The position numbers were made by a program, and so were the translations under genes. The notes beneath the pieces are model-generated. The model was not told the DNA's origin, did not search any database, and saw nothing but the letters and a program-made list of their open reading frames with translations. Of a DNA stretch of 64,000 nucleotides, positions 1 to 64,000 are shown in pieces; position 1 is the stretch's first letter, and each line of letters starts with the position of its first letter. Source of the stretch: an uncultured archaeon (lineage in GTDB: Archaea > Asgardarchaeota > Lokiarchaeia > Sigyniarchaeales > SOKP01); the NCBI GenBank assembly GCA_964493715.1, contig CAZBPC010000004.1, forward strand, positions 40,563 to 104,562, written 5' to 3'.

Positions 1-2
1 CA

Positions 3-149
3 TCCTATTATGATTGGTCATTAGGTTTTAAAAGTAGTACTGACAATGAAATTTCAAAAACCCCAACTTTAAGGAGTATCAATTCTTTAGGCCTCTCAGA
101 TGATGATTTTAAAAATTATATCAAGCAGTGGAAATCAAAAAATCTTTAG
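3..149 (+). CDS. 3' end of a CDS truncated by the window edge (hypothetical)
   Basis: Frame +3 is open from the window start (SYYDWSLGFKSS...YIKQWKSKNL) to TAG at 147-149 and converges on the giant ORF. Confidence 0.55.
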   Translation, partial: SYYDWSLGFKSSTDNEISKTPTLRSINSLGLSDDDFKNYIKQWKSKNL

Positions 150-244
150 TTGTAATGTATTATAAAAACCTAATTCTTTTTCATCGTTTTCAAAGATAAA
201 TCTTGTTATCTCACATTTATATGAAAAAAATTTATAATTCAAGT

Positions 245-3200
245 TTAAACGTTAAATTCCGTGAACAATAAAATTGCGAGTAATATAAACCATATTATCA
301 CGACAATTATTAAAGTAGTTGTAAGGTAGAATCGCCATTTGATTGATATCTTCTGCTTCTTCTCAGTTCTATAGATATATACCTCAACAATAGCTCCTAA
401 TGCTAATAATGAGGATAAAATAATTATCAATCCTAATAAAGGTTCCATATAAGGTAATATGAAAACGAATATAAAAGCAGTCATGCTAATCCAAACCGTT
501 CCAAACCTAGTCATTCTTGTTCTGAAGATTGTATCAATATCATCGGTTCTTCTTGTAGGTAATAAGCCAAGCAGAATTCCGAATATAGCAGCACCAAGTA
601 GAGATGAATGGAAAACATTTAAGGCTGTTGGTAATACAATCGGATATACAGAGAAAACATAACCAATGAGTATACCCGCGCCTGCACAGAGTATAAATTT
701 GATTGCTACATAACTTCGTTTGAGAAAATTGTATATGCCGTGTAATATCTTATTAATGAATGTTCGAAGAGAAAGTATCGCTTTTCTAATGTAATTTACA
801 AAATCATTAAAGAACGCTTTCAACTCTTCCATTAAAAATACGAAAATGTATATCAGAATTCCGATTATGAAAATAGAAATTCCCAAGGTCGTTAAATCTA
901 TGAGAAATAAAGTGGAAAATACCTCAAGAAAAACAGTAAGAGTATAGAAAAATGAAATAACTCTTCTTCTCTTATAGGGATTATAAATAATACCGAATTC
1001 TAAAGTAGCTACCAATAAAGTGCACCATATATTAAAGAACACCATTCCAGGATTAATAATATTAAGTAGTAAAAAGGTATCAATTGGGATGCCGAATCCT
1101 AATATTAATAAAGAGATAGATTTAAGCCTCTTTGAAGTTTTTTCATTTAATGCTCCGACTGTCTTATCAAATCTCAGGAAAATAAATAGCACTACAAAAG
1201 CGAATATAATTAAATTCAAGTCTAATACTATGTCTGTAGTAATAAAATAGAGTGACCAAGAAGAGAAATTGAAATACAAAACAGCAATTAACGCCTTGTT
1301 AACAGCTTTTTTAGTCCCAGTGAGTTTTGTTAAATAGAATAATTCTATTTCTATAATAAATATTAAAATTGGAATAATCTGAATAGTAGAAGCCAAGATC
1401 AAGTCAATGATATACATAAACGAAACGATATTTATTGAAGCTAGAGAGATCACTAATAAGAATTTTGATAAACGACCCAAAAATAGTAAAAGAACTCTGT
1501 CTATTAATACCAATATATGAATAAAAACGCTGATTATAATAGAAATCTGGATGATTGGAAGTCCAAGGAAAATTAGATATGAAGCAAAACATAAGACTAA
1601 TCCAAGATAAAATATATTACCGATTATTTTTTGTCTTTTAATAGCGCCAAGTTCAAAATCATTCGCTCTTTCAGGATTATTCCTTCGCCTCATGTTATAA
1701 TAAGCATAATTAGAATAAAACTGTAATAAGATTATTGGGAGAAATAAGAATTCTATTACATGTAGTTCTGTTTGGGTAGCAAGAATATAAAATATACATG
1801 AACCAGATATCATTAATAGACTGAAAATATGCATAATATACCCTATTATTTCCCTCAAACCTTTTATACCATAAATTTCAATGATAGAAATGATGAACAA
1901 AAGTATTTGAGATAAGAGGAGGCTTGTAAAACTATTTAAATACAAATTAAAGAATCCAAAAGCAAGGATAGATATCTCGACATAGACGCAGAATTGGATT
2001 GTTGTGAACATTTTTTGAATTTTCAGTTTACTTGTTTCATTGACAGCATATTTCTTCTTCAAACGTAAGGGATATACCGCTAGAATTGTTTCAATTAGTG
2101 CGATAAAACTAAACCAGAATATGGAGATCGAATTTGGAGTTAATAGCAAGAATTGTAAATCTACCAAAGCTAACGTCCAAAAGACAATTAAACAGGATTG
2201 AAATAATATAAATATGCTAAGTTTTAACATGTACTTACTTTTCGTTCTCATTTTCTGGTTGAAAATGCTATTCAGTATGAAGAAAAACAAACTAAATAAC
2301 GTTAAAAATAAAAATATCGAAGTAAATTCTTGAAATGCATAAAACTGGGTTAAAATTGAATTGATTTGAAGTGCACCATACACGCAAACAAGTAGATAAA
2401 GCGCATTTGAGAGAACAAGATAAGAATTTGATTTATATAGTTCTAACTTTTCATCAGTATATCTATTCATTGATTTTAAGATTGAAAAGAATACATGTAC
2501 AGAATAATTCTGGAGTAATAAAAATAGAAACAAGTATAACCAGATTAATATAGAATTTGCACCTGAAATAGATTGCATTGCAAATAAGAATAATGTAATT
2601 GAAGCTCCTAAATAACTTATCAAGTTAATAAGACTTATATACCCTTTCTTTATCTTTCTTCTAAATACATAAAGATCTAGGAAAGTTAAAGCAAATAGTA
2701 TTGATAATGATATTATAATAATTAGAAACATATCGATAATTCCTAAATCAATTAATAAATTAGTGGAAAGAATAGTTGTGTCGAAATATAAAATGAGTCC
2801 GAAAACAGGCTTAATACTTTTAGAAATTGGCACAAGTTGACAAATAAGGGTATATAGCAATATTCCCAATAAAAGAATGGTTATAGGTGCAGAAATGGCA
2901 GTGATTAAAATAAATCCTTGAATTATTAGTAAGGTAAATGCTATAGGTATCATGTACCATATTATATATTTGTAATTGTGCAGTTTAAAATTGAGAAAGA
3001 TGAGGTTTATTAGAAGAAATAAACCACTAATTAGAAACCAAGCTCCTCCAGGTAATATCAATAAGATTAATGAACTAATCGTTAATGAAACACCTAAACT
3101 AACTGCTAAATACGCAATGAGACCAGAAATTGGCATTAAACGTTCATATGGACCCCAAAGCATTTTATAACGATTAAAAATGAAAAATGTTAATCCTCCA

Positions 3201-6200
3201 ACGATTAGAGCTAAAAATAATGCATTCCATCCAAAGCCTTCTATAAGGATAAAGGTATGATAAGTCAAAAACGAAAAAGATAATAAAAGTGTCCAGGAAA
3301 TCAAGAAATTAAGTATAATCTTATTCATTTTAAATAATCGAGAGGAAAAGAGAGATGCTGAGGTGATAATTAGTGTTAAATCAAGAGAAGTCCATGGATT
3401 TCCTCCTGTAATTAGGTACATCAAATCAAAAACTATAAGAGAAATTCCTGTTATTAAAACCAAATATGAAATTAAGAGAGAAAAATTACGTTTTGTTCTC
3501 ATGTTAGGGAAATATGATAGGAAAAAACAAGAAATCCCAGTAACAGTAATATCAACAGGAATAATGGAATCATATAACCCAATTTCAATAAATACGAAAT
3601 TGATAAAAGAAATTGAAACAAAGGTAAAAAGAATCCAGAAGACCATCAATATTTTCCATAATTTCAATTTATAGATAATTGGCATTAGTAAAAATATTGC
3701 AAATAATCCAAATGACGAATTAAGAAGAAATTCATTCCAGCTAAATATGTTTTGGCTGAACCAATATAATAGAGCTAAATTGATCGCCCAGGTACCAAAT
3801 AAAATTGAAGTAAAGTTTTTCTTAATCCAAGTATACCAAAATGGAAATGAAATTAAAATACATACCACGAAAGCTAACAAGTAGGATCCTGGAATGTTAA
3901 ATCCAAAAAGATTTAAAGCTCTAGTAGCTACATAATCAACACCTGTAAAAGCTCGAGCAATTAATGCATAATTAACTATCGGGAAAAGTATCCATAACCA
4001 AAATCCCGTTTTCCATATCGCCCATGATATTTTCCATTGATATATACCAATTGAAAGATAATAGAGGAAGATACCCACATTAAGAGATATGATTAATGGG
4101 ATCCACAGCTCTATAAGGGGATAAATGGAAATAATGAAAAAATAAATAAATAACGGGGCAGTAATTATGATGGCAGGTAACACGATGAAATAAGAAAGTT
4201 TTCTAAATCTCTGAGGTGATTCATTATATAATGAAACAAAAGTAAACCCTGTTAAGCTGAAAGTTGATGTGAAACTCAAAATTGATTGATATACAGCAAA
4301 TGGAGGGTTATTAAACATAAACCCATAAAAAATAAAGCTTGTTAAATCAAACACCGCTAAAACAACACAGGGTCTAATGAATAGCTTGTATCTTGGATCA
4401 TTTTTCGTATAATAAAAATTTCCCATCAATGCTAAGAAAATTAATAATGAAATACTGATGTTATATAATGGAGGTAAGAAACCAAACAAGCTTATATATG
4501 ATAATGTTGAAATTAGGAAATATACAACATATTTTTCTATATTATTTATCATCTTTAGATTTAGATTTATTGAAATTATTAGGATTACTATCAGTATTGA
4601 ATCAGTAATGAGTAAAAATACGGGAGTTTGTATTGCCACAAAAAATATAGAATAAGGTTGCATTAAAGATACAATAACTACAAGACCTGTAAACGTGAAT
4701 AACAAATACGTCACCCATTTGATTATTAAATTTTTATTCCTTCGAATTAAAAGGATAATTACAGAGATTAACCATAAAACAATTCCTAAAGTAGAATTAG
4801 AATAGAAAAATGGAATTAAAGCTAAAAATGATTTTAAATAAAGATTTAATAAGTTTGAACTATTTAAAAAAGTCCTAAGTTCTCCCAATCTCATTGAAAC
4901 ATAGTTTAAATAAAAGAACAAGTTACAAATTAGTAAAACTATTAGGATTGTATTATTAATTTCAAAAAATGGTATCAAAATCATTAAATTCCAAAACAAG
5001 TGAACATATAGAAATAATAGAGCTCCATAAAATAATACAATCATGATCGAATTAATGACTTTATTAGGTTTATTATGAATTATAATGATATTTCTGATCA
5101 AATTCATCGTTATAGGACTCAAAAATGAAAATACTAAAATCGATGAACTTATCGCTATAAAGAACGAAAATATTGACAGGTATGCAAATAATAAAGAGCA
5201 CGTGATGACTTTTACAATACTCCACGATGATAATAACAAGATAATCCTCGTTTTCTCAAATTCTATTTCCATGCTCTGGGTACTCAATGTTAATAGTAAA
5301 AATACTAGGGAAAAGAATCCTAATTGCAATACAATCGGTATGAAGGTGAATGAAGGAATTGGAATTAATCCAAGCAACGGATAAAATAGAGATGTTATTA
5401 AGCCAGAAGTTGCTAAAATAATAGCAAAAAAGCTAAAATTTTTATAAAACTCATAGATCTTATATATCTTGTAAAAATCTAATTTTAAATCTGGATTTTC
5501 AAAGATTCTTTGCTTTATGTCATCGATAATAGTTAAAACGTTCAAATTTAAGGTTAGAAAAGCGAGAAAAGTACAACTAAGAACGATATAGAAAAGTTGA
5601 TTAATTTGAGAGGGATTAAAATAAAGAAAGATTTTGAAGGAAACTAATAAGGAAATAGAAATCCAAATAGTGAGTTGAATAATTTTCAGAAATAATTTAC
5701 TAATATCTTTTAAAGTTATGTTATCAAGGATATATTCTAGGTATTTAAGGAAAATATAGATGAGAATGATGGTTGAAATAATTACATAAAAATTATCTAT
5801 TTGTATTCCCAGTCTAATAAATTCATATCCTACAAATGTTGGTAATGAAATTATCAATAAGGAAAGAATGATTCCATTAATTACAAGTAATTTTTTGAAT
5901 AGATCAACATATAATTTAGTTTTTAAAGCATATTTTATAGCAATTAGGAATATTACACTAAATACTAAAAATGGGATGATCCATTGAAATGAAGTCCCTT
6001 TAGTTAAGTATTCAAATGATAAGTATGAAACTATCCCTGATGTAAAGATAAGTGAAACTAAATTTATCAATTTGCTGAAAGAAATCGAGAATATAATGCC
6101 CTGTTCCGATAATAACATAACTAGTAATCCAATGATGATAAATGAGAGGTAGCATGAAACCCAGAAATCTAAAAATGTGAAGAGGATAAACACGGTTACC

Positions 6201-9200
6201 ACAAATACGTAAATTTCAATGAATAGAATGGAATATAAAGTAATTGCTGTTTTTTTTGATACATGTATTGGTTTTATATATTTTTTCTTAAATCCGTGTT
6301 TAATCAAATAATATATGGCAATTGTAATGTATATAATATCTGCAATCAATGCAAGAATGTAAAAATCAAATAAATAATAGTAGAATTCAGAGGATATTAG
6401 TAGAAATACTAATAGATTCAATAAATAAAGAGAGAAATAAGAAATCTTTTTGAATTTTTCTTGATTAATGAAATTTTTCCTGGAGACATAATAAAATGGA
6501 ATATAAGAGGTTAATAGAATGAGAATTAAAGAGAAATAAAAGGAAATAAAATCCAATTGGAAATAAGAGGGAATAATAAATAAGTTAGACATATTTCCAA
6601 TTGTATAAAGCCAAATCAACACTTCTCCATAAAAAAGCGTGATACTCGTTAATTTAGTATTTATATTATCAACTGATTTTACAAAAAGAGTAGCAAAATT
6701 AGTTAAACCACTCAGTAATAGCATTGAAATCAATATCGAAAATGTAAGTTGGTTAAAAGGGGGAGGTAAAAATCTAAGAGAAAGGTCATTAAATATGATA
6801 AATAGAGCTATGCCTAATGGATAATAAATATTTTTTAAAAATCTTTGATAAAACCTATCTTGAAAGTATCCTAATTTCACTCCAACTTTAAAAATACCAA
6901 TGTAACAACCTATTAAGAAGATAATACTAGAAGAAGTTCCAATTATGAGGTATTCGTTGTAAAATAGCAAGAGATAATTGATAATAAAGGAGAATAAGGT
7001 TACTACTATTACGTTCAAAGCAATAAAACAATAGTTAACGAACACTTTTCGTTTTAAAATTTTTGCATAAGCTAAATAACCCAAAGGGATGATTGTTGTA
7101 ATTGATGTTTCGATTATAAGTCCATACAGAAATAAAATTCCCTGATAATTAAATATAAAGTACAACCATTCTAATACAAACCATCCATAACCTATAGTGA
7201 AGGAAGTTATAGCAGTTTTTACTTTTTTAATGAACGGACTTTTGGAAGAACCTCCCAGGTTAATAATAAAGCAAACTACACATGTTGAAAAAAAGTAAGC
7301 TATTATCCTTTCTAATCCCATATTTAGAATAAAATATTGGGAAGACATGAAGAATGTTTCAGTAATTATTAAAAAACCATTAATATTGAATAAAGTAGTG
7401 TATGATTTCTCCGATATTTTTCCAATTTTTTTCCCTAATGTCAATGCTAAATGGATTAAAATTGAGAGTAATAGAAAATCTAATAATACAGCTGGTACAT
7501 CACCAAGTGAGTGAACGATTAGCGAAGCAAAAATACTGAAGATCAAAACCCAGATTGAATTGTAAATGTTATTTATACAGCTTTCACGAGTGAATAAATG
7601 AATTAAATAATTAAATGATGAGAATAAAATATAAACCAAGGGAATCATTAGTGAAGAAAGTGCTAAATTTTGATAAATGGTCACATAACTCAACTGATAA
7701 GACCTAACATTTACTAGATAATAAATAATCGAAATTATAGATAAAAAGTTAACCACAAACCAAACCCTTAATGTTTTCCAAGAATTTTTATAAAAATGCC
7801 TTAAATATAGGAGATACAATGAAAATAAGATACCAATTAAACCGGGAAGTAAAATGTTGGAAATAAAGAGGATCCATGGATTTGTGGTAAATGAAATAAA
7901 TTCTAGAGTTAGGTTAGGGTATAAAGTATAGATTATAAAATAGAAACTTATTACCGCTAAAATATTTTGGGCAATCAAAATGTTCTTTTCCTTATAATAA
8001 TCCATTGAAACGAATATTTGCAACAAAAAATATGAGGAAATGAAAAAAATGATGAATTGGATATTATACGCTTCTAGAAGGCTTGAAAATATCTGTGGAA
8101 TGAGTATAAAAGATATTGTTGCTAACAGTACAAAACTATTTAATAAATGAACATGTCTACTTAGATTTCTGGTGATAAATCCTTTCTTTTCTTCTGCACT
8201 TGTAATAATATAGATAATTGGTAAGAATAATAGATTAAGAAAAGCTAAGTGATGAACAAATGAGAATGATAATATTAAGGAAATTAACAAGAGTGATAAA
8301 ACGAAATTTTGCTTGAAATACTTATTTTCCTGAATTTCTTCAGTTCCTATCCTTTGAAGTTGATTCTGATAATAAGTTGTAACGTAAAGTATCAATTTAA
8401 AATTGATTATTACGAAAATCAATGAAAAAAATGTAGCATTAATAATGTCGTAAGTACTAAATGAAGATATTCCCAAAAGTGTATATACTCCTATTATATC
8501 AAATGGTAACTGAATAATGAGGATTAAATCTAATGTCAGTATTGTTTTTACAAAATTTCGTTTATATAGTATTAAATCTCTCAGTATGTTTTCATTGTTG
8601 AGGATTCCGTCTTCTATTTTCTTTGAATATGATTTGGATGATAACAGTGCTACTGAATAGAAGATTATATTTGTTATTAAAGCAAAAAACCAAGACAATT
8701 TGGTATTAAATGAAACTGATAAGAAAATAACTTGTATAATGTAATTTATGAAAATAATAATATTATGAGGTTGCTTCAAAACATGCTCAGATTTACTAAA
8801 ATTCTTAAATTCCCTTTCAGTCATGCTAAAGTAATCAATAGGTTGGAAATAATAATAGAAATACACAATATTGTATAATACTGCAAACCCAATTAATGGA
8901 AGTAGTTCAAATTCGTTGGTACGATAATTCTCAGTAAAAAATAAAAATAGAGGGGTATCTACCAACGAAATTATGGTTATAATAAACGTGATATGAATTC
9001 GAGATCGAGGATTATTTATTTTATTAAGAAATATAGAATTTTTTCTGTATTTATCAAATGGTCTATAAAAAAGCAAAACAGCGAATAGAAAAGCAATAAT
9101 AGATAATCCAACCGAAATTATGATATCTTTTATAAGGAAATTGAAAATAAAGTAAGATATAATTGCAAACAATGCGGGAAATACAATTAAATATAATGAA

Positions 9201-9277
9201 AACCATAAAATTTTCCATAAAGACTCCGTGGCCTTTACTATTCTCTCTTGCGAATTTTCTGATCCATTAGAATTCAT
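245..9277 (-). CDS. Giant polytopic membrane protein (3010 aa), unknown function
   Basis: Uninterrupted 9-kb ORF with continuous ~20-aa hydrophobic segments separated by short loops, many Lys/Arg-rich. No recognisable soluble domain. Confidence 0.9.
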   Translation of the reverse strand: MNSNGSENSQERIVKATESLWKILWFSLYLIVFPALFAIISYFIFNFLIKDIIISVGLSIIAFLFAVLLFYRPFDKYRKNSIFLNKINNPRSRIHITFIITIISLVDTPLFLFFTENYRTNEFELLPLIGFAVLYNIVYFYYYFQPIDYFSMTEREFKNFSKSEHVLKQPHNIIIFINYIIQVIFLSVSFNTKLSWFFALITNIIFYSVALLSSKSYSKKIEDGILNNENILRDLILYKRNFVKTILTLDLILIIQLPFDIIGVYTLLGISSFSTYDIINATFFSLIFVIINFKLILYVTTYYQNQLQRIGTEEIQENKYFKQNFVLSLLLISLILSFSFVHHLAFLNLLFLPIIYIITSAEEKKGFITRNLSRHVHLLNSFVLLATISFILIPQIFSSLLEAYNIQFIIFFISSYFLLQIFVSMDYYKEKNILIAQNILAVISFYFIIYTLYPNLTLEFISFTTNPWILFISNILLPGLIGILFSLYLLYLRHFYKNSWKTLRVWFVVNFLSIISIIYYLVNVRSYQLSYVTIYQNLALSSLMIPLVYILFSSFNYLIHLFTRESCINNIYNSIWVLIFSIFASLIVHSLGDVPAVLLDFLLLSILIHLALTLGKKIGKISEKSYTTLFNINGFLIITETFFMSSQYFILNMGLERIIAYFFSTCVVCFIINLGGSSKSPFIKKVKTAITSFTIGYGWFVLEWLYFIFNYQGILFLYGLIIETSITTIIPLGYLAYAKILKRKVFVNYCFIALNVIVVTLFSFIINYLLLFYNEYLIIGTSSSIIFLIGCYIGIFKVGVKLGYFQDRFYQRFLKNIYYPLGIALFIIFNDLSLRFLPPPFNQLTFSILISMLLLSGLTNFATLFVKSVDNINTKLTSITLFYGEVLIWLYTIGNMSNLFIIPSYFQLDFISFYFSLILILLTSYIPFYYVSRKNFINQEKFKKISYFSLYLLNLLVFLLISSEFYYYLFDFYILALIADIIYITIAIYYLIKHGFKKKYIKPIHVSKKTAITLYSILFIEIYVFVVTVFILFTFLDFWVSCYLSFIIIGLLVMLLSEQGIIFSISFSKLINLVSLIFTSGIVSYLSFEYLTKGTSFQWIIPFLVFSVIFLIAIKYALKTKLYVDLFKKLLVINGIILSLLIISLPTFVGYEFIRLGIQIDNFYVIISTIILIYIFLKYLEYILDNITLKDISKLFLKIIQLTIWISISLLVSFKIFLYFNPSQINQLFYIVLSCTFLAFLTLNLNVLTIIDDIKQRIFENPDLKLDFYKIYKIYEFYKNFSFFAIILATSGLITSLFYPLLGLIPIPSFTFIPIVLQLGFFSLVFLLLTLSTQSMEIEFEKTRIILLLSSWSIVKVITCSLLFAYLSIFSFFIAISSSILVFSFLSPITMNLIRNIIIIHNKPNKVINSIMIVLFYGALLFLYVHLFWNLMILIPFFEINNTILIVLLICNLFFYLNYVSMRLGELRTFLNSSNLLNLYLKSFLALIPFFYSNSTLGIVLWLISVIILLIRRNKNLIIKWVTYLLFTFTGLVVIVSLMQPYSIFFVAIQTPVFLLITDSILIVILIISINLNLKMINNIEKYVVYFLISTLSYISLFGFLPPLYNISISLLIFLALMGNFYYTKNDPRYKLFIRPCVVLAVFDLTSFIFYGFMFNNPPFAVYQSILSFTSTFSLTGFTFVSLYNESPQRFRKLSYFIVLPAIIITAPLFIYFFIISIYPLIELWIPLIISLNVGIFLYYLSIGIYQWKISWAIWKTGFWLWILFPIVNYALIARAFTGVDYVATRALNLFGFNIPGSYLLAFVVCILISFPFWYTWIKKNFTSILFGTWAINLALLYWFSQNIFSWNEFLLNSSFGLFAIFLLMPIIYKLKLWKILMVFWILFTFVSISFINFVFIEIGLYDSIIPVDITVTGISCFFLSYFPNMRTKRNFSLLISYLVLITGISLIVFDLMYLITGGNPWTSLDLTLIITSASLFSSRLFKMNKIILNFLISWTLLLSFSFLTYHTFILIEGFGWNALFLALIVGGLTFFIFNRYKMLWGPYERLMPISGLIAYLAVSLGVSLTISSLILLILPGGAWFLISGLFLLINLIFLNFKLHNYKYIIWYMIPIAFTLLIIQGFILITAISAPITILLLGILLYTLICQLVPISKSIKPVFGLILYFDTTILSTNLLIDLGIIDMFLIIIISLSILFALTFLDLYVFRRKIKKGYISLINLISYLGASITLFLFAMQSISGANSILIWLYLFLFLLLQNYSVHVFFSILKSMNRYTDEKLELYKSNSYLVLSNALYLLVCVYGALQINSILTQFYAFQEFTSIFLFLTLFSLFFFILNSIFNQKMRTKSKYMLKLSIFILFQSCLIVFWTLALVDLQFLLLTPNSISIFWFSFIALIETILAVYPLRLKKKYAVNETSKLKIQKMFTTIQFCVYVEISILAFGFFNLYLNSFTSLLLSQILLFIISIIEIYGIKGLREIIGYIMHIFSLLMISGSCIFYILATQTELHVIEFLFLPIILLQFYSNYAYYNMRRRNNPERANDFELGAIKRQKIIGNIFYLGLVLCFASYLIFLGLPIIQISIIISVFIHILVLIDRVLLLFLGRLSKFLLVISLASINIVSFMYIIDLILASTIQIIPILIFIIEIELFYLTKLTGTKKAVNKALIAVLYFNFSSWSLYFITTDIVLDLNLIIFAFVVLFIFLRFDKTVGALNEKTSKRLKSISLLILGFGIPIDTFLLLNIINPGMVFFNIWCTLLVATLEFGIIYNPYKRRRVISFFYTLTVFLEVFSTLFLIDLTTLGISIFIIGILIYIFVFLMEELKAFFNDFVNYIRKAILSLRTFINKILHGIYNFLKRSYVAIKFILCAGAGILIGYVFSVYPIVLPTALNVFHSSLLGAAIFGILLGLLPTRRTDDIDTIFRTRMTRFGTVWISMTAFIFVFILPYMEPLLGLIIILSSLLALGAIVEVYIYRTEKKQKISIKWRFYLTTTLIIVVIIWFILLAILLFTEFNV

Positions 9278-9406
9278 TAGGAAACCCTCTTTTTTTATTC
9301 TTGTTTTATAAAATTAAACACATACAAAAATGTTATGCAACATATCATCCTAGAACTTTTTTATTTAAAAAGATAAGATCAAAGATTTCGGGTAAAAAGC
9401 AGAAGA

Positions 9407-9477
9407 TGCCCCTTAATTAAAATTTTTAGGGGCAAAATTCCGATTAATGGGAATAAACTCCCATAAAATTTATAAAG
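9407..9477 (+). promoter_or_regulatory. Two inverted repeats followed by a BRE/TATA-like box
   Basis: TGCCCCT(9407-9413)/AGGGGCA(9428-9434) and ATGGGA(9447-9452)/TCCCAT(9459-9464), directly followed by AAAATTTATAAAG (9465-9477). Confidence 0.45.
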
Positions 9478-9501
9478 TAATTCCCCCTTAATCTTTTTAG
9501 C

Positions 9502-9646
9502 ATAATGTTTATTTCACATCATAATACTACCTGTACACTCGCTGGCTATAATAGAGCCATTATTCCCGTAGTATTATGAAGAGAGAACGAATCCTTTTCT
9601 TTTACTCCTTTTTATAACCTTGTAGGATTTGTTCTCTTGACATTAT
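9502..9646 (+). ncRNA. Candidate structured ncRNA or leader (three-way junction)
   Basis: Nested stems: 9502-9508/9640-9646; perfect 12-bp 9519-9530/9568-9579 with inner TGGCT/AGCCA; 14-bp 9582-9595/9624-9637 with one G-U pair. Begins ~25 nt after a TATA-like box. Confidence 0.4.
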
Positions 9647-9714
9647 TACTTCCCACAGAATATAAAATAGGACTAAAGAACTGGATTAATTATCTGCGTG
9701 AGATTTAAAAAAGA

Positions 9715-9918
9715 GTGGAGGTGAAAAAAACGCAAAAGGAATATGCAGAAGGATTTGATCCAAAAGTTATATTAGATTATTATAAAGATTGGAGTTCTGA
9801 AAATAGCCCAGTAATGATGGTCTTGGATAATTATTATGAATATCCTGGAGCTATAGAGTCAGAAGATCAGATTAAAATAGCTTATTTAAGGAAAAAATAC
9901 AAAAAAACGTCAAAATAA
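9715..9918 (+). CDS. Small hypothetical protein (67 aa)
   Basis: Protein-like ORF filling the intergenic gap and converging on dapL; start codon uncertain (GTG 9715 or 9721). Confidence 0.55.
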   Translation: MEVKKTQKEYAEGFDPKVILDYYKDWSSENSPVMMVLDNYYEYPGAIESEDQIKIAYLRKKYKKTSK

Positions 9919-9944
9919 TACAATCCTTTTTAATCTCTTATTTT

Positions 9945-11129
9945 CTAATTTAAAAGATTTTTAATTCTTTCGATAGCTTCTTTTATCCTTTCGATTGGTT
10001 GTGTTAGAGCAAACCGCACGTATCCTTCTCCGTATTTACCAAAACCAACACCAGGAGTTATAATTACACCTTTATTAATGAGTTTCTTTACGAATTCCAT
10101 GCTATTTACCTCGTTTTTTGGAAGACGGGTCCATACATAAAATGTGGCTTTAGGTTTTTCAGTCTTCCATCCAATTTGATTTAATCCATCCACTAAAACA
10201 TCACGTCTTTGTTGATAAATTTTTACGTTTCTTTCAACAATTTCTGGTTTTTTGCTTGATTTATAATCATTCAAACCTCTTATAATTGCTTTTTGAATAA
10301 AGATGGGACATCCCGAATCTATTTGAGATTTAACCTTTCGTATTCCATTGATTATTCTTTCATTACCAACCGCCCAAGCGCAACGAAATCCGGTACAATT
10401 GAACATTTTAGATGCACTATTAATTTCCACATGGTCTTTATTGATTTGTAGTAATGAAGGAGCAATGTAATCATCATAAGTAAATTCTGAGTAAGGGTTG
10501 TCATAGACAATAAAAAATCCATAATCTTCAGCATAATCTACTGCTTTTTTCAGAAAAGATTCTGGGGCAATTGCGCCTGTTGGATTATTTGGGTAATTCA
10601 AGTACATCATCTTAGCTTTTTTAAGTATTTTGGTATCAATAATTTCAAAGTCGGGTAAAAAATCCTTCTCTTCATTCAAAGGCATCAAATAGGGGCGCCC
10701 ATCACATAATTTTGTTGCTCCATTTTCATATACGGGGTATCCTGGAGTTGGGACTAACACGGTATCTTTGGGATTTACAAATGCTCGAGCTATATTTGCA
10801 ATACCTTCTTTACCTCCTATTAAACCAGTAATCTCATTTTCAGAATTGAAATTAAGATTAAATCTTACTTCATACCATTTCTGAATCGCCTCTCTAAAAT
10901 CTGTTTCTCCCATGCTGGAGGGATAATTCTGATTTGGTTGAACTTTTACTTGCTTTATTAACTCATCCACAATCACCGTGGGAGTTTCTAAATCAGGATC
11001 TCCAATCCCTAATGAAATTAGATCAACTCCTTGCTTCTTTTTAATTATTTTTAATTGTTCAATTTCAGCAAAAATATATTGAGGTAAAGCATTAATTCTT
11101 TCGGCATATTCAATTTTCATGAGATCCAC
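9945..11129 (-). CDS. dapL: LL-diaminopimelate aminotransferase-like class I/II PLP aminotransferase
   Basis: LGIGDPD, GGKEGIA, LNYPNNPTG, DNPYSE, SASKMFNCTGFR (PLP lysine), PGVGFGKYGEGYVRFAL. Confidence 0.8.
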   Translation of the reverse strand: MDLMKIEYAERINALPQYIFAEIEQLKIIKKKQGVDLISLGIGDPDLETPTVIVDELIKQVKVQPNQNYPSSMGETDFREAIQKWYEVRFNLNFNSENEITGLIGGKEGIANIARAFVNPKDTVLVPTPGYPVYENGATKLCDGRPYLMPLNEEKDFLPDFEIIDTKILKKAKMMYLNYPNNPTGAIAPESFLKKAVDYAEDYGFFIVYDNPYSEFTYDDYIAPSLLQINKDHVEINSASKMFNCTGFRCAWAVGNERIINGIRKVKSQIDSGCPIFIQKAIIRGLNDYKSSKKPEIVERNVKIYQQRRDVLVDGLNQIGWKTEKPKATFYVWTRLPKNEVNSMEFVKKLINKGVIITPGVGFGKYGEGYVRFALTQPIERIKEAIERIKNLLN

Positions 11130-11290
11130 AAAATTTTGAGTTTTTTTAGTTTATCAATTCCTTTATTGTATAAATTGAATTAATTACGAATAAAGCTATA
11201 AGCAAGTAATTAAAATTCTAATTATGAATAATTAATTATAAAAATTTTGAATAAATATATATTTCATATCTGCTAAATGATTGATGTAAA

Positions 11291-11707
11291 ATGGGTCGTA
11301 ATACACAAACGAGGTTTATTAAAGATCCTCCAAATAACTTTTATTTCCATCCTTTTAAGGATGAAACATCAATGATTAAATTAACTCTTGCAGAATTTGA
11401 AGCAATGAGATTAAAACATTATCTTAATCTTTCTCAACAATCTTCCGCTTCAAAAATGGGCGTTTCACAACCGACATTTTCTCGGATCCTAGAAATTGCA
11501 CATAAAAAAATGACTCGAGCTTTAATAGAGGGGAAAAAAATAACTATTTATGGGGGTAACGTAGATTATAAAAAAAGTTTCATAGGTTTTGGCTGTTTGA
11601 ATTGTAATCATGAATGGGAAGATGAAACTGCTTTCAGGAATAAAAAAGGAAATTGCATAAAATGCAATTCTGATAAAATATACTATCTGGTACGAGAACC
11701 TCTCTAA
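11291..11707 (+). CDS. DUF134-family HTH DNA-binding protein with C-terminal Zn ribbon
   Basis: EFEAMRLKH...QQSSASKMGVSQPTFSRIL..AHKK...ALIEGK; CLNC...CIKC. Confidence 0.85.
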   Translation: MGRNTQTRFIKDPPNNFYFHPFKDETSMIKLTLAEFEAMRLKHYLNLSQQSSASKMGVSQPTFSRILEIAHKKMTRALIEGKKITIYGGNVDYKKSFIGFGCLNCNHEWEDETAFRNKKGNCIKCNSDKIYYLVREPL

Positions 11708-11802
11708 AATTTGAAAATTTAACTTTTTGATAATCTAATTATACATTAGGATTATTTATTTAATTATTATACTACATTAAGACACGTAAAATTAATGATG
11801 AT

Positions 11803-12924
11803 ATGAAATTTATGACAGAAACTCAAGCTAAAATATGGTACAAAGTAGCTAGAACAATAGTAAAAGCAGGTCAAATGCCAATTCCAATTAGCGAATCTTT
11901 AATCGAGTTGATTCAGAACATCATAACGGAAGAACAAGCTCAATTTATTTCATCAGTTTTTAAAAAACCCTCTTTAAACATTAATCAAATCAAATCAAAC
12001 TCAACCTTAAATGGTACTCAATTAACTCAAATGTTAAATGAACTCATGGATAATGGGGTTATTGTTGGTCTTCCAAGCAGAAGAACTGGTATCATGGTGT
12101 ATAGACTTCTTGGACCATTTCCAGGAATGTTCGAATATACTAATCTTAAAGGTGAAACTGACGATAAACATAAAAAATTAGCTCGTCTCTTTGAAAGAAT
12201 TTTTGTTGAAATGCGAGAAGGAACTCAAAATAATTATGATACTATTGTGGAACAATTTGAAAAATTCCCTCCTATCGTAAGAATAGTCCCCGTCGAAGAA
12301 GAAATTGAAGAGATCCCAGTTGATAAGGTCATGCCACATGAAGAAGTATCAAAAATCGTTGAAAAGTATGATGATATTGCTCTTGCTCACTGTTATTGTC
12401 GCCATTCACGTGATTTGTTAGATGAACCCTGTAAAGTTACGAATGAAAGACAGAATTGCTTTCTCTTAGGAAAAAGTGCCCAGTTTGCAATAGAACACAA
12501 ATTTGCTAATCCAATATCAAAAGAAAAGGCAAAAGATATTATCAAAAAGGCTTCTGATGAGGGTTTGGTACACAAAGCATTTCATGTTCATCTAAATACT
12601 GATTTAGATGAAGAAGCTATCTGTAATTGCTGCTCATGTTGCTGTGGAATATTCCAATTATATTCTAGTGGTGTTATGCCATATCATTGTTATACTAATT
12701 ATTTAGCAGAAGTTGATGAGGAGAATTGCATAGGATGTGGTACTTGTGTTGAAATTTGTCCAATGCATACTATTGACTTGGTTGATGTTACAGCAATTGT
12801 AAATGAATCAAAGTGTATTGGATGTGGTTTATGCGCTCATCATTGCCTAGAAGAAGCAATTGAATTGAAGAGAATAGAAAATCGTGAAGTATTTATTCCA
12901 CCTCCTAAGATAACAGTTGATTAA
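11803..12924 (+). CDS. 4Fe-4S dicluster protein with N-terminal wHTH and Cys-rich CNCCxCCC domain (paralog 1)
   Basis: CYCR...C...GLVH...AICNCCSCCCG; two CxxCxxCxxxC ferredoxin motifs. Confidence 0.85.
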   Translation: MKFMTETQAKIWYKVARTIVKAGQMPIPISESLIELIQNIITEEQAQFISSVFKKPSLNINQIKSNSTLNGTQLTQMLNELMDNGVIVGLPSRRTGIMVYRLLGPFPGMFEYTNLKGETDDKHKKLARLFERIFVEMREGTQNNYDTIVEQFEKFPPIVRIVPVEEEIEEIPVDKVMPHEEVSKIVEKYDDIALAHCYCRHSRDLLDEPCKVTNERQNCFLLGKSAQFAIEHKFANPISKEKAKDIIKKASDEGLVHKAFHVHLNTDLDEEAICNCCSCCCGIFQLYSSGVMPYHCYTNYLAEVDEENCIGCGTCVEICPMHTIDLVDVTAIVNESKCIGCGLCAHHCLEEAIELKRIENREVFIPPPKITVD

Positions 12925-12945
12925 TATAAGAGAGTTGCCTTTATC

Positions 12946-14046
12946 ATGCCCAAAAATATTTGGTATGCATTAGCAAGAAAAATTCTTAATGCGGGAGGAC
13001 CTCCCGTACCAATAAATGAGAATCTTATAGATTTATTGAAATTGTTAATCAATGAGGACCAAGTCAAATTCTTGTTAAATTTTAGAAGACCTCTTAATTT
13101 TGAACAAATTCAAGAAAAAACAGGTATTGAGGAAGAACCATTAAAAGAAATATTAGAAACTCTAATGAATGTTGGTCTTCTAACGGGAATCCCTAGTCGA
13201 ACGACAAGAATAATGGTGTATAGACTTGTAGCGTTCTTACCTGGTCTGTTAGAATTTACTCTAATGAAAGGAGAATCAGGACCTAAACAGAAAAAGATCG
13301 CAAGAATATGGGAGCAAATTTTCCAAGATGCAACTGAAATGACTCAAAATAATTATGATATTGTAGTAAAAGCTTTTAAAAATGCTCCCGCTATAGATCA
13401 TGTAATTCCAATAGGTGAGGAAATTGAAGTTTCTGAAGATACGATTATACCGAATAAGGATATTGAAAAAATACTGGATAAGTTTGAAATTTTTAGTGTT
13501 TCATATTGTTATTGTCGTTATAGAAAATATTTATTAGAAGATCCATGTAAAGTCAATGCTCCAATACAAAATTGCTTAAGTTTTGGCAGAACTGCTAGAT
13601 TTGCCATAGATCACGAATTTGCAAAAGAAATATCAAGAGATGAAAGTCTAACACTCTTGAAAGAAGCAGAAAAACTAGGACTTGTTCATAAAGCATTTCA
13701 TATCAATGGCGATCCAAATTTAGAAGAACTAGCTATTTGTAACTGTTGCCAATGTTGTTGTGGTAGCTTTGGAAACTTCTATCGGGGTGCAGCACCCACA
13801 TCTACCATGAGTTCTTATGTAGCATTTATAGACGAAAAATCATGTATCGCTTGTGGAACATGTCACGATGTTTGTCCGATGGGTGCACCAACATTAGAGG
13901 GTGAATGTTATATTATAGGTATTGATAAATGTTTAGGATGTGGTGTGTGCATCAATAGGTGTTCCGAACAAGCGATTAAGCTGCAGAAAACAGAACTCCA
14001 TAGAGTTTTCATACCCCCCAAGAAAATTCCAATTCATTCAGAATAA
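12946..14046 (+). CDS. 4Fe-4S dicluster protein (paralog 2)
   Basis: Same architecture: CYCR, GLVHKAFH, AICNCCQCCCG, CIACGTCHDVCP, CLGCGVCINRC. Confidence 0.85.
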   Translation: MPKNIWYALARKILNAGGPPVPINENLIDLLKLLINEDQVKFLLNFRRPLNFEQIQEKTGIEEEPLKEILETLMNVGLLTGIPSRTTRIMVYRLVAFLPGLLEFTLMKGESGPKQKKIARIWEQIFQDATEMTQNNYDIVVKAFKNAPAIDHVIPIGEEIEVSEDTIIPNKDIEKILDKFEIFSVSYCYCRYRKYLLEDPCKVNAPIQNCLSFGRTARFAIDHEFAKEISRDESLTLLKEAEKLGLVHKAFHINGDPNLEELAICNCCQCCCGSFGNFYRGAAPTSTMSSYVAFIDEKSCIACGTCHDVCPMGAPTLEGECYIIGIDKCLGCGVCINRCSEQAIKLQKTELHRVFIPPKKIPIHSE

Positions 14047-14076
14047 ATCTAAAATCTAATTTTCAATGATCTAAAA

Positions 14077-14514
14077 TCATGAAAGATTTTTGGAAAAAAA
14101 ATCAACCACATTGAGTAATCTATTTGTGTTAAGTTCCATTGCTAGCCTTACGCACTCTACGCTAACAATTGAAGCTTTATCCGATTCTCTAAAAATCTCG
14201 TGTTGAAAGGTAATAGATGAGGTCCCAATTTTTTTTATTTGGGTATTTATAATTACATAATCCCCAAACTTTGCTGAACCTTGGTAGGTTATATCCACTT
14301 TTTTAACTCCAAAAACTGTCCCTTCATGGACAGTATCCTCTATCCTTTTTGGAGATAAAAGACTATTCATAAAACTAACAAATCCATCATCAAAATAAAT
14401 CATGTAATTTTTAAAATGGACAACTCCCATCATGTCAGTATCATTGAATCTTACTTTTATTTTACAATTATCCCTATGATTTAAGATTCTGGCTTTCATA
14501 TCGCTAATCGACAT
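14077..14514 (-). CDS. Acyl-CoA thioesterase, hot-dog fold (4HBT/YbgC family)
   Basis: VRFNDTDMMGVVHFKNYMIYFD motif. Confidence 0.85.
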   Translation of the reverse strand: MSISDMKARILNHRDNCKIKVRFNDTDMMGVVHFKNYMIYFDDGFVSFMNSLLSPKRIEDTVHEGTVFGVKKVDITYQGSAKFGDYVIINTQIKKIGTSSITFQHEIFRESDKASIVSVECVRLAMELNTNRLLNVVDFFSKNLS

Positions 14515-14620
14515 AAAAATCTCTTTTTTTTTTAAAATTTCCTATAATGAAATGCTTTTAATTATTTAACATAACTATATTTTTTAGATCTATGAATTTT
14601 TAATTTGATGTGTTTTAACT

Positions 14621-15724
14621 ATGAAAAATGAAAAAATATTAGAAATCATCAAAAAATTAGCTGAAAAAAGAGCACCTTCAGGTATAGAGAAAGCTCGTGG
14701 AGAAGTCTTTAAACAAGAAATGGATATGATTATTGGCAATAAGGATATTTCGATAAAGGAGGATGCTTTATGCAATTTCTACGTGAAATTTGATGGTCAA
14801 AATGCGAAAAAATCAATAGGAATTTATGCTCATATTGATGAAATTGGAGGAACAATCCGTAAAATAAATAAAAGCGGTTGTTTAGAATTCTCCATGAGAG
14901 GTGGATATGAAACGCGTTGGTTGATATCAAGAAAAGTACAGATTCTGAACAAGGAAAGAAAGTGGATAAATGGCGTCATTGAAGGTAGATCAACTCATTC
15001 GACTCCTCCAGCTTTAAGAAATTCAGAAAAATTAGAAATACATGAACAAAAGATATACATCGGTGCTAAGAATAAAGAAGAAGTAATTAAACTTTATAGC
15101 ATTCATGTAGGTGCACCATTCGTATTTTTTGGGACCTTTGGGCTACTAAATCCTTCAATTAATGATGATATAATCGCGGGATATTCATTGGACAATTTAG
15201 TTGCTGTCACATCATTATTTGTATTGACTGAAAAGATTGTAAATAATCTATTAGATGAATCCGGTGTTTTGAATAAAAATTATAATCTATACATCGTTGC
15301 CACATCAAGAGAAGAAATAGGAACGGAAGGTGCGTTATTCTTTTCACGCAATAATGCTATTGATCAGGTGATTGCTATGGATATTGGATTAGTAGCTGAT
15401 TTCTCTGGTAGTGTGAATTCTGGTATCACATTAACTGGGGGACCTGTTATTATTTGGCAGGAACAACATGGGGCTGGAGTTTTTGATTACGATTTATGTA
15501 GAGAATTTGCACGAGTAGCTGATGAGAATGAAATTCCGTACCAAAATGGAGTTTGTGAATATTACGGATCTGATGCTGGTAAAGCACAGAAATGGCTTGG
15601 GATTCCCTCCGTATTAATTGGAATCCCTGTAATGTATTCTCATAATGTGCCAGAAATTGGAACATTAAGTGGAATTCAAGAGGGAGCAGAATTGGTTTAT
15701 CGTTATCTAAAAAATCATGATTAA
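14621..15724 (+). CDS. M42-family metallopeptidase (TET-like aminopeptidase)
   Basis: AHIDEIG, LDN, REEIG, MDIG, YSH metal ligands. Confidence 0.85.
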   Translation: MKNEKILEIIKKLAEKRAPSGIEKARGEVFKQEMDMIIGNKDISIKEDALCNFYVKFDGQNAKKSIGIYAHIDEIGGTIRKINKSGCLEFSMRGGYETRWLISRKVQILNKERKWINGVIEGRSTHSTPPALRNSEKLEIHEQKIYIGAKNKEEVIKLYSIHVGAPFVFFGTFGLLNPSINDDIIAGYSLDNLVAVTSLFVLTEKIVNNLLDESGVLNKNYNLYIVATSREEIGTEGALFFSRNNAIDQVIAMDIGLVADFSGSVNSGITLTGGPVIIWQEQHGAGVFDYDLCREFARVADENEIPYQNGVCEYYGSDAGKAQKWLGIPSVLIGIPVMYSHNVPEIGTLSGIQEGAELVYRYLKNHD

Positions 15725-17301
15725 ATCAACGATCTTCCAGTTACACTTTTATGAGGTGTTTTATTTACCATTTTAAGTAAGGTAGGAACGATATCTGTTA
15801 TATTACAATAAGGAATTTCTACATGAGGAATTTCATCGGTTCCTCCAATAATTAGAGGAGTAACAGCACTTTCTCTTAAACCGATGTCATGACAAAATCT
15901 GCTCCCTCTTTTCTTTTTTCCGTGCTTCATATTATAAACAACTTTTCCTCGCGTGCTTAATATTATATCTGAAGATCTAGGATTTTTAAAATGTCTTGGT
16001 AGGAGATCAATATATAGCGGATAATCAAGATGGTGAGTGGCGGCTAACCATTCTTCGCTAGTATGAAATTTGTTATCTAATAATCGTGAAGCTAACTCAT
16101 CCTCGAGGTAATTAAATGGATCATGATCGGAACTTTCAAGCAAGTATTTTGTTTTATAATCCTTGCCAACCTCTTTATATTCAATTGATGCTGACGAAAC
16201 ATCAGCTGTCTGCGGATTTTTCTGACGAATTTGAATCGTGCCAGAATTTAGCGTGTTTTTCTCACCTCGATAATACATTAATTCCGTTCCTTCAATCTTG
16301 AATAATTCATTAAATAAATTCACTTTTTTTGGACCGAAACTTTCGAGTTCTTTATTTGAAGGATGATACCAACCTTTATTTTTTGAGTTTTGGGATTTAA
16401 AATTAAATAAACCCACTCCTGTAAATTCGGCTACATCAATATTACCATTGAGGTTTTTTCTGTGATGATAATGAGTCAATCCATTTCTCTCAAAGAAATT
16501 ATTAAAATTTCCAATCTTATTTGCTGAATAATTTCCATGATCTGAAGTGATTGCGATAGCTGTACTATCTAATACTCCAAGAGTCTTGAGTTCTTGAAGA
16601 AATAATCCCAACACCTTGTCAATATGATATAAATTTTTTTTATAAATAGTAGAATCAAAACCATAAAGATGCATCAAGATGTCAGATGACATAAACCATA
16701 GTAAACTAGCTACAGGACTCTCTTTTGACCCAAAATATTTCTTTGGACGTTTAAATGTTTCTAATAATTTATGAACAACTACAGTGTTTGCCCTCCAGAT
16801 ATTATATTCAACTCTTCGGGTGTGCCTTAGCAATAAATAATAAAATGCTAATTTAGTTTTCCTTTCAGGATAAAAATATGTAGCTCCACGATTGATGAAC
16901 TGAGTTATACTTGCAGTGTTGACATCTCCAACCATTTCAAGGAATGTCTGGCAATTATCTCCAATATCATCATTGATCTTATAAATCTGAATACGCTTAT
17001 CAGTGCCATATGTCATATAAGAACGTATTCTAGGTGGAGTAAAAGCGCGATCCAACCAATTCATGCTTGGGACACCATGACAAAGCTCTTTTCGAAAATC
17101 TCCAGTGTAAGTACCGGTAATCATTGATGCTTGAGTTGGATAGGTAATAGAAGGAAAATCTGTAATGCAATTTTTTGAATATATTCCATTTTCCATTAAT
17201 TTTCGAATATTCGGAAGATATCCTTTTTCAATTAGATCATAAAAATAAGAGGATCTGACATCATCTATGATGCAAAATATGATATGATTAAGCCTATTCA
17301 T
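15721..17301 (-). CDS. Alkaline phosphatase superfamily nucleotide pyrophosphatase/phosphodiesterase
   Basis: IIDD, FPSITYP (Thr nucleophile), DILMHLYG, TSDHG, C-terminal H...DIVPT. Confidence 0.85.
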   Translation of the reverse strand: MNRLNHIIFCIIDDVRSSYFYDLIEKGYLPNIRKLMENGIYSKNCITDFPSITYPTQASMITGTYTGDFRKELCHGVPSMNWLDRAFTPPRIRSYMTYGTDKRIQIYKINDDIGDNCQTFLEMVGDVNTASITQFINRGATYFYPERKTKLAFYYLLLRHTRRVEYNIWRANTVVVHKLLETFKRPKKYFGSKESPVASLLWFMSSDILMHLYGFDSTIYKKNLYHIDKVLGLFLQELKTLGVLDSTAIAITSDHGNYSANKIGNFNNFFERNGLTHYHHRKNLNGNIDVAEFTGVGLFNFKSQNSKNKGWYHPSNKELESFGPKKVNLFNELFKIEGTELMYYRGEKNTLNSGTIQIRQKNPQTADVSSASIEYKEVGKDYKTKYLLESSDHDPFNYLEDELASRLLDNKFHTSEEWLAATHHLDYPLYIDLLPRHFKNPRSSDIILSTRGKVVYNMKHGKKKRGSRFCHDIGLRESAVTPLIIGGTDEIPHVEIPYCNITDIVPTLLKMVNKTPHKSVTGRSLI

Positions 17302-17422
17302 TGTATATTTAGAAAATTTATGAGATAATAAGTCTTATTAAGAAATTTCAATATTGTCTCTGTACGAATTTGTCAATTAATTCAAAGCTCACTTTTATTA
17401 AGTATTAGATTAAGATAATATT

Positions 17423-18751
17423 ATGTCAGATAACACCACATATAATACAAGATACACACAAATCTTCATTCTTTTCTACTTTGCTGAGGGGTTGAGTCAA
17501 GGAGTTCCTTATCTTTTTTGGAAAACGTATATTTTAGATATACTGGGATCAATTGATTTAGCTCTATGGCTAATAGTTTATGCTATTGGAAATATTCCTT
17601 GGGCTATCAAGATGATAGTCGGTGTTTTTAATGATCGATGGGGATCTAAAAAACTTGGAAGACGGTTTCCCTGGGTCGTAAGTTTTGGCACTTTTGGAGG
17701 AGCGATGTGGATAATGATGGCTTTTTATTTACCCGTCTCAGACATCTATGTCTGGTTAGCTATCTATTATTTCACAACTCAATTAGGAATGGCGTTTGCT
17801 GATAGTGCTCTTGATGGAATGATCTTGGATGTTACCCCAAAGGAAAAACTCTCTAGAGTTCAAGGATACACGTGGACAATGATGTTTCTAGGATATGGTG
17901 CTGGAGGGATGTTATTAGGGCTTATATTTTTAGTATTTAACATCGTACCATTGCTATTTTTGATAACTGGTGTTTTAAATATATTAGTTTCCTTCTTGAC
18001 CTATTATGTAAAGGAACCCCCGCTTGAGGAAATTAGTACTAGAGAATGGGGTAAAGGACTGCTTACGGTAATAACTAAAAAAAGAAATTGGAAAGTGTAC
18101 ATTTATACCATTTTGGCAGGGATACAAGCAGTGGTAATCATTGATTTCTTCATGTATGTAGTATTAGTATCTATGGGTGAGTTAAGTGTTAGCCAAACCA
18201 TTCTTTCTCTTTCAGGAACTGGAGCCATTGGAGCTCAGATTTGGTTCACAATATTTTATCTCGCTAATGGGGTAGGTATTTTTATCGGGGCACCCATCGC
18301 GGGAAAATTTGGAGATAAAAATCGTAGAAAGACCGCATCAACTATATTCTTAACCTATATCCCATTTCTATTGATACTTGTAATTCCATTCCTGTTCAAT
18401 TTAGGATTTATGATTGCACTGATTCTAGGAATTATTTTATTACTATTACAAGGAGGATTGCAAAATGGTTATACTGTTGTGAATCAAACTATAAGAGGCG
18501 ATTTATCAAAGAAATACTACCCTAATTTGAAAAGCACCTATTTCGCATTATTAGTCTCCTTAGCCAATTTAGGTCAAAACATAGGTACTTTGATTGGAGC
18601 TTCTATTTTATCAATATTAGCAGCAATTAATTTGGATTTCTTCTTGATTTTCTTTGTAATTTCAGCTTTCTGTTCTTTTACATTATTTATAAGCTACGTG
18701 TTTTTTAAAAAAATTCCCAAAGAAGATTTTGAGCTTGAGCGAAACTTATGA
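17423..18751 (+). CDS. MFS transporter (AmpG/BT1-like)
   Basis: About 12 TM segments; PWAIKMIVGVFNDRWG...GRRFPW; DSALDG. Confidence 0.85.
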   Translation: MSDNTTYNTRYTQIFILFYFAEGLSQGVPYLFWKTYILDILGSIDLALWLIVYAIGNIPWAIKMIVGVFNDRWGSKKLGRRFPWVVSFGTFGGAMWIMMAFYLPVSDIYVWLAIYYFTTQLGMAFADSALDGMILDVTPKEKLSRVQGYTWTMMFLGYGAGGMLLGLIFLVFNIVPLLFLITGVLNILVSFLTYYVKEPPLEEISTREWGKGLLTVITKKRNWKVYIYTILAGIQAVVIIDFFMYVVLVSMGELSVSQTILSLSGTGAIGAQIWFTIFYLANGVGIFIGAPIAGKFGDKNRRKTASTIFLTYIPFLLILVIPFLFNLGFMIALILGIILLLLQGGLQNGYTVVNQTIRGDLSKKYYPNLKSTYFALLVSLANLGQNIGTLIGASILSILAAINLDFFLIFFVISAFCSFTLFISYVFFKKIPKEDFELERNL

Positions 18752-18838
18752 ATTAAAATCAATTTTACATTTATTTTTTTATCTTTATCTTTCTGGTTTA
18801 TATAAATACTATTATAGGAGTAGATATATAGAAAAATT

Positions 18839-18939
18839 AGCCCCCGGGGGGATTTGAACCCCCGATCTGCAGATTACAAGTTTCAGCAATTAATATAAGT
18901 TAATTAATTTCTGCTGCTATACCGCTAAGCCACGGAGGC
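18839..18939 (-). tRNA. trnT: tRNA-Thr(UGU) with 29-nt intron at position 30/31 (intron 18882-18910)
   Basis: Minus strand: acceptor GCCTCCG/CGGGGGC, D arm GCTTAGCGGTATAGC, anticodon arm GCAGA-CT TGT AA-TCTGC after intron removal, T arm GGGGG-TTCAAAT-CCCCC. BHB motif present; CCA not encoded. Confidence 0.93.
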
Positions 18940-19097
18940 ATTTATTGGTAAAATGAGGCATATTTTAATAAAATAAAGATGATATTAATTTTTAATTTTG
19001 TGATTTTTACAGCGATTAAAACTAATAGATATAATTAAAAATCAAAGTTTCTTTTTGTTAATCAAGTAATAATCATCTTTTAGGTGTTTTTCTAAAA

Positions 19098-19442
19098 ATG
19101 TTTAGTAAAGAAGACGTCGAAATACTTGCATATCAACGTTATAAATCAAATGAATCTTATGAGAAGAGTGTTTGGTATCTTGCTGATCTCTGTGTAAGAA
19201 TTAATAAAAATGTTCGAAATGGATATGACATCAAACCGCTTGAAACGGATAATGTAGTTCTTTTGATCAGGGATGATGTTAATGGGCAATTAATTGAACC
19301 AATTGAAGAAGAAATACGGGAAGTTGCTAAAATAATTTATAACGAAGCTCCTCCAAAAAGCCAATTAGACTGGTTTATTAGTGAAAAAATTCTCCTTCTG
19401 CGAGAAATCAAGAAAGCAATTGAACAAGATAGAAAACATTAA
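19098..19442 (+). CDS. Small protein with two DUF2934-like repeats
   Basis: EDVEILAYQRY...VWYLAD and EEIREVAKIIY...LDWFISEK resemble the E-I-R-x-x-A-Y...DW-x-x-AE pattern. Confidence 0.6.
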   Translation: MFSKEDVEILAYQRYKSNESYEKSVWYLADLCVRINKNVRNGYDIKPLETDNVVLLIRDDVNGQLIEPIEEEIREVAKIIYNEAPPKSQLDWFISEKILLLREIKKAIEQDRKH

Positions 19443-19576
19443 GTATGATTCTTAATGAAGCTTCTGATTTTGATTTATAATTTTAAAATCTCTTTACGTA
19501 AGAAGATTTAAATTGTACATTCCATAGATTGAATCATTAAAACATTCTAATTAAATTATAGAGAAAGAATGAACTA

Positions 19577-21043
19577 ATGATTGAAAATGATGCTATCGCT
19601 GAATTTGCATTAGAATATGCTCAATCTAATGGCAAAAAATGCGAATATGTGGAAGTTAGGTCTGAAATAAATAGCACGGATACGGTTGCATTTATAAATG
19701 GAAAGCTACACATCGGAAACTTACCAATAGAGCTCACAAGTGATGCATTTTCAAGAAAAAGTGGAATAAATATCCGGATCATTGCTGATGGAGGAATGGG
19801 TATGGCATCAACAAATCAATTGACAAAGGAAGTAATAATGGAAAGCACTGATCGCGCATATCGGAACGCAAAGAGAAGTGGTAAGCATAGAAAAGAGCCA
19901 ATTGGAATGAGCGATGAGGAAGTTTATGAAGAGGTATGGCAAAGCGAGTATAAGGTGAATCCAATGGATGTGACATTAGAAGAAAAAATACAATTTCTAC
20001 AAGGATTTGTTGATATTTTTAAAGAGAAATATCCAATAGAATATATTCATATTTTTGTTTTACTCTCAGAACAAAGAGATACCTATTTCATAAATAGTGA
20101 AGGATCAAGAATTAGGAGTCATGTTCCTCGAGTGGCATTCATACCAGTAATCATAGGGATTAAGGGTGGAGGACAAAATGAGCAATCAATGACAAACTAT
20201 GCAACATCTTCAGGATGGGATGATTTAATTTCATGGAATTTAGAAGAAAAAGTTAGACATACAGTAAATAAATTATCTGATATAGTTCTAAAAGCAAAAA
20301 AACCACCAGAGGGAGAAATTGACATTATACTAGGCCCTGACGTAGCCGGAATAATAGCTCATGAAAACTGTGGACATCCTTCAGAGGCAGATCGTATTCT
20401 TGGAAGAGAAGGTGCTCAAGCTGGTGAATCATATTTGCGAGAATATGAAATTGGATACAAGATTGGGAATGATTGTGTGAATGTATTTGATGATCCCACA
20501 ATTAAAGGATCCTATGGATTTTATTTATTTGACGATGAAGGAGTCAAAGCAAGAAGAAGAGAATTGATAAAAGGAGGGATTTTTACTGAAATGCTGCAAA
20601 ATAGAGAATCTGCAGCAGTTTTTCATTCCCAAAGTAATGCAGCTGCAAGAGCAACAGCTTATGATCGAGAACCATTGATTAGAATGGCAAATACGTATTT
20701 TGCTCCGGGAGATTATTCTTTTGAAGAGATGGTAGAAGACGTTAAATTGGGAATACTCATGAATTCCTTTACTGAATGGAATATAGATGATAAGAGACTA
20801 CAATCAAAATATGTTGGTCAAGAAGCTTATTTAATAAAAAATGGTGAAGTTACAGACTCATTAGTATTGAAGCCTGCACTTGAAATTTCTTCTCCTGGAT
20901 TATTTAGAAGTATTGATGCTCAAGGGAGGTTAGAAAACTTAGAATGGCAAGGAGCTTTTTGTGGAAAATCAGAACCAGGTCAAGGATGTCCAGTATGGAC
21001 AGGTGGATCACATGTACGCTTGAGAAATGTGAGGTTAGGATAG
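19577..21043 (+). CDS. tldD: TldD-family metalloprotease
   Basis: AHENCGHPSEAD (HExxGH), FDDEGV, RMANT, CGK..PGQ..PV..GG.H. Confidence 0.9.
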   Translation: MIENDAIAEFALEYAQSNGKKCEYVEVRSEINSTDTVAFINGKLHIGNLPIELTSDAFSRKSGINIRIIADGGMGMASTNQLTKEVIMESTDRAYRNAKRSGKHRKEPIGMSDEEVYEEVWQSEYKVNPMDVTLEEKIQFLQGFVDIFKEKYPIEYIHIFVLLSEQRDTYFINSEGSRIRSHVPRVAFIPVIIGIKGGGQNEQSMTNYATSSGWDDLISWNLEEKVRHTVNKLSDIVLKAKKPPEGEIDIILGPDVAGIIAHENCGHPSEADRILGREGAQAGESYLREYEIGYKIGNDCVNVFDDPTIKGSYGFYLFDDEGVKARRRELIKGGIFTEMLQNRESAAVFHSQSNAAARATAYDREPLIRMANTYFAPGDYSFEEMVEDVKLGILMNSFTEWNIDDKRLQSKYVGQEAYLIKNGEVTDSLVLKPALEISSPGLFRSIDAQGRLENLEWQGAFCGKSEPGQGCPVWTGGSHVRLRNVRLG

Positions 21044-21054
21044 GGTGAAGTAAG

Positions 21055-22416
21055 ATGAATGAAATGGAAGAAAAATCGTATCAAATTATGGATTTAATTA
21101 AAAAAAAAGTAGAGAAGTTTTGTACTGATTGGTCAATTAAAGCTATTCTTAATAATGAAAACCAAATTCGATTTTCTGAAAATCAAATTGATATTAATAA
21201 AAATTGGAATGAAATAAAGTTCATTTTGTTTCTATCTCATAGGAGAAGGACGTTGGATATTGCAATTAATGATTTACGTCCTGAACCAATAGAAAAAGCA
21301 TTACAAAATTGTGAAAAGCTCCTTAAAATAGCAAAATTAAACATCAATTATAAAAAAATGCCAGAAGGTCCGTTTAATTACAAGTCTTTAAACATATATG
21401 ATGCTAATGTTGTTAATTTGGATGAAAACGCAGTTGATTTGATTGTTGATGCTACTGAAGCTGCTTTAAATGAGGGAGCAAGCCGAGTAGCAGGATCTTT
21501 TTTTCACGGCTATACTCAAGTTATTCAAAGTAATAGTTTGGGATTAAAAGGTTCATACAAAAAAACAGCTCTAAATTTTAGAATTCGAGCGTTTGCTGAA
21601 GATATGTATGCAACAGGAGAAGCAATATCCTGTTCTACGCATCTTGATCACGGATTTAGTGCTATTAATGCTGGAAAAGAAGCAGGAATGATATGCAAAC
21701 AAGCAGTGGGTGGTAAAAAAGGAAAACCAGGCATATATAACATTATAATTTATCCTAAAGTATCAACGGAGTTGCAAGCTCCAACTCCATCGATTGCTTT
21801 GAATAAATATACTCAAAAAATGGGACTTGCATGGTTAGTCGGGAAAAACGAAGGTGACAAAATTGCTAATGATATTATTTCGGTATGGGACGACGGGACC
21901 ATTGATTACGGGCTAGCAAGTTCTCCTTATGATGATGAATTAGTACCTACAAAAAAGAGTTTATTGATAGACAATGGAAAAATTCACCAATTTTTCACAA
22001 ACACATCACTTTCCAAAAAAGACCAAGAATCTACAGGAAATGCGGGAATTACCGTTCCTATACCTACTAATACCGTCTTTTCTACTGGTGATTACACTCT
22101 TAAGGAATTAATAGAAATATCAGACAAACCTACCTTACTCATAACATCAACTTGGTATACAAGATATCAGTCCTACGCCCCACCAGGTGCTTTATCATCG
22201 CTTCCAAAAGATGGAATGTTCATGATTAAAAATAATGGAAATGAGCTTGATCCCGTCAGAGAATTAAGAATCAATTCCAATCATTTCCACATGCTTGAGC
22301 ATACAGTAGCTCTTGGAAAAGATTTAAAGCAAGTTTCAACTTGGCTTGGAACAAATCCTGTTTTTGCTCCATATATGCTAATTGAAGATATAAAGATGAC
22401 AACTGGTACAAAATAA
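21055..22416 (+). CDS. tldE: TldE/PmbA-family partner subunit
   Basis: IRFSENQI, PYDDE..PT, STGNAG, WYTRYQ; lacks HExxH; directly downstream of tldD. Confidence 0.8.
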   Translation: MNEMEEKSYQIMDLIKKKVEKFCTDWSIKAILNNENQIRFSENQIDINKNWNEIKFILFLSHRRRTLDIAINDLRPEPIEKALQNCEKLLKIAKLNINYKKMPEGPFNYKSLNIYDANVVNLDENAVDLIVDATEAALNEGASRVAGSFFHGYTQVIQSNSLGLKGSYKKTALNFRIRAFAEDMYATGEAISCSTHLDHGFSAINAGKEAGMICKQAVGGKKGKPGIYNIIIYPKVSTELQAPTPSIALNKYTQKMGLAWLVGKNEGDKIANDIISVWDDGTIDYGLASSPYDDELVPTKKSLLIDNGKIHQFFTNTSLSKKDQESTGNAGITVPIPTNTVFSTGDYTLKELIEISDKPTLLITSTWYTRYQSYAPPGALSSLPKDGMFMIKNNGNELDPVRELRINSNHFHMLEHTVALGKDLKQVSTWLGTNPVFAPYMLIEDIKMTTGTK

Positions 22417-22519
22417 ACACAACTCTCATTTTTTTTCTCTTCATTTTGTAGATATTATTCTAAGAATAGTTTGAATTAAAATAAATACTATTTTAATAAT
22501 AAATAGAGAAAACTAAAAT

Positions 22520-25492
22520 TTGGTATTAATTATGCCGAATCCTAAAAAATCCAGCAAAACTTCTAAAGTGAATGATAACCAAAAATCCTTATTTTCCTTT
22601 ATAGATGATGGTAAACCAAAAGCTAAAAAAACAAAAGAAATTGTATCAGATAAACCTCAAGAAATAAAGGAAAAGGAAGAGAAGAAACCAGCTCAAGAGG
22701 GAACTTCTGAGATAAAGAGAGAACCAAAAAAGAAATCAGTGTCACTTAAAAAAGTAAAAAAAAACTATTTTGAGAATAGAGTTCAAGATTTTGGTTTGAA
22801 AGAAATTGATGTTGTTCTTGATTCCCTAAAAGAATCAGCTAGTTCAAAATATATTCGATACTTAATTGAAACTGATCAAATAGTTAAAAATTTGAAAAAG
22901 GGGCTTTTATTGGATGTCGATTATGATGGGGGTCAAAATAAAGCAGTATGTAAGTTTTATGATTTAGATACAGATGAAATTAGGTTATGGATTGATACTA
23001 CCGGTCATGAGCCATACTGTTTGAGTAAGGAACCGATAAAAACTTTGGAATCGGTCGCTGATTTAACGAGTTATAGTGGATTTAAGAGGTTTGAAGAAAT
23101 AAAAAAAATAGATTTATTAAGCGATAAAGAAATAGCAATGACTAAAATATATGGTGCTACTCCTTCTGATATTGGTGGATCGGGAACGAATATTAAAAAT
23201 ATACTTTCAAATGAAGATTATAAAGCTTGGGAAGCAGATATTCGTTATCATCTTAATTATATTTTTGATACACAATTAATTCCTGGCTTAATTTATTCGA
23301 TTGATAATGGAAAATTAAATAGAATTAGTTTTGAGGACGATAGTGAGAATCTAAAAAAGTTAGCAGGTCAACTTCGGGATATTTTTATTAAAGAACCTAA
23401 AGAACTTCAAGAGTTTGCTGAAAAATTTTTAGATATATTTTTAACTCCGATACCTGATGTAAAGCGTTTAGCAATAGATATTGAAGTTTCCATTAGTGAA
23501 CATGATTTTGGAATACCTAATCCCCGTGAAGCCAAACAAGAAGTAATAAGTGTTTCATTTGTAAGTACTGACGGACTGAAATTAGTTTATGTTCTGGAGA
23601 GAGAGGGCTTTATTTTTGATAAACTACACAAAGATTTTCCTGAAGATGCACAAATATACTTTTTTAAAAAAGAGAAGGATTTGATCATTGAGACATTTCG
23701 ATTATTTTGGGAATATCCCGTTATTATTACTTTTAATGGTGATAATTTTGATTTAAGTTACTTATTCCATAGAGCGAATAAGTTAAAAATTAGCCGAGAT
23801 ATAAACCCCATCCAAATGAAGAGAGGATTTGGAATAATGGCTAGTTCAGAATGCGATTTAAGGAGGGGAATTCATCTAGATTTATTTGGGTTCTTTTTCA
23901 ATAGAAGTATTTCAGGTTATGCTTTTGGAGGAGCCTATGCCTCAAATTCTTTAAATGCTATAAGCGCAGCACTATTAGGTCAGGAAAAATATCAACACGA
24001 GGAAGAAATTCATGAAATGGAATATGATATTTTAACGTGGTATAATCTTAAAGATTCAATATTGACGTTAGATCTCACCAGATTTAACAATTCATTAGTC
24101 TGGAATTTGATAATCTTGTTATGCCGAATTACAAAGATGCCGATCCATGAAACAGTCAGAAGACAGATTTCTACTTGGATTCAAAATATTTTTTATTTTG
24201 AACACAGAAGAAAAGGATATTTGATTCCTAGACGATCAGAAATTTCTGAAATGAAGGAAGGAGGCTATTCCAAATCAGTTATTGAAGGCAAGTCATTTCA
24301 AGGTGCCTATGTGGTCCCTCCTGTTCCGGGAATACATTATGATGTTGTTGTAATGGACTTTGCTAGCCTATACCCCTCCATCATCAAAGAATACAATTTA
24401 TCTTACGAAACAGTGTCTTGTACTCATAAAGATTGCGAAGATAATTTTGTAAAAGGAATTCCATATCACATATGTACTCATAAATTGGGAATCTTTGCTT
24501 ATGTTGTTGGTTTTTTCCGCGATATTCGAGTTAAATTCTTCAAACCCATGTCTGGTGATAAATTACTTTCTCAAAAACAACGAGATTACTATAAAACCAT
24601 AGAACAAGCATTAAAAGTATTTATAAATGGCTCTTACGGTGTTTTTGGTTCTCAAAATTTCCCCTTATTTTGTTTACCCGTGGCAGAAAGTACAACTGGT
24701 ATTGGTCAATATTCAATCAAGCAAACAATAAAAAAAGCGCAAGAATTAGGGGTAAAAGTACTCTATGGGGATACTGATTCGGTATTTTTATTAAACCCGT
24801 CTAAAGTTCAGATGAAATCAATCACAGATTGGAGTAAAAAAGAACTTGATTTAGATTTAGAGGAAGAAAAAACTTATCAGTTCTTAGCACTTTCAGAGAG
24901 AAAGAAAAACTATATTGGAATATACAAGAATACGCAGGGTGTTGATATTAAAGGACTCTTGGCGAAGAAAAAGAATACTCCCGATTTTATCAAAAAAGCA
25001 TTTAATGAAATGATTGAAATACTTAAAGGGATAAATGATGATGAGAGTTTTTCAAAAGCACGTGATAAAATCATAAAAATCGTGAGAACTAATCTGAAAA
25101 AAATAGGAAAGCCGGATACTTTCACATTAGAGGATTATACGATAAATATTGCATTAAAAAAATCTCTCAATAAATATGATAAAACAATTCCACAACACGT
25201 TCGAGCTGCGAAAGAGTTGATCGAATATAAGATAAGAGAGGCAAAATCAAATAACCTTGACGATAAAGCGATTGAAGGAATTAAAAAAACATATCGTAAA
25301 GGAGATACTGTAAAATTTATAAAAACTAAAGGTTCAAGTGGGGCAAAGGCAATAGAAATTGCAAAACTTCAAGATATTGACATTAAAAAATATAAAGATC
25401 TATTACAATCTGCTTTAGAACAAGTATTAGACGCTTTAGGAATCACTTTTGAGGAAGTTAAAGGAATTAAAAGAATGGATGCTTTTTTCTAA
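22520..25492 (+). CDS. polB: Family B DNA polymerase (archaeal PolB1 type)
   Basis: Exo motifs AIDIEV, FNGDNFD, YNLKD; Pol motifs DFASLYPSII, KVFINGSYG, YGDTDS, KKNY; WEADIRY; C-terminal MDAFF. Confidence 0.95.
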   Translation: MVLIMPNPKKSSKTSKVNDNQKSLFSFIDDGKPKAKKTKEIVSDKPQEIKEKEEKKPAQEGTSEIKREPKKKSVSLKKVKKNYFENRVQDFGLKEIDVVLDSLKESASSKYIRYLIETDQIVKNLKKGLLLDVDYDGGQNKAVCKFYDLDTDEIRLWIDTTGHEPYCLSKEPIKTLESVADLTSYSGFKRFEEIKKIDLLSDKEIAMTKIYGATPSDIGGSGTNIKNILSNEDYKAWEADIRYHLNYIFDTQLIPGLIYSIDNGKLNRISFEDDSENLKKLAGQLRDIFIKEPKELQEFAEKFLDIFLTPIPDVKRLAIDIEVSISEHDFGIPNPREAKQEVISVSFVSTDGLKLVYVLEREGFIFDKLHKDFPEDAQIYFFKKEKDLIIETFRLFWEYPVIITFNGDNFDLSYLFHRANKLKISRDINPIQMKRGFGIMASSECDLRRGIHLDLFGFFFNRSISGYAFGGAYASNSLNAISAALLGQEKYQHEEEIHEMEYDILTWYNLKDSILTLDLTRFNNSLVWNLIILLCRITKMPIHETVRRQISTWIQNIFYFEHRRKGYLIPRRSEISEMKEGGYSKSVIEGKSFQGAYVVPPVPGIHYDVVVMDFASLYPSIIKEYNLSYETVSCTHKDCEDNFVKGIPYHICTHKLGIFAYVVGFFRDIRVKFFKPMSGDKLLSQKQRDYYKTIEQALKVFINGSYGVFGSQNFPLFCLPVAESTTGIGQYSIKQTIKKAQELGVKVLYGDTDSVFLLNPSKVQMKSITDWSKKELDLDLEEEKTYQFLALSERKKNYIGIYKNTQGVDIKGLLAKKKNTPDFIKKAFNEMIEILKGINDDESFSKARDKIIKIVRTNLKKIGKPDTFTLEDYTINIALKKSLNKYDKTIPQHVRAAKELIEYKIREAKSNNLDDKAIEGIKKTYRKGDTVKFIKTKGSSGAKAIEIAKLQDIDIKKYKDLLQSALEQVLDALGITFEEVKGIKRMDAFF

Positions 25493-25502
25493 TACCATTT
25501 TT

Positions 25503-26594
25503 CTAAATGAGATAATACAATAAACCCATAAGAAGACCACAAAATATGGGATTAAGGATATTATCATTTATCTTTAAATTTAATAGATCTACAATTAGAA
25601 ATACCAACGCACCACTAAAAGATAATATTATAATCTTCAAGAAGGGCATACTTGGTTCGAAACTAAAATAGACAAATAAAGCAGTAATCAAAGAACCTAA
25701 GAACCCTGCTAGATATCCAATTATGGTTTTTTTACTCTTTTTAGGAAAATGACGTTTACCAAATCTTATTCCAATCAGAGACGCTGCTCCATCTCCTATT
25801 GAAGCAATTAGTGCTGCTGCCGCAAAAACACTTATTGGAAAGAAGAAAATTGGAACAAAAGCAAGAGTTAAGGCGGCGGTAGCAGAAAGCTCGTAAATCT
25901 CATCCCTTTTTAAAGTTTTCAAAAAAATGCCTGTAAGGTTTTTGGGCATTAAATGATACACACTGTGTTTTTCAAACATGAACGAAAGTCGAATATAATC
26001 TAAAACTCCAAATACCATGACAGCAGTGAATCCGATAGTCATTATTAACCAGACTCCATATTCTTCTTTTGTAATCCCCCAAATCACATCTTGCTTGAAT
26101 ACGTCTGCCCAAAAATATATTGCAAATTCCCATAGTATGATTATAACTCCTGGAGGTATCAAATGGAATAGTTTTCTATTAATATCCGTGCTAATGGAAT
26201 GCGATTTCTCATTTAAATCCAGTTTTTTTTTCTCATTTCTTTCGTTAAATTTTTTGAGGAAATTTTCAATTGTACGCTGTTCTTTAACTTCTGGATGCCT
26301 CCACACTCTAAATATATATTGCACCACAAAAATGAATAATACCACCGCATAAGAGTAAATGCATATAATTTCAGCCCCTAAAGCATGATAAAAACGTCTA
26401 TATTGATCATCTATTGGGAAAAAAAAGGGATATAATATTCCTGCGACGAACCATAGTATTGAAATGACAATTGAGTTCAAAAAATTAGACTCGTTAGGAT
26501 ATTTGTGCTTTATCTTAACAGCAAAATAGAAATGTATGAATCCATTTGCGAATGTAAGTAAAACCACTGATAAAATGTAAATGTCTAATACCAT
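25503..26594 (-). CDS. CTP-dependent polyprenol/diacylglycerol kinase-like membrane protein (DGK1/dolichol/phytol kinase family)
   Basis: RKLFHL, LKRDE, IGDGAASLIGIRFG, KKTIIG, NDNILNP. Confidence 0.8.
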   Translation of the reverse strand: MVLDIYILSVVLLTFANGFIHFYFAVKIKHKYPNESNFLNSIVISILWFVAGILYPFFFPIDDQYRRFYHALGAEIICIYSYAVVLFIFVVQYIFRVWRHPEVKEQRTIENFLKKFNERNEKKKLDLNEKSHSISTDINRKLFHLIPPGVIIILWEFAIYFWADVFKQDVIWGITKEEYGVWLIMTIGFTAVMVFGVLDYIRLSFMFEKHSVYHLMPKNLTGIFLKTLKRDEIYELSATAALTLAFVPIFFFPISVFAAAALIASIGDGAASLIGIRFGKRHFPKKSKKTIIGYLAGFLGSLITALFVYFSFEPSMPFLKIIILSFSGALVFLIVDLLNLKINDNILNPIFCGLLMGLLYYLI

Positions 26595-26667
26595 ATTATT
26601 TACAACAATTTACTATTAAAAAAATAATTATTGAAAACTGGGATATAATTATCTAGCATTTTTCAAC

Positions 26668-27156
26668 TTAAATTGGTAGAATCTCAATTACATCATTTGC
26701 CATAATTACAGAACGATAATCTTCTGAGCGTTTTCCATTCACAAGAGTTTTATAATTTGGCAATTGGTTTGAAAGATTTAGCTTTCTAATAATAGAATTT
26801 AAGATGCTTCCTTTGGGAATTTTAATGTGAAATTCAGGTTCTCCATTTATTTTAAAAATTTTGACCGTAATATGAATTGAATTGAGATCAGGAATTTCAG
26901 CAAACATGAGTGCCATATTAGTAGGGAATATTCCGATTCTGTCTCCTACTTTAATTTGCGTACCTGGACCTGTATACACACCATTCACAAAAATATGGCT
27001 TATCTCCTTTTCTTCTATCTTTAATCTCTGAAGAATATCGACTATTGATGTTGAATCTCTAATTTCAATATCTAAAGTCACGGGAAGCCCTTTCTCTCCA
27101 ACGTTCTCTTTTTCCTGTTCTCTTAATTTACCATATAATTTTACCAAAATCGACAT
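26668..27156 (-). CDS. Tandem MoaD/ThiS-like beta-grasp protein lacking C-terminal GG
   Basis: VKLYGKLR...IFVNG...GDRIGIFP followed by a second ITVKIF...LVNG...DVIEILP. Confidence 0.7.
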   Translation of the reverse strand: MSILVKLYGKLREQEKENVGEKGLPVTLDIEIRDSTSIVDILQRLKIEEKEISHIFVNGVYTGPGTQIKVGDRIGIFPTNMALMFAEIPDLNSIHITVKIFKINGEPEFHIKIPKGSILNSIIRKLNLSNQLPNYKTLVNGKRSEDYRSVIMANDVIEILPI

Positions 27157-27282
27157 GTAAGAAACACTAATGAAGCTACTTGCTTAAAAGATTAAAAGGC
27201 AGATAAAAATATATCGCTTATATAATAAAATAATAAGATACAGAAAAAATAAATAAAAAATACAAAGATTAAAAAAAGCAGT

Positions 27283-27603
27283 TTAGAGTCCAAATAATAG
27301 TAATTCATCAATAGCTTTATGGACTTGTTTAAGGTTTTCTGGTCCTAAAGCCTTGTCAATTCCAATTTTTAAATCCAAAATCGAGGAAAAAGCCTTGAAA
27401 AACGTATTCTGAATCGTGCTGTTAAAACTACTCTTTTTTTCGTTCTGTTCCTTGAAATAATCAACTCGCTTAAGCATTGCATCTTCAAGTTCTTTTGCTG
27501 TTGTTGTTTTTAGCTCCGCGAGCTTTCTGACTTTAAAACCGTCCTTGGTCTCCGTAACTTCATCAGTCATGAGAATCTTCCTCCTCTTTTTTCGTTCCAC
27601 CAT
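27283..27603 (-). CDS. Hypothetical protein, probably co-transcribed with the radical SAM gene
   Basis: ORF overlapping the 3' end of the upstream gene; true start may be ATG at 27570 (MTDEV). Confidence 0.65.
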   Translation of the reverse strand: MVERKKRRKILMTDEVTETKDGFKVRKLAELKTTTAKELEDAMLKRVDYFKEQNEKKSSFNSTIQNTFFKAFSSILDLKIGIDKALGPENLKQVHKAIDELLLFGL

Positions 27604-29305
27604 TCGGCATGACTTCTATTTCAATATCCTCACGTGCTTGACCCACCGATGTATCAAATTCATCTCTTACTTTTTGAGTTATCGCTTTAGCAACTTGCTT
27701 CTCGATTTCTGGTCGATGTAAAGTGTTCATAGTACAGAAAGGAAGCTCTTTAACAGTTCCATTAGGCATTGCTACACCAAAATGGACAATACAACGCTTA
27801 GTTCTTTCAACATCCATGTTATAAGCATCTTGGAAGTGCATACTAGAGATTAAAAGCGTCCCATAGCTAAATGAGCTCACGCTTTCCCAATCTCCGTTCA
27901 TCAATAATCTACTGAACATATCCATCAATTTCCCAGGTTTTTTCATGTATTGGAGTACACCTAAAAGAAATCGTGCTCGAAGTTGGGTTTTATCAAGAAA
28001 ATTTAAGCCATCATCGAGTGTCTTACCAAAATCTCCCAAAAAATTCTCGAAAAATTGAATTGGTTTTTTTTCTTTATGTTTTACCTTTTCCCAAAATCTA
28101 TTTGCGAAATCAATTACTTCCAATGGATCAAAATATTCCATTAGAGGGACCATTTCGCCAGAGTCTGGATCCACTGCAAGGTAAGTGGCAAACCCACAAT
28201 CAGGGTGGCAAGTAAACTCTGCTGGTTCAACATCTGCTAAATAAGCAATTAATCGTCCGAATTCCACTATAGTAGTTAATGGATACCATGCATTTTCCAT
28301 GTTAAGCTTTCCCCCGGTTTGTTTTTCGATTTCTTTTATGACATCTGCATTCGTAATTCTTAATTCATGCATTTCTTCCGCTGAAATTCTCCCACACAGC
28401 GAAACGGGCTGAAAGGTAATTCCTCTTACAACATCTATATTATCAATGGCAAATTGGATGATATTTCCGATTTCAATATCAGTAACTCCAGTCGCAATGG
28501 TTGCTACAAGAACAATCGAATCAAAACCAGCTTTCCGACAATTTTCGATGACCCTCATTTTATATTTCATGAGGCCTTTAATACCACGTGTTTTTTCGTA
28601 GGTTGCATCATTAATTCCATCGAACTGAAAGTAGAGCGTGTCTAAGCCCATCTCTCTGCATTTTTTTGTCCATTCTGCGCCTCCATTTTTCCGTTGGAAA
28701 CCATATCCGTTGGTGGCAACAATAACTTCTTGAAATCCATTATCTTTTGCCATTTTACAAATCTCTGGAAAATCTTTCCGAACTGTAGGCTCACCGCCAG
28801 TAAACATTATTGCTGGTGGAGGGATCGGTTTACTTCGGAAATGTTTCATTACTTTATCAATATCTTCTAAAGATGGTTCGATCCAATACCCAGATTGTTC
28901 TACATTAGCATAACAAAAATTGCATGAAAAATTACATCTATTCGTCAAATCAATTAAAGCAAGCGAACATGTAGATAAATGCTCATTGCATAATCCACAG
29001 TTATAAGGACATCCACGATCGTCAGCGATACAATCAGGAGGATTAGCTTCTCCATTTTTTTCGAATTGCCACACGACATTTCCATTTATATCCTTTTTTT
29101 GATAATGTGTCCATTTATAATACTTTGCGCTTGAACTGATGACATCTTCAAAGTCACCATGCTCTTTACAAGTTTTTCTCATAAAGATTTTCCCATCATC
29201 TTCTTCTACTACGGCCGGGATTTTTTTCAAGCATTCTGGGCAAACACTAAAAGTCTTACGATAATAAGGTTCGTCTAATATATCTGTTCCGTCTAAATGA
29301 TACAT
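27563..29305 (-). CDS. tes: Tetraether lipid synthase-like radical SAM enzyme (Tes/GDGT-MAS, MJ0619 family)
   Basis: N-terminal SVCPEC...KTCKEHG; GCPYNCGLCNEH; radical SAM motif CNFSCNFC; CHPDCG; HFQDAYNMDVERTKRC...PFC. Confidence 0.8.
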   Translation of the reverse strand: MYHLDGTDILDEPYYRKTFSVCPECLKKIPAVVEEDDGKIFMRKTCKEHGDFEDVISSSAKYYKWTHYQKKDINGNVVWQFEKNGEANPPDCIADDRGCPYNCGLCNEHLSTCSLALIDLTNRCNFSCNFCYANVEQSGYWIEPSLEDIDKVMKHFRSKPIPPPAIMFTGGEPTVRKDFPEICKMAKDNGFQEVIVATNGYGFQRKNGGAEWTKKCREMGLDTLYFQFDGINDATYEKTRGIKGLMKYKMRVIENCRKAGFDSIVLVATIATGVTDIEIGNIIQFAIDNIDVVRGITFQPVSLCGRISAEEMHELRITNADVIKEIEKQTGGKLNMENAWYPLTTIVEFGRLIAYLADVEPAEFTCHPDCGFATYLAVDPDSGEMVPLMEYFDPLEVIDFANRFWEKVKHKEKKPIQFFENFLGDFGKTLDDGLNFLDKTQLRARFLLGVLQYMKKPGKLMDMFSRLLMNGDWESVSSFSYGTLLISSMHFQDAYNMDVERTKRCIVHFGVAMPNGTVKELPFCTMNTLHRPEIEKQVAKAITQKVRDEFDTSVGQAREDIEIEVMPNGGTKKEEEDSHD

Positions 29306-29635
29306 AAAATTTTAACACCATATTGTTAAATAATTATTTAAATGGTTTATTATTCATTTAAAAGACTTGTTGTTTATAAATAAATTCAGATCAATAATAT
29401 TCTTAACAATACGAATATTATTTGTAGGAATTGTCTTAATTTTCCTTAAAAACCCTTCTAGACTTAATGTATGTGAATATTTATAAATAACTTTTTTGTG
29501 AGAATTTCTACCTTTGATTTTTTTTAAATTTATAAATTCAATTGTAATATTAAAACTTCATTATGATTTATAATCAATACTTTTTATTACTTGAGTTCAA
29601 TTATAACAATCAAGTACATATTATTGAGATATTTT

Positions 29636-30493
29636 ATGACAAAAATTCGAGAAGTAAGGGTAACTCTAAAAAGTAGGTCAACGATGGAAGGGGCGGGAGT
29701 TCGGTTGAAACGAGCTTTTGGATATGCTGATCCTTCATTAGATCCTTTTTTGCTCTTAGACGATTTCCATTCTAATGATCCTAACGATTATATAGCAGGA
29801 TTTCCATGGCATCCTCATCGAGGAATAGAAACGATCACTTATATGCTCCATGGAAAAATAGAACATGGGGATAGCATGGATAACAGTGGAGTAATTGGCG
29901 CTGGTGACGTTCAGTGGATGACCGCGGGGAGCGGTATAATACATCAAGAGATGCCGAAGAATAATGTTAATGATCCTGTCTTAGCGGGCTTTCAATTATG
30001 GGCAAATTTACCTGCGTCTCATAAAATGATGAACCCACGTTATCGAGATATTACAAAAGAACAGATTCCTGAAGTTATCGTGACTGATGGTGTAAGAGTA
30101 AAAATAATTTGCGGGGAAATTAAAGGCGTGAAGGGACCTGTACAAGATATAATAACCGATCCAGAATATTTAGATGTCTCCATCGACCCGAATTCAGAAT
30201 TTTCACATCCAATTGATAATGTTCATAATATTTTTGCATATGTTATTGAGGGAGCGGCTTTTTTTGATCCCAAGAAAGATAATTTTGTTAGTGCCGAAAA
30301 TTTAGTTATTTTTCGAGAAGGAGACGAAGTAGTCGTGAAGACTAAAGAGAAGCCTGTTAGATTCCTTTTAATATCAGGTAAACCGATCGGAGAACCAGTC
30401 GCATGGCAAGGTCCAATTGTAATGAATACTGAAGAGGAATTAAGATTAGCATTTAAAGAATATTCTCAAGGCACGTTTATTAAACATAGCTAG
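29636..30493 (+). CDS. Pirin-family protein
   Basis: DPFLLLD, GFPWHPHRGIETITY, WMTAGSGIIHQE, GPIVMN. Start placed at ATG 29636. Confidence 0.92.
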   Translation: MTKIREVRVTLKSRSTMEGAGVRLKRAFGYADPSLDPFLLLDDFHSNDPNDYIAGFPWHPHRGIETITYMLHGKIEHGDSMDNSGVIGAGDVQWMTAGSGIIHQEMPKNNVNDPVLAGFQLWANLPASHKMMNPRYRDITKEQIPEVIVTDGVRVKIICGEIKGVKGPVQDIITDPEYLDVSIDPNSEFSHPIDNVHNIFAYVIEGAAFFDPKKDNFVSAENLVIFREGDEVVVKTKEKPVRFLLISGKPIGEPVAWQGPIVMNTEEELRLAFKEYSQGTFIKHS

Positions 30494-31869
30494 TGCTCTT
30501 TTGTTAATGAATTTGTCAAATCACTCAGCTTTTCTGAAATCTTTAATTTAAAAATATGATTTTCTTCTAAAGTCTTGTATCTATTTGGTAAGTTTTTAAT
30601 TTTATCCAAATAATACTCTTTTATTTCCATGATTTGGGGTAGTTTGCAAATTAGATTTCCTTTTTCCATAATAGGAATTAATAGAGCTTCTGAATTCGCA
30701 GGTACTACATCAATGTCTAATGTTAAAATATCTTCTCTTAAAAAGCCTTGCTTGTCATATATCCTGTAAATTTGCTTTTTTCCTGGATAGGTTAATTTTT
30801 CTTCACTAATTTTAATCTTAGGTTTTCCGTTATATTCTATTAGTTTATATACTCCAGAAAGAGTGGGATCGTCTCGAGACGTTGCTAATTCCGTTCCTAT
30901 GCCAAACGCATCAATGGGAGCGTTAGCATCAATAATTCTTTTAATTTTATATTCATTCAGATCAGAACTAGCAACGATTATAACTTCGTTGCAACCATTA
31001 TCATCTAAAATTTTTCGTACTTTTATTGAATGATTGATGAGATCTCCAGAATCTATTCGAACACCCTTGACATTATTTCCATACTTGCTAACTATTTTAG
31101 CTGCCTTCTCTGTATCGTAAGTATCTATCAACAAAATTGAATCTTTTCCATAAATCTTGTAATAAACGTCAAAAGCTTCCTCTTCGGTTTCAAATTTCTG
31201 GATAAAACTATGAGCCATTGTTCCACTTGAGCTAATGCCCAGTTCTAAATCTGCGATGACATTGCTTGTCCCATTAAATCCGGCTACATAACTCCCTCGT
31301 GCAGCATAAATGCCTGCTAGAGGGCTGTGTGATCTACGAGTCCCAAATTCGAGCAATATTTTATCAGGAGCAATATTCCTAATTCTTGATGCTTTTGATG
31401 CAACTATAGTCTGATAATTAATTACATTTAAAAGGTACGTTTCTGCTAGCTGAGCATGAAACATTGGACCTTGAATTCTCATAATGGGTTCATTAGGAAA
31501 GAAAAATGTGCCCTCTTTCATCGACCATACATCTAAATTGAATTTAAAATTAGGTAAATATTCTTCAAAGAAACTGGGATCTATCTTTTTGAAAACATCT
31601 TTCGAATTTAAAAAATTAATCGTGTCGTCTGAAAATCGAGCATTTAATAAATAGTGAATAACTTGCTCTAATCCAGCAAATATCAAATAATTTCGATGTT
31701 TGGGATATTTTCTGACAAACAATTCAAAAACTGCGATATCTTCATTTTCATCTCGATTATTCTCTAAATTATATTGATAATAAGCTGCACCCATGGTAAG
31801 TTGGTATAAATCTGTAGCAAGAATCATGTTTGCGTCATTTAATAATTCTGAATTTGATTTACTTCTCAT
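30490..31869 (-). CDS. pncB: Nicotinate phosphoribosyltransferase
   Basis: TDLYQLTM, EFGTRR, GTMAHS, LIDTYD, RIDSGD, GVYKL. Confidence 0.93.
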   Translation of the reverse strand: MRSKSNSELLNDANMILATDLYQLTMGAAYYQYNLENNRDENEDIAVFELFVRKYPKHRNYLIFAGLEQVIHYLLNARFSDDTINFLNSKDVFKKIDPSFFEEYLPNFKFNLDVWSMKEGTFFFPNEPIMRIQGPMFHAQLAETYLLNVINYQTIVASKASRIRNIAPDKILLEFGTRRSHSPLAGIYAARGSYVAGFNGTSNVIADLELGISSSGTMAHSFIQKFETEEEAFDVYYKIYGKDSILLIDTYDTEKAAKIVSKYGNNVKGVRIDSGDLINHSIKVRKILDDNGCNEVIIVASSDLNEYKIKRIIDANAPIDAFGIGTELATSRDDPTLSGVYKLIEYNGKPKIKISEEKLTYPGKKQIYRIYDKQGFLREDILTLDIDVVPANSEALLIPIMEKGNLICKLPQIMEIKEYYLDKIKNLPNRYKTLEENHIFKLKISEKLSDLTNSLTKEH

Positions 31870-31942
31870 TTTATCGAGTAAACTAGTTAATGTAATTATT
31901 AATTAAGATCGATTAATATAATATTAATTCTTACTTAATTAG

Positions 31943-32887
31943 CTAAATCAATGCAATTTTCCTTATATTTTTCACAATATTCAACCGAAAGAAATTGTCC
32001 CTTGTAAATTTTCCATTAACCGTAATCTTTTCTCCAATTTTTAAGTCATTTTCCTCATGCAATTTCTTACTTATTCGAATTGCAAGTCCATCCGCTTCTA
32101 TAATATCTTCTTCTTTAAAATCAGACTTTTTTTGCACTCTTGGACCGATTTTGACATTGGTTAAATAGATCAAATAATAAATAGTTATATTTTCTTGAAA
32201 AACCTGTTCCTTTTGTTCTATTTTATCAATTTCACCCTCATAAATGGTAATGCTTTTTCCTTCAAGATTTGAAAATGTGGAACTATCAGAGGATTCATCA
32301 ATTAATTTTATTGGAGTATTATTATCTGGGGTTGAGATCTTTATATCCTTAATGATCTTATCGAAGTTATCTGGTAATCTCGTCAAATTCCAATCAGACA
32401 ACTTGAAATAATCTTGCTTTAATGAAAAAATAAAGCCAACCCAAAAGTGACCACAAAAACCCATCTCAGCACCTATGCGGCAATCGCAATCGCGTTCAGG
32501 ATTTCCGATATTCTCTTTTGTAATTGAGAGAAATGACTTTGTTTCCCAATTCATCCCTTTAAATACAAATTCAACTTCATGGTTATTAGGATTAACTATT
32601 TTAATATCCCTAATACTCTCTCTATCAGTTCCCTTTACCTTTCCTATTGCGGATTGAATTCCATCTGAAATAATATCTAATTCTTTTTCTTTTATGAAAG
32701 AGCTAATTTCTTCCTCTGAGAGGGAGTCTAATAGATAATTTATTAATTCTTTCTTTTTAAATTTAGAATAGCCTTTTATTCCGAATTCTTTACAAGTATT
32801 TTTCAAATTCTCAATATTGAAAGATTGTAATAGATAGGAGAGATAAGTCCTGTCATCGATTTTTCTGATCTTGCTCAACCCCATCAA
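31943..32887 (-). CDS. Hypothetical protein with HeH/Rho-N-like, SWIM-like Zn finger and OB-like regions
   Basis: LKNTCKEFGIKGYSKFKKKELI; CDC-x7-CGH; C-terminal beta-rich ...LKIGEKITVNGK. Confidence 0.7.
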   Translation of the reverse strand: MMGLSKIRKIDDRTYLSYLLQSFNIENLKNTCKEFGIKGYSKFKKKELINYLLDSLSEEEISSFIKEKELDIISDGIQSAIGKVKGTDRESIRDIKIVNPNNHEVEFVFKGMNWETKSFLSITKENIGNPERDCDCRIGAEMGFCGHFWVGFIFSLKQDYFKLSDWNLTRLPDNFDKIIKDIKISTPDNNTPIKLIDESSDSSTFSNLEGKSITIYEGEIDKIEQKEQVFQENITIYYLIYLTNVKIGPRVQKKSDFKEEDIIEADGLAIRISKKLHEENDLKIGEKITVNGKFTRDNFFRLNIVKNIRKIALI

Positions 32888-33172
32888 TTATTTTTTCAAT
32901 TGGAACATTCTAATTATATCATATTCAGTTTTATTTATTATTATTGTAACAAAAAGAAGGATTTGATAAGTATTAAAATTGTAAATACGAATGATCAAAT
33001 CCGATAATATTTTAAGCAACAATTGCCTAAATGGGAAAAAAATCCCTTTTAATTTAATAGGAATAACATAGTTTTTGCATTGTTAATCGTATGAATAAGT
33101 TTAAATAATCGTTAATTGATTTGTTTATTTAATTAAACAAATATTTAACTAAAAATTGTATTAATAAAATAG

Positions 33173-33397
33173 GTGAAAAATGAAATGAGTGATTCACTAC
33201 CAGAGTATTTGAAGTATTTTGGAGAGATAAAATTCGCTGAAGAAAAAAGCATGAGCATTAGTGATTATGAGAGATCTTTAAATAGACATTTCCAAAGCAA
33301 AGCTGCAAAAGTTCCTCGCGGTCGCTATAAATTCGCTGAAATCAACAATCCCTTCGCGGATGATTTTGAAGAATCCTTCAATAACTATTTTGAATAA
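33173..33397 (+). CDS. Small hypothetical protein
   Basis: Isolated ORF with higher GC than its flanks; a GGTGA SD-like motif suggests a start at one of the next ATGs. Confidence 0.6.
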   Translation: MKNEMSDSLPEYLKYFGEIKFAEEKSMSISDYERSLNRHFQSKAAKVPRGRYKFAEINNPFADDFEESFNNYFE

Positions 33398-33615
33398 TTA
33401 AAACATTTTTTAAATGATATATACATATTTTAAAATCTTTTTAATCTAACTTTATTCTTATCAATTCTTATCCATTTTAAATAACTCCTATCAATATATT
33501 AGGTAGGTTGGGTTATAACAATTCACCATTATCCTTTTTTGAGTCCCAATTATTATAAAAATTATAATCCATGAGAAATAATTTTTTAACTAACTCGTGA
33601 TATTAGATCTATATC

Positions 33616-34464
33616 ATGAACATCCTTAATGAAATTAAATCTGAATATATCCAACTTGATGAGTTAAAGTTACATGTTGCTACAATAGGGAATGGTCCTC
33701 CTCTAATTTTATTACACGGATTTCCCGATTTCTGGTATGGATGGAAAAATATCATTCAAAGACTGAAAAACGATTTTCATTTAATTATTCCTGATATGAG
33801 AGGTTACAACTTGTCAGATAAGCCAGTGGGCGTAGAAAATTACAAGATGGAGTTTTTAATAAAGGATATTCATGATTTAGCTGACATATTAGATATGGAC
33901 ACATTTTTCTTAGCAGGGCACGATTGGGGAGGAGTTATTGCTTGGTGTTTCGCCGAAAAATATCCTGAAAGAGTGAAAAAATTGATGATTCTCAATGCAC
34001 CTCATCCTAAAATCTTTCAAGAACGATTAAGGAATGATAAAGCTCAACAAAGAGCAAGTTTCTATATATTCGAGTTTCTCAAACCACAAGGTGAGAATTT
34101 CGCAATTGATAACGATTACAAATGGCTTAAATGGGCTGTCTTTAAAGGGATAATAAATCAAGATGAATTTACAGAATTTGATAAAAATGAGTACTTGAAA
34201 GCATGGACTCAACCTGGCGCAATTGTTGGAGGAGTTAATTATTATAGAGCAAATACAACATTTAACAACTGGACGGGATATATCAAAGTACCCACTATAG
34301 TTATTCATGGCATGAAAGACGTAGCCTTACTACCTTCTATTTTGGACGATTTATCTAACTATGTTCAGGATTTGAAAATTATTCATGCTGAAAATGCGTC
34401 CCATTGGATTATGCACGATGATCCTAATTTGGTCGCTTCAACGATTAGAGATTTTTTCATTTAA
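33616..34464 (+). CDS. Alpha/beta hydrolase, epoxide hydrolase-like
   Basis: LHGFPDFW, DMRGYNLS, GHDWGG (Asp nucleophile), NYYRA, SHW. Confidence 0.9.
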   Translation: MNILNEIKSEYIQLDELKLHVATIGNGPPLILLHGFPDFWYGWKNIIQRLKNDFHLIIPDMRGYNLSDKPVGVENYKMEFLIKDIHDLADILDMDTFFLAGHDWGGVIAWCFAEKYPERVKKLMILNAPHPKIFQERLRNDKAQQRASFYIFEFLKPQGENFAIDNDYKWLKWAVFKGIINQDEFTEFDKNEYLKAWTQPGAIVGGVNYYRANTTFNNWTGYIKVPTIVIHGMKDVALLPSILDDLSNYVQDLKIIHAENASHWIMHDDPNLVASTIRDFFI

Positions 34465-34533
34465 AAATATATAGGATAAAATTTAACAGTTGTTTATAAT
34501 TATAATTATTGAAAAATTAACTTATATTTTACA

Positions 34534-35010
34534 ATGTCCGAATCAGATATTTGGTCTTTCCAACTTGACTGGTTAAACATAATTAAGCTTTTAGGTTTTC
34601 ATTCTATTGAACAAATTCCAGAATCAAAAAAACTAAAAGCGCTTAAAAAGATTACTAAACTCCATGGAACGGAATTGCTTTTAACTTTAAAACCGAGTGA
34701 ATTAGACGAGTTGGTTGTTGACGAACTAAAGACTCTGTTGAAAAGAGAATTAATGGATGATGCTAAACAAAAAGAAAAAATAGTAAGAGAAATTCGACAC
34801 AAAGTACTTCCTTTAAAAAGGGGAAAAATTATTGGCATAAACATGAATGATTTACGCGATCTAGATCCTAATGCCGATATGGAAGAAATCATGAAATATT
34901 TCTCTAAAAAGTTCCTCAGTGATGAAGGAGATGACGAAAATGATGATGGTGATGATGTTGATGATGAACGCGAAGATATTGATGATGATAAAACGGGATT
35001 TTATATCTAA
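34534..35010 (+). CDS. Hypothetical protein with acidic tail ending in GFYI
   Basis: 158-aa ORF; C-terminus DEGDDENDDGDDVDDEREDIDDDKTGFYI. Confidence 0.75.
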   Translation: MSESDIWSFQLDWLNIIKLLGFHSIEQIPESKKLKALKKITKLHGTELLLTLKPSELDELVVDELKTLLKRELMDDAKQKEKIVREIRHKVLPLKRGKIIGINMNDLRDLDPNADMEEIMKYFSKKFLSDEGDDENDDGDDVDDEREDIDDDKTGFYI

Positions 35011-35032
35011 GAATTTATTAAGGAAAAAAAAA

Positions 35033-36643
35033 TTAAGCAAATTTCTTTCTAATTAAGGTCAAGTTTTTCTTTTTCAGTTTCCAATAAATTACAGAAAATA
35101 ATAGGTAAGCCCCAGAAGACCAAGAAATCCAAGAAATGGCTTGAAATGCATTAAGATTACGCATGTAATTGATAAATTCAGCAAATATATAAAAACCTAA
35201 GTCATTTAAATCATTATCAAGCTTAATAATACTGGGAAAATATTCAATAGCTACAACTTCATGAGTGTTATTTCTCAGAGTTTGAAAAAGGTTGTCAATA
35301 GATTTATTGGTTGGATCCACCAATCTCAATTTTATAAAAGTGTTCAGGTCCTCATTAATATGAATGTCTGATCCGCCCATACAAGTGAGATTATTATCCA
35401 AACAGAATTGACGAATGGAGATATACTTTCCTTGATAACTCCCCGAATTAACAATTTCAAAACCGTCAACTCCCCAATCTCGCAATTGTTCTAAAGAATA
35501 AGGAACCCCATTTCCTCCATTGGGATTTGGATCATAGTTATAATGATTAACAGTAATGTATCCGCCATGTGATTTCACATAATTAATGAGATCTGAAGCA
35601 TTCATTGCAACGGGACCTCCCGGAGTATAAGATTCTAATGGAACAATCTCCTTATCAATTCCATAATAATTCATGTGAATGTCATTTTCGTGGTCAGTCC
35701 ACTCTTCTGCTGTTAGGACCAAAAAATCTAAGTTATATTCATTCACAAAGTTCCGAGCTACATGACCTCCCCGAAGATTATCATGATCTGAAAACGCAGC
35801 TATTGATATCCCTTGATCTATATACCATAGTACTCGTTCTTCTGGAGTAAGCCAACCATCCGAAAACACAGTATGGACATGTAAATCAATTAAAAATTCA
35901 TCTTCTGAAAGTGGCGTTGTAGGTACAATTTTTTGAGGAGAAAAGGGAGTAGATATCAAAACAATATTTAGACCAAGTAAAATGACGCCAATTCCAACAA
36001 AATACACGAATTCTCTCTTAAATGCATTAAATCCTTTCGATCTCTTAACAGATTGTTTTTTACCATTTGATTTCGCATATGATAACTTCAATTTAGGATG
36101 AATTAATTTGATCATTGTATAACATGTCTTAATCACGATGAGTATCATGCTGGAATGCACCGCAATTTGAATTGGAATCATGAAATATCGACTTACGAAT
36201 AAGAAACCTTGGATGGAGAAACCAACCAATATTATCACTAAAACAATCAGCACGGCTGATAATAACACCTTAAAAGAAAATTCGATAATATCCCTCAAAA
36301 TTTGTAATGATAAAGCCAGTTTTTTTGATTTAAATTTACCCTTCTTTCTTGCAATTATAAAGATAATTCTGATAATCGGATAAATCATAAAAAATACAAA
36401 TATCCACGTGAATTCCATTCCTAATATAGAAGCTATAATGGTAAATGGTTCGAAGATATATCTAAACACGGGTAGAACGCTGCTATAGTTAACAGAGACA
36501 TCAACTCGTCCGAGCGCATCATAGAATGTAACTTTTCTAACTTTGGTAAATAAAAATATCATTAAAATGCTGAGCCAGGCTAAAAATCCGATAGTAATGG
36601 AGGTAAACCATTTATTTTTCATAATCAATGATTTTATACTCAT
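35033..36643 (-). CDS. Membrane-anchored PHP-domain phosphoesterase
   Basis: N-terminal TM segments; DLHVHTVFSDG, SDHD, EEWT, H, NH, GGSDIH. Confidence 0.85.
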   Translation of the reverse strand: MSIKSLIMKNKWFTSITIGFLAWLSILMIFLFTKVRKVTFYDALGRVDVSVNYSSVLPVFRYIFEPFTIIASILGMEFTWIFVFFMIYPIIRIIFIIARKKGKFKSKKLALSLQILRDIIEFSFKVLLSAVLIVLVIILVGFSIQGFLFVSRYFMIPIQIAVHSSMILIVIKTCYTMIKLIHPKLKLSYAKSNGKKQSVKRSKGFNAFKREFVYFVGIGVILLGLNIVLISTPFSPQKIVPTTPLSEDEFLIDLHVHTVFSDGWLTPEERVLWYIDQGISIAAFSDHDNLRGGHVARNFVNEYNLDFLVLTAEEWTDHENDIHMNYYGIDKEIVPLESYTPGGPVAMNASDLINYVKSHGGYITVNHYNYDPNPNGGNGVPYSLEQLRDWGVDGFEIVNSGSYQGKYISIRQFCLDNNLTCMGGSDIHINEDLNTFIKLRLVDPTNKSIDNLFQTLRNNTHEVVAIEYFPSIIKLDNDLNDLGFYIFAEFINYMRNLNAFQAISWISWSSGAYLLFSVIYWKLKKKNLTLIRKKFA

Positions 36644-36699
36644 AATACTAAATCACTCTAACTTCTTAATAAATATTAAAACTATCAAAAATCAATGGT

Positions 36700-37962
36700 T
36701 CATGTAAAAAACAATTTTTCTCGCATGCAATTTTTTATTTCCTTGAAGAGTTGTTTTTCAGTTTTAGGATCAAACTCTAATTTTGCTTGACCTAAGAAAT
36801 TTTTCAATTCTTCTTTGTCAAAACGTGAAATATTGTTTTGTTTTACCCAAGTTAATGCCTTCTGAATTAATTCTCCATCTTGACCACCGATAAATGATGG
36901 TAAATAAAAGTTAGCCGAAATTTCTGAAGCAAACCCTGCTCTTACATAAAGTCCTTTTGGATCCAAGTGCTTGTATAAATGAGGAACATCTTCTGGTAAA
37001 GAATCTATTACTACATTCTTTCCAGCTTGTTGTATCTTTCTATAGATTGGCATCCAGTCGTCTGATCCTTGTGGAGGGCGCCCTGCTCCTGGTACCCATT
37101 GAATACCGCTTAAATGATCAATCGCCAATAAATCATCTAAGAAGGGTATTTGGTAAGGACCATCCATGTGGTGTATGGCATAATCCATGTGTTCGATTTG
37201 TGTTACTAGATCCGGTAACACGAATCGCTTAAACCATTTAGGATTAAGCATTGCTATAAAATCACATTGTGTAGGATACCAACTCTTTGGACACCATACA
37301 TTTAACCATGCATTAAAACCATTACAATTCTTTTTGATTATAGCATATAAATCATCATAAATTTTAAGTAATTTTTCCAATATGATTTGCCTGCAGTTAT
37401 CTATTATTTGAGGTTGACGTTTCATTGTTAGAATCAAATCTGTAGGCCCAAGGAAAGATGATAAAATGTCTAGAACCCCTCCAACATCCGTGATTGAAAA
37501 TTGATAGCCCATCTGTGCTGCTCGTTCAGATCCTTGAGTTGTTATTCTCAATAATCGGGCATACCATTCATTGTTCATGTTTAATTCCGTATTTTCAAGT
37601 AATTGAATTATATCCTCCGGTTTCGTTGGGCGACTAAACCACATTGTCTCTGATTTGAATTGGGGGATAACTCCAAAAACAGCAGCTACAATTCCTGGTC
37701 CATAATTAGGAAAAAGAGAGGGTATGGATTCACCTCCATAATAAGTTTTTATTGCGCGTTTTTCGAATCCATTAACAAACAGCTCTAAATCATCAAAATT
37801 TTGAGCCAAACTCCAATCCTGCCCTAACGCATCCAAATACCCTCCAATCGATCCACTTCTCTTTGGAAAATAATATGAGATCACTGGACGATCTATTAGT
37901 TCATGATTCCACCACGCTGCCATCCGTTCTTTTGCTTCCTTAATATCTTCTTTTAAATCCAT
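36700..37962 (-). CDS. Uroporphyrinogen decarboxylase/MtaA-superfamily (URO-D/CIMS-like) protein
   Basis: AWW...DRP, NYGPG, QCDF..ML.P.WF..FVLP, HHMDG, IQWVPGAG. Confidence 0.7.
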   Translation of the reverse strand: MDLKEDIKEAKERMAAWWNHELIDRPVISYYFPKRSGSIGGYLDALGQDWSLAQNFDDLELFVNGFEKRAIKTYYGGESIPSLFPNYGPGIVAAVFGVIPQFKSETMWFSRPTKPEDIIQLLENTELNMNNEWYARLLRITTQGSERAAQMGYQFSITDVGGVLDILSSFLGPTDLILTMKRQPQIIDNCRQIILEKLLKIYDDLYAIIKKNCNGFNAWLNVWCPKSWYPTQCDFIAMLNPKWFKRFVLPDLVTQIEHMDYAIHHMDGPYQIPFLDDLLAIDHLSGIQWVPGAGRPPQGSDDWMPIYRKIQQAGKNVVIDSLPEDVPHLYKHLDPKGLYVRAGFASEISANFYLPSFIGGQDGELIQKALTWVKQNNISRFDKEELKNFLGQAKLEFDPKTEKQLFKEIKNCMREKLFFT

Positions 37963-38020
37963 GATAAATATCCCTAATTTAATAAAAGAAATCTAGCTTT
38001 TATTGCATGACAAAATTATT

Positions 38021-38043
38021 AATCTTTTTTGAATTATTCGAAT
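38021..38043 (+). repeat. 23-bp direct repeat, copy 1
   Basis: AATCTTTTTTGAATTATTCGAAT, identical to 39958-39980. Confidence 0.85.
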
Positions 38044-38441
38044 TGGCTTATTGAAGTAATTAATTAATACGAATGAAGTAAATTAAAAATTCATTGTTTA
38101 GATTTGATGTAATTCACAAAGTGTTCCAAATAGTCCATAATTTACACGTGAAATTTCTCCTTGCAGATAATAACTAAAAAATCATTTACTTGTGGGAATT
38201 ATTAATACTGATCTGACTATAGCTAATAGCAATTTCTGAAATATACGAAATACAGTCCAATAATCGATGTAAATTAACATCTATATTGTGATGATTAGAA
38301 ATTAATTTAAGACAAAAATGTATATAAATAGAACAATTACTATGATAACTTAAGCTTAATTTTCTAACCGCCATTACTAATAAATCCTTTAAAGCTTCAA
38401 AATAAAAATAAAGAATATTTTTGAAAAAATAGGATCGTCTT

Positions 38442-39932
38442 ATGAATTTAACAGAAATTTTTCTAAAATCACCAGAAAAATTAGAATCATTTTTGAATAA
38501 TATCTCAATTCCTATTCACACTTGGCAAATTCGTCGAAAAAAGATGTTTTTAATCGATTATAATAGTGCAGCGTACGAAGAAACGAATGGAGAAATTAAA
38601 AATTACTTGGGTTCTAGAGCAGCAGAATATTATAGAGAAAATATTGATTTATTAAATGTTTTAAAAGAATGTATGTACAAATCTACATCAATTTCAAAAG
38701 AAATTAAATATTTTTGCAGTAGTTCGAATGAGCTTAAGCAAATATCAATTAAAACTGATTTTATTCCACCAGATTTAGTTTTAGTTCAAATGATAAATAA
38801 AATAAAGCAAGAAGTCTTAGAAAAGAAATTAAAAGAATCTGAGGAGAAATATAACCTAATAACGGAAAATGCATACGACTTAATTGGTGTTATAAATCGA
38901 AAATTTAAATTTGAATACCTAAATAAAAACTCACAATTCAAAATTTTAGGATATACAACAAGAGAAGTCATAGGAAAAAACGTTTTAAAATTTATTCACC
39001 CCGAAGATGTGGAATTAGCTGTTAAAAAATATTCTGAAGGATTTAATGCTGGAGAATCTATCAGCTAAATGAGAGCTAGACACAAGCAAGGTCATTATGT
39101 CTGGTTGGGACTAAATGGTAAATTATATACAGATCATAATGAGGAACAAAAAGTGGTACTAATATTAAGAGATATTACTCATCATAAGCTTTTAGAACAA
39201 AAGTTAGAGGAATCAGAAGAAAAATATCGGGTTGCGTATGATCAAGCTGAATTTTTTAAAAATTTATGTGCTCATGATATCTCGAACATTCTTCTTGTTA
39301 TTAATGGATCCTACCAATTTTGTTCTCTTTTATTAGATGATCCAGAGAAAATTGAAGAAGTGAAAGTCAATCTTGAAAAAATAAAAGACCAAATTAAAAG
39401 GGCAAATCTCTTAATTAAAAACATTCAAACACTGTCGAAGTTAGATAGCAATAGACCTCTACTTAAACTTGTTGATGTTTGCGCGTCATTAACGGATAGT
39501 ATTAAATACATTAACGAAAGCTATAAAGAAAAAAATGTTGATATAAATGTGAATTCCAGCAATGAGCAATTTATTGTGTCTGCAAACGATCTAATATTTG
39601 AGGCGTTCGAAAATATATTGATTAACGCAATAAATTACAACAATAAACCTATTATAAAAATCTCAATTAAAATTTCTAAAATTGAAAAAAATAATAATAA
39701 CTATGTAAAAATAGAATTCGGTGATAATGGAATAGGAATAAATGATTCTAGAAAGGAATTTATCTTTCAAGAAGGGCACAAAAGAGAAAAATATACTAAA
39801 GGAATGGGCTTTGGTTTGACGCTCGTCAAGAGGATTATTGATAGTTATAATGGACAAATTTGGGTTGAAGACAGGGTTCCAAATGATTATACACAAGGAT
39901 GTAATTTTGTAATATTAATTCCTACGAGATAA
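38442..39932 (+). pseudogene. PAS-domain sensor histidine kinase interrupted by one in-frame TAA (39066-39068)
   Basis: The two ORFs share a frame; the stop splits a PAS/PAC domain (FIHPED...ESIS*MRARHKQGHYVW). Downstream H box AHDISN, N box NILINA, DNGIG, GMGFGL. Confidence 0.75.
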
Positions 39933-39957
39933 TATTCCGGGGTTTCATAAAGTTATA

Positions 39958-39980
39958 AATCTTTTTTGAATTATTCGAAT
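39958..39980 (+). repeat. 23-bp direct repeat, copy 2
   Basis: AATCTTTTTTGAATTATTCGAAT, identical to 38021-38043. Confidence 0.85.
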
Positions 39981-40010
39981 AATGATTAAAAAATTTCACA
40001 ATGTGAGAAT

Positions 40011-40574
40011 ATGACAAGTATAGAGAAATATTTTAGTCTTGGAGTTATTCATGGTCGTTTTCAAATCCTTCATAATGATCACATGAAATACCTCATGGCA
40101 GGTAAAAAGTTATGCAATCATCTCATTGTTGGCATTACCAATCCCGATCCAACCTTGACGAGAGATACCAATGCAAATCCGCACCGAAGCAAGACGAGTT
40201 CAAATCCTCTCACCTATTACGAACGCCTTATCATGATCAGAGAAGCATTACTGGAAGTGGGATTAAAACTTTCTGATTTTACTATTGTACCCTTTCCAAT
40301 TAATATACCAGAACTAATAAAATATTACGTCCCTTTAGATGCTGTTTTCTTTCTTTCTATTTATGATGATTGGGGTAGACAAAAAAAAAAATATTTTGAA
40401 GACTTAAGATTAAAAATTCATGTGTTATGGGAAGTAAGCTTGGAAGAAAAAGGTTTAAGTGGAAGTAATATTCGTAGTGCAATGGTAAATGATGAACCTT
40501 GGGAAGACTTTTTACCAAAAAGTGTTGTAAAACTAGTGAATGAATGGAAAATAGTTCAAAGGTTAAAACATTGA
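40011..40574 (+). CDS. Nicotinamide/nicotinate-nucleotide adenylyltransferase-like (HxGH nucleotidyltransferase superfamily)
   Basis: HGRFQILHNDH, VGITNPD, NPLTYYER, SGSNIR...W...P. Confidence 0.8.
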   Translation: MTSIEKYFSLGVIHGRFQILHNDHMKYLMAGKKLCNHLIVGITNPDPTLTRDTNANPHRSKTSSNPLTYYERLIMIREALLEVGLKLSDFTIVPFPINIPELIKYYVPLDAVFFLSIYDDWGRQKKKYFEDLRLKIHVLWEVSLEEKGLSGSNIRSAMVNDEPWEDFLPKSVVKLVNEWKIVQRLKH

Positions 40575-41113
40575 ACGTGAAAATTCGTAATGCAATAATT
40601 TCAGATAGTGAAAAAATTGCTTGTATTAGTGTTGATACGTGGAGGAGTGCATATACAGGTCTGATTAATAAAAAAACTTTAGATAATTTATCCTATTTAG
40701 ATAAAGTTAATGGATGGAGAATTAAAATTGAATCCTTGGATAATCGAACCAAAATATTTGTTGCTGAAATAGATAACGAGTTGGTTGGTTTCGCTCTTGC
40801 AGGTCAAGAACAACAAGATCCAAGCGTTAAAAGTTTACATGATATAGGTGAATTGATGGCTATTTATGTATCTGATAAATATCAGAGAAGAGGTATTGGA
40901 ACACTATTAGTTCAAAAAGTGGTTGATTATCTAATTAAAAATAATATAAATTCCATGTGTGTTTGGACCATAGAAAATAATCCCTTTGGCAAGTTTTATA
41001 TTAAGCTTGGAGCGGAATTATTTGATTCTAAACCTCATCTTATTGATCAAAAAGAATATACTTTAGTAGGATATGGTTGGAAGGATATTAAATCTTTAAT
41101 GCATTCTTCCTAA
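40571..41113 (+). CDS. GNAT acetyltransferase
   Basis: TWRSAY.GL, ELMAIYV..YQRRGIG, FYIKLG. Start probably TTG 40571 (the ORF track extends it to 40544). Confidence 0.85.
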   Translation: MNVKIRNAIISDSEKIACISVDTWRSAYTGLINKKTLDNLSYLDKVNGWRIKIESLDNRTKIFVAEIDNELVGFALAGQEQQDPSVKSLHDIGELMAIYVSDKYQRRGIGTLLVQKVVDYLIKNNINSMCVWTIENNPFGKFYIKLGAELFDSKPHLIDQKEYTLVGYGWKDIKSLMHSS

Positions 41114-41156
41114 TATAAAATTAATAACGAGAATAATAAGAAAAAATAAGAAATAA

Positions 41157-42563
41157 TTATTTCTTTTTGCGAGATGGTTCAATCTTCTTGATAATGATTG
41201 ACTCAGCATGTATCTTGCAGTTCTTAAGGATGATCTTGAAACCACCGGCACCGCCTACTCCAGGAACTGTAAATGCTTGGGTTCCCATTGGAATCATGGC
41301 GCCCCCTTCTTCGGGTTCTTCCTCTTCTTCTTCTTCAGCTTCTAAACCCGCCCAAGATGCTACAACAGGATGATCCACTTCTTTTAACCACTCCTTTAAG
41401 GCGTTAATGTCTTGGACTTCATTTTCAGTCGCGATTTTTGGGACGAGATCTGCCGGAAGAAATTCTGCCACGCGTTCCTTTACACTACTGTTCATCCACA
41501 CGGTTTGGCTGATACCACCATCATATTGTTGGTATTTTGGACTGCCAATGTACTGAATGCTGATACCATTGAATCCGGGCATTTGTTTTCCACCTCCTGT
41601 CTGGTTGGCCATTGCACTGAAAGGTAAGCCATTAATCGCAACATCACCAAAGTTTCGATCCACAATTCCATGGCCATTCACTTCAGGAATGAAGAAATCG
41701 ATCGCTTCAAAACAACCACAGGAAGTGTGTGGGAATTCCATGCCTGAATAGAGATAAATCCTCTCAATTTCTCCCAAAGATCGTTTTTTAATCATTTCAT
41801 TGATGCCTGTATATTCTCCAGCTTCAAGATTCAAGCATTCTCCGGGAGGAACCTCAAATAAGGGACCTTTTGGATCTACTTTTGCTGCAGCTCGAGCATC
41901 GAACCAATTAATTGAACCACACAGACTCGTTCTGTCAGGGGTTATGCAACAAGCGTGGGTTGGCGCGAAAGATTGGCATAAAACGCAACCATAAAACATA
42001 TCAACATCAGAATCATGGATGGTTCTGGCTCGTTCATCCCTTTTATTATAAATTTCCATTGCCATCTCGTAAGGCTTTTCAATCGCTTTAGGATCCGTAT
42101 AAATCGTTACTTGCGCTTGTTCTATGATAGGCAATTCAGCTTTATAGAGCCTAATGAGAACAGTACCAAGCATTTTAAGAGAATTAAAACCTTTTTCGAA
42201 TGCTGCTTTGGAAATGCGCATCCAATTTGTATAGCGCTGATTAAGATGCATTACTCCATTAACAAAATTACAGAATTCATGAACTCTTCGTTCAAATACA
42301 GCTTCGAGATCCTCTTCTAATTCAGGTCCTGCTACTTCCACATAAATTCCGATTGGATATCTGGAACCCTCTCCCATCTCTGTAAGATCTGGACCGATAA
42401 GGGTTACTGTTCCATCTTTTATCTCCTTCGGAGAAACGACACGAACGAGTTCGAAATGTTTTTCCACCTTAGGCCCCCCAAGCTCTACGTACATTTGATT
42501 TGCCCGTATACGTTCTCCCTCATATACCGGACCTACATCTACAGGAATGTCACTAAAACTCAT
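41157..42563 (-). CDS. cdhC: Acetyl-CoA decarbonylase/synthase beta subunit (acetyl-CoA synthase)
   Basis: YEGERIR, CVLCQSFAPTHAC, PHTSCGCFE A-cluster ligands, acidic linker, C-terminal FKIILKNCKIHAE. Confidence 0.95.
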   Translation of the reverse strand: MSFSDIPVDVGPVYEGERIRANQMYVELGGPKVEKHFELVRVVSPKEIKDGTVTLIGPDLTEMGEGSRYPIGIYVEVAGPELEEDLEAVFERRVHEFCNFVNGVMHLNQRYTNWMRISKAAFEKGFNSLKMLGTVLIRLYKAELPIIEQAQVTIYTDPKAIEKPYEMAMEIYNKRDERARTIHDSDVDMFYGCVLCQSFAPTHACCITPDRTSLCGSINWFDARAAAKVDPKGPLFEVPPGECLNLEAGEYTGINEMIKKRSLGEIERIYLYSGMEFPHTSCGCFEAIDFFIPEVNGHGIVDRNFGDVAINGLPFSAMANQTGGGKQMPGFNGISIQYIGSPKYQQYDGGISQTVWMNSSVKERVAEFLPADLVPKIATENEVQDINALKEWLKEVDHPVVASWAGLEAEEEEEEEPEEGGAMIPMGTQAFTVPGVGGAGGFKIILKNCKIHAESIIIKKIEPSRKKK

Positions 42564-42607
42564 GTCTTTTTAAACCTCATTTATTTTATTATTTTTATTT
42601 ATCATTT

Positions 42608-43138
42608 TTATAAATTTTTAATTAATTCTTCTAGAAATCGTTTCCAATCGTCATCGCTTAGATTTGGTAGACTAAAACGAGCATTTGGATGAGAATATTT
42701 ATCTAGGTTAATAGTTCTTACCCAGTTTGAGAAATTTTTGATCCTGCTCATTGTTTGTGATACATAATAAACCAAATGACCGCCAAAAATTGCCATGTTA
42801 TATTGTCCCTTTCCATCTATTCCTTTCCAGTCTTTATCTACCAATCTTCCAGTGATATTAATTAGCGACATGTCTTGGAGTCTATCCTTGCTTATTTTAT
42901 CTTTTAAGTACGTATAGACGTGTCCAGTCGAAACGACTTGGCAATTTAATTTATTTGCGATGTCAATGTAATAGTCAGCGACCTTCTTTCCATCTAGTTC
43001 CCAATTAATTGCTTCAGCACCAATTATCATCACTTTTCGTTTAGGTGATTTTAAAAGATTAGCCATTACTTTTGGGTCATAGACGCTAGTGCCCATTTCT
43101 GGACCTGGAATATTGGCCTTCTGATAAGGTCTTGCCAT
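42608..43138 (-). CDS. cdhB: ACDS/CODH epsilon subunit
   Basis: PYQKANIPGP, WKGIDGKGQY, YYVSQ, HPNARFSLPNL; adjacent to cdhC. Confidence 0.9.
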   Translation of the reverse strand: MARPYQKANIPGPEMGTSVYDPKVMANLLKSPKRKVMIIGAEAINWELDGKKVADYYIDIANKLNCQVVSTGHVYTYLKDKISKDRLQDMSLINITGRLVDKDWKGIDGKGQYNMAIFGGHLVYYVSQTMSRIKNFSNWVRTINLDKYSHPNARFSLPNLSDDDWKRFLEELIKNL

Positions 43139-43291
43139 TTTTTCATCAATTTCCTTTGTTTGAGTTTTGAATTATAAGTTTTAATATAATTGCTATATTT
43201 TATTTTATTAAACGTGTTTTAAAAAATTTGGTTTTAGAAGAACATACCAAACTTACTGAAGAGTAGAATTAAATTAAAGTGAATTAAAGCG

Positions 43292-43585
43292 ATGTGTGAA
43301 TTTAAAATAATCAAGCAAAATGATGGTTTGCAGATATTAGAGGATATTGTAGTTTTAACCTACACGGATAATAATGAATTATTATTCAAAGACGTGCTAG
43401 GAATGGGTGAATCATTGGAATCAGCCTTAATCATGAGCGTGAATACCTTAAATCAGAAATGTGAGGTTTTAGAGCACCCGATAATCAAGAATTTTATGAA
43501 ACTTTTAAAAAAAGTACAAGCGAATGAACTTACGAATGTTGATATAGAAGAATTTAGTAAAGAATTGAGTAAACTCAAGTCCTAA
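43292..43585 (+). CDS. cooT: CooT-like nickel-binding protein
   Basis: MCE start, ILEDIV, KDVLG...ALIMSVN; divergent from cdhB. Confidence 0.65.
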   Translation: MCEFKIIKQNDGLQILEDIVVLTYTDNNELLFKDVLGMGESLESALIMSVNTLNQKCEVLEHPIIKNFMKLLKKVQANELTNVDIEEFSKELSKLKS

Positions 43586-43647
43586 AGATAAAAAAGGTTT
43601 TTTAATGGGGAAGCAATTTTTAAAAAACATTACTTACTAAATTTAAC

Positions 43648-44511
43648 ATGCAAGTAAGATTTCATGATGATATCTTCGATTTTTATAATATAGCCCTTCC
43701 ATTTTTGCTTATGCACGAGACAGAAAACAATCTTCTTTTAGGCATATTAGACACGATTAAAGATGATCCCAATCGATATGGGGAATCTAAGCCCGTTTTA
43801 ACATCGGTAATGGATGGAGATCAAGTAAAACTTATAGCTATTAGAACACCCCCGTTTAATCAACTCATTTCATATACTGATGATCTAACTTCCATAGATA
43901 TTTTCGTAGATGCTTTGAATAAGAATGATCTTGAATTACCAGGAGTACTCGGTACTAAAGAGGGTGCTGAAAAATTTACGAAATTATGGTGTAAGGGGAA
44001 AGAATTAAAAGCTAATTTAATTGCGAATGAGCGGATTTACAAATTAAAAGAAATTTCTGAAAATACACTCGGAGATAGAAAGTTTATAAAAGCTGACGAC
44101 TCTTTTAAAGAATTGATTCTTAATTGGGGAAGAGAATTTATGGTGAAAGCATTACCAGAGAGTGAAGTCAATCTTCGGGATAATTGGAAAGAGAGTTTAC
44201 GGAGGTCGGTAGATGAAGGGAGGATCTTTTTGTTATTAGATAACGGATTACCTGTTTCTATGGTCCGGAAGGCAGGAAAGACACCTAATGGAATCACGGT
44301 AAACCTAGTGTACACGCCTCCATCGTTGAGGAGAAGAGGATATGCTACGGAGTGTGTGGCAAAATTAAGTAAGCTCTTACTTGATGAAGGGAATAAATTC
44401 TGCTTTTTATTTACAGATTTACTGAATCCTACTTCAAATAGCATCTATCAAAAAATAGGTTATCGACCAATCATTGATGTAGATCAATATGAATTTATAG
44501 TAGAAAAGTAG
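43648..44511 (+). CDS. GNAT acetyltransferase (C-terminal FR47-like domain)
   Basis: VYTPPSLRRRGYA, LFTDLLNPTSNSIYQKIGY. Confidence 0.88.
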   Translation: MQVRFHDDIFDFYNIALPFLLMHETENNLLLGILDTIKDDPNRYGESKPVLTSVMDGDQVKLIAIRTPPFNQLISYTDDLTSIDIFVDALNKNDLELPGVLGTKEGAEKFTKLWCKGKELKANLIANERIYKLKEISENTLGDRKFIKADDSFKELILNWGREFMVKALPESEVNLRDNWKESLRRSVDEGRIFLLLDNGLPVSMVRKAGKTPNGITVNLVYTPPSLRRRGYATECVAKLSKLLLDEGNKFCFLFTDLLNPTSNSIYQKIGYRPIIDVDQYEFIVEK

Positions 44512-44587
44512 GAATGATTAAAATTAAAAAAAAAGCGAGAAAGTCTCCTGATTTTCTCCATTAAACTAGTATTAGGGTTGTTTATTT

Positions 44588-44872
44588 CTATGCGGGAAGA
44601 ATTTCGATTTCAATCGAGGAAACATTAGTGATTGTTCCATCCGTATTTTTCAACGTTTCAGTTCCTACCTTGATTTCCCCATAACTGCTTCCTTTTACAA
44701 ACTTATTTATGGTAATTTCAGCTACGTCAACTGCTCTTGAAATTGATCTTCCACGTGCGAGTAATCTTACTGGTTTTTCATTGAGCACGACCATGGCAGC
44801 CATTACATAAGCCATTGATTTTTTATTACCAATAAATACTTTTGAATCATCTTTATCTCTCATATTTTTCAC
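44588..44872 (-). CDS. albA: Alba DNA/RNA-binding protein
   Basis: VFIGNKKSMAYV, ARGRSISRAVDVAE, VSSIEI. Confidence 0.93.
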   Translation of the reverse strand: MKNMRDKDDSKVFIGNKKSMAYVMAAMVVLNEKPVRLLARGRSISRAVDVAEITINKFVKGSSYGEIKVGTETLKNTDGTITNVSSIEIEILPA

Positions 44873-45087
44873 CTATTAGTTATCCGTAATTTGTTTCTTT
44901 CCTTTACTTTCTGCTTTTAACTCTTCCGAGTTATCATTTAAGCTAACCTTAAAAGCATAGTTAGCTATTTTGTATAAACTTATGTAATCATATAAACATT
45001 TTGCAATTTTTCTTATCTTATTGCGAGAGTAAAACAGAAGCATTTCTGAAGTAAAACAAGAGATATAATTCGAGAAACAAATTGGTA

Positions 45088-45873
45088 TTATTCGATCCAG
45101 TTATGAGATTTTTGTAAGTCTTTTATTATTTTTTTCTTATCGGTGAACTTGTACCAATCTGAAGCGATGGTTTCTAGTGGATACGCATCAATGAAGCTTT
45201 TATTCATTAAATGATTGCTTAAAATTTTTATCGAGTTCATGACGGTTGAGTTTTTAGAATTTATGAATTTTGCTTTATTTAAAGCCACTTTCATTAACTC
45301 GTCTTGATTTTCTACGATCTCATCTATTAATCCAATTTCCAATGCTTTATTAGCATTTAATCTTTCAGCAAACATGAGCATCTTTTTGGTCCATGGGATC
45401 CCGATAATTTTAGAGAAAAGGGTAACACAACCAGTGCCAGGAAAAATCGCAGAATTGATTTCTGGCATTTGAAAAAAACTTTCCTTTACCGCTATTCGAT
45501 AATCACAACAAACTAAAAATACTACACCTTCACCCAAAGTACGACCATTAATTGCACATATCGCTGGTTTTCCATTATATAATAATTGGCAAATAGAAGC
45601 TGCTAGATACTCCAGTTCCTTCACGTCGTTATAATCATATTGTGTTATCTCCCCCAAGTCCATTCCAGTACTAAACGAATTCCCCTTGGCAGTCAAAATG
45701 ATTCCTTTAATTTTCTCATTATCTTGACAAAACTCAACTGCTTCTTTCAAATGTTTTAATTGACCAATAGTAAATGAGTTTGATCTATGGACTTTATTAA
45801 GCATGATAATTCCAAAATGTCTTAAAATTGAGAATTCTATATATTCTCCAAAATTATATCGATTTTCTGGCAT
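45088..45873 (-). CDS. Enoyl-CoA hydratase/isomerase family protein
   Basis: FSTGMDL, KPAICAING, CDYRIA, FQMPE, ALEIGLID. Confidence 0.88.
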   Translation of the reverse strand: MPENRYNFGEYIEFSILRHFGIIMLNKVHRSNSFTIGQLKHLKEAVEFCQDNEKIKGIILTAKGNSFSTGMDLGEITQYDYNDVKELEYLAASICQLLYNGKPAICAINGRTLGEGVVFLVCCDYRIAVKESFFQMPEINSAIFPGTGCVTLFSKIIGIPWTKKMLMFAERLNANKALEIGLIDEIVENQDELMKVALNKAKFINSKNSTVMNSIKILSNHLMNKSFIDAYPLETIASDWYKFTDKKKIIKDLQKSHNWIE

Positions 45874-45943
45874 TAAGTAGAATTATATACTAAAATAAAT
45901 AAATAAAGTAGGTTTTTTAATTAAAATAATTAAGTTGTTTAAG

Positions 45944-46666
45944 CTATTTACGTTGGAATAAAGTTTGCATCCAAGAAGGTAAGTAAAATCCGCCATAGAA
46001 GAAGATTGCGCTTAATATTTCTAGAGTGCGATAAATTGAAAGTGTTAGGATACTAAGTGGAATAGCTGTATCTAGCGTAGCGCCAATAATAAATAATAGA
46101 AAAGCGACTAATAATAATTTCCCCTTTAGTTTTATGTCTGGATCGGTAGATTTTAAAGATTGTTTTGTAAAAAGTAATCCTGTTATAAGCATTATCACAA
46201 GAATAGTAAATGCGAACCCAGCAACAAATAAACCATACTGGACATCAGTAACACCTTTAAGATATCCGATTAAGATTGGATCAATACTCAATAAGATAAA
46301 GAAAGTAATTTCAAAGAAAAGACCATATACCATAAATAAAGATCTGATCATTTTCTTTTTCTTGAGATCTAAGAAGTCACAAAGAACCCAAATCCATAAA
46401 ATTAAAGCTACAGGCATTAAAATATTGCCTATGATGAAATAGGGAATCTCTGTTAAGTTTTGTGAGTTAATCAAGTACATTATAAAAGAAATACCACCAG
46501 GATACCAAGGACAAACTAAAAGGATCCAACATAATCCAACTAAGAGTAATTCTCTTTTTCTAAGTTTAAAATATTTTGAGATTAGTCGTGCACCAACATA
46601 TATCGAGATACCATCTAATAATAAGATTAAGATACCATTTGCTAAATCAAGGACTCCTAATGTCAT
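45944..46666 (-). CDS. Stand-alone 7-TM membrane protein
   Basis: Seven hydrophobic segments, no soluble domain. Confidence 0.75.
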   Translation of the reverse strand: MTLGVLDLANGILILLLDGISIYVGARLISKYFKLRKRELLLVGLCWILLVCPWYPGGISFIMYLINSQNLTEIPYFIIGNILMPVALILWIWVLCDFLDLKKKKMIRSLFMVYGLFFEITFFILLSIDPILIGYLKGVTDVQYGLFVAGFAFTILVIMLITGLLFTKQSLKSTDPDIKLKGKLLLVAFLLFIIGATLDTAIPLSILTLSIYRTLEILSAIFFYGGFYLPSWMQTLFQRK

Positions 46667-46878
46667 TTATAATCAGATTTATTTTTAATTTAACTACTAC
46701 ATCTTCCTTTTCCTTTTAAATTTTTACTTTGAGGGATGAACAAATGATTCTCTCATTTAAATCTATCAATCACCTATTCGATAAATGAAAACTCAAATTA
46801 TTAATCCAAATTCTTAAAAATCTCTCCAATAAATAGAATAACTTATTTAAGGTAAATAGCAAATTCTAATAATATTAG

Positions 46879-48981
46879 TTGAATAACAGAAATATAAATC
46901 TGGTTTTAAGGCCTCAAGTGATAATTTTGATTAGAAAAAAAGATCTTGTCATTAGTCCAAACTTAAAAAGTACTTTTGAAAGGATTAATCAACATCTTTA
47001 TGCAAAATTAAAGCACATGGATACCGATACAAGAACCAGATCGAAAGAAATAATAAATTTGTTGTTATGCAAGCTTGTTGATGAAATTTCTAAAGGTTCA
47101 GAAGATCTTTTGGACTTTTCAATTAGAGATGAAGAAAATCAAGATCACTTATTTGAAAGAATTTATAACTTCTTCGAGAATAACGTAAAATCAAGGTACA
47201 AAGATATCATTAATGAAAATGAGCATATTAACTTAAGTTCAGACTTACTTTTCATTGTAGTTCAAGAATTACAGAATTTTTCTCTGATACACTCATCAAA
47301 AGATATTTTAAGTGATGCATTCGAAATTTTTGTAAGTAAAGTGCTAAAGGAGGAGGGAGGTCAATTTTTTACTCCCCCAAACATTATAAAATTCATGGTA
47401 AACTACTTAGATCCAGATATAGACTCAAAAATATTAGATCCTGCTTGTGGTCACGGTGGTTTCCTATTAGAAGTTAAAGATTATTTGTTATCAAAATTCA
47501 AAAATGAGGATCTTGATAATATTATCCCCATGATCCTTTCTAATCTCTATGGAATTGACAAGGATTCATTTCTTGTAAAAATATGCCGCCTCTATTTAGA
47601 GATTTTAAGTGGAGAACACTCTAATATTTTTTGCGAAGATTCATTAGATTTTGAAAATTACAGAGACTCAACAAAAGCCAAGATCCAAGAAGGTAAGTTT
47701 GATTACATTTTTACAAATCCTCCTTTTGGAGCACGAATCCCTATTAACAGTAAAGAAATTCTAAAAAATTATGCTTTAGGTCACGTTTGGAAAAATACTA
47801 CTGATAATGATTGGGTTATGCAAGATAAAATCATTAAGAATCAACCACCTCAAATATTGTTTATAGAAAGATGTATTCAATTATTACGTGTAGGTGGAAA
47901 ATTAGGCATAGTCCTCCCCGAAGGAATATTTGGAAATCCAACAAATAGATATATTTGGGAATATATACATAAAAATGGCATTATTTTAGGCGTGGTCTCA
48001 TTAGATCAAAATACATTTCAACCCTTCACTTGTAACAAAACAAGTATTCTCTTTTTTCAAAAATTAGATGTCATCCCCACTGAATATTCGATTAACTTTG
48101 CTATTGTAGAAAACATTGGACATGATAAAGATGGAAAAGATTTATTTAAATTGAATAAGGATGGGTCTTATAAATATGATGATGAAGGAAATCCAATCAT
48201 AAATGATGATCTAATTGATTTGCACATCCATCTAAAAAAAGTGGAGGATTTTGATTATCTTAAAGAACAAAAAGTTTTTAAATTAGAGAACTACCAGATT
48301 AAAAACAAAATTTATATTCCATATTATTATACGGGAGTAGAAAAAACGCTAAAATTGTTAGAAAAGGATAAGAACTTCGAATTAGTGTCAATTAAACACC
48401 TAACTGATGAAAAAATCATATATACTAATCATAATGGGTTCATTCCTAGAGGAGATGAAATAGGATCTCTACTTTATGGTTTAGGGGATATTCCTTTCAT
48501 TAGAACTAGCGATTTAAATAATTGGGAAATCAATTTGAATTCCAATAAGCGTACATCAAAGGAAGTTTATGATAAATATAAAAAAAAACAAAATATTGAA
48601 ATTGGGGATATCCTTCTCGTTAAGGATGGTGGATCGAACTTAATTGGTAAAACAGGATACGTGAGTGAATTAGATACTAATATCATCATACAAAGTCACA
48701 TTTTTCAATTTAAAATATTAAAAAACAATGAAGCAATCGATCCTTATCTATTATTGTATCTTCTTAATCTCGAGATTGTACAAAAACAAATTGAATCAAT
48801 CACCTTTATACAAGGAACAATAGCTAGTATAGGAAATCGAATAATAGAGGTAATTTTACCTCTGCCTTCAAATCATAAAAGAAGAATACAAATTTCAACT
48901 TATATTAAAGATATAATAGATTCTAAAACAAAAAATCGCAAAAAGATACAAAACTTATCGATTGAATCTTTTAATGAGTAA
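46879..48981 (+). CDS. N6-adenine DNA methyltransferase (HsdM-like) fused to a single TRD (HsdS half)
   Basis: GQFFTP, DPACGHGGFL, NPPF, VLPEG; C-terminal IPFIRTSD, GDILLVKDG..IG, IDPYLL..L. Start uncertain. Confidence 0.85.
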   Translation: MNNRNINLVLRPQVIILIRKKDLVISPNLKSTFERINQHLYAKLKHMDTDTRTRSKEIINLLLCKLVDEISKGSEDLLDFSIRDEENQDHLFERIYNFFENNVKSRYKDIINENEHINLSSDLLFIVVQELQNFSLIHSSKDILSDAFEIFVSKVLKEEGGQFFTPPNIIKFMVNYLDPDIDSKILDPACGHGGFLLEVKDYLLSKFKNEDLDNIIPMILSNLYGIDKDSFLVKICRLYLEILSGEHSNIFCEDSLDFENYRDSTKAKIQEGKFDYIFTNPPFGARIPINSKEILKNYALGHVWKNTTDNDWVMQDKIIKNQPPQILFIERCIQLLRVGGKLGIVLPEGIFGNPTNRYIWEYIHKNGIILGVVSLDQNTFQPFTCNKTSILFFQKLDVIPTEYSINFAIVENIGHDKDGKDLFKLNKDGSYKYDDEGNPIINDDLIDLHIHLKKVEDFDYLKEQKVFKLENYQIKNKIYIPYYYTGVEKTLKLLEKDKNFELVSIKHLTDEKIIYTNHNGFIPRGDEIGSLLYGLGDIPFIRTSDLNNWEINLNSNKRTSKEVYDKYKKKQNIEIGDILLVKDGGSNLIGKTGYVSELDTNIIIQSHIFQFKILKNNEAIDPYLLLYLLNLEIVQKQIESITFIQGTIASIGNRIIEVILPLPSNHKRRIQISTYIKDIIDSKTKNRKKIQNLSIESFNE

Positions 48982-49066
48982 TCTAATACGTATTTTATTA
49001 TCCTTTCTTTAAGAACAAAAAGCAGGAAAAAATGGAAAATTTTAACACCCTAGCTTAATAAAATAA

Positions 49067-50743
49067 TTACTGATTTTCAAGTTTTGTTAATCTTTCTCCT
49101 AAGGAGTCGAGTTTTCTATTGATATCACTAATGACCTCATCTATCATCAAGCGAAATCGTTCATAGATATCAATGATACCTTGTTTCCGTTCTTTTATAT
49201 CCATTAAATTGATTTCACGCTTGAAATTCTCAATATATTTGTATAAATCCTCACAAAATACTTCAAAGTTATCCTTATCAAATTCTAAGCCTAATTCACG
49301 AGAAAGGTTTTTTTCTGCTAAATCCGACCAATCTACATCGAAACCTTTTATTGGAATAATTGGGATTGAGAATTTGTCTGCAAGTTGTAACTCATTGGCA
49401 CAATCCACGGAATCGAACACAGATTTTTTGGTCGCAATAAATAATATTAACTGACATTTTTGCACTGCATCTAACATCCACTTGTCAATATTGCCCGCAA
49501 GATCTGCTTCACAAAAGTAAACTTCAGATATTTCCTTTTGTTTTTCTAAATAATTGACAAGATCACCAATTCGATAAGACTCAAAATCTACAACTGCATG
49601 AGAGATAAAAACCCTTATCGTAGCTTTTTTTCTCAAATAATCTCTGATTAAATCGGGAACTTTTTGGATAATGGTATTTTCCTCACTACTAAAAGGATTT
49701 CCACTTAAATTTAGTTCTACTAATTTCGTAAGGGCCCATAATTGGGTTGGAATCTCATCAAATTTATTATTACTTAGATTTAAACTTTGAAGTGTAGTTA
49801 AATTCACAAACGACTCAGGTAGAGATGTTAAATGGTTATCTGATAACATAAGTTGCTTAAGGTTTCTTATCTTCCCAATCGATTCTGGTAAAGAACTAAA
49901 TTTATTACCCGCTAAAGATATAGTTGTCAGATCGGTGAGATTTCCAAAATCCTCAGGAAGTGCATTTAATGCCGTCTCATTATGTCCCAATTGTTGATTA
50001 ATACTCAAATGTAAAATTTTTCCATCAAAAATTCGAAGATTAACTCCATAAACTCCAGGATTCCTCCAAGGTGCATTAATTGAGTCAAGTTTTTCAGAAA
50101 AAACGCGATTTAAACCATCATTTTTCCAACTTATCTTTTTGATTATTTCAATTTGTTCAATTGGAACACCTAAATTAATATGCAAATTATAAGTAGGGTC
50201 AAATATTTTGACTTTTTTTTCACGTAAGACTCTTAGTATATCCATATTCGATGAAGTTAACTCAAGCGTTTGTATCTTTTGATTTAAAGTGAACTCTCTT
50301 AACTGATCTAATTTGGTTAACCAATTCGGTAGATTAATTATTCTATTACCCATTAGATTTAAACTATTTAGATTTTTGAACTCCTGTATATAATCAGGAA
50401 TCGCGATTAAATCGCTATTTGTTATGATCAAATCCTTGATGTAGTGTAACTCTTTTAACCATTTGGGTATTCCTTTACCCTTGGGGCAATTAATAAGAAA
50501 TCTTTCAATATTTTTTAGCTTCTTTATAGATTCTCCTAAAAGATTTGATTTATTATCATCCAATTCTAATTTCTGTAAATTGAAGCCAAGCATTATTATG
50601 GAGCCCTCATCATTAAAGTTAAAAAGGTTTTCTACTGTTGTAAAATCTTTCATATTAACTCTCCTTAAAGGTACTCCGCAAATTTTTTCAATTTCTTTAA
50701 ATGCTTCCCTTTCATCCTTATTTATCCGTTTATCATCACTCAT
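49067..50743 (-). CDS. Leucine-rich repeat protein with C-terminal TIR domain and coiled coil
   Basis: LxxLxLxxNxLxxLP repeats; RVFISHA...CQLILFIATKKS...DCANELQLA...IPIIPI; C-terminal heptads. Confidence 0.88.
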   Translation of the reverse strand: MSDDKRINKDEREAFKEIEKICGVPLRRVNMKDFTTVENLFNFNDEGSIIMLGFNLQKLELDDNKSNLLGESIKKLKNIERFLINCPKGKGIPKWLKELHYIKDLIITNSDLIAIPDYIQEFKNLNSLNLMGNRIINLPNWLTKLDQLREFTLNQKIQTLELTSSNMDILRVLREKKVKIFDPTYNLHINLGVPIEQIEIIKKISWKNDGLNRVFSEKLDSINAPWRNPGVYGVNLRIFDGKILHLSINQQLGHNETALNALPEDFGNLTDLTTISLAGNKFSSLPESIGKIRNLKQLMLSDNHLTSLPESFVNLTTLQSLNLSNNKFDEIPTQLWALTKLVELNLSGNPFSSEENTIIQKVPDLIRDYLRKKATIRVFISHAVVDFESYRIGDLVNYLEKQKEISEVYFCEADLAGNIDKWMLDAVQKCQLILFIATKKSVFDSVDCANELQLADKFSIPIIPIKGFDVDWSDLAEKNLSRELGLEFDKDNFEVFCEDLYKYIENFKREINLMDIKERKQGIIDIYERFRLMIDEVISDINRKLDSLGERLTKLENQ

Positions 50744-50962
50744 TTTTTTTCACACATTAAAAATAATGAAATAATAGATTTCACATTTTTTTGATATATG
50801 GTATATGTTTTGAATGTTTAAAAAGTAATAATCATTCTAAATTATTTTCAGAATATTCTTCAAAATTCCTTTTAAACTATTCTGATACCTATTATTAGAA
50901 TGCTTTAAATCATTCCATAAATTTGATAAATTAATCAAATTAACCCCTTAATTTTAAAACCT

Positions 50963-51400
50963 ATGAAAATTGAAAAGTTTACCATGGACTCTTATGAAAC
51001 AGTCGTTAACCTCTGGAAAAGATCTGGGATTAATGTTGGTTCTACGGACACAAGAGAAGAACTTGAGAGGATGCTTCAAAGAAATCCAAATTTATTTTTA
51101 ATTGGGAAGGATAATGATAGAGTAATAGGTGTTGTAATGGGAGGATTTGATGGAAGAAGAGGTTATGTACATCATTTAGCTATAGATCCGGATTTTCAAA
51201 GAAGAGGTTATGGGAAAATGATCATGGATGATTTAATAGAGAAGTTCCGTGAAATGAGTGTGCATAAAATTCATTTATTTATTGAAAAATATAACAAAGA
51301 TGTTGTTGAGTTTTATCAGGATATAGGCTGGGAAATAAGAGACGATTTAATTATGATGAGTTATGTCCCAGATGAGATGTTATACAAGAGAAATATATGA
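50963..51400 (+). CDS. GNAT acetyltransferase (YpeA-like)
   Basis: GGFDGRRGYVHHLAIDPDFQRRGYG, FYQDIG. Confidence 0.88.
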   Translation: MKIEKFTMDSYETVVNLWKRSGINVGSTDTREELERMLQRNPNLFLIGKDNDRVIGVVMGGFDGRRGYVHHLAIDPDFQRRGYGKMIMDDLIEKFREMSVHKIHLFIEKYNKDVVEFYQDIGWEIRDDLIMMSYVPDEMLYKRNI

Positions 51401-51534
51401 ATTTTTAACCCTCTTATTAATTTTTCAATTGAACATTTCGAAAATCATCAATAAAATTATAAATAGTTAATTGGAAATTATACTATCATCATATCAATAT
51501 TATTGGATTTAATCAAAATTGTGAGGAAAGTTGG

Positions 51535-53220
51535 ATGAAAGACTATTCTGAATGGGAACCTGAGTATGATTATGATAATGAATCTCCGTATCTTGAAACC
51601 GCTAAGAGACCCTGGTTAAAATTTAGACCTTCAGATGTTCCAAAATCAATAAAATTTGAACCAATTCCCGTAACTGAATTTATAAAAAGATCTACAAGTA
51701 ATTTTTTAAATAACGTCAGCATCTACTATAAACCAACTGATAAGAATTATACATATCGTGATTTTCTCTCTTTATCAGATAAAGTTGGAAATGCTCTGTT
51801 TGAATTGGGCATAAAAAAAGGAGAGGCTGTCGGTATAATGACAGGAAACGTTCCAGAATTCGCTTTTTGTTGCATGGGTATTATGGAGTGTGGTGCGGCA
51901 GTTACGCCCATCAATCCCTTATTGAAAGAATCTGATGTTATCCATATTATAAAAGAAGCAGGTAATATCAATACAATCTTTGTTCATAAAAATCTTTATA
52001 AGATTATTAAAAAAGTAATAAGAGAAATTAAATTAAAAAACGTCATCCTGCTAGGAGCAGATGCTGCTAAAGAAGGAACAACTACATTCGAAGAACTTAT
52101 AGAGGGTAAACCCGCAAAAGCTCCCAAAGTTGAGATAGATCCATTGAACGATTTAGCGGCATTATTGTTTACTGGAGGTACTACCGATTTACCAAAAGGA
52201 GTGATGTTAACCCATAATAATTTGGTCGCAGATGCGCTATCTGTTCTTGTATCAAATGGGGTATCAGAGGAAGCTGAGGAATTATATGGCAAAACAGTCA
52301 ATCTATCCATATTACCATTATGCCATACTTTTGGTTTTGAAGTTTTAATCATCGCTTTATACGGGGCCGCAATGCTGGTAATGTTTGATTCCTTCAATGC
52401 ATCAAGCGTTTTAGAAGCAATAGAGTATTATCGAGTAATCAATTATATTGGAGTTCCTGTTATGTTTCAAATGTTGATTAATAACCCCGATTTCAGAAAA
52501 CGAGATTTATCCAGTTTAGAAGAAGCAAATTCAGGATCAGCTTCACTTGCTCCAGAATTAGCAAAGAAATGGGAAGAAGTAGTGGGGATAAAAGTTGGAC
52601 AAGGATTTGGATTAACAGAGACTTCTCCAATAACACACATGCCATTAAAATGGATGCCTGAAATAAATTCAAAAAGCATAGGAGTGCCAATAATAGATAC
52701 GGATGCAAAAATTGTGAATCCAGATTCTTTGGAAGAGTTAGAAACGGGTAAAGTTGGAGAGTTACTTATCAAAGGTCCTCAAATAATGAAAGGTTATTGG
52801 AACTATCCAGAAGAAACGAAGAAAACTATTGTAGACGGATGGTTAAGAACTGGTGACTTGGCTCGAATGGATGAACAAGGTTATTTCTATATTGAAGGGC
52901 GTACCAAGGACATAATCAAGTACAAAGGCTATAAAGTCATGCCGAAAGAAGTTGAAGAGAAACTCTTTGAACATCCTGCTATTTTGGAAGCAGGAGTAGT
53001 CTCAGCTCCAGATCCTGAAATAGGTGAAACAATAAAAGCATATATAGCGCTTAAACCAGAATTTAAGGATAAAATATCAGAGAAAGATATTATCGAATGG
53101 TCAAAGGATAGATTAGCAGCATATAAATATCCTCGACTGGTTGAATTCGTAAATGTATTACCTAGAACTGCCGTGGGGAAAATTTTTAGGAGAAAATTAA
53201 GAGAGAGAGCAACAAAGTAA
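51535..53220 (+). CDS. Long-chain acyl-CoA synthetase (AMP-binding)
   Basis: FTGGTTDLPKG, GFGLTETSP, GWLRTGD, R.KD.IKY.G, PRTAVGK. Confidence 0.92.
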   Translation: MKDYSEWEPEYDYDNESPYLETAKRPWLKFRPSDVPKSIKFEPIPVTEFIKRSTSNFLNNVSIYYKPTDKNYTYRDFLSLSDKVGNALFELGIKKGEAVGIMTGNVPEFAFCCMGIMECGAAVTPINPLLKESDVIHIIKEAGNINTIFVHKNLYKIIKKVIREIKLKNVILLGADAAKEGTTTFEELIEGKPAKAPKVEIDPLNDLAALLFTGGTTDLPKGVMLTHNNLVADALSVLVSNGVSEEAEELYGKTVNLSILPLCHTFGFEVLIIALYGAAMLVMFDSFNASSVLEAIEYYRVINYIGVPVMFQMLINNPDFRKRDLSSLEEANSGSASLAPELAKKWEEVVGIKVGQGFGLTETSPITHMPLKWMPEINSKSIGVPIIDTDAKIVNPDSLEELETGKVGELLIKGPQIMKGYWNYPEETKKTIVDGWLRTGDLARMDEQGYFYIEGRTKDIIKYKGYKVMPKEVEEKLFEHPAILEAGVVSAPDPEIGETIKAYIALKPEFKDKISEKDIIEWSKDRLAAYKYPRLVEFVNVLPRTAVGKIFRRKLRERATK

Positions 53221-53234
53221 AGAACTTGAAAAAA

Positions 53235-53795
53235 TTAAGAATTTTTCTTAATTTCAGCTAGTCTATTAAATATATCTTTAAAATGACCCCCTATCCAATA
53301 AATTTTATTGCAATCCTTATTAGTACACACCCAAAATTCGTCAATATTTAGATAAACTGAATCAGGAATATTATTTCTAAATTTCGTCTTATCTCCAACG
53401 ATTTTAATTTTAGAATTGCATTTGGAACATCTAGCGATGGTGGAGTCATATTTTAAACGAATCTTGAATTTATTAAAGATTTCATACATGTTTTCAGCAA
53501 ATTTAGTGGAATTTAATAAAATGTAAGGTGTTATAGAATGATCAATATCGAATTTTAAATATAGATCTGGATTCTCATTAATTTTTTTTTCATACCTTTT
53601 TTTGAATTTTCTAATCATCTCTCTATCACGGCTGATTAAAATCCGATGTTCTAAAAAGCATTGCTCAATTAGATCATCATCAGCAACGGGAGATCCATAA
53701 GAAGGTTCGTAATCCTTAGCATAACGTGTATCATATCCCAGGAATCTCAACCATCGCGTCAAATTTCCTTCCATCTCATCAGTAAGAAAATTCAT
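53235..53795 (-). CDS. Mut7-C RNase domain (PIN-like) protein
   Basis: FLTDEM.GNLTRWLRFLGYDT, RILISRD, RCSKCN...C...C.KIYW.G.H. Confidence 0.88.
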   Translation of the reverse strand: MNFLTDEMEGNLTRWLRFLGYDTRYAKDYEPSYGSPVADDDLIEQCFLEHRILISRDREMIRKFKKRYEKKINENPDLYLKFDIDHSITPYILLNSTKFAENMYEIFNKFKIRLKYDSTIARCSKCNSKIKIVGDKTKFRNNIPDSVYLNIDEFWVCTNKDCNKIYWIGGHFKDIFNRLAEIKKNS

Positions 53796-54060
53796 TTTTT
53801 CCTTGGTGTTTATTAATTGGTTTTAATAGAATAGCATTATTTGGACATCTATGGAAGCAGACTGAACATCCTCCACAAGATTTATCTGAATTCATGGTAA
53901 TTGCTATGTTTTCAGAGTTAAATTTCCTTATTTTTAATGGGCAATATTTGATGCAAGTTCCACAAGATTTGCATTTTTCTAAAATAGTAACAGCATTATA
54001 CGATATTTTAGATAATTCATTAATTGCTTCTTGTAAATCTTTAGAACGTGAAACATCCAT
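53779..54060 (-). CDS. 2x[4Fe-4S] ferredoxin
   Basis: CKSCGTCIKYCP and CGGCSVCFHRCP; start placed at ATG 54060. Confidence 0.82.
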   Translation of the reverse strand: MDVSRSKDLQEAINELSKISYNAVTILEKCKSCGTCIKYCPLKIRKFNSENIAITMNSDKSCGGCSVCFHRCPNNAILLKPINKHQGKNEFSY

Positions 54061-54125
54061 AATAAAATCAGTAAAAAGATTCAAATATTCTAATATAAAA
54101 AAAGAAAAAATGTATAAGAATTTAT

Positions 54126-55160
54126 TCAAGATATTTTTGAACACAGATTTTTAAGAATTTTCTCTGCTTCTTTCGTATATGTGGTGATTATATCCTCCAC
54201 GTCTAAGATATCATAAATTAATCCACATGTTTGACCCGCTGGAATTGCTCCGTTTTCTACATCTCCTTTAGTATATACAATTTCGTAGCGATATAATTCA
54301 TCTAAATATTCATCCATGTTAAAAGCCTGCTCTTGAGAAATTTTTTCTTCTTTAGAAATAACTTCCCCATGTTCTAAACAGAACTTATTTTTCAACAGTC
54401 TGATTGGTCCAAAACCTCCTGTAGTAAGCATGGTATCACGAGCAGTGGCTGGTAGAATCAAACCTTTATAATTGGGATGAAATTCGCTTTGTTTTGAGGC
54501 TATAAATCGCGTACCCATTGCAATGGCATCAGCGCCCATTGCCAATCCTGCAGCAAGCCCCTCAGGGCTTGAAAAACCTCCGCATGCTACCAATAACTTA
54601 TCAGGATACTTACGAGCAACTTGTTGGACTAAAACTAATGTGGAAATCCCTTCATAACTTTGATGACCTCCTCCTTCTGTACCAGTTGCCACAATTCCAT
54701 CACACCCTGCATCTACGATTTTATCAACAAGCCATAAAGCGGGACCAACATGAAAATGGCTCATATCCGGAGCTCTCTCCTTCCATATTTTGGATGCAGT
54801 TCTTGGACCTCCCGCGCTTGTTAAACCATATACTAACTGTTCTCTGATTTTGGGATTTTCATTTCGCCATTGAGCTATTTTACGCAATAAAATTTTATGA
54901 TCTGTTTGAATCCTTGCCGTTCGGACATTTACACCAAATGGTTTGTCAGTATGCTCAACTACATAATCAATTTGCGTTTTGAAATCTGAGACAGAATTTT
55001 TTCCTCTTAGAGTAGCATGACTTAAAACTCCAAGACCCCCTGCTTCAGAAGTTGCCACTGTAAGTTCCGTTGTATAAAATGGACCCATAGGAGCGCTCAA
55101 AATTGGATATTTTATTCCAAATTTTTCAGTGATTCGTGTCTTTATCATTATTATCTTCAA
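54126..55160 (-). CDS. Nitronate monooxygenase/FabK-like FMN oxidoreductase
   Basis: PILSAPMG, AGGLG, GTEGGGH, ACGG, MGTRFIAS. Confidence 0.88.
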   Translation of the reverse strand: MKIIMIKTRITEKFGIKYPILSAPMGPFYTTELTVATSEAGGLGVLSHATLRGKNSVSDFKTQIDYVVEHTDKPFGVNVRTARIQTDHKILLRKIAQWRNENPKIREQLVYGLTSAGGPRTASKIWKERAPDMSHFHVGPALWLVDKIVDAGCDGIVATGTEGGGHQSYEGISTLVLVQQVARKYPDKLLVACGGFSSPEGLAAGLAMGADAIAMGTRFIASKQSEFHPNYKGLILPATARDTMLTTGGFGPIRLLKNKFCLEHGEVISKEEKISQEQAFNMDEYLDELYRYEIVYTKGDVENGAIPAGQTCGLIYDILDVEDIITTYTKEAEKILKNLCSKIS

Positions 55161-55354
55161 TTTAATTAATTATATTATATATAATTATACCAATTTAAAA
55201 CTAAAAAAGGTTTTTTTAAAATCTGTTACTTCAGAGTCTAAAAAGTGAGATTTCCCTTATTCAATAAAAAAAAATAAGAAGATATAAGGTTTTCTCAAAA
55301 GTATAATTTAATATTATTGATTTTATTAATTCTAACCCCGGAACCTTTCTAAAT

Positions 55355-56146
55355 TTATGTGTATTTATCGTACAACTCTCTTATAAAAACATCAAGTTCT
55401 TCCATTGTTTTTATACCTCCATCATAAGCAACCTTACCACACTCATCCTCTAAATCAAAAAATGATTTAATTCGCCCTTTTTCCATAATTGTTAACATTG
55501 TTTTCAAAAAGATCAAGAATTTAGTTTGATATTTACAGATCTCCTTAGCGAATTCCAATGTCTTTGTTTCCAATTGATCTAATTTGAAAATTCTTGTTGG
55601 AAAATTAATATTCTTTAGCTCATCTAAACCAATTTTATCGGTCGTATACAGTAAATTTTTCGCATAATTAAATCCAAATGAAATTAATGGTAAAAACGTT
55701 GCTCCTGTCTGAGGAAATGCAGAAATTGCTAATTCGGGTAATCTTAAATAAACCTCTTCTATTGGTCTATCTGCAAAAACTTTTAAATCAGAGGATAAGA
55801 TTAACATTACACCAAATCCAATTGCTATTCCTTGAATTTGAGCGATTATTGGTTTTTTTATGAGGATCATACTTTCATTGACCTTCCTACCCCATTCTTG
55901 AATTTTTGCTACATTCGCAGGATCTCCAGTGACTTCTTTTAGATCATAACCAGCAGAAAAGAATTTTTGCCCTGTACTTCTTATTAAAATGCACTTTATT
56001 TTTTCATCGCTATCCGCTTCCTTTAACATCGCATGAAACGATTTTAACATGTCACTATTAAATGAATGAGCTTTATCTGGTCTATCTATAGTTATTACAG
56101 CAACTCGACCTTTTTCTTCATAAAAAATTAATTTTCGATTTTCCAT
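55355..56146 (-). CDS. Enoyl-CoA hydratase/isomerase family protein
   Basis: ITIDRP, FSAGYDL, KPIIAQIQG, LPE. Confidence 0.85.
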   Translation of the reverse strand: MENRKLIFYEEKGRVAVITIDRPDKAHSFNSDMLKSFHAMLKEADSDEKIKCILIRSTGQKFFSAGYDLKEVTGDPANVAKIQEWGRKVNESMILIKKPIIAQIQGIAIGFGVMLILSSDLKVFADRPIEEVYLRLPELAISAFPQTGATFLPLISFGFNYAKNLLYTTDKIGLDELKNINFPTRIFKLDQLETKTLEFAKEICKYQTKFLIFLKTMLTIMEKGRIKSFFDLEDECGKVAYDGGIKTMEELDVFIRELYDKYT

Positions 56147-56266
56147 AGGAGTTCTTATTTTATGCTATTTATTAAAACATATTATTTTAATTAGATCCTC
56201 TTAGAAATATATATCATCATTACTTCTTATTTTATAGAATTCGATTATGGCAAATGAAGTGTAAAT

Positions 56267-56938
56267 ATGACAGAAATAAAACCAACACCCCTTTTGCAAG
56301 TAGCTTTGGATTTTGAAAGTTTGGATCAAGCTCTTCAAATAGCTTCAGATGTTGCTCCTTATGTGGATATTATAGAAGCTGGAACACCATTAATAAAATC
56401 AGAAGGAATACGTGTTGTCCGTGCCCTCAAAGATGCACATCCTGATAAATTAATATGTGCTGATTTAAAAATCGCTGATGCTGGTTACCTTGAAGTCCGA
56501 ATGGCTGCCAAATCAAAGGCAGATATAATCACCGTACTTGCTGATGCGTATGATATAACAATTGTAGAGACTCTCCGTGCGGCTCATGAATTCAATGTAG
56601 AAATTATGGCAGATCTCATTATGTCAAGAAGACCAGCAAAACGATTAAAAGAGATTGTGGATTTAAATTACAAAAATACCAAATTGCATTACTCATTGGT
56701 ACATAGTGGGTTAGACCGACAAGAATCTAGGCATTCCCCTTTATCAGAAATTGAGTCTGTAGCTCATATACAAAATAGACCGAAATTGGCTATAGCAGGT
56801 GGCATCACAAAATCCGAGATCCCCAAATTAAAACCCTACCCCCTAGATATCATTATAATCGGTGGAGCAATTACTCGTGTTGAAAAACCAAGAAAAGTAG
56901 CGGAAGAAATTAGAAAACTAGTTGACTTGACATTTTAA
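56267..56938 (+). CDS. hps: 3-hexulose-6-phosphate synthase (OMPDC/HUMPS family)
   Basis: LQVALD, IIEAGTPLIKSEG, ADLKIADAG, HSGLD.Q, AIAGGI, IGGAIT. Confidence 0.85.
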   Translation: MTEIKPTPLLQVALDFESLDQALQIASDVAPYVDIIEAGTPLIKSEGIRVVRALKDAHPDKLICADLKIADAGYLEVRMAAKSKADIITVLADAYDITIVETLRAAHEFNVEIMADLIMSRRPAKRLKEIVDLNYKNTKLHYSLVHSGLDRQESRHSPLSEIESVAHIQNRPKLAIAGGITKSEIPKLKPYPLDIIIIGGAITRVEKPRKVAEEIRKLVDLTF

Positions 56939-57201
56939 CGGGTTTTTACAATAAGAGATTTTGATATTTATAGGGCATATATTAATTGGTTTTGGGTGAT
57001 GTTAATTTTCGCTTCTGCCTAGAAAGTTTAGAATCTGTTTTTGAAGATGAACTGGTTTATCCCACTAATTTAGGTAAATAAATAGCCATTAAATTAAACT
57101 ATATTTTTAGATTTTAACAATATTAGTACCTTTTAGGAAATATTGGATTTAGATTCAAAAAATATGAGTAGATAATAAATTTGATGTTGGTTTAGATTAA
57201 A

Positions 57202-58239
57202 ATGAAAAAAGAAAAAACCGACATCTTAAAAAATAAAATTATTATAAGTTGGAGACTAAACTTCATGCCCGAAAGTAGTATTATTTTAAATGATCTTAAT
57301 AAGGTTTTTATACCTTGTCGAACGGTATTAGAGATGGAAGCATTAACTTCGTTGTTTTTAGAATATTATAGTTACGATCTAATAAAAGAGGTTCCCAAAA
57401 GTCAGCCTTCAAGCCAATATCTTAAAGAAATTTTCCGAATTTTAGAATGTCAACCTCTTGAGAGGATTATTGAATATTTTATCGACGTAGTTGTGCCTAA
57501 ACTCAAACCGATCGTCATGTATGCAAGGGACCATCAAGATCGATTCAGAATGGGAAATGTAGCGGCTTATACTAAAACGCGCGTGTGCCTTTATCTAGCT
57601 TTGCATAGATTAAAGTTAAAATTCTTGATCATAAAACATTTCATGACTTCATTTAAAGAAAATAACTTTAAATTAAATTTACCGGAAAAACAAGAGGGTC
57701 TGGGAGCTCACGCATTCATGGCATCTTTCTATAAGGACTACACTCATAAGAATAAAATGAATCTAAAATTAATGCTTTCAACCAAAAGAGTTTCAGAGAG
57801 AGTTAATAAAATGATTGATCTTAAGGATATTGTAACTAACGAGGATATAATTTACGCAATAACTTTTAAAAAGTTTTTAGATGATAAAAGTCGAATCAAA
57901 TTCATAATGAGAGAAATAAAAGCTTCTTTATTCGTTTGTAAGGTAATGTTCGCACAAATGGATGTTTTTAATCCTTTTACTGTTGCAAAGGAAACTATGA
58001 TTGATGCAGAAGAAATCATGTTGAGTCAAGACTTCATTCCAGTCCTCATACCCGCGATTTCAAATTGTTATTTGGGCAATAATCAAGATCAACTTGAAGA
58101 TCTATTTCAAGCTTACGAATTTTTGATGAATAGAGTGTTAGAAGGAATTAATTATGCCATAGAAATAGCTTCAGGTGGTCAAATAATTCTTGAATTAGAT
58201 GATACGATTTATAATTTAGGGAACATCTTCGATGTTTAA
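57202..58239 (+). CDS. Hypothetical protein
   Basis: Long ORF with no recognisable motif; start may be ATG 57265. Confidence 0.75.
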   Translation: MKKEKTDILKNKIIISWRLNFMPESSIILNDLNKVFIPCRTVLEMEALTSLFLEYYSYDLIKEVPKSQPSSQYLKEIFRILECQPLERIIEYFIDVVVPKLKPIVMYARDHQDRFRMGNVAAYTKTRVCLYLALHRLKLKFLIIKHFMTSFKENNFKLNLPEKQEGLGAHAFMASFYKDYTHKNKMNLKLMLSTKRVSERVNKMIDLKDIVTNEDIIYAITFKKFLDDKSRIKFIMREIKASLFVCKVMFAQMDVFNPFTVAKETMIDAEEIMLSQDFIPVLIPAISNCYLGNNQDQLEDLFQAYEFLMNRVLEGINYAIEIASGGQIILELDDTIYNLGNIFDV

Positions 58240-58405
58240 ACTGAAATTAACCCTCCTCCTTATTTTACTCGATATTTAAAATAGCAATTGTATTTTAAGC
58301 AAAAAATATAGAATTATATAATTTTAATCCGAAATTTACTTCAATAGTATAATTTAATTTGTTTATGTAAAATAAAAAAAATAAAAATCTAAGTGAAATG
58401 TAAAA

Positions 58406-59659
58406 ATGTCAAGAAAAGTAGCTATTATAGGGATAGGTATCACTCCTTTTAGAGCAAGATATTTGGATAAAACGTATTTCGAACTCGCATACGATGCAAC
58501 AAAACTTGCGTTGGAAGATGCGAACAATAATGGAGCGGAAATTACACATCATAATTTAGAATCTACGGTATATGGTATATATAACGAGTTATTTGAGCGA
58601 CAATTCATGCCGGATATTTTTATAAATTCGTATATCGGAATGAATAATAAACCTGGAACGCGAATTGCGTCTGGGGGTGCCACTGGAGGTTATACCGTGA
58701 GAATGGCTTACTCAGAAGTAGCCTCAGGGCTATCGGATCTATGCCTTTGTCTTGGTGTGGAGAAATGTAACGATTGTTATGATGAACAGACGGGTGTGAC
58801 TACTCCTGAAGTATTGAATGCAATTGCATATTCCGCTGATATGACTTATGAATATCCTATGGGAATGATGGCAGCTAGTTCATATGTTTCAATGGTAAAC
58901 GCTCATTTTGAAGAATTTGGCAATCCAACTGAAGAACAGATGGCTTATGTCAGTGTTAAGAATCATGGAAACGCAATGTTAAATTCTAAAGCACAATCTC
59001 CAATGGAGGTAACCGTCGAGGATGTATTGAATTCTAGAATAATTTGCTATCCCTTTAAAATGCTTGATTGTTGTTTATATTCAGAAGGTTCTGCGGCATT
59101 GATATTAGCAAGTGAAGAAAAAGTAAGGGAATTGAAGATTGAAAATCCAATTTGGATAACTGGAGTTGGAGCTGCTAATACTGATTGTTTTATAGGGAAC
59201 AGAGAAGATATGGGAAGACTTTATTCAAATATTTATGCTGCAAAAGCCGCTTATAAAATGGCAGAACTCGATTATAATAAGATAAAAAATCAAATCGATT
59301 TAGCAGAATTACATGATGCATTTAGTGGGCAGGAAGTCATAAGTTATGAGGAGCTTGGATTCGTTCCTTTTGGTGAAGGAGGCTCTTGGATTGAAAAGAC
59401 TTTTGAGAAGCCAGGAGAGGGACCGTGGCGGGAAGGAGAACTTCCATGTTGTCCTTCTGGAGGTTTAATAGGATGTGGTCATGCGGTTGGTGCCACGGGA
59501 ATAATGAGTACGGGAGAAGCTGCATTACAATTAAGAGGAGAAGCTGGAAAGCATCAAGTTTCGATTGAGAAAGGAAGGGCTATATCTCACTCAATTGGAG
59601 GTCCAGGAGCGGCTTATGCTGCCGTAATCGTAATGGCAAATAAGGAGGGGTTAAAATAA
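58406..59659 (+). CDS. SCP-x-type thiolase-family protein lacking the canonical nucleophile Cys
   Basis: VAIIGIG, SGGATGG, GVEK, VSVKNH.NA..N..A, ELHDAF, GHAVGATG. Confidence 0.88.
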   Translation: MSRKVAIIGIGITPFRARYLDKTYFELAYDATKLALEDANNNGAEITHHNLESTVYGIYNELFERQFMPDIFINSYIGMNNKPGTRIASGGATGGYTVRMAYSEVASGLSDLCLCLGVEKCNDCYDEQTGVTTPEVLNAIAYSADMTYEYPMGMMAASSYVSMVNAHFEEFGNPTEEQMAYVSVKNHGNAMLNSKAQSPMEVTVEDVLNSRIICYPFKMLDCCLYSEGSAALILASEEKVRELKIENPIWITGVGAANTDCFIGNREDMGRLYSNIYAAKAAYKMAELDYNKIKNQIDLAELHDAFSGQEVISYEELGFVPFGEGGSWIEKTFEKPGEGPWREGELPCCPSGGLIGCGHAVGATGIMSTGEAALQLRGEAGKHQVSIEKGRAISHSIGGPGAAYAAVIVMANKEGLK

Positions 59660-60153
59660 TGACAGAAAATTTCCAGAACCATCAAATTCGCGATCGAATT
59701 AAAATAGAATATCGCTATACAATGGGAGGTCAATCTAAATTCTTTATCGAAATAATGAAAAATAAAAAGCTATTCGGCACGAAATGTGCCAAATGCGGAA
59801 AGACTTGGATGCCTCCAAGGATTAATTGTTCTGATTGTTATAAGCCTGCAGAATGGGTAGAACTTAAACAGACTGGAACGATACAAGTAAGCACGATCGT
59901 GTGGTATACGACCTCAGCTTTCATCAAAGCGATACCTTATGGGATCGGATTTATCAAATTAGACGGCGCTGAAACGGCATTATTTCAAGGGATATTTTCA
60001 GAAAATCTTGTCCCTTCTAAAATTAAAAAGGGGAAAAGAGTCAAGGCCGTGTTTAATAAGGAAAGAGAAGGTAAGATGACAGATTTCTTCTTTGTTCCAG
60101 AGGATGAGTATGAAAATTGGATATCCCAACCTGAATTCGAAGGAGGAGTATAA
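59659..60153 (+). CDS. DUF35 Zn-ribbon/OB-fold thiolase partner
   Basis: KCAKCG...PPR.NCSDC; TAATG overlap with the thiolase stop. Confidence 0.9.
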   Translation: MTENFQNHQIRDRIKIEYRYTMGGQSKFFIEIMKNKKLFGTKCAKCGKTWMPPRINCSDCYKPAEWVELKQTGTIQVSTIVWYTTSAFIKAIPYGIGFIKLDGAETALFQGIFSENLVPSKIKKGKRVKAVFNKEREGKMTDFFFVPEDEYENWISQPEFEGGV

Positions 60154-60155
60154 AA

Positions 60156-60527
60156 ATGGGACAAGCAAAAGAAAACTTGATAAAAATCATTGAGAAAATA
60201 AACGAAAACCCAAAAGCTCAAGCCGTATTTGTAACAAATATTGCAGGGAAAGATGTCTATTGGGAGATGTCATTCCAGTTTAATTTAAATAAGGACAAAC
60301 CCTTCTATTTGGAGATTAAAAACCAAAAAGTCTTCTTAACGGAAGGAACTAAAACTAAGGCTGATATTGTAATATCTGGTGACCCTAATGCAATCGTGAG
60401 AATTTGCGAAGGAAAAGGTGATTTCACTCACGCGATATCACGAGAGCAAATAATTGTAAATAAAGGACAGGTAATGGATGTCATCCGGCTTACAAGAGCA
60501 ATTGCCGTTGTTTTACACGCAAAATGA
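60156..60527 (+). CDS. SCP2 sterol/lipid-binding domain protein
   Basis: FQFNL....FYLEIKN.....EG....ADIVI......I..G..D...A......V..G. Confidence 0.75.
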   Translation: MGQAKENLIKIIEKINENPKAQAVFVTNIAGKDVYWEMSFQFNLNKDKPFYLEIKNQKVFLTEGTKTKADIVISGDPNAIVRICEGKGDFTHAISREQIIVNKGQVMDVIRLTRAIAVVLHAK

Positions 60528-60709
60528 TATACTTTTATTTTTTCATTTTTTATCAATCTCTTTTTAGATATCTATCGTAATTCTTGATGTTCTCTTTTTA
60601 ATAGTAGAAGATAGAAAATTTTATAAATTAACACGTCAAATACTTCAACATCATAATCAAACAAAAAAAAGCTCTTTAGATTAATATTAAAAATTGAGGT
60701 ATTTAAAGA

Positions 60710-61513
60710 ATGAGAAAACAAGCGGCTATAATTGGAATGATTTTATGTTTAGGTGGGGGTTTAGCTATAGGGTGGTTTATCCCCTCATTATTTCCCACCC
60801 CAACACGAGTAGCTGTAATAGATACTATTCAATCACGTGGAACTTTTATTGTTGGTACTAGTGCTGATTATCCTCCATTTGAAGATTTTTATACAAATAA
60901 TGATACATATTATGGTTTTGATGTTGATATTGCAGATTTAATAGCAGCAGAAATGGGTGTTACAGTAGTATGGGTTGATATGGATTTTGATTCGTTAATA
61001 GGAGCATGTACCGCAGGATCTATTGATATGATTGCTGCTGCAATGACTTACAACGAAGTTAGAGCTGAAAAACTCGCAGCTTCAACTACTTATGTAACAG
61101 TAGCTCAAGCTGTAATTGTTAAAAACAGTTCAAGCATGGCTATAACTGCTTTAGATAATTTAACAATTGCAGCAAATCAATTGATCGGAGTTCAAGCAGG
61201 TACTGTAATGCAGGCTGATTTAGAAGCACTTGGAATGGTTGCAGGCGTGAATTTCACTACATATCCTCGAGCTGATGCACTTATGTTAGCTTTAGATGGA
61301 GGTGCAATTGAAGCAGCTTATGTAGATGAACCAATTTATGAGGCATTTAAAACTACATATGAGATTAAGGTAATCTTTAGCACGGACCCAGAACCATTGG
61401 CACTTTGGACGCGATATAGTGAACCAGAATTGTTATACGTGATGAATAAAGTCATCCTTGAAGGTTATCAAGATGGCACAATACAAGATCTTATAATAAC
61501 GTGGTTTGGATGA
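60710..61513 (+). CDS. Polar amino-acid ABC transporter substrate-binding protein
   Basis: N-terminal TM anchor; VGTSADYPPFE, GFDVD, IGVQAGT. Confidence 0.92.
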   Translation: MRKQAAIIGMILCLGGGLAIGWFIPSLFPTPTRVAVIDTIQSRGTFIVGTSADYPPFEDFYTNNDTYYGFDVDIADLIAAEMGVTVVWVDMDFDSLIGACTAGSIDMIAAAMTYNEVRAEKLAASTTYVTVAQAVIVKNSSSMAITALDNLTIAANQLIGVQAGTVMQADLEALGMVAGVNFTTYPRADALMLALDGGAIEAAYVDEPIYEAFKTTYEIKVIFSTDPEPLALWTRYSEPELLYVMNKVILEGYQDGTIQDLIITWFG

Positions 61514-62196
61514 GTGAACTACCAGACCTTCCTTCTATTTTTTTTTATATTTTAGTCACTGGATTACCTACAACACTGATTCTTACAGTATTAGCATTAG
61601 GATTTGGATTTTTGTTGGGAATGGTATTAGCCATAATGCGAGTATATGGTGAGAGAGAACTCGCTTGGATAGGAAGTGCTTATGAAAAACTTATGCGTGG
61701 AATACCGGTATTAGTATTAATATTTATTTTTGCTTATGGCATTCCAGAAATTTTTTGGTATCTTGATTCCTTATATAGACAAGTAGCTAGTATAATTCTC
61801 GCACTTTCTCTTCGTAGTGCTGCTTATCAATCCCAGATCTTTCGAGGGGCGATTTTGTCTGTTAATCCTGGACAAATGCTGGCTGCTCGTGCTATTGGAA
61901 TGAAACAAATTCAAGCTTTTAGACACATCGTTCTACCGCAAGCCATAAGATTGGCAGTTCCTGCTTGGACAAATGAATATTCGGTGGTCATAAAAGACAC
62001 ATCGTTTGCATATTCATTTGGAGTTATTGAATTAACAAAAGCAGCTTATCGAGTTTCAGTAAATTTTCCAATTTTATGGGCTCCAACAATGTTGATTGCA
62101 GCAATATTATATTTTTTAGTCACATATCCAGTTACAAGAATATTTGGGAAGAAACAAAATAAAAGATTAAAAGAATTAGGAATCGGTGGAAAATAA
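61510..62196 (+). CDS. Amino-acid ABC transporter permease
   Basis: RGIPVLV, SAAYQSQIFRG..SV..GQ..AA..IG, IKDTS; ATGA overlap with the upstream stop. Confidence 0.92.
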   Translation: MSELPDLPSIFFYILVTGLPTTLILTVLALGFGFLLGMVLAIMRVYGERELAWIGSAYEKLMRGIPVLVLIFIFAYGIPEIFWYLDSLYRQVASIILALSLRSAAYQSQIFRGAILSVNPGQMLAARAIGMKQIQAFRHIVLPQAIRLAVPAWTNEYSVVIKDTSFAYSFGVIELTKAAYRVSVNFPILWAPTMLIAAILYFLVTYPVTRIFGKKQNKRLKELGIGGK

Positions 62197-62198
62197 AT

Positions 62199-62969
62199 AT
62201 GAATAAACCTGTGTTGCGTGTATTGGATGTATGGAAGTCCTATGGTGAATTAGAAGTACTCAAGGGAATATCTTTTGATGTTGAAGAAAGAGAAGTTAAG
62301 GTAATATTTGGACCAAGTGGTTCAGGAAAAAGCACCTTACTAAGATGCATTAATTTATTAGATCCTCCAGATAAAGGATTAATCTATCTTCGAGGAGAAA
62401 ATCTGACAGTTCCAGGGGTCGATCTTAATATGATGAGAACCCGAATAGGGATGGTATTCCAACAGTTTAATTTATTTTCTCATCTTAAAGCAATAGATAA
62501 TGTTAGCATTGCTCTCCAGCGAGTGAAGGGCTTTACAAAAGAAGAAGCAAGAAAGAAAGCTTATGATGCCTTGGAACGAGTAAAAATGTCAAATTGGGCA
62601 GATCATTATCCTGCACAATTATCTGGTGGACAACAACAACGAGTTGGGATTGCTCGCGCTTTAGCAATGGAACCTGATGTTGTTTTATTTGATGAACCTA
62701 CATCTGCTTTGGATCCTGAATTAATAGGGGAAGTACTTCAAGTTATGCTCGATATAGCGAAATCTGGCACAACTATGATTGTCGTCACCCATGAAATGGG
62801 GTTTGCAAGAGCAGTCGCTTCAGAAATGATTTTTATTGATGACGGGGTCATTTCTGAACGTGGAACTCCAGACCATTTCTTTAAATCACCAGAATCAGAA
62901 AGAGTAAAGAATTTTCTCCATAAACTTGATATTTTATATGGAGGATATGAAAAACTACTAAAAGAATAA
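62199..62969 (+). CDS. Amino-acid ABC transporter ATP-binding protein (GlnQ-like)
   Basis: GPSGSGKST, LSGGQQQR, FDEPTSALDPE, VTHEM. Confidence 0.95.
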   Translation: MNKPVLRVLDVWKSYGELEVLKGISFDVEEREVKVIFGPSGSGKSTLLRCINLLDPPDKGLIYLRGENLTVPGVDLNMMRTRIGMVFQQFNLFSHLKAIDNVSIALQRVKGFTKEEARKKAYDALERVKMSNWADHYPAQLSGGQQQRVGIARALAMEPDVVLFDEPTSALDPELIGEVLQVMLDIAKSGTTMIVVTHEMGFARAVASEMIFIDDGVISERGTPDHFFKSPESERVKNFLHKLDILYGGYEKLLKE

Positions 62970-62981
62970 AGGAGAATAAAA

Positions 62982-63761
62982 TTGATAAATCAAGGTTCCC
63001 AAGGACTCATTCTAGATTTTTTAAACGTTCTTGAATATTGGGATCATATACTAGCAGGATTTTTATCTACCATGTGGTTGTATATTTGGGCTTTGGTTTT
63101 GGGGTTTATTCTCGGACTATTCTTAGCTTTACTCCGTCAATATGGTGGAAGAATACTTTCTCGTATTTCTTCAGCCTATATTGAAGTAATAAGAGGAACA
63201 CCTCTCTTAGTTCAACTTTTTCTCATATATTTTGCTCCATATAGTATAAATGCTCTTTTGAAAGCAGAAAATATTCCTACAATTCCAATCGGAGGTTGGA
63301 ATTTTTATGTAATACTGCGATTATGGGATAAAAATGTAGTCTTTATTTTTCTCAATCATCAAGTACTTATCGGTATACTCGTTTTAGGACTTAATAGTGC
63401 AGCTTATCAAGCAGAGTATTTTCGTGGATCTTTGATGTCTGTAGGATCAGGACAATTACTAGCGGCTCAATCTTTAGGTTTTTCTAAAATAGGAGGGATT
63501 AGACATATTGTATTACCACAAGCTCTGAGAAGGGTTATTCCCGCATGGTCCAATGAAGCAGTATATCTCCCGAAGTATACTGTAGTTGTTTTTTATATTG
63601 GTGTTGTAGAACTATTCGCTCAAGCGCATTATATAGTAACCGAAACTTTTCTAAGTCTTCCTACTTACTTAATTATTGCGGTTGTTTTTCTAATCACTAT
63701 TACGATAATATCAAAAGGATTGGACGTTCTATATTCTCGAAAAAGAATTCCCGGTTTATGA
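62982..63761 (+). CDS. Amino-acid ABC transporter permease (second)
   Basis: RGTPLLVQL, NSAAYQAEYFRG, IVLPQA. Confidence 0.92.
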   Translation: MINQGSQGLILDFLNVLEYWDHILAGFLSTMWLYIWALVLGFILGLFLALLRQYGGRILSRISSAYIEVIRGTPLLVQLFLIYFAPYSINALLKAENIPTIPIGGWNFYVILRLWDKNVVFIFLNHQVLIGILVLGLNSAAYQAEYFRGSLMSVGSGQLLAAQSLGFSKIGGIRHIVLPQALRRVIPAWSNEAVYLPKYTVVVFYIGVVELFAQAHYIVTETFLSLPTYLIIAVVFLITITIISKGLDVLYSRKRIPGL

Positions 63762-64000
63762 ATAAATCTTTTTTTCCATCTTAATTTTTAATTACTTTTT
63801 GTAATATTTTATCTATTTTTAATATTGAAAAATAATAACTATAAAAGTAATAAATGACTGGATCACAAAAATTTCTGAATTCTATAAAAACACATATATT
63901 TTGGCTTTTTTCTTGCATATTCTCCTTTTTCTCTAAAAAAATATACTAACTATAAAAATAATGAACGAGTAATTAAATATTAAAAACTCAAATTTGAATT

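Follow-up and report, generated by a model that had tools for sequence, protein, structure and literature searches.

A soluble Asgard archaeal protein that joins leucine-rich repeats to an enzyme-type TIR domain: a candidate cytoplasmic sensor encoded by a patchy single gene

Animals, plants and bacteria all use TIR domains in innate immunity, but what these domains do in archaea has, to our knowledge, hardly been studied. A 64,000 nt stretch of DNA from an uncultured Lokiarchaeia genome of salt-marsh sediments (the window) carries a gene that an earlier note, made from the sequence alone, had read as a soluble protein with LRR blocks, a TIR domain and a coiled coil, and as an undescribed immune receptor possibly acting with a neighbouring methyltransferase. 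Two questions follow: is the TIR domain genuine and of the enzymatic kind, and is the protein an immune sensor?

The open reading frame is intact, with an ATG start and 558 codons plus a stop, and its full-length homologues (45–89% identity) align from residue 1 through the C-terminal end. The structure predicted for the whole chain has a mean pLDDT of 84.2. A hydrophobicity scan of the whole protein detected no transmembrane (TM) helix, the highest 19-residue Kyte-Doolittle mean being 0.91, and the Pfam matches of the 558 aa protein include no NTPase family and neither a Roc nor a COR domain. The product is one soluble chain. Two fast-evolving LRR blocks, duplicates of each other, are followed by a conserved cap and then by a genuine TIR domain, and the chain ends in an amphipathic helix (Table 1). 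Both the domain order and the solubility proposed earlier are borne out, the former by the Pfam LRR matches, the full-length model and the TIR fold search, and the latter by the lack of any hydrophobic segment.

Table 1. Features of the LRR-TIR gene, in window coordinates
Feature	Residues	Position	Strand	Basis
Whole gene, soluble LRR-LRR-TIR-helix protein		49067..50743	-	ORF list, full-length homologues, full-length model, no TM helix
N-terminal helix, beta-hairpin cap and LRR block A (variable)	1–178	50210..50743	-	Weak LRR HMM, model
Helical linker and beta-hairpin capping block B	179–250	49994..50209	-	Model secondary structure
LRR block B, four canonical repeats	251–352	49688..49993	-	LRR_14, LRR_8
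C-terminal LRR cap helices / linker to TIR	353–375	49619..49687	-	Model helices
TIR domain	376–510	49214..49618	-	TIR_2 near cut-off, VIA Z 13.3–13.6 to RPS4 TIR
Ser381 codon, S of FISHA, strand beta-A	381	49601..49603	-	Invariant 67/67, maps to SARM1 Ser567
Glu451 codon, E of DCANEL, start of helix alpha-C, putative catalytic Glu	451	49391..49393	-	Invariant 67/67
Long amphipathic C-terminal helix, coiled-coil-like tail	511–558	49070..49213	-	Model helix, heptad pattern

The profile check proposed for the LRR arm succeeded for one block and not for the other: block B (about residues 251–352) lies far above the LRR_14 cut-off of 40 (67.3 bits, E 1.4e-18) and also matches LRR_8 (E 2.6e-15), whereas block A (about 56–178) reaches 28.9 bits with LRR_14. 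In the full-length model, residues 10–350 form a confident solenoid that includes block A (pLDDT mostly >90), and the two blocks align with each other from the N-cap hairpin on (46–154 with 240–347, 26% identity, E 6e-9). Both are hairpin-capped, and the block-B hairpin, part of a 72-residue stretch of modelled helices and hairpin between the blocks, aligns with the N-terminal hairpin of block A. Cap helices are predicted at 353–358 and 363–373. The description of this cap as Roco-like finds support at the level of fold, since the best full-length Foldseek match is the Chlorobium tepidum Roco LRR-Roc-COR protein (6hlu, E 2.4e-11), but extends no further, the TMq being just 0.25.

Sequence profiles place the TIR domain near the limit of detection. 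Pfam TIR_2 (PF13676) was seen only when the C-terminal part was scanned alone, at 27.5–27.6 bits (E 4.6e-6) against a cut-off of 28, so the window's protein falls 0.4 bits short, but 14 of 15 copies of the module in relatives match at E ≤ 0.01 (best 1.7e-9). In a wider set of 67 relatives, 36 match at E ≤ 1e-5. A six-frame TIR_2 search of the window's own genome gave no match at E ≤ 0.01, the LRR-TIR gene itself being missed too, and sequence searches against solved structures returned no TIR domain, the best hits being unrelated proteins at E 0.1 (single sequence) and 0.57 (15-sequence profile). DUF4062, which covers TIR-like NADases, was set aside as a weaker match than TIR_2 (E 0.047 here, one of 15 module copies).

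Structure comparison gave clearer matches. The modelled TIR domain (pLDDT 81.7) has a five-stranded beta/alpha fold of the flavodoxin type and can be superposed on solved TIR domains. An unbiased VIA fold search matched it to the RPS4 TIR at Z 13.3 (rmsd 2.7, 132 residues aligned), and nine of the ten top matches are TIR domains, including RPS4, RPP1, TIR-1, Hydra TRR-2, SARM1 and ThsB. A second fold comparison returned 49 TIR domains among 50 matches, led by the NADase-active RPS4, RUN1, RPV1, SPARTA, SARM1 and AbTir. Non-TIR flavodoxin-like folds come close behind, with GTPase domains and nucleoside 2-deoxyribosyltransferases at Z 11.2–11.4, some 2 Z units below. Model confidence is lowest in the BB loop (pLDDT <50 at residues 414–418). 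Judged by its predicted structure, the TIR fold is genuine, in agreement with the earlier note.

By its sequence, the domain keeps the enzyme-type residues, a serine in strand beta-A and a glutamate in helix alpha-C. They lie in the motifs FISHA (residues 379–383) and DCANEL (447–452), of which F, S, H and A, and D, C, N, E and L, are invariant in all 67 aligned homologues. Ser381 (model residue 22) corresponds to SARM1 Ser567, as read from the start of the alignment (16 with 561), that is, from ranges and not from a residue-level superposition; Ser567 is described as the serine adjoining the catalytic glutamate (10.1101/2025.04.09.647920). Glu451, the sole Glu within ±10 residues, is conserved to 90% or more across the wider 67 relatives. 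It is model residue 92, and the catalytic E77 of SPARTA TIR-APAZ falls at about model residue 91 in a near-gapless, likewise range-based alignment (16..150 with 2..140), which puts the DCANEL glutamate no more than one residue away from the catalytic glutamate position in NADase TIRs, as the earlier note had it.

These residues bear on whether the domain might instead be a non-enzymatic scaffold or adaptor, like those of animal TLR and MyD88, that recruits proteins through TIR-TIR or tail contacts. TIR adaptors do occur among the structural matches (TIRAP, Z 11.6; MyD88, Z 10.9) and the entire TIR surface is conserved, but both NADase-pocket residues, the serine and the glutamate, are invariant, enzymatic TIRs are the closest structural matches, and searches of the window's genome detected no further intact TIR protein, the sole other TIR match there being a degenerate partial paralogue on contig C57. 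We consider such a role unlikely. An enzyme acting on something other than free NAD+ is less probable again. Bacterial TIR proteins and one archaeal protein are reported to decap NAD-RNA (PMC10937652), plant TIRs have been reported in a preprint to make 2',3'-cNMP (10.1101/2021.11.09.467869), and both reactions use the same pocket. The substrate could be NAD-capped RNA, from which nicotinamide would be removed, or the activity could be a nucleic-acid-dependent synthesis of 2',3'-cNMP. However, the sequence bears no sign of RNA or DNA binding, and these activities have been described beside NADase activity and not in its place.

The tail that follows the TIR domain is predicted as one helix (516–557, 42 residues). 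In its best heptad register, 75% of the a/d positions are hydrophobic against 23% elsewhere, and Y527, E528, R531 and L532 are invariant among the 67 aligned homologues. A single amphipathic helix with a heptad pattern is therefore what remains of the earlier coiled coil, and it is plausible that the tail forms one. A complex prediction with two TIR-tail copies scored 0.02 against a mark of 0.42 and is uninformative either way on self-association.

The gene sits between those for an N6-adenine methyltransferase (MTase) and a GNAT protein, and had been proposed as one half of a possible two-gene defence islet, its product acting together with the MTase. The two are convergent neighbours only 85 nt apart, the pair is retained in the closest relative (G006), and the MTase resembles methyltransferases of R-M and MADS systems, although it scores 293 bits with the MAD2 model against a cut-off of 720. 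However, in two genomes of the same genus, G022 and G023, the MTase (86% and 67% identity) directly adjoins the GNAT gene, with gaps of 76 nt and 42 nt and no LRR-TIR gene between them, and the orthologues in G023, G011, G005 and G026 have no MTase neighbour. The G023 orthologue is found on a different contig amid zinc-ribbon and metabolic genes, and more distant orthologues lie amid unrelated metabolic genes. The islet is thereby refuted as a conserved pair, and a joint function of the two proteins is very improbable. Since the syntenic block is intact without it in G022 and G023, the LRR-TIR gene is a single-gene indel between MTase and GNAT.

Alignment of the insertion junctions of the window, G006, G022 and G023 revealed no flanking direct repeats and no mobile-element signature. 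In four metagenome runs no contig joins MTase straight to GNAT, and the gene was not seen to be polymorphic for presence/absence. Near the gene these runs show a single joint, a replaced 108 nt intergenic stretch (48959->49068) in X4 and X7. The LRR-TIR gene has no PADLOC match, and none of 39 neighbours in seven related loci belongs to a recognisable defence system. PADLOC matches to DndA/SspA beside the G011 and G005 orthologues were not taken as a defence context, being class-V aminotransferase / cysteine desulfurase genes with no dnd/ssp partners nearby. The four SIR2_2 genes of the window's genome are on other contigs, or at a distance of 14 kb from the degenerate C57 paralogue.

A full-length orthologue occurs in four of 24 other genomes of the same genus, and the TIR module in 30 of 66 and three of seven genomes of two families in one Asgard order, with none in 225 genomes of 28 other families. 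Within a single Asgard order, then, the gene is a patchily distributed accessory element that stands alone, without a conserved partner gene. Conservation along the chain is uneven: mean identity across the family is 42–43% over residues 1–178, 33% over 179–250 (the most variable part) and 53% over block B, where it rises towards the TIR domain, and then reaches 79% in the cap (353–375) and 81% in the TIR domain. Across the wider set of 67, the same TIR stands behind LRR in 49, and otherwise behind LVIVD, TSP3, WD40, TPR or a TM helix. Receptor-like TM forms account for 12 of 26 family members checked and occur in the same genus; the membrane members P0256, P0263, P0234 and others have TIR domains of this subtype (profile E 1e-34 to 1e-65).

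The reading that we prefer, with a probability of about one half, is that the gene encodes a self-contained cytosolic sensor and NADase. At rest the TIR domain, with its flexible BB loop, would be inactive. Binding of a ligand at the variable LRR surface, with a viral or other foreign protein as the leading guess, would bring several chains together, probably aided by the C-terminal helix. The TIR domains could then stack head-to-tail to form composite active sites, by analogy with SARM1, plant TNLs, SPARTA and AbTir, and Glu451 would cleave NAD+, leading either to NAD+ depletion (growth arrest or abortive infection) or to an ADP-ribose-derived signal. An immune role for this candidate cytoplasmic sensor is plausible because of the patchy distribution, the single-gene indel and the pairing of a variable sensor with a conserved effector; it is weakened by the absence of a PADLOC match and of any recognisable defence system among the 39 neighbours in the seven loci.

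The same evidence can be turned towards signalling outside immunity, in which the LRR arm would sense an endogenous, environmental or partner-organism cue and the TIR domain would make an NAD-derived messenger or nucleate a signalling assembly, the protein being part of a lineage-specific TIR signal-transduction repertoire that includes membrane ectodomain-TM-TIR receptors. The extreme conservation of the TIR domain and tail (81% identity), the receptor-like TM forms and the lack of defence genes nearby or of a PADLOC match would all fit, and a preprint portrays Asgard genomes as rich in LRR proteins of unknown function (10.64898/2026.10.28.762692). A fast-evolving defence gene would not usually keep its whole TIR surface so strongly conserved, and this could point to a conserved cellular partner instead. 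Yet patchiness even within one genus and a single-gene indel are more in keeping with an accessory or conflict gene than with core signalling, and no membrane TIR receptor with which the LRR-TIR protein could partner is present in the window's genome. We take this alternative seriously but do not favour it.

As a tentative extension, Loki-type Asgard archaea may run a lineage-specific repertoire of TIR receptors, in which one strongly conserved, enzyme-competent TIR is joined to interchangeable sensors and the window's gene is the cytosolic, mobile, single-gene form. If so, the Toll-like-receptor logic of pattern recognition would exist without a STAND NTPase in the closest prokaryotic relatives of eukaryotes, with both soluble LRR arms and true ectodomain-TM-TIR surface receptors as sensors.

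No paper on the LRR-TIR family was found in a literature search, so it may be called undescribed in that respect, but some members are already labelled 'TIR domain-containing protein' at NCBI. A recent preprint on Asgard LRR proteins considers a receptor role unlikely (10.64898/2026.10.28.762692). The large Asgard family, in which a single conserved TIR of enzyme type takes its input from variable LRRs or from ectodomains anchored in the membrane, is an argument that some, at least, of the expanded set of Asgard LRR proteins are receptor-like. It offers a simple single-chain sensor-effector without an NTPase that is directly testable. It is also relevant to the age of Toll-like architectures, which could be ancient or could have been reinvented several times, and its restricted occurrence in our sample favours the latter.

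How does the protein compare with known systems? It is not part of a Thoeris system (ThsB and ThsA), since PADLOC gave no match and its neighbours are the MTase and GNAT genes; it lacks the central NB-ARC/NACHT NTPase of STAND/NLR (TNL-like) proteins among its Pfam matches; and it shows no conserved co-occurrence with an MTase as in R-M or MADS-type two-gene systems. With Roco proteins (LRR-Roc-COR, such as Chlorobium tepidum Roco and LRRK2) it shares a cytosolic LRR followed by an alpha/beta domain of nucleotide-binding type. That likeness is structural and spans the LRR, with 6hlu as the best match and LRRK2 and SHOC2 also matched at low TM-scores (0.17–0.27), whereas a TIR domain, and no Roc GTPase or COR, follows the LRR. 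The related Asgard ectodomain-TM-TIR receptors have a signal or anchor, a large LVIVD/SBBP/TSP3 ectodomain and one TM helix 0–18 residues before the TIR domain, none of which is present here.

The LRR-then-TIR order is common to animal Toll-like receptors, and the TIR of Hydra TRR-2 is a good structural match (Z 11.9–12.4, 22–23% identity). To that extent the earlier label 'Toll-like' is apt, but the protein is soluble and has no signal peptide, ectodomain or TM helix, its LRR is of the cytosolic Roco/SHOC2-like type, and its TIR bears enzyme-type residues. In the sample searched, the family occurs in a single Asgard order, so independent assembly of LRR and TIR is likelier than ancestry. The enzymatic TIRs (RPS4/RUN1/RPP1, SARM1/TIR-1, SPARTA TIR-APAZ, AbTir and ThsB) have the same fold (Z 11.8–13.6, rmsd 2.5–3.0 over 118–135 residues), although sequence identity is only 14–24%, with no sequence-level match to any solved TIR. 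Unlike them, the LRR-TIR protein has no STAND NTPase, ARM/SAM, APAZ/Argonaute or ThsA partner; its LRR is fused directly upstream of the TIR domain, and it has a C-terminal amphipathic helix. With the enzymatic, sensor-joined TIRs it has in common the beta-A serine and alpha-C glutamate at matching positions and, likewise, a conserved TIR as the output of a variable sensor.

More than 100 homologues align with the LRR-TIR protein from its first to its last residue (45–89% identity), so the gene and its start are considered sound. The protein has no hydrophobic segment (highest 19-residue Kyte-Doolittle mean, 0.91) and is therefore soluble, as the earlier note had proposed, and the two LRR blocks it described are also present. 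Block B (around residues 251–352) gives strong Pfam matches (LRR_14, E = 1.4e-18; LRR_8, E = 2.6e-15), and block A (around residues 56–178) is sub-threshold by Pfam (LRR_14, 28.9 bits; cut-off, 40), yet falls within the confident solenoid of a full-length AlphaFold model (67-sequence alignment; pLDDT 84.2, pTM 0.69). Residues 46–154 and 240–347, spanning blocks A and B, align with 26% identity (E = 6e-9) and the alignment begins at the beta-hairpin preceding each block, so that the two seem to have arisen by internal duplication of a unit made of a hairpin and four repeats. The C-terminal coiled coil of the earlier note corresponds to a single long helix with hydrophobic residues at 75% of the heptad a/d positions in the best register, versus 23% of the others; the helix stands, but the coiled coil itself is no firmer than plausible.

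Coordinates of the LRR-TIR gene, its protein regions and related features. Residues are from the full-length AlphaFold model; mean identity is to the window's LRR-TIR protein over 67 homologues. G, genome (G000, that of the window); C, contig; L, extracted locus.
Feature	Location	Strand	Mean identity	Remarks
LRR-TIR gene	window 49067..50743	minus		open frame, 558 codons, ATG start
N6-adenine methyltransferase (MTase) gene	window 46879-48981	plus		700 aa; fused type I S-like target-recognition domain, ~residues 495-694 of the MTase
Ordinary neighbourhood	window 53235-53795; 44588-44872	minus
Solenoid	~residues 10 to 350			confident
N-terminus and LRR block A			42-43%
Linker			33%
Helical/hairpin insert	~residues 164-250
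LRR block B			53%
Cap (helices)	residues 353-373		79%
TIR (alternating beta/alpha domain)	residues 376-510		81%
Tail (one long helix)	residues 516-557		57%
Degenerate LRR-TIR paralogue, with SIR2_2-domain gene on the same contig	L019:1580-2446 (G000:C57); G000:C57:16925-17302	plus (L019)		paralogue 289 aa, 24-31% identity
Tandem/clustered paralogues	G228:C7:722601-725500; G239:C77:6842-9738; G104:C4:19627-23567; G035:C20:3910-10060
TIR-then-LRR protein	L016:12192-14093 (G005:C134)	plus		634 aa; ~2.6 kb downstream of G005 orthologue
1074-aa ectodomain-TM-TIR-type frames	L020 (G254:C114); L021 (G104:C4)

The C-terminal domain had been read as a TIR, and this assignment is now secure because fold, family-wide Pfam matches and motif positions combine. 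Against Pfam, the whole protein gives no TIR match at E ≤ 0.01. Across the family, TIR_2 matches 14 of 15 module copies from the window and from relatives at E ≤ 0.01 (best, 1.7e-9). The C-terminal part of the LRR-TIR protein, scanned alone, scores 27.6 bits (E = 4.6e-6), just below the 28-bit cut-off. Sequence searches of solved structures did not reach a TIR from the LRR-TIR protein. A model of residues 360–558 (pLDDT 81.7, pTM 0.74) was searched, with no prefilter, against some 48,000 representative chains of solved structure, and nine of the ten top matches were TIR domains, the best being that of RPS4 (Z 13.3, rmsd 2.7 Å, 132 residues), with further matches to RPP1 (Z 12.6), C. elegans TIR-1 (12.3), Hydra TRR-2 (11.9), SARM1 (11.8) and ThsB (11.6). 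Non-TIR flavodoxin-like domains (MilB, the G domains of LepA and IF2, and nucleoside 2-deoxyribosyltransferases) reached Z 11.2–11.4, leaving a TIR margin of about 2 Z units. Foldseek returned 41 matches at E ≤ 0.001 from the whole PDB, led by the TIRs of Roq1, SARM1 and RPS4, and when its 1000 highest-ranking matches were re-examined, 49 of the best 50 were TIR entries. We hold the architecture and TIR identity with high confidence.

Invariant in the 67-sequence full-length alignment are F379, S381, H382 and A383 (FISHA), E412, and D447, C448, N450, E451 and L452 (DCANEL); in a broader sample of 67 proteins that differ in architecture, the corresponding S, C and E are each conserved to at least 90%. 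Glu451 is the sole glutamate within ten residues on either side, and the S-x-x-C-x-x-E-L pattern at the start of helix alpha-C resembles the motif that carries the catalytic Glu in plant TIRs. Because the alignment of the SARM1 TIR to the model starts at 16↔561, SARM1 Ser567 corresponds to model residue 22, or Ser381, a match by alignment ranges and not residue-level superposition. According to excerpts of a preprint (10.1101/2025.04.09.647920), Ser567 lies 2.6 Å from the catalytic glutamate and is needed for NADase activity. The TIR-APAZ chain of SPARTA, for which excerpts of PMC10474274 give E77A as the catalytic mutant, aligns almost gap-free (chain 2..140 versus model 16..150), and E77 therefore falls, again by ranges and not by residue-level superposition, at about model residue 91, adjoining Glu451 (model residue 92).

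By the mean identities tabulated, the sensor-like part is fast-evolving and the putative output part strongly constrained. A search with the TIR region only recovered at least 120 proteins, and all matches listed were 74–95% identical across the TIR. In metagenome contigs of related strains, the N-terminal LRR half (49733–50617) differs from the window at 39 letters out of 527 and at 53 out of 620, and the TIR and tail (48775–49793) at 0 out of 505 and at 2 out of 544; this concentration in the LRR half is only a hint, and the contigs may stem from different strains.

A possible two-gene islet formed with the adjoining MTase, as suggested in the earlier note, is refuted by the gene neighbourhoods. 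The two genes are convergent with an 85-nt gap (219 nt on the other side of the LRR-TIR gene), spacings too short to hold a small companion gene, and lie in a syntenic block, GNAT287-Alba-ECH-(TM240)-MTase-[LRR-TIR]-GNAT145-acyl-CoA synthetase, which the related genome G006 keeps, LRR-TIR gene included. In G022 and G023, whose MTases are 86% and 67% identical, GNAT145 directly follows the MTase after gaps of 76 and 42 nt, with no LRR-TIR gene between. The G023 orthologue is on another contig, where its neighbours are zinc-ribbon genes, a member of the creatininase family and genes of unknown type; the neighbours of those of G011 and G005 are cysteine desulfurase, flavoprotein, ferredoxin and ABC transporter genes, and that of G026 adjoins genes for a ZIP transporter and Fe-S proteins. 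Neighbourhood analysis of seven loci found no conserved partner gene, and among 39 neighbours from these loci PADLOC matched only the MTase, one ABC ATPase and, through a generic resemblance to DndA/SspA, the cysteine desulfurases. It follows that the LRR-TIR gene is a single-gene indel without a conserved neighbour; no repeats or mobile-element marks were found at the insertion junctions.

The MTase scores 293 bits against the MAD2 model (cut-off 720). Four syntenic genomes of the genus retain it stably at this position (67–86% identity), a pattern suggestive of a solitary MTase, and no restriction gene is nearby. The surrounding genes are otherwise unremarkable (they encode a Mut7-C RNase-domain protein, Alba, enoyl-CoA hydratase, a pair of GNAT acetyltransferases and acyl-CoA synthetase), and most keep their synteny throughout the genus.

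One full-length LRR-TIR copy is present in the window's genome (160 contigs, 3.68 Mb), along with a degenerate partial copy on contig 57 (31% identical over residues 274–514); no other intact TIR was detectable. The D-C-x-x-E-L motif of the degenerate copy has lost its Cys. Some 14 kb beyond this copy on the contig is an 827-aa frame for a SIR2_2 protein, one of four in this genome (the others on C20, C61 and C75), none of them adjacent to the LRR-TIR gene. The gene is accessory: full-length orthologues occur in 4 of 24 other genomes of the genus (G006, 77%; G023, 64%; G011 and G005, 52%), and several near-complete genomes among the 24 gave no match at E ≤ 1e-30. A phylum survey of 299 genomes with the TIR-tail as query (E ≤ 1e-15) found matches in 30 of the 66 genomes that represent the window's family, 3 of the 7 from a sister family and 0 of 225 from 28 other families, in a sample where 'not found with this query' does not equal absence. 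There are up to seven copies per genome, some in tandem, and the tandem or clustered paralogues of several related genomes are reminiscent of immune-receptor gene clusters. Homologues with organism names are all Asgard (Lokiarchaeota, Lokiarchaeia, Lokiarchaeum, Hermodarchaeota, Odinarchaeota or Promethearchaeota), and a further two bear the label 'marine sediment metagenome'; the names Hermod and Odin fit poorly with the narrow GTDB-based distribution.

TIR NADase sites form only once TIR domains assemble, as in SARM1, plant TNLs, SPARTA and AbTir. By analogy, a ligand acting through the LRR arm would cluster the protein, perhaps with help from the C-terminal helix, bring the TIR domains together and switch on NAD+ cleavage at Glu451, the outcome being either NAD+ depletion or a signal. 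As a whole, this sensor and NADase reading is given a probability of about 0.5. The predicted NADase activity, taken by itself, is somewhat favoured, and a putative antiviral role is proposed tentatively.

No paper on a family of LRR-TIR proteins or TIR receptors in Asgard archaea was found among CC-licensed PMC full texts and bioRxiv. In excerpts of an Asgard defence survey (PMC11291487), TIR occurs only within the system names 'Rst 2TM TIR-NLR' and '2TM 1TM TIR', and those of an October 2026 preprint on Asgard solenoids (10.64898/2026.10.28.762692) describe Asgard LRR proteins as functionally unknown, with a receptor role unlikely, and never mention TIR. Some family members are already annotated by NCBI as 'TIR domain-containing protein'. 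The LRR-TIR protein is a candidate archaeal TIR sensor-effector without an NTPase, in which LRRs are fused upstream of the TIR.

A profile of the module, searched against 1.84 billion representatives, matched 1042 clusters at E ≤ 1e-3, of which 561 also passed 1e-10 and 167 passed 1e-30, and the module is almost always C-terminal in these matches. The 67 members scanned include carriers of LRRs (49), LVIVD repeats (8), bacterial TSP3 repeats (5), WD40 (2) and TPR (2), and no STAND NTPase was among the 25 commonest families. Tandem TIR arrays without a sensor domain also occur, with four module copies in P0205 (604 aa) and three profile stretches in P0122 (482 aa), two of them detected by Pfam TIR_2. 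The order is reversed in a 634-aa protein, where an N-terminal TIR_2 (48.4 bits, above cut-off) precedes a long LRR region. A single TM helix lies 0–18 residues before the TIR in 12 of 26 longer members checked (P0263, P0234, P0245, P0256, P0259, P0242, P0189, P0210, P0212, P0201, P0196 and P0240), mostly with an N-terminal hydrophobic segment too; a large LVIVD/SBBP/TSP3 ectodomain sits between the hydrophobic N-terminus and the TM helix. Two genomes of the genus contain 1074-aa frames that match one such protein across its TM and TIR parts, and none was found in the window's own genome. The layout of these members is ectodomain-TM-TIR, a topology in which they are like the Toll/IL-1R receptors.
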